From positions 1 to 11,198 of the forward strand of contig JBDRKP010000044.1 in NCBI GenBank assembly GCA_043813875.1: 11,198 nt of DNA. The letters are read 5' to 3'. Positions 1-11,198 of the stretch are shown here, piece after piece. The notes under the pieces are model-generated. The model was not told the origin of the DNA. It searched no databases and worked only from the letters and a program-made list of their open reading frames with translations. The position numbers and the translations under genes are program-made. Source of the DNA: an archaeon. GTDB lineage: Archaea; EX4484-52; B79-G9. Positions within the stretch are counted from its first letter, which is position 1. Every line of letters starts with the position of its first letter.

Positions 1-2
1 AG

Positions 3-80
3 GCAGAAACACCTTCAGAGGCGTTTATTCGGAAGATGAGGTCTGAAGTGTGGTTTGGCTTCGCTAAAGACTGGTTTTGA
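3..80 (+). CDS. Possible 3' end of a gene entering the window (..AETPSEAFIRKMRSEVWFGFAKDWF*)
   Basis: Open frame from window edge to TGA 78-80, overlapped by SD-like GAGGTGA (79-85) and followed by ATG at 90, as in an operon junction. No family recognised. Confidence 0.35.
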   Translation, partial: AETPSEAFIRKMRSEVWFGFAKDWF

Positions 81-107
81 GGTGATATTATGGCTGTAAA
101 ATATATA

Positions 108-500
108 TCAAAAAAGATGGAAATAATTACGGGATATCACACTTTCTTTTTTTGCGAGGCCTTTGGCGTAGGAGCCGAAGAGGATGGCTAGCGGGATGTC
201 TTTTCTTTCTTGTATGGATGTTATTGTTTTTCTTAAGGTTGGGTATTTTTCGAGTGTCTTTTGCAGGCGGTAGTGTTCTGTGATGCAAGCGTAGTTTTTT
301 GCCTCGATGTTTTTTTTGAGGCGGAATACTTTGTTTTTTCCTTCCATTTTGTAGTCTACTGCGTTTTCTTTGTAGAGGATATCCATGGTCCTTGATATCC
401 TCATGTGGTTTGTGCCTATGGTTTTTGCGAGTTCTCTTATGTGGCTTTCTTTTTTGAGGAGGGCGCTGATCAGCTCAAGTTTGATGTCTTTTTGTTCCAT
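108..500 (-). pseudogene. wHTH + minimal nucleotidyltransferase (MNT) antitoxin, truncated at the catalytic motif
   Basis: Likely start MEQKDIKLEL at 500 (TTTAAA box about 25 nt upstream). HTH-like HIRELAKTIGTNHMRISR. ILFGSYAKGLAKKES stops just before the expected DxD of GSx10DxD; similarity is lost at about 141. Confidence 0.75.
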
Positions 501-501
501 G

Positions 502-530
502 TGTAACACTGGTGTTACAAGCGATTTAAA
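502..530 (-). promoter_or_regulatory. TATA box and palindromic operator of the MNT gene
   Basis: TGTAACAC-TG-GTGTTACA (502-519) next to the ATG at 500; TTTAAA at 525-530. Confidence 0.6.
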
Positions 531-561
531 TCTTCTGTTTCTTATCGTGCTGCATGAGGGA

Positions 562-942
562 TTATTCATTCCTTGATTTTGTCCAGTCAAGAAATCTTCT
601 TGCGCGGATCAGTAGCATGTTGGCGTCTTTTACGGTTGTCTCTTTTTCTGTGTATCCGAATTCACCTCTTTTTTCAAGGGCCTCTTTTATGACTTCTTTT
701 TTGTTTTCTTTGCTTGCTGACGCTTCTACGTGGAGAAGCACCGCTTCACGATGGTCTTTGCTCGGTCTTTTTCCTATGGAGTATATGCAGAATGCGTCGT
801 TTGAGAGTATTATCGCTTGCGATGAGTCGAATGCTGATGCGTTGTAGCGCTGTTTCTGGTAGTTTTCAAGGGCGGATGAGTAGAATTCTTCTGCTTTTTT
901 CATGAATTTTTCTGATTCTTCTTTTCTTGTTTCTCTTGCCAT
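562..942 (-). CDS. HEPN domain protein (partner of upstream MNT)
   Basis: 126 aa helical protein: FMKKAEEFYSSA..YNASAFDSSQA..SKDH..KRGEFGY (Rx4Y). Start overlaps the 3' end of the MNT gene. Confidence 0.8.
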   Translation of the reverse strand: MARETRKEESEKFMKKAEEFYSSALENYQKQRYNASAFDSSQAIILSNDAFCIYSIGKRPSKDHREAVLLHVEASASKENKKEVIKEALEKRGEFGYTEKETTVKDANMLLIRARRFLDWTKSRNE

Positions 943-1517
943 ATTATGTCCTCCAGTTCTTTGCCGTATATCAGCCGGTGGGTGGCTGCGACGTTGAGTA
1001 TGAATTCTTCTCCTGCTTTTGCTTTTTTGATGAATTCTTCTTCTGTCATGGGCAGGATGGATATGTCTATGCCTATGTCTTCTGTGAGCGCTGCGGAGAT
1101 CCTGTATATCTCGTTTCCTTCTATTTCTTCTTTTAGAAGGACTATGACGTCTATGTCGCTTGATGGCTTTATTCCTGTTACGGATGAGCCGAATATCGCT
1201 ATGCTTATGGGGTTAAGTTTTTTGAGGTGTTTTTTCAGGAGGCTTTCTATGTCTTTTTTTAGGTTCTCGTCCTGATTCAATGATCTTGTGATGGATTCTG
1301 CGAGTCTTGTGGATGAGAGTTCGTATATGACGCTTCGGCCGATGGTTCTTTTTTTTAGGAGGCCGCTTTTTTCGAGGTCTCTTAAGCATTCGCTTGCTCT
1401 TGATTTGGAGATGGATAGTTTTCTTGCGATGTCGGATACCTGGTGGGAGCCTTTTTGTCTTGTGAAGAATGTGGCTATGTTTCTTTTGATTTTTGTGTCG
1501 AGTATGTCTTTTAGCAT
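900..1517 (-). CDS. ArsR-like wHTH + MNT nucleotidyltransferase antitoxin
   Basis: Start MLKDILDTK at 1517 (TATATAAA at 1540-1547). HTH VSDIARKLSISKSRASECLRDLEKSGLL; NTase IFGSSVTGIKPSSDIDVIV. Confidence 0.85.
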   Translation of the reverse strand: MLKDILDTKIKRNIATFFTRQKGSHQVSDIARKLSISKSRASECLRDLEKSGLLKKRTIGRSVIYELSSTRLAESITRSLNQDENLKKDIESLLKKHLKKLNPISIAIFGSSVTGIKPSSDIDVIVLLKEEIEGNEIYRISAALTEDIGIDISILPMTEEEFIKKAKAGEEFILNVAATHRLIYGKELEDIIWQEKQEKKNQKNS

Positions 1518-1539
1518 GATATGATCCTGTCTTTTTGTC

Positions 1540-1582
1540 TTTATATATTTTTTCGAACATATGTTCGATTTTTCGAACATAT
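1540..1582 (-). promoter_or_regulatory. TATA box and palindromic operator of the MNT-HEPN operon
   Basis: TATATAAA (minus strand, 1540-1547); perfect 16-bp palindrome TCGAACATATGTTCGA (1553-1568); repeated TCGAACATAT at 1573-1582. Confidence 0.6.
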
Positions 1583-2089
1583 CTCTGTTTTTTTGTCTTT
1601 GGCTATCAGTGTGATTTTGTGTCTTAGATCTGTTTTCGAGGTCCATCCGATTTTTTTGGCCTGTGGATTGATAAAGGTAGGGGGTTGATGCTGCCGATAG
1701 AGTTGTCGGCTTTTTTTCGGGCATATCCTGAGATGAGGTGAATGAACGTGATCAGCGATGGATCTGTCCTGTGTTTTCCTGATGGTCTTTTGTGCGGATT
1801 GTCATTTGATATATTGCTGATGCCATGATCACTGAATGGGTGGGGCAGAGGGGTGTCTGGAAGATGATTTAATGTGGCGTTGATCGTGATGACGCCGCCT
1901 TCTATAGTATATGCTGCTGTAGTCTGATGGGGGGATCGCGCCGGAGAACAGTCTTGATTGAGTTTGGGTGTTTTTGTTTGTGTGGTCGGAGATATTGCCT
2001 TCTGGTGAGGGTCAATCTTACAGGATTTTGTTTTAGATTGTTTTTACTGAACCGTGGCTGCTAGAAGAATGAGTGAAAACAAGATGAGT

Positions 2090-3865
2090 TCAGATCTTCT
2101 TGTCTTTGGCCATGATGATGATGAATGTGATTATAGAGATGATGTAGCCGGTGTATGAGGTTGTCTTTTTCAATTCTCGGTCTTTACTGTATTCCCAGAT
2201 GTTTGTGGGCTGGGATTGTTGTTTTTTTGATTGGCCGAGGGTCCAACTGTTGTCGTAGGTGTCGGTGAGGACGACGTACTTTTTTTCGGGCTCTTCTATG
2301 AAGTAGTGGGTGTCTGATATTTTTTCGTAGGATAATGGGGTTATGTCGTCGCCGTCTGTCTGGTAGATGATGTATGTGGGGTTGTTGTTGACGTATAACA
2401 GGAGGTTTGTGGTGTTTTTTATTAGGGTGAGGTCTGTCTGGTTTTGCAGGAATTCCTGGTATTTCTGGTAGTCTACTTCTTTTTTTAGCATGACGTATTT
2501 CACATTGATTCTTGCAAGCGATTTGCCGATGCTTGTGGTGTTCTCTTTTAGGGTCTGTTCTATGTATTCTGATCTTGGGTTGTTGCTGCTTGAGTAGATT
2601 CTTCCTGTTTCCATGTTGTCGCCTGTGATTGTGGGTTTTTGGAAGAATGAGCGGGCTACGTTCGCTAATCTTTTGTCTTTGTTTTTGTTCCATGAGTAGT
2701 CCATGTATTGGTGCCAGGGGAGGACGAGGGTGTTGAAGTCTTGCTTGTCGCTGTTTAGGTAGGCGTCCATCTCGTAGTAGTCTTCCGGGTAGTCCTGTGA
2801 GGGGAGGGCGGCGCTTAGGGTGAACATTCCCGTGGTGTAGATCAGGGGGATGATGAGGAGGATGTAGTTCTTTTTTATGGATTCTATGCCTTTTGCGCCG
2901 AGGTAGGCGTAGGCGAGGGCTGCGAGGCCTATGAATTTCTGGGGTTCTCTGAAGCCTTTGAAAAAGAATATGTTTTCGTAGAGGTATCTGTAGATGGGTT
3001 CTGTGTAGGGGGAGGTTATGCCTATGGCGATGATGAGGGATGCGAGCCAGATGAGGGCGAAGGCGTGGTCTTTTGTCCTGACGTAGCCGTGGACGGCAAG
3101 GAACAGGATGATGATGAAGAGGATGGGCCAGTATGAGGGCGGGGAAGAGGTTGTGCGCCAGAAGCCGTGCATGCCTGCGAGGGTGAAGGCGGTGTTGAAG
3201 CTTAGCGCGGGCCTTGAGCGGAAGACGGCGATGTCGTCTTCGGTGATTGTTGATATCTTTTCTGTTGGCTCCTGCAGGAGCCAGTAGGAGTTGAGCAACA
3301 GGATGATTGCGATGACTTTTATTGCGGGGATGATGCTGGTCTTTTTTGGGTTTGTTATCATGATTGCGATGAATATTGTGAGGGTGATAAAGAGGTTGTG
3401 GAGGTTGAGGATTCCTGTCGCGGCGATGATGAGGGCGGCTGATGTTGTGTATTTTTTCGGGTCTTCTTTGAATCTGAGGATGTATTTTACTGCCAGGGGG
3501 GTTATTGCGTAGGCCAGGAGGAGGTTGATGTGGCCTGCAAGGAAGCGGTCGAGGACGAAAGGGTTGATGGCGTAGAGGAGGGCGGCGTAGTATTTCGGGG
3601 TTGCGGATTTGGCGGGGATGAGGTCGTACATCGTGGTGAGTGAGAGGAAGATGACGAGGAATATGAGGAGTTTCTGGATGATTTGTGAGGGGAGGAATAG
3701 GTTTGTTATTGCCAATAGTGTGTAGAATGGGGCTCCGCTTGACTCGAAATGCGTTGTGTAGACCTGCGGGGGGATCATGTCGAGTGAGAAGATGTAGCCG
3801 GGGGCTAGCATGCCCCACATGATCAGGATTGTTAATGCTGCAAATATAATGTGGTGTTTTTTCAT
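2090..3865 (-). CDS. Polytopic membrane protein, GT-C glycosyltransferase-like (YfhO/AftD-like architecture), intact paralog 1
   Basis: 591 aa with many TM segments. Motifs GYIFSLD, AALLYAINPF..RFLAGH, FKGFREPQKF, YPEDYYE, LVLPW, NVKYVMLKK; extracellular C-terminal domain and final TM. Family call is by motif recall only. Confidence 0.7.
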   Translation of the reverse strand: MKKHHIIFAALTILIMWGMLAPGYIFSLDMIPPQVYTTHFESSGAPFYTLLAITNLFLPSQIIQKLLIFLVIFLSLTTMYDLIPAKSATPKYYAALLYAINPFVLDRFLAGHINLLLAYAITPLAVKYILRFKEDPKKYTTSAALIIAATGILNLHNLFITLTIFIAIMITNPKKTSIIPAIKVIAIILLLNSYWLLQEPTEKISTITEDDIAVFRSRPALSFNTAFTLAGMHGFWRTTSSPPSYWPILFIIILFLAVHGYVRTKDHAFALIWLASLIIAIGITSPYTEPIYRYLYENIFFFKGFREPQKFIGLAALAYAYLGAKGIESIKKNYILLIIPLIYTTGMFTLSAALPSQDYPEDYYEMDAYLNSDKQDFNTLVLPWHQYMDYSWNKNKDKRLANVARSFFQKPTITGDNMETGRIYSSSNNPRSEYIEQTLKENTTSIGKSLARINVKYVMLKKEVDYQKYQEFLQNQTDLTLIKNTTNLLLYVNNNPTYIIYQTDGDDITPLSYEKISDTHYFIEEPEKKYVVLTDTYDNSWTLGQSKKQQSQPTNIWEYSKDRELKKTTSYTGYIISIITFIIIMAKDKKI

Positions 3866-3939
3866 AGTATATCAATAAGAATGCTTTTTTTTTAATCACT
3901 TTCTTTTGGCATTGCCTACAGGATCAATGATTGCGGCTC

Positions 3940-4731
3940 CTATTTTGTGAGTTCCATGAGGACTGTCTTTATTTCGATGAAATCGAATCCCAAGACTCTG
4001 GCAACTGATGTCATGTCTTCATCAGATATGCTTTCTATAACGGATTTGGCTTTTGTCTTTTCATAAAATGTGAACAGGATATCTTTTAGGGATGAAGTGG
4101 TTTCGTCTGTGTAGAAGAGCAATGCAAACAGGTCTGAGATGTCTTTTATTCTTTTGTGGTCTTTGTCTCTTTTTGGGAGGGAGTTGAGTTTTGTGGCTAT
4201 GAGCAAGGCTGGTGAGGGAAGTATAACTTCTGTTTTGAATACTTTTTTGTTTTTTCTTAATATCTTATTTTCAAATGCATGTCTTAATAATGGCTCGTCT
4301 ATGGGCACAAAGCCGAATGTCGATGTGAATTGGGGGTGGATCGTGTCTACGATCGGGTCGATGTAGAGGGGGAATATGGATGGTGAAAATAGTTTTTTGG
4401 ATTCTTCCAATGTCAGTTCTTTTTCTGTTTCTGTGTGGTAGTTTTTGAATAGTCTTGAGCCCTGCCATTCAAATCCCTCGCCTTCAAGGTGCCGGGACAT
4501 TTTCGAGAATGGGCTGTCTTTCAGCTGGTCTTTGTTCCAGGTTAGGTCTATGTGAAATCCGAGGTCTATGTCGCGTGAACCCGAATAGTTGCGGCCCCGG
4601 GCTTTTTTGAAGTTGTTGTTTACGTGAAGATAGACTGCCCAGCCGCCAAGCAGTACAAGGTCCGGGTATGTACGGATTATCTTTTCGAGGTATCTTTCTG
4701 AGATCTCTGTTTCGTATCGTTCATAGTGCAT
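3940..4731 (-). CDS. AbiEii-like (DUF1814-type) nucleotidyltransferase, putative type IV TA toxin
   Basis: LVLLGGWAV..SRDIDL and LIATKL..R..KRIKDISDL motifs; overlaps the upstream HTH gene. Confidence 0.7.
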   Translation of the reverse strand: MHYERYETEISERYLEKIIRTYPDLVLLGGWAVYLHVNNNFKKARGRNYSGSRDIDLGFHIDLTWNKDQLKDSPFSKMSRHLEGEGFEWQGSRLFKNYHTETEKELTLEESKKLFSPSIFPLYIDPIVDTIHPQFTSTFGFVPIDEPLLRHAFENKILRKNKKVFKTEVILPSPALLIATKLNSLPKRDKDHKRIKDISDLFALLFYTDETTSSLKDILFTFYEKTKAKSVIESISDEDMTSVARVLGFDFIEIKTVLMELTK

Positions 4732-5308
4732 TTTTTTCTACCTTTGCCATGAGCATTTCTGCTGCTTCTTTGCAGACGCTGCCTTCTTTTAGGAGGTCGA
4801 GTATGAGCTGGGGCAGGGATACGATGAATAGTCCCTGCTTTTTTGATGTGTTGTAGAGTGCGTGGTCGTCGGCTATCAATATGCGGACGTTTCCTTTTCC
4901 TACAAGGCCGTTTTTTCTGAGGAGGGCGTGCCATTCAACGAGGTCTTTTTCTTTTATGTAGAAGTCTGTCCTTGAGGGGAAGAGGTAGTTCTGTATGAGG
5001 TTTTCTGCCCTGTATGTGGTGAGGGCGTATTTTAGTGTTGTTTTTTTGAGGAGTTTTTCGGGGTCTTTTAGCATGTATTCTCTTTTTTTGGGGGTTGTCC
5101 GGATGGTCTGCCAGTGGCATATGAGTTTTTTTATGTCCGGGACTGTGGTGCCTTGTATGAGGTTTTCTTTTTGGAGCTGTTTTATGTACTGGTGTGTCCA
5201 GGCGTATGATGAGTGAGATTGTTTTGATATCGCGTACATGGTCATGCCGCCGGGGTTGTTTAATAGTACGCGGATGATTCTTTCCTGTTTTGTGCCTCTT
5301 TTTGCCAT
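4721..5308 (-). CDS. AbiEi-like wHTH antitoxin/regulator
   Basis: Start MAKRGTKQERII at 5308 (TTTATAAA at 5330-5337). HTH TMYAISKQSHSSYAWTHQYIKQL; C-terminal YALT..A, VSLPQLILDLL..EAAEML pattern. Confidence 0.7.
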   Translation of the reverse strand: MAKRGTKQERIIRVLLNNPGGMTMYAISKQSHSSYAWTHQYIKQLQKENLIQGTTVPDIKKLICHWQTIRTTPKKREYMLKDPEKLLKKTTLKYALTTYRAENLIQNYLFPSRTDFYIKEKDLVEWHALLRKNGLVGKGNVRILIADDHALYNTSKKQGLFIVSLPQLILDLLKEGSVCKEAAEMLMAKVEKNAL

Positions 5309-5315
5309 ATGTATA

Positions 5316-5344
5316 GGTAACTGGCAGGGTTTATAAAGGTTACC
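5316..5344 (-). promoter_or_regulatory. TATA box flanked by inverted repeat
   Basis: GGTAAC-N17-GTTACC enclosing TTTATAAA, just upstream of ATG 5308. Confidence 0.5.
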
Positions 5345-5924
5345 GATATGATTTTTTGTTTTTGGGTTTGTGGCTGTAGTCGGGCTTGGATAAATACATG
5401 TCGCCCTGCACTTTTTTTGTGTTGTCTTGTTCTTTTTTTGCGAATAATTTTCCTTTGAGGGCGGATATGGCATCTTTGATGAATGTTTTTAGCTTTCCTG
5501 TAATGTCTTTTAGTATGGATACGATGTATTTTGCTGTATCGCTTAACTGATCTTTTTCGTAGCGTAGATTTTTCGGGATATCTTCTTTTTCTTCTATTAT
5601 GTCGTCTTCGGGGTTCTTTATGTATTCTATGAACTGGGCGAGGACGCCGACGCATAAAAGGTAATAGGCGAGGATGGCGGTCTGGTTGGCTGCGGATTCT
5701 GTCTGGAAGGCCAATTGGAATGCGCTGACCATGAGGAGGATGAGCGCGAAGGCGATGGGGATGCGCGAGTCCTGTTTTCTTATGACGATGATTGCTAATA
5801 GGATGATGAAGGTTGTGAGCTGGATGAGTTCGTTTTCTGTGAAGCGGGCGATGAGTATGGCTATGGCCGTGATTGCTATCGGGAGGTCAAGGATTGTCTT
5901 TAGTTCGTCTATGGGTTTTTTCAT
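5340..5924 (-). CDS. Small membrane protein (about 4 TM) with charged C-terminal tail, intact paralog 1
   Basis: Start MKKPIDELKT chosen by alignment to the paralog start at 9278; DSRIPIAFALILL..ANQTAILAYYLLCVGVL. Confidence 0.75.
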   Translation of the reverse strand: MKKPIDELKTILDLPIAITAIAILIARFTENELIQLTTFIILLAIIVIRKQDSRIPIAFALILLMVSAFQLAFQTESAANQTAILAYYLLCVGVLAQFIEYIKNPEDDIIEEKEDIPKNLRYEKDQLSDTAKYIVSILKDITGKLKTFIKDAISALKGKLFAKKEQDNTKKVQGDMYLSKPDYSHKPKNKKSYR

Positions 5925-6162
5925 TCTATCGCTTCCTGTCGCGTTCCATGAGGCGGGATGTTTCCTCTGCATGCGATTATTTTTTCATGATTGCAAATAT
6001 GTTTTGCAGGAATTTTCTTGAATGTTCAACAGATTCTTTGGCAAAAGGCTGATTAGCCTGTGGAATGGTGCGGTATGTAAAATGGCCTCTCTTCCATTTT
6101 TCTCTTTCGAATATGTTCAGGAGCTCGTCTGCGGTGAATATCATCTCTTTGTATATTTTTAA

Positions 6163-6244
6163 TATAGTGAATCCAACAACTTTTGAGCCAATGTTGGATT
6201 CCCATATACTCAATCCAATAATCCAATAGTTATTGGATTGACTA
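6163..6244 (-). mobile_element. 82-nt twin-hairpin insertion A2 in HEPN gene
   Basis: GAA CTA|TAGTCAATCC..GGATTCACTATA|TTA AAA. TA duplicated; 12-bp and 10-bp perfect stems; 77/82 identical to A1. Confidence 0.85.
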
Positions 6245-6365
6245 TAGTTCGAGGTCAAGTATCCCGGTGTCGACGAATTCTTTCCTGAATTCCTCGTAAG
6301 TCCTCTTGTGGATTTCCGGCGGTTTGGGGTCTATGCCTTTTGTCAGGAGCAATGCTTTGGCAGCG

Positions 6366-6438
6366 TAAAAAATCGTGAAATTTTGATGATATTGTGCAAT
6401 TTCAAGCTTTTTATTATGAGGATATACTTTTATGTGCA
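6366..6438 (-). other. 73-nt insertion D in HEPN gene with 10-bp direct repeat
   Basis: ATT TTT TA|TGCAC..CACGATTTTTTA|C GCT GCC. CGATTTTTTA repeated (6366-6375, 6439-6448); removal restores YYAIFYAAKA. Confidence 0.8.
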
Positions 6439-6536
6439 TAAAAAATCGCATAATATGAATGGGATATTACAGCACTGTAAAATGTGTCCCAGGTTTCGGC
6501 CTGGACTTGCTTTTTTATGTCTTCGCTAACAGATAG

Positions 6537-6618
6537 TATAGTGAATCCAACAACTTATGATATGATGTTGGATTCCCATATACTCAATCCAATAATCCAA
6601 TAGTTATTGGATTGACTA
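6537..6618 (-). mobile_element. 82-nt twin-hairpin insertion A1 in HEPN gene
   Basis: CTG ATA|TAGTCAATCC..GGATTCACTATA|CTA TCT. TA duplicated; near-identical to A2. Confidence 0.85.
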
Positions 6619-6620
6619 TA

Positions 6621-7283
6621 TCAGCAGGGCTTTTGCAAGCCGCTGTTCGTTTTCTGAGCGTTCGCGGTAAAGCTTGGATAAGTGAATCCATGTTTTTTCG
6701 CCTCGTTTATTATCAGGTAATAGTTTTGCGCCCCGAAGTATATGAGCCGGTTCTTATAGATCAGCTTTCCGTAGTTCTCTTCTTTTGAAAGAAGCATGGC
6801 TATGTATTCTTTCTGCGTGAAGACATAGGGATGCATTTGGGGGATCATGAGTTCTCCCTTGTTCTTCAGCGTGTTGTGGATTGATGTTGTGTCGCTGTCG
6901 GTGATGACTACTATGTCTAAGTCGGATTTTTTTGCCTGTGTCCCTTTTGCGTAGCTTCCGGCGATTATAAGTGTAAAATATGGCGTGCCTATCATCCTGA
7001 ATATCTCATCGATATTGGGTATTTCCCGTTCGCATGCTTCAAGTTCGTCTAATAGCGAGAGGTATTTTATTGCAAGGGCTGATTCCAGGTCAATCCTCGC
7101 TATCTTTGAATGCCCTTTGGTTTCCAGCTTGAGGATACCCTTTTTTGCAAGCTTTTTTACTGTGTTGAATGTCCATGAATAGGATGTTGTCTTTATGATC
7201 CTCGAGATCTCGTTGATTGTAAATGAGCCGGAAAGCTGTTTCCTGAAGATGTCGATTATTCTCTGTTCTTTTTTTGTCAGCAT
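6621..7283 (-). CDS. wHTH + MNT nucleotidyltransferase antitoxin
   Basis: HTH FTINEISRIIKTTSYSWTFNTVKKL; GSYAKGTQAKKSDLD (GSx10DxD); SD GGAGGT 7 nt upstream. Confidence 0.85.
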   Translation of the reverse strand: MLTKKEQRIIDIFRKQLSGSFTINEISRIIKTTSYSWTFNTVKKLAKKGILKLETKGHSKIARIDLESALAIKYLSLLDELEACEREIPNIDEIFRMIGTPYFTLIIAGSYAKGTQAKKSDLDIVVITDSDTTSIHNTLKNKGELMIPQMHPYVFTQKEYIAMLLSKEENYGKLIYKNRLIYFGAQNYYLIINEAKKHGFTYPSFTANAQKTNSGLQKPC

Positions 7284-7285
7284 AT

Positions 7286-7340
7286 ATTATACCTCCGAAA
7301 GTATAATGTTATACTTTTATAAGTATATTATGTTTATATA
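7286..7340 (-). promoter_or_regulatory. TATA box, two tandem palindromic operators and SD
   Basis: ATTATAC-N8-GTATAAT (7286-7307) and TATACTT-N4-AAGTATA (7310-7327), 22 bp apart; TATATAAA at 7333-7340; GGAGGT at 7291-7296. Confidence 0.6.
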
Positions 7341-7451
7341 TCTTTTGATGGTCATCTCTTCTTTTTGGCTTATAGGCGCAACGTGACGATTTGCGGCGTT
7401 TTTGCGGGTGAACACCGATAATTACGCTATTGTCCTTTACGCCGGCAAGAA

Positions 7452-8130
7452 TCATGCCGCCTGGGGTGGCAAGCTTTTTATTTGACAATAAAAAGGCTTC
7501 GAGCGCGAGTGAGATGATTTTTTGGGCTCGTATCGCTTTTTTTCTTCAAAATCATGCCACTTCGTGGCAAGCTTTGCTTGCTCTTTTCCGTACCCAAGCA
7601 AATGGTATTTTACGTCTTTCAAGGCAGGGTTTTTCGGGATTGCGTGTATCTTGTATGGCTTCTCTTTCTTTAGTTTTTGCCTTATGCGGGATAGCGTGTC
7701 TTTTGTTGTTTTTATTGCGGCGTCTTTGATGCCGTGGATTTTGGGGCGCTTTTTTGCCATTATGTTTTTTGGAATTTTCGGCATGATGCTCTGGGGTTTG
7801 TAATCGAGGGGGTCTTTTTTCTTTTTTCTCCAGTCGTAGATCATGAAACTTCTGTCCAGAAGATCCAGTTTCAAGCTTTTCAAGGCATTCAATCGGGGTC
7901 TTATGCCGTTGAAAATCAGGTAAAGGATGGACAGTATCAAAGTGGTGAGTGAGATGGCTGCGCCGATATCATGCCACTCTGCGGCTCGTACTCTATCTTT
8001 ATCTTTAAATCTCCTGTCTCGTTTATCCGGAAGCCGTTGATGACGGAGTAAAGGGGGGGGACGGAGCATACCATTTTCGACGAAACCGCAGTGCTGTTGA
8101 TTTTGCCGGTACATACATTCCATAAAAACC
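7452..8130 (-). pseudogene. 3' remnant of a membrane-anchored surface protein with Lys-rich tail
   Basis: One frame reads ..PLYSVINGFRINETGDLKIKIEYEPQ, then a frameshift near 7980 leads into WHDIGAAISLTTLILSILYL (TM) and the Lys-rich tail. No credible 5' part. Confidence 0.55.
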
Positions 8131-8168
8131 CTGCATAAATTAATATTAATGCACCTCAAACAATCCGT

Positions 8169-8507
8169 ATGAATCTTTCCTATATAAAGAATCTCCTTCG
8201 GAAAACAAAAAAAGAGAATTATAAAATCAAGGCTAATATACGGCATAAAATTGAAAAGATTCACAATGTTTCGATGGATGAAGTCTTTAAAAAGCTGGAT
8301 GACCCCGGGAATCTGGTTTCTGTTAAGACGTATCCATGCCGTTCAAAACATGATGAATCGTACAGGATTTATTTTGAGATAAGCAAAAGGAAAAAGCTTG
8401 TTGTCGGCATAACATATAAGAAGCTGTTGAAGAGAATCCATATTATAACCGCATTTCACACCACTAAAAAAACAGATAAACTTATAAGGAAAGCAAGGCC
8501 AAGATAA
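8169..8507 (+). CDS. DUF4258/BrnT-like (RelE-fold) toxin candidate
   Basis: 112 aa basic protein: H..EK.HNVSMDEV..YRIYF..LVVGI..IHIITAF pattern; directly upstream of a DUF2283-like gene. Confidence 0.6.
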   Translation: MNLSYIKNLLRKTKKENYKIKANIRHKIEKIHNVSMDEVFKKLDDPGNLVSVKTYPCRSKHDESYRIYFEISKRKKLVVGITYKKLLKRIHIITAFHTTKKTDKLIRKARPR

Positions 8508-8519
8508 ATTGTGTTAAGT

Positions 8520-8846
8520 ATGAAGAATATATCATTTGAATATGACTATGGGGCAAATTATCTGATTGTCCATAAAAACAAACCTGCAAAGGCGAGCATA
8601 GAGCTTGGAGAGATAATTGTTGACATAGATAAATATAATCAGGTAACTGCAGTTGAAATTATGAATCCTGACAAGCTTTTCGGCATTCCAAAAAAGGCCC
8701 TGAAGAACATAGACGAGGCTAAAATAAGGACTGAATACAGGGACGGGATGTTCTGGATATTTCTGATACTCAGGATTGGTAAAGAGACAAGGCCGATAAG
8801 CATCCCGTTATTTCTTGAGCAGCCGGCATTAGCGGCATCAGCTTAG
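8520..8846 (+). CDS. DUF2283-like antitoxin candidate
   Basis: FEYDYGANYLIV..SIELGEIIVDIDKYNQVTAVEIMN matches the YD..D.L/I.D.D..G...GIEI pattern. Confidence 0.7.
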   Translation: MKNISFEYDYGANYLIVHKNKPAKASIELGEIIVDIDKYNQVTAVEIMNPDKLFGIPKKALKNIDEAKIRTEYRDGMFWIFLILRIGKETRPISIPLFLEQPALAASA

Positions 8847-8863
8847 CGGCATGAATTGCCGTT
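8845..8863. terminator. Short hairpin between convergent genes
   Basis: AGCGGCA-TGAAT-TGCCGTT at the DUF2283-like stop codon. Confidence 0.3.
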
Positions 8864-8881
8864 GTCTCTCTTGTCCCGCAA

Positions 8882-9278
8882 TTATACGTTTTTGCCATCT
8901 CCCGGGTTTTTTACGTATTCCACAAACCGGGCGAGGACGCCGGCGCACAGGAGGTGCAGTAAAAAACCCGCGATGGTTTTTTCCACATACATAAATCGCT
9001 TACAGCGATTTAGTATAGTAGGCGAGGATGGCGGTCGCGTTTGCCGCTGTTTCGGTTGCAAATGCAAGCTGGAAGGCTGAGACCGCCAAAAGGATGAGGG
9101 CGAAGGCGATCGGGATTCTTGAGTCGTGTTTTCTTGTGACTATTATGATTAGAAGGATGATGAAGATCGCCAATTGGGTGAGTTCTGATCCTGTGAAGCG
9201 GGCGATTAGGACGGCTATCGCCGTGTTGATTATCGGGAGGTCTGCGATGGTTTTCAGTTCTTCCAGGGGGTTTTTCAT
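8882..9278 (-). pseudogene. Small membrane protein paralog 2, interrupted by a 61-nt insertion
   Basis: Aligns with 5340-5924. Removing 8955-9015 gives ..TAILAYY|LLCAGVLARFVEYVKNPGDGKNV (111 aa) versus paralog TAILAYYLLCVGVLAQFIEYIKNPEDD. Confidence 0.85.
8955..9015 (-). mobile_element. 61-nt twin-hairpin insertion C
   Basis: TAC TA|TAC TAAATCGCT GTA AGCGATTTA TGTATG TGG AAAAAACC ATCGCG GGTTTTTT ACTGCA|C CTC. Absent from paralog 1 (empty site near 5661-5663). Confidence 0.85.
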
Positions 9279-9339
9279 GCTATCTCTTCCTGTCTCTGGC
9301 CATGAGGCGCTTTTTGGTGTCTTCTATCTGCTTTTCGAT

Positions 9340-9683
9340 GGTGCGGTCTTCGAATCATGCCACTTTGAGTGGCAAGCTTTTGAATCCTTGGGATTCAAAA
9401 TGGCCATTTTTTGGGTTTGTATTTCTGCTTTTCTTCAAAATCATGCCACTTCGTGGCAAGCTTTGCTTGCTCTTTTCCGTGTCCCAAGCAAATGGTATTT
9501 GACGTCTTTCAATGCAGGGTTTTTCGGGGGCTTCTGTTTTTTTAGATTCTGGATGCTTGATAGCGTGTCTTTTGTTGTCTTTATTGCGTGGTCTTTGATG
9601 GCGTGGAGCGGGTTGCGCTTTTTGGGCATGATGTTTTGGGGTTTTTATTTGAGCGGGTCTTTTTTGTGGTCGTATATCAAACA
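9340..9683 (-). pseudogene. Degenerate second copy of the Lys-rich tail region (paralogous to about 7450-7843)
   Basis: Shared AIKTTKDTLS, PKNPALKDVKYHLLG and GKEQAKLATKWHDFEEK; extra base near 9481 relative to the 7591 region. Confidence 0.65.
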
Positions 9684-9712
9684 TATATATATATATAAAT
9701 CTAATTTAATTC

Positions 9713-10129
9713 ATGGATGAAAAAACAAAAGATAGAGATATCATTTATCCGACACCTGAAAGAATCGTGGAATATAACCTTTTCGTCCTTACTGTGATTG
9801 ACGCGAAAAAGGGGGATAAGGCAGAGGTTTTAAGCTACCGCAAGATTGCTGATGTTGTTGAAGGATGCAAGAATCTGGAGGGAGACATCTACGACAAGGC
9901 AGCGTTTCTGATGAAGTCACTGATACAAAAGCATCCGTTTGCAAGCGGCAACAGAAGGACAGCGTTTATTGTCGCAAAAGGATTTTCGCTTGATAATCAT
10001 GCAAAATTCAATATTGCGGATAATCCTATGAATGCGAGAGTGATGATCGGCATAAGGGAGAGTTATTATACTGATCCGGAGATAAAGGAGTGGATTAGAG
10101 ATGGAACAATCCGAGAATTTAGACGATAA
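9713..10129 (+). CDS. Fic/Doc family toxin
   Basis: HPFASGNRRTA Fic motif; IYDKAAFLMKSLIQKHPF is typical of Doc-like proteins; 138 aa. Confidence 0.9.
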   Translation: MDEKTKDRDIIYPTPERIVEYNLFVLTVIDAKKGDKAEVLSYRKIADVVEGCKNLEGDIYDKAAFLMKSLIQKHPFASGNRRTAFIVAKGFSLDNHAKFNIADNPMNARVMIGIRESYYTDPEIKEWIRDGTIREFRR

Positions 10130-10223
10130 GAGAAGATACGAGATAGTATCCGAAGAGCTGAAGAGATTCAACAAGCTTGTAAAGGGACACAAGAAGATTC
10201 TTTATGCTATCGGAAATCTTTGA
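10101..10223 (+). CDS. 40-aa peptide, putative Doc antitoxin (not in ORF track)
   Basis: MEQSENLDDKRRYEIVSEELKRFNKLVKGHKKILYAIGNL*; overlaps the Doc 3' end by 29 nt; amphipathic helix pattern. Confidence 0.6.
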   Translation: MEQSENLDDKRRYEIVSEELKRFNKLVKGHKKILYAIGNL

Positions 10224-10278
10224 ATTGGGTGTCTTTTTTGGGTTCCCTGGGTGTCCTGCCAGATTTTCCGGCCGTGTC

Positions 10279-11198
10279 TCATGGGGCGGGATCGCGGATA
10301 TTTCTCAAAATGAGAAGAAGATACAGGAATGTCATTATCGATATGATGTATCCGGTGTAGGATGAGCTTTTTTTTATTTCCGTGTCTCCAACGTATTCCC
10401 AGATGTTTACGGGCTGGTTTTGTAGTTTCTTTGATGCGCCAAGGGTCCATGCGTCGCTGTATGTGTCTGCGAGGACGACGTACTTTTTTTGTGGCTCTTC
10501 TATGATGTAGCTGTTGTCTTTAATCTTTTCGTATGCTAGCGGGGTTATGTCTTCGCCGCCTGTCTGGTAGATCCTGTAGGTGGGGATGGTGTTAACGTAG
10601 AGGAGGAGGTTTGTGGTGTTTTTTATCAATGTGATGTCTTCCTGGGTGTTCAGGAGCTGCTCGTAGGGTTTGTAGTCTACTTCTTTTTTCAGGAGGATGT
10701 ATTTTACGTTTATTTTTGCGAGTGACTGGCCTAAACCGGTCGTGTTCCGGGTCATTATTGATTCTATGTATCCTGATCCCGGGTTGTTGCTGCTTGAGTA
10801 GATTCCTCCTGTTTCCATGTTGTCGCCTGTTATCATGGGTTTTTTGAAGAATGAGCGGGCTACGTTCGCCAGTCTCTTGTCTTTGTTTTTGTTCCATGAA
10901 TAGTCCATGTACTGTCAAAGCCACTGGCTTTGCCATATCCTCAAGGCAGGTCTGCTTGAGGATACTGGTGCCAGGGGAGGACGAGGGTGTTGAAGTCGCT
11001 TTTGTCGTTGCTTAAGTAGGCGTCCATCCCGTAGTAGTCCGCGGGGTAGTCCTGGGCGGGGAGGGCGCCTGAAAAGCCGAAGAACATCATGTATGAGTAG
11101 ATGACGGGGAGGATGATGAGGATGCAGCCTTTTTTTCCTATTCTTTCTGTACCGAGGCTGCCGAGGTAGGCGTAGGCGAGGACTGCGAGGCCTATGAA
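10279..11198 (-). pseudogene. GT-C-like membrane protein paralog 2 (5' end outside window), interrupted by a 53-nt insertion
   Basis: 11198-10963 reads FIGLAVLAYAYLG..YPADYYGMDAYL..NTLVLPWHQY with no stop, and joins MDYSWNKNKDKRLANV once 10910-10962 is removed; colinear with paralog 1 (LPWHQYMDYSW). Confidence 0.85.
10910..10962 (-). mobile_element. 53-nt twin-hairpin insertion B
   Basis: CAG TA|TCCTCAAG CAGACCTGC CTTGAGGATA TGG CAAAGCC AGT GGCTTTG ACAGTA|C ATG. CAGTA direct repeat; empty site in paralog 1 near 2705-2707. Confidence 0.9.

Follow-up and report, generated by a model that had tools for sequence, protein, structure and literature searches.

Is a HEPN gene that has been interrupted three times, and whose reading frame can be pieced back together, a dead toxin gene or one whose expression awaits removal of the interruptions? 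The question is posed by the 11,198-nt stretch of DNA analyzed here, referred to below as the window, which corresponds to contig C44 of a genome of 1.64 Mb (90 contigs, 43.8% GC, 91.5% complete) from a DPANN archaeon found in groundwater whose nearest relatives are Woesearchaeota/Nanoarchaeia MAGs. The minus strand of the window contains a two-gene module in which a wHTH-MNT gene is followed downstream by the HEPN gene (5977-6690). A preliminary description of this DNA had left the choice between a dead toxin gene that freely collects elements and a gated switch that depends on three removal events. The evidence given below indicates that the locus is very probably the recently inactivated HEPN toxin half of a wHTH-MNT/HEPN module of the type VII toxin-antitoxin kind, the antitoxin gene of which has been kept.

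Downstream of MNT the list of open reading frames holds only fragments of 35, 69 and 93 aa, confirming the fragmentary ORF track that had been noted previously. DNA alignment with two intact orthologues opens gaps of exactly 82, 73 and 82 columns, in agreement with the earlier count of 237 nt of inserts in a 477-nt coding sequence, and with these nucleotides removed the rejoined segments read through 158 codons to a stop (477 nt) in a single open frame. The four coding segments had been described as free of stop codons and translation of the minus-strand frames, of which they occupy C, B, A and C, bears this out. The expected gap-free alignment at all three junctions was obtained with 5 local homologues and subsequently with 13 more archaeal loci, and the empty sites in the orthologues carry a single TA, or a single A/T-rich core, at the points of insertion. 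As had also been stated for the neighboring genes, no further copy of either element family is present in the window. The claim of a full 158-aa protein holds only in part, however; an open frame of 158 codons and a stop does exist, but its first codon is TGG, at 6690, and the ATG lies out of frame. Coordinates of all of the features are listed in Table 1.

Table 1. Features of the interrupted wHTH-MNT/HEPN module, with positions numbered along the window.
Feature	Position	Strand	Remarks
wHTH-MNT gene, presumed antitoxin	6621..7283	-	intact, 220 aa; Pfam NTP_transf_2, PADLOC PDC-M05A, full-length orthologue alignment
Ancestral HEPN start ATG, overlapping the end of MNT	6689..6691	-	orthologues begin here; now one base out of frame
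Site of 1-nt insertion, codons 4-5, and MNT-stop substitution	6676..6682	-	single-column alignment gap in each of the two orthologues
HEPN coding segment 1, homologue residues 1-24, including one target-duplication TA	6619..6690	-	
MITE copy B	6537..6620	.	80-nt core 6539-6618; TA duplicates 6537-6538 and 6619-6620
HEPN coding segment 2, homologue residues ~25-57	6439..6536	-	
'A5-hairpin-T5' mini-element copy	6366..6438	.	73 nt including one 10-nt direct-repeat copy (6366-6375, 6439-6448)
HEPN coding segment 3, homologue residues ~57-97	6245..6365	-	
MITE copy A	6163..6246	.	80-nt core 6165-6244, flanked by duplicated TA
HEPN coding segment 4, homologue residues 98-158 and stop TAA (5977-5979)	5977..6162	-	contains the EKWKRG-x-FTY block

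The start codon is affected by a fourth lesion that had been overlooked in the preliminary description. When aligned with both L009, the metagenome contig that carries the closest homologue, and the G022 orthologue, the window DNA has a surplus base at codons 4-5, which shifts the ATG (6689-6691) out of frame by one. The exact base that was inserted is ambiguous within 7 nt (6676-6682), and the 1-nt insertion is known from the assembly alone. In the homologues the HEPN start is an ATG overlapping the end of MNT, and the protein has the N-terminus M-D-S or similar; in the rejoined frame no ATG, GTG or TTG occurs in frame before the TTG that occupies homologue position 62. The start codon would thus still be out of frame after three excisions and full-length HEPN would not be restored.

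The stop codon of MNT in the gene overlap has also been altered, from TAA to CAA, and for this reason the C-terminus of the protein is 17 aa longer, with a new end at the TGA 6621-6623 beside the MITE. Alignment of MNT to its orthologues, which end ~17 aa earlier, is full-length. The protein scores 30.2 bits against Pfam NTP_transf_2 (cut-off 21) and matches PADLOC PDC-M05A with an E value of 9e-13; only the generic NTP_transf_2 model passes its threshold, since the score against the NCBIfam MntA equivalog NF047752, 23 bits, is far below the cut-off of 60. An MNT match that ends at, or overlaps, the start of HEPN is shared by the window with L002, L003, L004 and L009; it also occurs in the majority of the 11 MAG loci (out of 13) in which MNT was detected.

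Assignment of the downstream gene to the HEPN family is sound. A Pfam search with the three separate window fragments matched no family because these are too short, and all four of the intact orthologues, two of which are 87% and 76% identical to the window sequence, exceed the PF05168 cut-off of 22 with scores of 24.8-32.0 bits, the matches covering the N-terminal half only. When a profile of 13 homologues was searched against the PDB the archaeal HEPN protein AF0298 was found (E 3.6e-5). AlphaFold models the G022 orthologue (pLDDT 92.7) as an all-helical bundle of seven helices, for which Foldseek again returns AF0298 (2hsb) as the best match, with a TM score of 0.85 on the target, a probability of 1.00 and E 1.5e-3, followed by HepT-MntA complexes, TT1696, TM0613 and ST0689; none of the Foldseek matches reached E 0.001. 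Concerning the Rx4-6H motif, the window has R-x6-H within E-R-E-K-W-K-R-G-H, where the first R is not conserved, and the histidine column contains H in 7, N in 5, E in 4 and R in 1 of 17 sequences. The block EK-x-KR-x-x-FTY, by contrast, is invariant in the family. The HEPN protein would act as a toxin that is neutralised by MNT.

Two of the three inserts, MITE copies A and B, belong to one family. Including both TA dinucleotides each is 84 nt long, and the two differ at 5 of 84 positions (94% identity), with all of the differences confined to one hairpin loop. The 80-nt core, which lies between the two copies of a TA target duplication, has 18-nt terminal inverted repeats with 3 mismatches and contains no ORF. 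The frame is restored only when 82 nt (80 plus TA) are taken out, both of the empty MITE sites in L009 have a single TA, and both orthologues leave room for a single TA. Stop codons occur in every frame through the MITEs. Each end of the element is itself a palindrome, so that it folds as two hairpins, with z scores of -5.7 for copy B and -4.8 for the other copy. The subfamily has 5 copies in the genome, the other three of which, on contigs C30, C33 and C47, are 125-227 nt long, and a sister subfamily is found on nine contigs; in the longer copies variable cassettes of small hairpins are placed between the ends. In-silico excision of six other two-ended copies did not reveal a convincing interrupted gene, with the possible exception of an 80-aa ORF on C77. 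A search of the genome for a partner transposase with ends matching the MITE was negative; the sole DDE_3 (IS630-type) locus, C62:11855-12985, has different ends.

The remaining insert is a mini-element built as an A-run, a hairpin, a T-run and a second hairpin that ends in an A-run. Searching the genome with an nhmmer profile made from 7 copies gave 45 hits, some of which form tandem arrays with a common A-rich core (on C49, C11, C10 and C42), and the element is frequent in related genomes as well. The copy in the window has a perfect 10-nt direct repeat at its flanks and is inserted in the codons most conserved in the HEPN family (I-F-Y-A), which make up a TAAAAAATCG site. Several copies show covariation between left flank and right end, which fits a target duplication. 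No match to TnpB was found in the genome, and its only Y1 transposase is a 78-aa fragment at a contig end.

Both families have relatives in kind. Stowaway-like MITEs of the IS630/Tc1-mariner type duplicate TA, and the window MITE has in common with them that it is short, lacks an ORF, has inverted repeats and a TA duplication, is present in several copies and would depend on a transposase supplied in trans. Archaeal MITEs comparable in kind are known as well, the SM3A/SMN1 elements of Sulfolobus, as described in PMC3718332 (section 4.10). Relative to both groups the family in the window is distinguished by its palindromic ends, by hairpin cassettes in its longer members and by a search for a transposase with matching ends that found none. 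Rickettsia palindromic elements are likewise small palindromic repeats found inside coding sequences. The latter, in protein-coding genes, are in-frame and translated, whereas the inserts described here (82, 73 and 82 nt) shift the frame and the MITEs have stops in three frames. The hairpin element resembles PATE and other IS200-IS605-derived elements in its hairpin build, the absence of inverted-repeat ends, an A/T-run target and tandem arrays that share a core. However, IS200/IS605 elements make no flanking direct repeat, unlike the window copy with its perfect 10-nt repeat. In a narrow search of the literature on MITEs with HEPN, archaeal toxin-antitoxin systems and DPANN neither mini-element family was found described.

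The homologues establish what the uninterrupted gene looks like. The closest, on L009, is insert-free and 87% identical over 148 aa, and orthologous MNT-HEPN pairs in three related genomes have HEPN proteins that are 76%, 63% and 62% identical. Of the 13 HEPN loci from Woesearchaeota/Nanoarchaeia MAGs, 9 contain a frame of 157-169 aa that is complete and starts with ATG; L024 appears to be frameshifted or truncated and L017 is missing the N-terminal part, with no MNT match upstream. Two paralogues are present in the host genome. That on C54 is 47% identical, with its last codons and stop supplied by the hairpin mini-element that is also found in the window gene, and that on C30 is truncated after ~82 residues; contiguous MNT matches adjoin both. 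A comparison of synteny did not locate the neighbors of the window module beside orthologous modules. Different neighborhoods in different genomes are the expectation for a mobile two-gene module, and strict orthology of the modules compared is uncertain.

The comparison of the window with L009 gives a dN/dS of 0.06 at a dS of 1.36, and therefore nearly all of the divergence arose under purifying selection and the damage is recent, with the understanding that a short neutral phase would escape a pairwise estimate made across a branch of this length and that synonymous sites are saturated relative to all homologues except this closest one. Unique residue changes, 6 in the window and 3 in L009, are all conservative and their count is too small to interpret. 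The absence of further stops together with the low dN/dS would be compatible with continued partial constraint on the HEPN pieces. The preliminary description had named two observations that would speak against gated expression. One of these, an additional inactivating change, is present in the form of the 1-nt insertion at codons 4-5; the other, a dN/dS near 1, is not seen.

How might three elements have come to reside in a single short gene? In the explanation that we favor, the 80-nt TA-duplicating MITE inserted twice into the HEPN gene and the hairpin mini-element once, at the TAAAAAATCG site, and the 1-nt insertion at codons 4-5 put the start codon out of register with the remainder, with MNT upstream left intact and only extended by 17 residues. 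The proposal of a dead toxin gene is supported by four independent lesions, insert-free homologues elsewhere, a whole antitoxin gene and decaying sister copies. That such a gene freely collects elements is correct insofar as elements have accumulated in it, but uniform random insertion fails to explain 3 in 477 nt. If 5 and 45 copies are placed uniformly in 1.64 Mb the chance of the observed clustering is ~4e-5 and therefore simple neutral decay needs extra assumptions. In a compact genome purifying selection would purge insertions nearly everywhere else while a dead gene tolerates them; in addition, the MITE may move over short distances, the A/T-run in these HEPN codons may be a preferred target of the hairpin element, and loss of the toxin may have been favored by selection.

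The last of these factors can be made into an explanation in its own right, namely that loss of the toxin was advantageous, either as an escape from addiction or with MNT retained as an anti-toxin 'vaccine', and that mini-elements are the usual tool of the lineage in achieving this. The mechanics would be those of the explanation that we favor, with clustering arising from selection and target preference and not from neutral decay. The clustering far beyond uniform chance agrees with this view, as do the presence of the hairpin element in two of the three HEPN paralogues of the genome (the third being truncated, and MNT matches adjoining all three), the coincidence of the duplicated core of the element with the conserved I-F-Y-A codons, and an allele with MITE-A in contigs of two groundwater runs. 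However, once the first lesion had occurred later ones would be neutral, so that multiple insertions need no selection; the HEPN genes of relatives are uninterrupted, with matches at 3 further loci spaced as fits insert-free genes and complete frames at 9 of the 13 MAG loci, and the sample is one genome. We therefore consider selected silencing unlikely. Improbable to a similar extent is the broader proposition that insertion of mini-elements is a recurrent, selected disarming of HEPN in this DPANN lineage in which the most conserved and the C-terminal codons, coinciding with the A/T-run target preferred by the hairpin element, serve as landing pads and the orphan MNT is kept as protection from newly arriving copies of the module. 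A bolder variant, where precise exit of the elements makes silencing reversible at the level of the population, is blocked in this copy by the frameshift.

Much the same obstacle faces each reading in which the inserts are removed. A reversible switch at the DNA level, with precise excision (either restoring TA or by single-strand 'peel and paste') returning the toxin to a subpopulation, is suggested by the exact junctions, at which precise excision would restore codons, by the well preserved coding segments and by the Y1-transposase fragment and IS630-type transposase in the genome. It would need three independent precise events involving two unrelated families of element, none of the transposase ends matches those of the MITE, and the frameshift and the absent in-frame start persist after every excision; we consider such a switch very unlikely, and the gated switch via three removal events put forward in the preliminary description is rejected on the grounds that the frameshift at codons 4-5 and the missing start remain even after all three removals. 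Loss of exactly 82, 73 and 82 nt would also keep the frame if it took place in RNA, with the inserts spliced as introns, for example of the archaeal bulge-helix-bulge type, and the strong folds of the MITE copies (z -5.7 and -4.8) might be taken to point in this direction. Yet the MITEs form two separate hairpins without 3-nt bulges and a 4-bp helix at the junctions, folding each of the three inserts together with its flanking sequence predicted no bulge-helix-bulge motif, and the fold of the third insert is not significant (z -0.5). Moreover, most other MITE copies give no ORF across the excised site, the frameshift would remain, and an Rfam search of the window at E values up to 1 produced as its sole match a weak sR1 far from the HEPN locus, leaving none at the locus itself; the probability that we attach to removal from RNA is close to nil. 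Finally, the inserts could be repeats wrongly placed in the gene by metagenome assembly, a concern in a 90-contig MAG where repeats break the assembly graph, and independent coverage is limited to MITE-A and does not extend to MITE-B, the hairpin insert or the frameshift. This coverage derives from 4 groundwater DNA runs (word shares 0.12-0.29) with short contigs of low depth, none of which covers 6667-6768 and which bridge no insert apart from MITE-A. A 228-nt contig from one of the runs (X4) spans MITE-A in place, with flanks of 74 and 70 nt and 1 difference, and contigs from two runs carry the MITE-A allele. In these short, low-depth contigs no joint was found that skips any insert, a result that has no bearing on rare empty-site alleles. 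Boundaries that coincide precisely with a duplicated TA or 10-nt repeat and restore the frame to the codon would not result from mis-assembly, and taken together with the contig that bridges MITE-A this makes an artefact extremely unlikely.

The explanation that we favor, inactivation of the HEPN half of a toxin-antitoxin module, can be placed beside known cases. In Sulfolobus islandicus HEPN-NT pairs include truncated, non-functional HEPN genes, according to PMC3718332 (section 4.8); it is the same archaeal two-gene module, with HEPN often degraded while the pair persists. Differences in the present case are that the cause of the breakage is visible, that the host is a DPANN archaeon and that MNT has an N-terminal winged-helix domain. 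As in the type VII HepT/MntA system (Shewanella SO_3166/SO_3165), described in PMC7641770 and PMC11586414, the MNT gene lies directly upstream of the HEPN gene and overlaps it, and the model of the G022 orthologue has the HEPN fold seen in the HepT chains of 7bxo, 5yep and 6m6u. The window HEPN is nevertheless of the PF05168/AF0298 type, with only ~10-13% identity to the HepT chains and a catalytic-motif histidine that is not conserved, and MNT is far below the cut-off of the MntA equivalog model; toxicity and AMPylation are putative here.

No new regulatory principle emerges from this locus, whose fate is an ordinary outcome. What it does offer are exact sites, with and without the insert, for two archaeal mini-element families that seem not to have been described before; these sites are useful for DPANN annotation and fix the target duplications as TA for the MITE and a 10-nt A/T-rich core for the hairpin element. 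Very probably, it also provides a fully resolved case of toxin-antitoxin decay in a small-genome archaeon, in which the toxin was lost first through resident non-autonomous elements.

Within the overlap of the gene for the minimal nucleotidyltransferase (MNT), the presumed antitoxin, and that for HEPN, the putative toxin, the MNT stop codon is altered from TAA to CAA; the present stop is a TGA that adjoins copy B of the MITE (the 80-nt inverted-repeat element), and the window MNT is 17 aa longer than its orthologues. An ATG-started ORF of 69 aa crosses the hairpin mini-element insert in frame and continues into the third coding segment of HEPN. As read from the DNA, its putative product would be a chimeric peptide without the conserved C-terminal HEPN block.

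We find two further MNT-HEPN-related loci in this genome. The HEPN paralogue on contig C54 (47% identity) looks intact, but its final codons and stop come from another copy of the hairpin mini-element seen in the window, and this copy replaces the usual C-terminal residues of the HEPN family. In the third MNT-HEPN pair of the genome, on contig C30, the HEPN gene is cut off after ∼82 residues and is followed by unrelated AT-rich DNA; this pair and the window HEPN have an identical stretch of 35 nt in common. HEPN homologues from Woesearchaeota / Nanoarchaeota MAGs look damaged too: at locus L024 the gene departs from the frame of the family past residue ∼70, and at L017 the N-terminal part of the gene is missing and there is no upstream match to MNT.

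Toxin-antitoxin or defence-like genes are abundant in the window and include a second NTase and HEPN pair (its HEPN matching PF05168 at 36 bits), a wHTH-NTase of 274 aa, a weakly matching AbiEii-like gene with an adjoining HTH gene, a DUF2283 gene and a Fic/DOC gene. The window also holds several diverged internal duplications (75-96% identity). A gene for a glycosyltransferase of GT-C type is among the sequences duplicated, as are the unknown genes that flank the MNT-HEPN pair on both sides.

Elsewhere in the genome an IS630-type transposase is encoded in two overlapping frames, an HTH part and a DDE_3 part, and several contig ends repeat its 3' flank; comparison of its ends with the MITE showed no resemblance. 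Longer relatives of the MITE are modular, with differing sets of small hairpins, many followed by AAGCTT, between two end palindromes, and one relative additionally holds a hairpin mini-element module. Hairpin mini-elements themselves occur in tandem, two or three per array, with the A-rich core common to neighbours, an arrangement that fits repeated insertion in which each event regenerates the target.

Coordinates of the features described
Feature	Location	Strand
MNT/HEPN overlap	window 6621-6690	
69-aa ORF	window 6242-6451	minus
HEPN paralogue	C54:17903-18418	minus
Third MNT-HEPN pair	C30:4846-5692	minus
Toxin-antitoxin or defence-like genes	window 111-1724	
Toxin-antitoxin or defence-like genes	window 3943-5473	
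Toxin-antitoxin or defence-like genes	window 8511-8843	
Toxin-antitoxin or defence-like genes	window 9713-10126	
Internal duplication	window 2123-2935 vs 10327-11198	
Internal duplication	window 5662-5955 vs 9016-9309	
Internal duplication	window 7517-7777 vs 9406-9646	
IS630-type transposase	C62:11855-12985	
Longer MITE relative	C30:15897-16063	
Longer MITE relative	C33:10573-10697	
Longer MITE relative	C47:6660-6886	
Longer MITE relative	C69:17451-17698	
Longer MITE relative	C72:8107-8294	
MITE relative with hairpin module	C53:28505	
Tandem array	C49:9378-9624	
Tandem array	C11:2468-2623	
Tandem array	C10:10695-10850	
Tandem array	C42:33388-33659

Follow-up and report, generated by a model that had tools for sequence, protein, structure and literature searches.

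The window analysed here, an 11,198-nt stretch (contig JBDRKP010000044.1), comes from a 1.64-Mb DPANN archaeon represented by a metagenome-assembled genome (MAG) in 90 contigs. On its minus strand, a HEPN-like gene and two membrane-protein paralogs are broken by short inserts. The initial annotation had placed five of these at 6163-6244, 6366-6438, 6537-6618, 8955-9015 and 10910-10962, and all are present there. Four (A1, A2, B and C) follow a single design, TATAG-hairpin1-CTATA-TGG-hairpin2-AC-TATA. A covariance model of this twin-hairpin design (R1) was used to count matches, at E ≤ 0.01 in this genome. The features are as follows.

6163..6246, minus strand: A1, twin-hairpin element, 84 nt including both TA; R1 73.9 bits, E 4.6e-12; sense in the HEPN-like gene
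6366..6438, minus strand: X, member of an unrelated second hairpin family, in the same gene as A1 and A2
6537..6620, minus strand: A2, second copy; R1 73.2 bits; in the HEPN-like gene that also carries A1, close to its 5' end
8955..9017, minus strand: B, mini copy of 63 nt (loop-deleted); host a small membrane-protein paralog; CA in place of the 3' TA
10910..10964, minus strand: C, mini copy of 55 nt (loop-deleted); host a GT-C-like membrane protein paralog; TA on both sides
5980..6760, minus strand: host gene 1, HEPN-like, broken by A2, X and A1; nucleotidyltransferase partner at 6624-7283
8856..9278, minus strand: host gene 2 (with B); intact paralog at 5343-5924
10282..11198, minus strand: host gene 3 (with C), ending at the contig edge; intact paralog at 2093-3865 (GT-C_AftD-like)

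The inserts and their borders

Exact removal had been said to restore the interrupted reading frames, and it does: taking 82, 73 and 82 nt out of the minus strand of 5970-7290 yields one uninterrupted frame, about 190 codons long and HEPN-like in sequence. One piece of this region matches HEPN (PF05168, E 0.0011) and NTP_transf_2 falls on 6624-7283; an intact NTase-HEPN pair is found elsewhere in the window, at 565-1724. Over 87 nt, A1 and A2 have 93% identity; the upstream nucleotidyltransferase frame ends in a stop codon directly before A2.

The empty sites of B and C are visible in paralogs within the window, as the initial annotation stated, at about 5655 (GCCTATTACCTT) and about 2700 (CACCAATACATGG), respectively. 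The filled C site reads CAG-TA-[51 nt]-TA-CATGG. A single TA is found in the empty sites of two homologs and TA flanks the filled site on both sides, indicating a target-site duplication. At B, the only other insert for which an empty site was compared, the duplication is degraded: the two ends have a single A in common and the 3' end is TGCA, against a family consensus of TATA. No close relative of B was found in the genome. A second C-type copy, at G000:C47:4578-4632, interrupts its host paralog at the identical codon, and a DNA search with the C host gave a match in one of the seven other genus genomes (66% identity), with the site empty.

X does not belong with the other four, contrary to what had been proposed. 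It belongs to a second hairpin family, which may likewise be MITE-like, non-autonomous and mobile and whose design is an A-run, GCTT, a hairpin, ATGA and a T-run, and has a 10-nt direct repeat (CGATTTTTTA) on either side. About 10 partial copies of this family are found elsewhere, or 26 by motif, and they show a strand bias like that of the twin-hairpin family described below (20/26).

A repeat family conserved in structure

Scanning the genome and its relatives with R1 brought out a large family. This genome contains at least 95 matches, a lower bound because 150 of 954 candidates were scored. Of 31 related genomes, 17 have matches, among them 7/7 of the same genus with 20-101 each. The elements are non-coding and measure 53-227 nt (about 103 nt in the standard form). 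Copies C24, C38 and C79, all within genes, each have a 100% identical counterpart at another locus, in support of the earlier suggestion that these are recent, non-autonomous elements. The division of the MAG into 90 contigs might raise the suspicion that misassembly or mixed strains created the inserts and that the real DNA lacks them. We give this practically no credence: 17 genomes, each assembled independently, contain the family at hundreds of sites, and contigs of an independent groundwater DNA run break off precisely at the A1 border (6165, 6163), as they would at a real repeat. One groundwater metatranscriptome and three DNA runs were mapped over the whole window; none of the contigs obtained skips an element, those from RNA (three contigs, at 1770-2075 and 5069-5531) covering no element.

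Compensatory double changes were found in 16 of the 21 pairs predicted for 24 aligned copies. Paired cells make up 98.1%, as compared to 70.7% in shuffles (0/500 reach the observed value) and 27-43% when the partners are slid. By this covariation, the one architecture attributed to A1/A2, B and C goes far beyond chance. Stems differ in sequence between subfamilies while pairing is maintained, as had been noticed for stem 2 from the window alone, so that the hairpins are conserved in structure and not in sequence. G-U pairs are nearly absent from the stems (about 4 cells among 486).

In the main subfamily, the two ends form a 6-nt inverted repeat (TATAGT/ACTATA) and are unlike each other beyond it; in the CAAGGCA and AATCC subfamilies, the inverted ends are longer and extend over about 11-13 nt. 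The target consensus, AAnTAtwT, is AT-rich and roughly symmetric. The TA flanks, the inverted TATAGT/ACTATA ends and the near-symmetric target fit a double-strand cut-and-paste process of the IS630/Tc1-like type, not a typical IS200/IS605 one. These properties, including the TA on each side of C and the single TA at its empty paralog site, speak for a classical MITE moved in double-stranded form by a trans-acting DDE transposase of the IS630/Tc1-mariner type that duplicates TA, a reading that we regard as a real, if tentative, possibility. The hairpins would then be by-products, two fold-back mini-elements having fused head to tail over one TA, with arms kept alike by repair. Each hairpin alone does resemble a TATAG...CTATA-bounded unit, and a tandem pair with one common TA is found at C53:31244-31499. 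On the other hand, the inverted repeat common to both ends is only 6 nt long, and a sequence-specific DNA-binding transposase leaves unexplained why stems that differ between subfamilies nevertheless pair.

Location, age and orientation of the copies

Position relative to genes was determined for 166 copies, 57 in this genome and 109 in five relatives. Only 25 lie within genes (12/57 and 13/109, respectively), whereas 44% of 3000 random TA sites, scored at a stricter threshold than the copies, are genic; copies are thus depleted in genes (binomial p 8e-16). Those inside genes are also younger, with a median nearest-neighbour identity of 0.94 versus 0.85 (p 0.009), and look "clean" because they are recent. 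Altogether, they look like ordinary gene-breaking insertions. The disrupted hosts are dispensable, multi-copy accessory genes (HEPN, AlbA_2 ATPases, YhcG nuclease, GT-C paralogs), and Pfam matches run contiguously across the halves of host genes (AlbA_2 1-55 and 63-98; YhcG_C 2-67 and 70-156).

The in-gene copies of this genome are in the sense orientation without exception (12/12, p 0.0005). In the relatives, 4 of the 13 flagged in-gene copies are antisense, for example in a cupin-like gene at G005:C118, and the sense bias taken alone is not significant (9/13, p 0.27). Frequent intergenic copies and an orientation that is not exclusive are what the initial annotation had associated with an ordinary MITE. 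Both were found, pointing to a largely MITE-like element, although the sense-only arrangement does hold in this genome. To accommodate it, a plain MITE model needs extra assumptions such as polar effects or an antisense T5 run.

Outside the question of genes, orientation follows strand composition. Neighbouring copies on one contig have the same orientation in 30 of 35 cases, and in 34 of 41 contigs the sense strand coincides with the C-rich one (p 2.5e-5), independently of gene strand. Co-orientation with genes was considered as an account and rejected: agreement with the majority gene strand of the contig is 44 versus 39, and the local gene strand is followed only weakly (49 versus 34). The strand-skew bias is seen in three of the five relatives and absent in G003 (11/22) and G005 (14/30); within this family, the youngest copies show none (5/11), in contrast to older ones (40/46). 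Because the youngest copies and two relatives lack it, the bias may arise after insertion. A classical MITE agrees with an unbiased youngest class, the skew being acquired later through orientation-dependent loss.

Sense copies within genes

Short non-triplet hairpin inserts in reading frames are known from T4 gene 60, the yeast mitochondrial "byps" and archaeal bulge-helix-bulge introns. The elements described here resemble these inserts; the defining features of the three systems were looked for and not found. One proposal of the initial annotation was that the elements are removed or bypassed at the level of RNA or of translation: sense copies in genes would be spliced out or hopped over by the ribosome, and tolerated as mini-introns. 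We consider this very unlikely. The 12/12 sense copies of this genome would suit it, and so would the reading phase of the TA: among 17 sense in-gene copies, it occupies the first two positions of a codon, making it a Tyr codon, in 9, where 24% would be expected (p 0.01 in a post hoc test). At C, a ribosome would take off from TAT and land on TAC, both Tyr codons, 53 nt apart; at A2, both codons are ATA, with TAG next. However, the codons do not match at B (TAT/CAC) or at A1 (CTA/ATA). The two C-bearing paralogs have a dN/dS of 0.28 at a dS of 0.35, which hints at constraint after insertion, but the host gene on C47 is truncated at its 5' end and lacks about 87 N-terminal residues.

The predicted fold brings the exon ends together at the junction of the stacked hairpins, another point in favour of this proposal. 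In the archaeal bulge-helix-bulge motif, two 3-nt bulges lie 4 bp apart and exon pairs with intron at both borders. The folds found here are two closed hairpins with 1-nt bulges, and the motif is absent from the borders, since the exon flanks are variable from copy to copy. Searched against Rfam (E ≤ 1), the window gave no hit on the elements and a weak, unrelated one at 3026-3083, and the scarcity of G-U in covarying pairs fits DNA over RNA. Given also the mostly intergenic location, the antisense copies in relatives and the youth of in-gene copies, removal or bypass finds no support, and we do not think that the elements are excised from RNA or skipped by the ribosome. A partial neutralisation of sense copies, through ribosomes hopping from the TA codon to the repeated TA or through excision by a nuclease-ligase pair, would explain the 12/12 sense copies, the frequent Tyr-codon TA and the constrained C-bearing paralogs; its chances appear slim. 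If true, such copies would represent the first case in archaea of a mobile element acting as a bypass or mini-intron.

Search for a partner enzyme

No transposase domain was detected in the 16 reading frames and gene pieces of the window that were scanned, in agreement with the initial annotation. Of the 31 related genomes, 6 have Y1_Tnp and 7 have DDE_3, in neither case in step with the element. Ends like those of R1 were seen beside none of these genes, and a scan of nine transposase loci with the R1 model returned nothing better than E 0.05, at a locus that looked unrelated by eye. This genome carries an IS630-like element (C62:11787-12995) with at least four ends at contig breaks, whose presence would be in keeping with a classical MITE. 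Its ends (GTRMC...TTAATTRAC) differ from those of the family and its target is CTAG in 4/4 ends, so it was rejected as the partner. DDE_3 occurs in 3 of 8 genus genomes, all of which contain the element; the missing DDE_3 is weak evidence against the classical MITE because the genus MAGs are incomplete (68-91% complete). The one Y1 transposase fragment of this genome, associated with an unrelated GC-rich hairpin end, was likewise discarded. No RAYT gene was found. EndA is present, as it is, to our knowledge, in all archaea.

Discussion

We favour the interpretation that A1, A2, B and C are copies of a MITE-like, non-autonomous mobile family for which some step takes place on one folded DNA strand, and assign it a probability of roughly 45%. 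A copy would insert at a TA, leaving TA on both flanks. What is recognised for movement would be the hairpin pair with its short TATAG/CTATA feet rather than a long inverted repeat and, for this reason, one step in the life of the element, either movement or loss, may act on a single folded strand. The working mode would resemble that of REP/RAYT or IS200/IS605 (PATE) elements, with a putative enzyme acting in trans. Movement as folded single strands, which the initial annotation had put forward, is plausible in view of hairpins conserved in structure and an orientation that follows strand skew.

Like MITEs in general, the elements are short and non-coding, occur in many copies at unrelated loci and, at C, show a target-site duplication. 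The ends of IS200/IS605 elements are not inverted, and insertion takes place 3' of a 4-5-nt word with no duplication; PATEs are minimal derivatives of these elements and transpose by single-strand "peel and paste". Like PATEs, the family is non-autonomous, has a hairpin close to either end and is asymmetric between strands, its orientation being linked to one strand of the chromosome. It differs in having TA flanks on both sides and inverted TATAGT ends, and in having no ends in common with a resident TnpA-bearing element. Bacterial REPs and REPINs, in which a RAYT recognises a hairpin and short foot, are very numerous, mostly extragenic and arranged in doublets. The hairpin with a short conserved foot, the high copy number, the mostly extragenic location and the doublet organisation recur here; REPs are shorter, GC-rich and tied to a single-copy RAYT gene.

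RUP is an IS630-derived MITE. MITEEc1_IS630 is named as another (PMC11602168). Elements of this type resemble the present ones in a duplicated TA target and a length of about 100 nt, the differences being that the ends here are unlike those of the resident IS630-like element and show no CTAG preference. The Correia elements of Neisseria (CREE/NEMIS) come close as well. According to their published description, they have ends TATAG[CT]GGATTAAC..., sizes of 104-108 or 153-157 bp and a target duplication, and are non-coding, present in high copy number, disruptive of some genes and lacking a known transposase (PMC2649163). TATAG ends, target duplication, lengths of about 105/155 nt, copy number, non-coding nature, gene-disrupting copies and the want of a known transposase are points of likeness to that description, and the ends and sizes argue for the classical MITE. 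The 26-nt inverted repeats of Correia elements pair end to end, whereas here the repeat is 6 nt and each half is its own covarying hairpin; the 26-nt sequence itself is not found, only TATAGTG.AT being common with the A subfamily. Their host is bacterial, as opposed to a DPANN archaeon in which orientation follows strand skew.

If our interpretation is correct, the family is undescribed but basically ordinary selfish DNA, in DPANN archaea whose mobile elements have barely been studied. For annotation, it calls for caution: the element splits genes, and gene callers will report fragments. Two aspects are unusual, namely a pair of hairpins kept by compensatory change with only 6-nt inverted ends in common, and the tying of the orientation of both hairpin families to a very strong genome strand skew. 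Hairpin conservation together with skew-linked orientation could indicate a novel, structure-reading transposition enzyme in archaea, and element orientation could provide a handle on replication direction in fragmented archaeal assemblies.

Two hairpin families in the window

All five inserts listed by the initial annotation were found in place, as follows:

6163-6246, (-) strand, twin-hairpin insert A1
6366-6438, (-) strand, insert X, from a second hairpin family
6537-6620, (-) strand, twin-hairpin insert A2
8955-9017, (-) strand, twin-hairpin insert B
10910-10964, (-) strand, twin-hairpin insert C

They had been taken for a single family. This held for A1, A2, B and C, which have a common design, T-ATAG-stem1-loop-stem1'-(T)-CTAT-ATGG-stem2-loop-stem2'-AC-TAT-A, whose first TA base-pairs with an internal TA; X, however, belongs to another family (A-run, GCTT, hairpin, ATGA, T-run) and is bounded by a 10-nt direct repeat. 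Exact removal does restore a protein, as claimed: without A2, X and A1, three fragments become one open, HEPN-like frame of ~190 codons, directly downstream of a nucleotidyltransferase gene. The empty site for C, expected in an intact paralog, was seen as a single TA at about 2700 in the window, the filled site having TA on both sides; a homolog of the C host in a related genome (G006) likewise has one TA at this site. Insert B lies at the TA that corresponds to the one in its paralog, with CA now in place of the TA at its own 3' end.

The window, one entire contig of a 1.64-Mb assembly in 90 contigs, is an accessory-gene island with two nucleotidyltransferase-HEPN pairs, two GT-C-like membrane protein paralogs, Fic/DOC and DUF2283. 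The assembly contains an archaeal 16S gene (1478 bits), and the sequencing runs having sequence words in common with the window were groundwater metagenomes only. A groundwater metatranscriptome contig (depth 36.6) equals positions 5069-5531 with zero differences, covering the end of frame 4721-5473 together with the region in which the small membrane-protein gene starts. ARAGORN, run without its intron option on this 91.5% complete genome, detected just a dozen or so tRNA genes; many may contain introns or be split.

Anatomy, copy number and spread

The standard element is ~103 nt long. B and C are forms with both loops deleted, whereas in longer copies smaller hairpin modules are embedded in the loops or where TAT meets ATGG (TAT^ATGG). 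That the stems keep pairing though their sequences differ was borne out in an alignment of 24 copies (4 in the window and 20 stretches from elsewhere): compensatory double changes affect 16 of 21 predicted pairs, and 98.1% of 486 cells are paired, versus 70.7% in shuffles (0 of 500 reached 98.1%). Pairing falls to 27-43% once partners are slid, and only ~4 G-U cells occur alongside 125 double changes.

Short modules of the form AAGCTT-hairpin-CATGA, e.g. TCATGCCACTTCGTGGCAAGCTT, are present at 7430-7600 and 9350-9480 of the window, beside or within small paralogous frames, and are those nested in longer family copies elsewhere. On another contig of the genome (C53, 31244-31499), two family copies stand in tandem with one TA common to both. 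This arrangement shows that a copy has inserted at the TA ending another one, and hints at a possible origin of the twin-hairpin unit.

Self-comparison of the genome yielded 410 repeat regions, the largest linked group comprising 130. The covariance scan proposed initially found at least 95 matches in this genome (E<=0.01), a lower bound since 150 of 954 candidates were scored. At E<=1e-4, matches were obtained in 17 of 31 related genomes; by rank, the family is present in 7/7 genomes of the genus (20-101 matches each), 6/8 of two sister genera and 3/15 from other families of the order. PMC2649163 describes the ends, sizes and target duplication of Correia elements, which have no known transposase; the twin-hairpin family has ends like theirs. 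A MITE census (PMC11602168), whose supplementary sequences may already include this family, names a genome of Woesearchaea as one of those with the highest MITE density in archaea. No description of the twin-hairpin family was found in open-access literature on DPANN and MITEs, an absence that is not proof.

Copies inside genes

Copies were excised leaving one TA, and 40 codons on either side were required to score as coding in one frame, coding being called by a home-made codon log-odds score and not by a standard gene finder. In the genome of the window 11/57 copies pass; with B, for which a 61-nt cut was needed, there are 12, all sense to the host gene, among them copies at C11:9489-9591, C24:8934-9038 and C38:5540-5643. 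These amount to about 10 independent cases, given that C and its twin on contig C47 count as a single event, that A1 and A2 lie in one gene and that C20:16535 is weak. Three cases are confirmed by contiguous Pfam matches on the unaltered gene halves (AlbA_2, 1-55 / 63-98; YhcG_C, 2-67 / 70-156; AlbA_2 / HATPase_c_4 plus HTH). Among the best-scoring 17-30 copies from each of five relatives (G001 to G005; 109 in all), 13 pass, 9 of them sense and 4 antisense. Judged by eye, G001:C28 and G002:C137 among the sense copies and G003:C79 among the antisense ones look weak; the antisense copies at G005:C118 (cupin-like), G005:C141 and G001:C21 interrupt proteins that look real. The in-gene total is 25/166, versus 44% of 3000 random TA sites at a stricter threshold (p = 8e-16). 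Sense copies make up 21 of the 25 (p = 0.0009), a bias that rests on the genome of the window, the relatives alone giving p = 0.27. In 9/17 sense in-gene copies from this genome and relatives, the TA forms the first two positions of a codon, which is then a Tyr codon, versus 24% expected (p = 0.01, post hoc); this excess may reflect a wider target preference, AAnTAtwT.

The initial annotation had offered two readings, a mini-intron or recoding system and mobile DNA. No bulge-helix-bulge motif of archaeal introns occurs at the borders, and exon flanks vary between copies. No ribozyme model matches, which speaks against self-splicing. Ribosome bypass would pair take-off and landing codons, and these match in C and A2 but not in B or A1. 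Antisense in-gene copies count against RNA-level readings in general, and the scarcity of G-U, which is almost absent, is more in keeping with DNA than with RNA. Since explanations at the RNA level do not pass the tests that define them, the intron/recoding idea is not supported and the family is read as mobile DNA: a many-copy, MITE-like element of unusual anatomy and strand behavior.

Median nearest-neighbor identity is 0.94 for in-gene copies (n = 11) versus 0.85 for the others (n = 46; p = 0.009), and each of three in-gene copies, on contigs C24, C38 and C79, has a 100% identical counterpart at another place. In-gene insertions are recent, older ones having been removed by selection, which accounts for the "almost undamaged" host genes noted at the outset. 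Insert C is an exception, occupying the same codon in two paralogs (window and contig C47) of 88% DNA identity. Between the two C copies just 2/53 nt differ. The ~200 nt surrounding the site share an unusually high similarity as well, a sign of possible gene conversion among at least six paralogs. The suggested dN/dS analysis of this host pair gave dS 0.35 and dN/dS 0.28, with the downstream half departing from neutrality (Fisher p = 2e-6). The contig C47 copy is truncated, being without ~87 N-terminal residues. Given the ATG that directly follows insert C, the host might also be a split gene.

Resident transposons

No partner enzyme for the family was found among the transposases of this genome and 31 related ones. 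The IS630 and IS200 types, for which a search had been recommended, are both present in the genome, but neither matches the family's ends, and neither IS630-type nor Y1 transposases track the family across the 31 genomes. An IS630-like element (contig C62, 11787-12995) consists of an HTH frame and a DDE_3 frame, apparently joined by frameshift. Further ends lie on contigs C82, C46, C47 and C63, at least four ends being at contig breaks; because several contigs break inside it, this element is multi-copy and probably active. Its ends differ from those of the family, and its target is CTAG in 4/4 ends. The sole Y1 transposase is a fragment whose hairpin is unrelated to the family. Another repeat, CCCCGCAGCAAGCTACGGGGTATTACGG..., found at contig ends (C61:26836-26992, C64:31675-31829, C83:17372-17576), resembles the sequence that immediately follows an IS200-like TnpA gene in G005 and probably represents the terminus of an IS200/IS605-type element.

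Strand bias and mode of movement

Adjacent copies on one contig are co-oriented in 30/35 pairs (p = 2e-5). The strand carrying most genes of a contig does not predict how its copies are oriented (44 agree vs 39). The element's sense strand is the C-rich, A-rich strand in 34/41 contigs (p = 2.5e-5). The X family has the same bias (20/26). In the relatives 68/109 loci agree (G001, 15/20; G002, 14/17; G003, 11/22; G004, 14/20; G005, 14/30). Agreement is 5/11 among copies with nearest-neighbor identity >=0.97, versus 40/46 among older ones (p = 0.007), a difference with two readings because young copies also sit in low-skew regions.

We favor, with a probability of roughly 0.45, movement that would involve a hairpin-reading step on a single DNA strand. 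Pointing this way are an inverted repeat of 6 nt only, stems that vary from one subfamily to the next but pair in all of them, a target TA paired with an internal TA, and a strand bias common to two unrelated hairpin families. Transfer as a duplex by a double-strand DDE enzyme, to which we give a somewhat lower likelihood, would fit the TA on both sides of the element, the inverted TATAGT ends with their likeness to Correia ends, the nearly symmetric consensus of the target (T at -6, AA at -3/-2, T/W/T at +1 to +3) and the lack of strand bias in the youngest copies.

The GC skew that the elements follow is strong, bimodal and long-range, contigs lying at -0.10 to -0.26 and +0.10 to +0.26 (e.g. 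C53, C67, C54). Regression gave -0.10 for the element term and 0.066 for the gene-strand term; GC3 skew is -0.30 in genes co-oriented with elements and +0.23 in anti-oriented genes. The skew is largely independent of gene strand and unusually strong for an archaeon, and could serve to orient contigs relative to replication.
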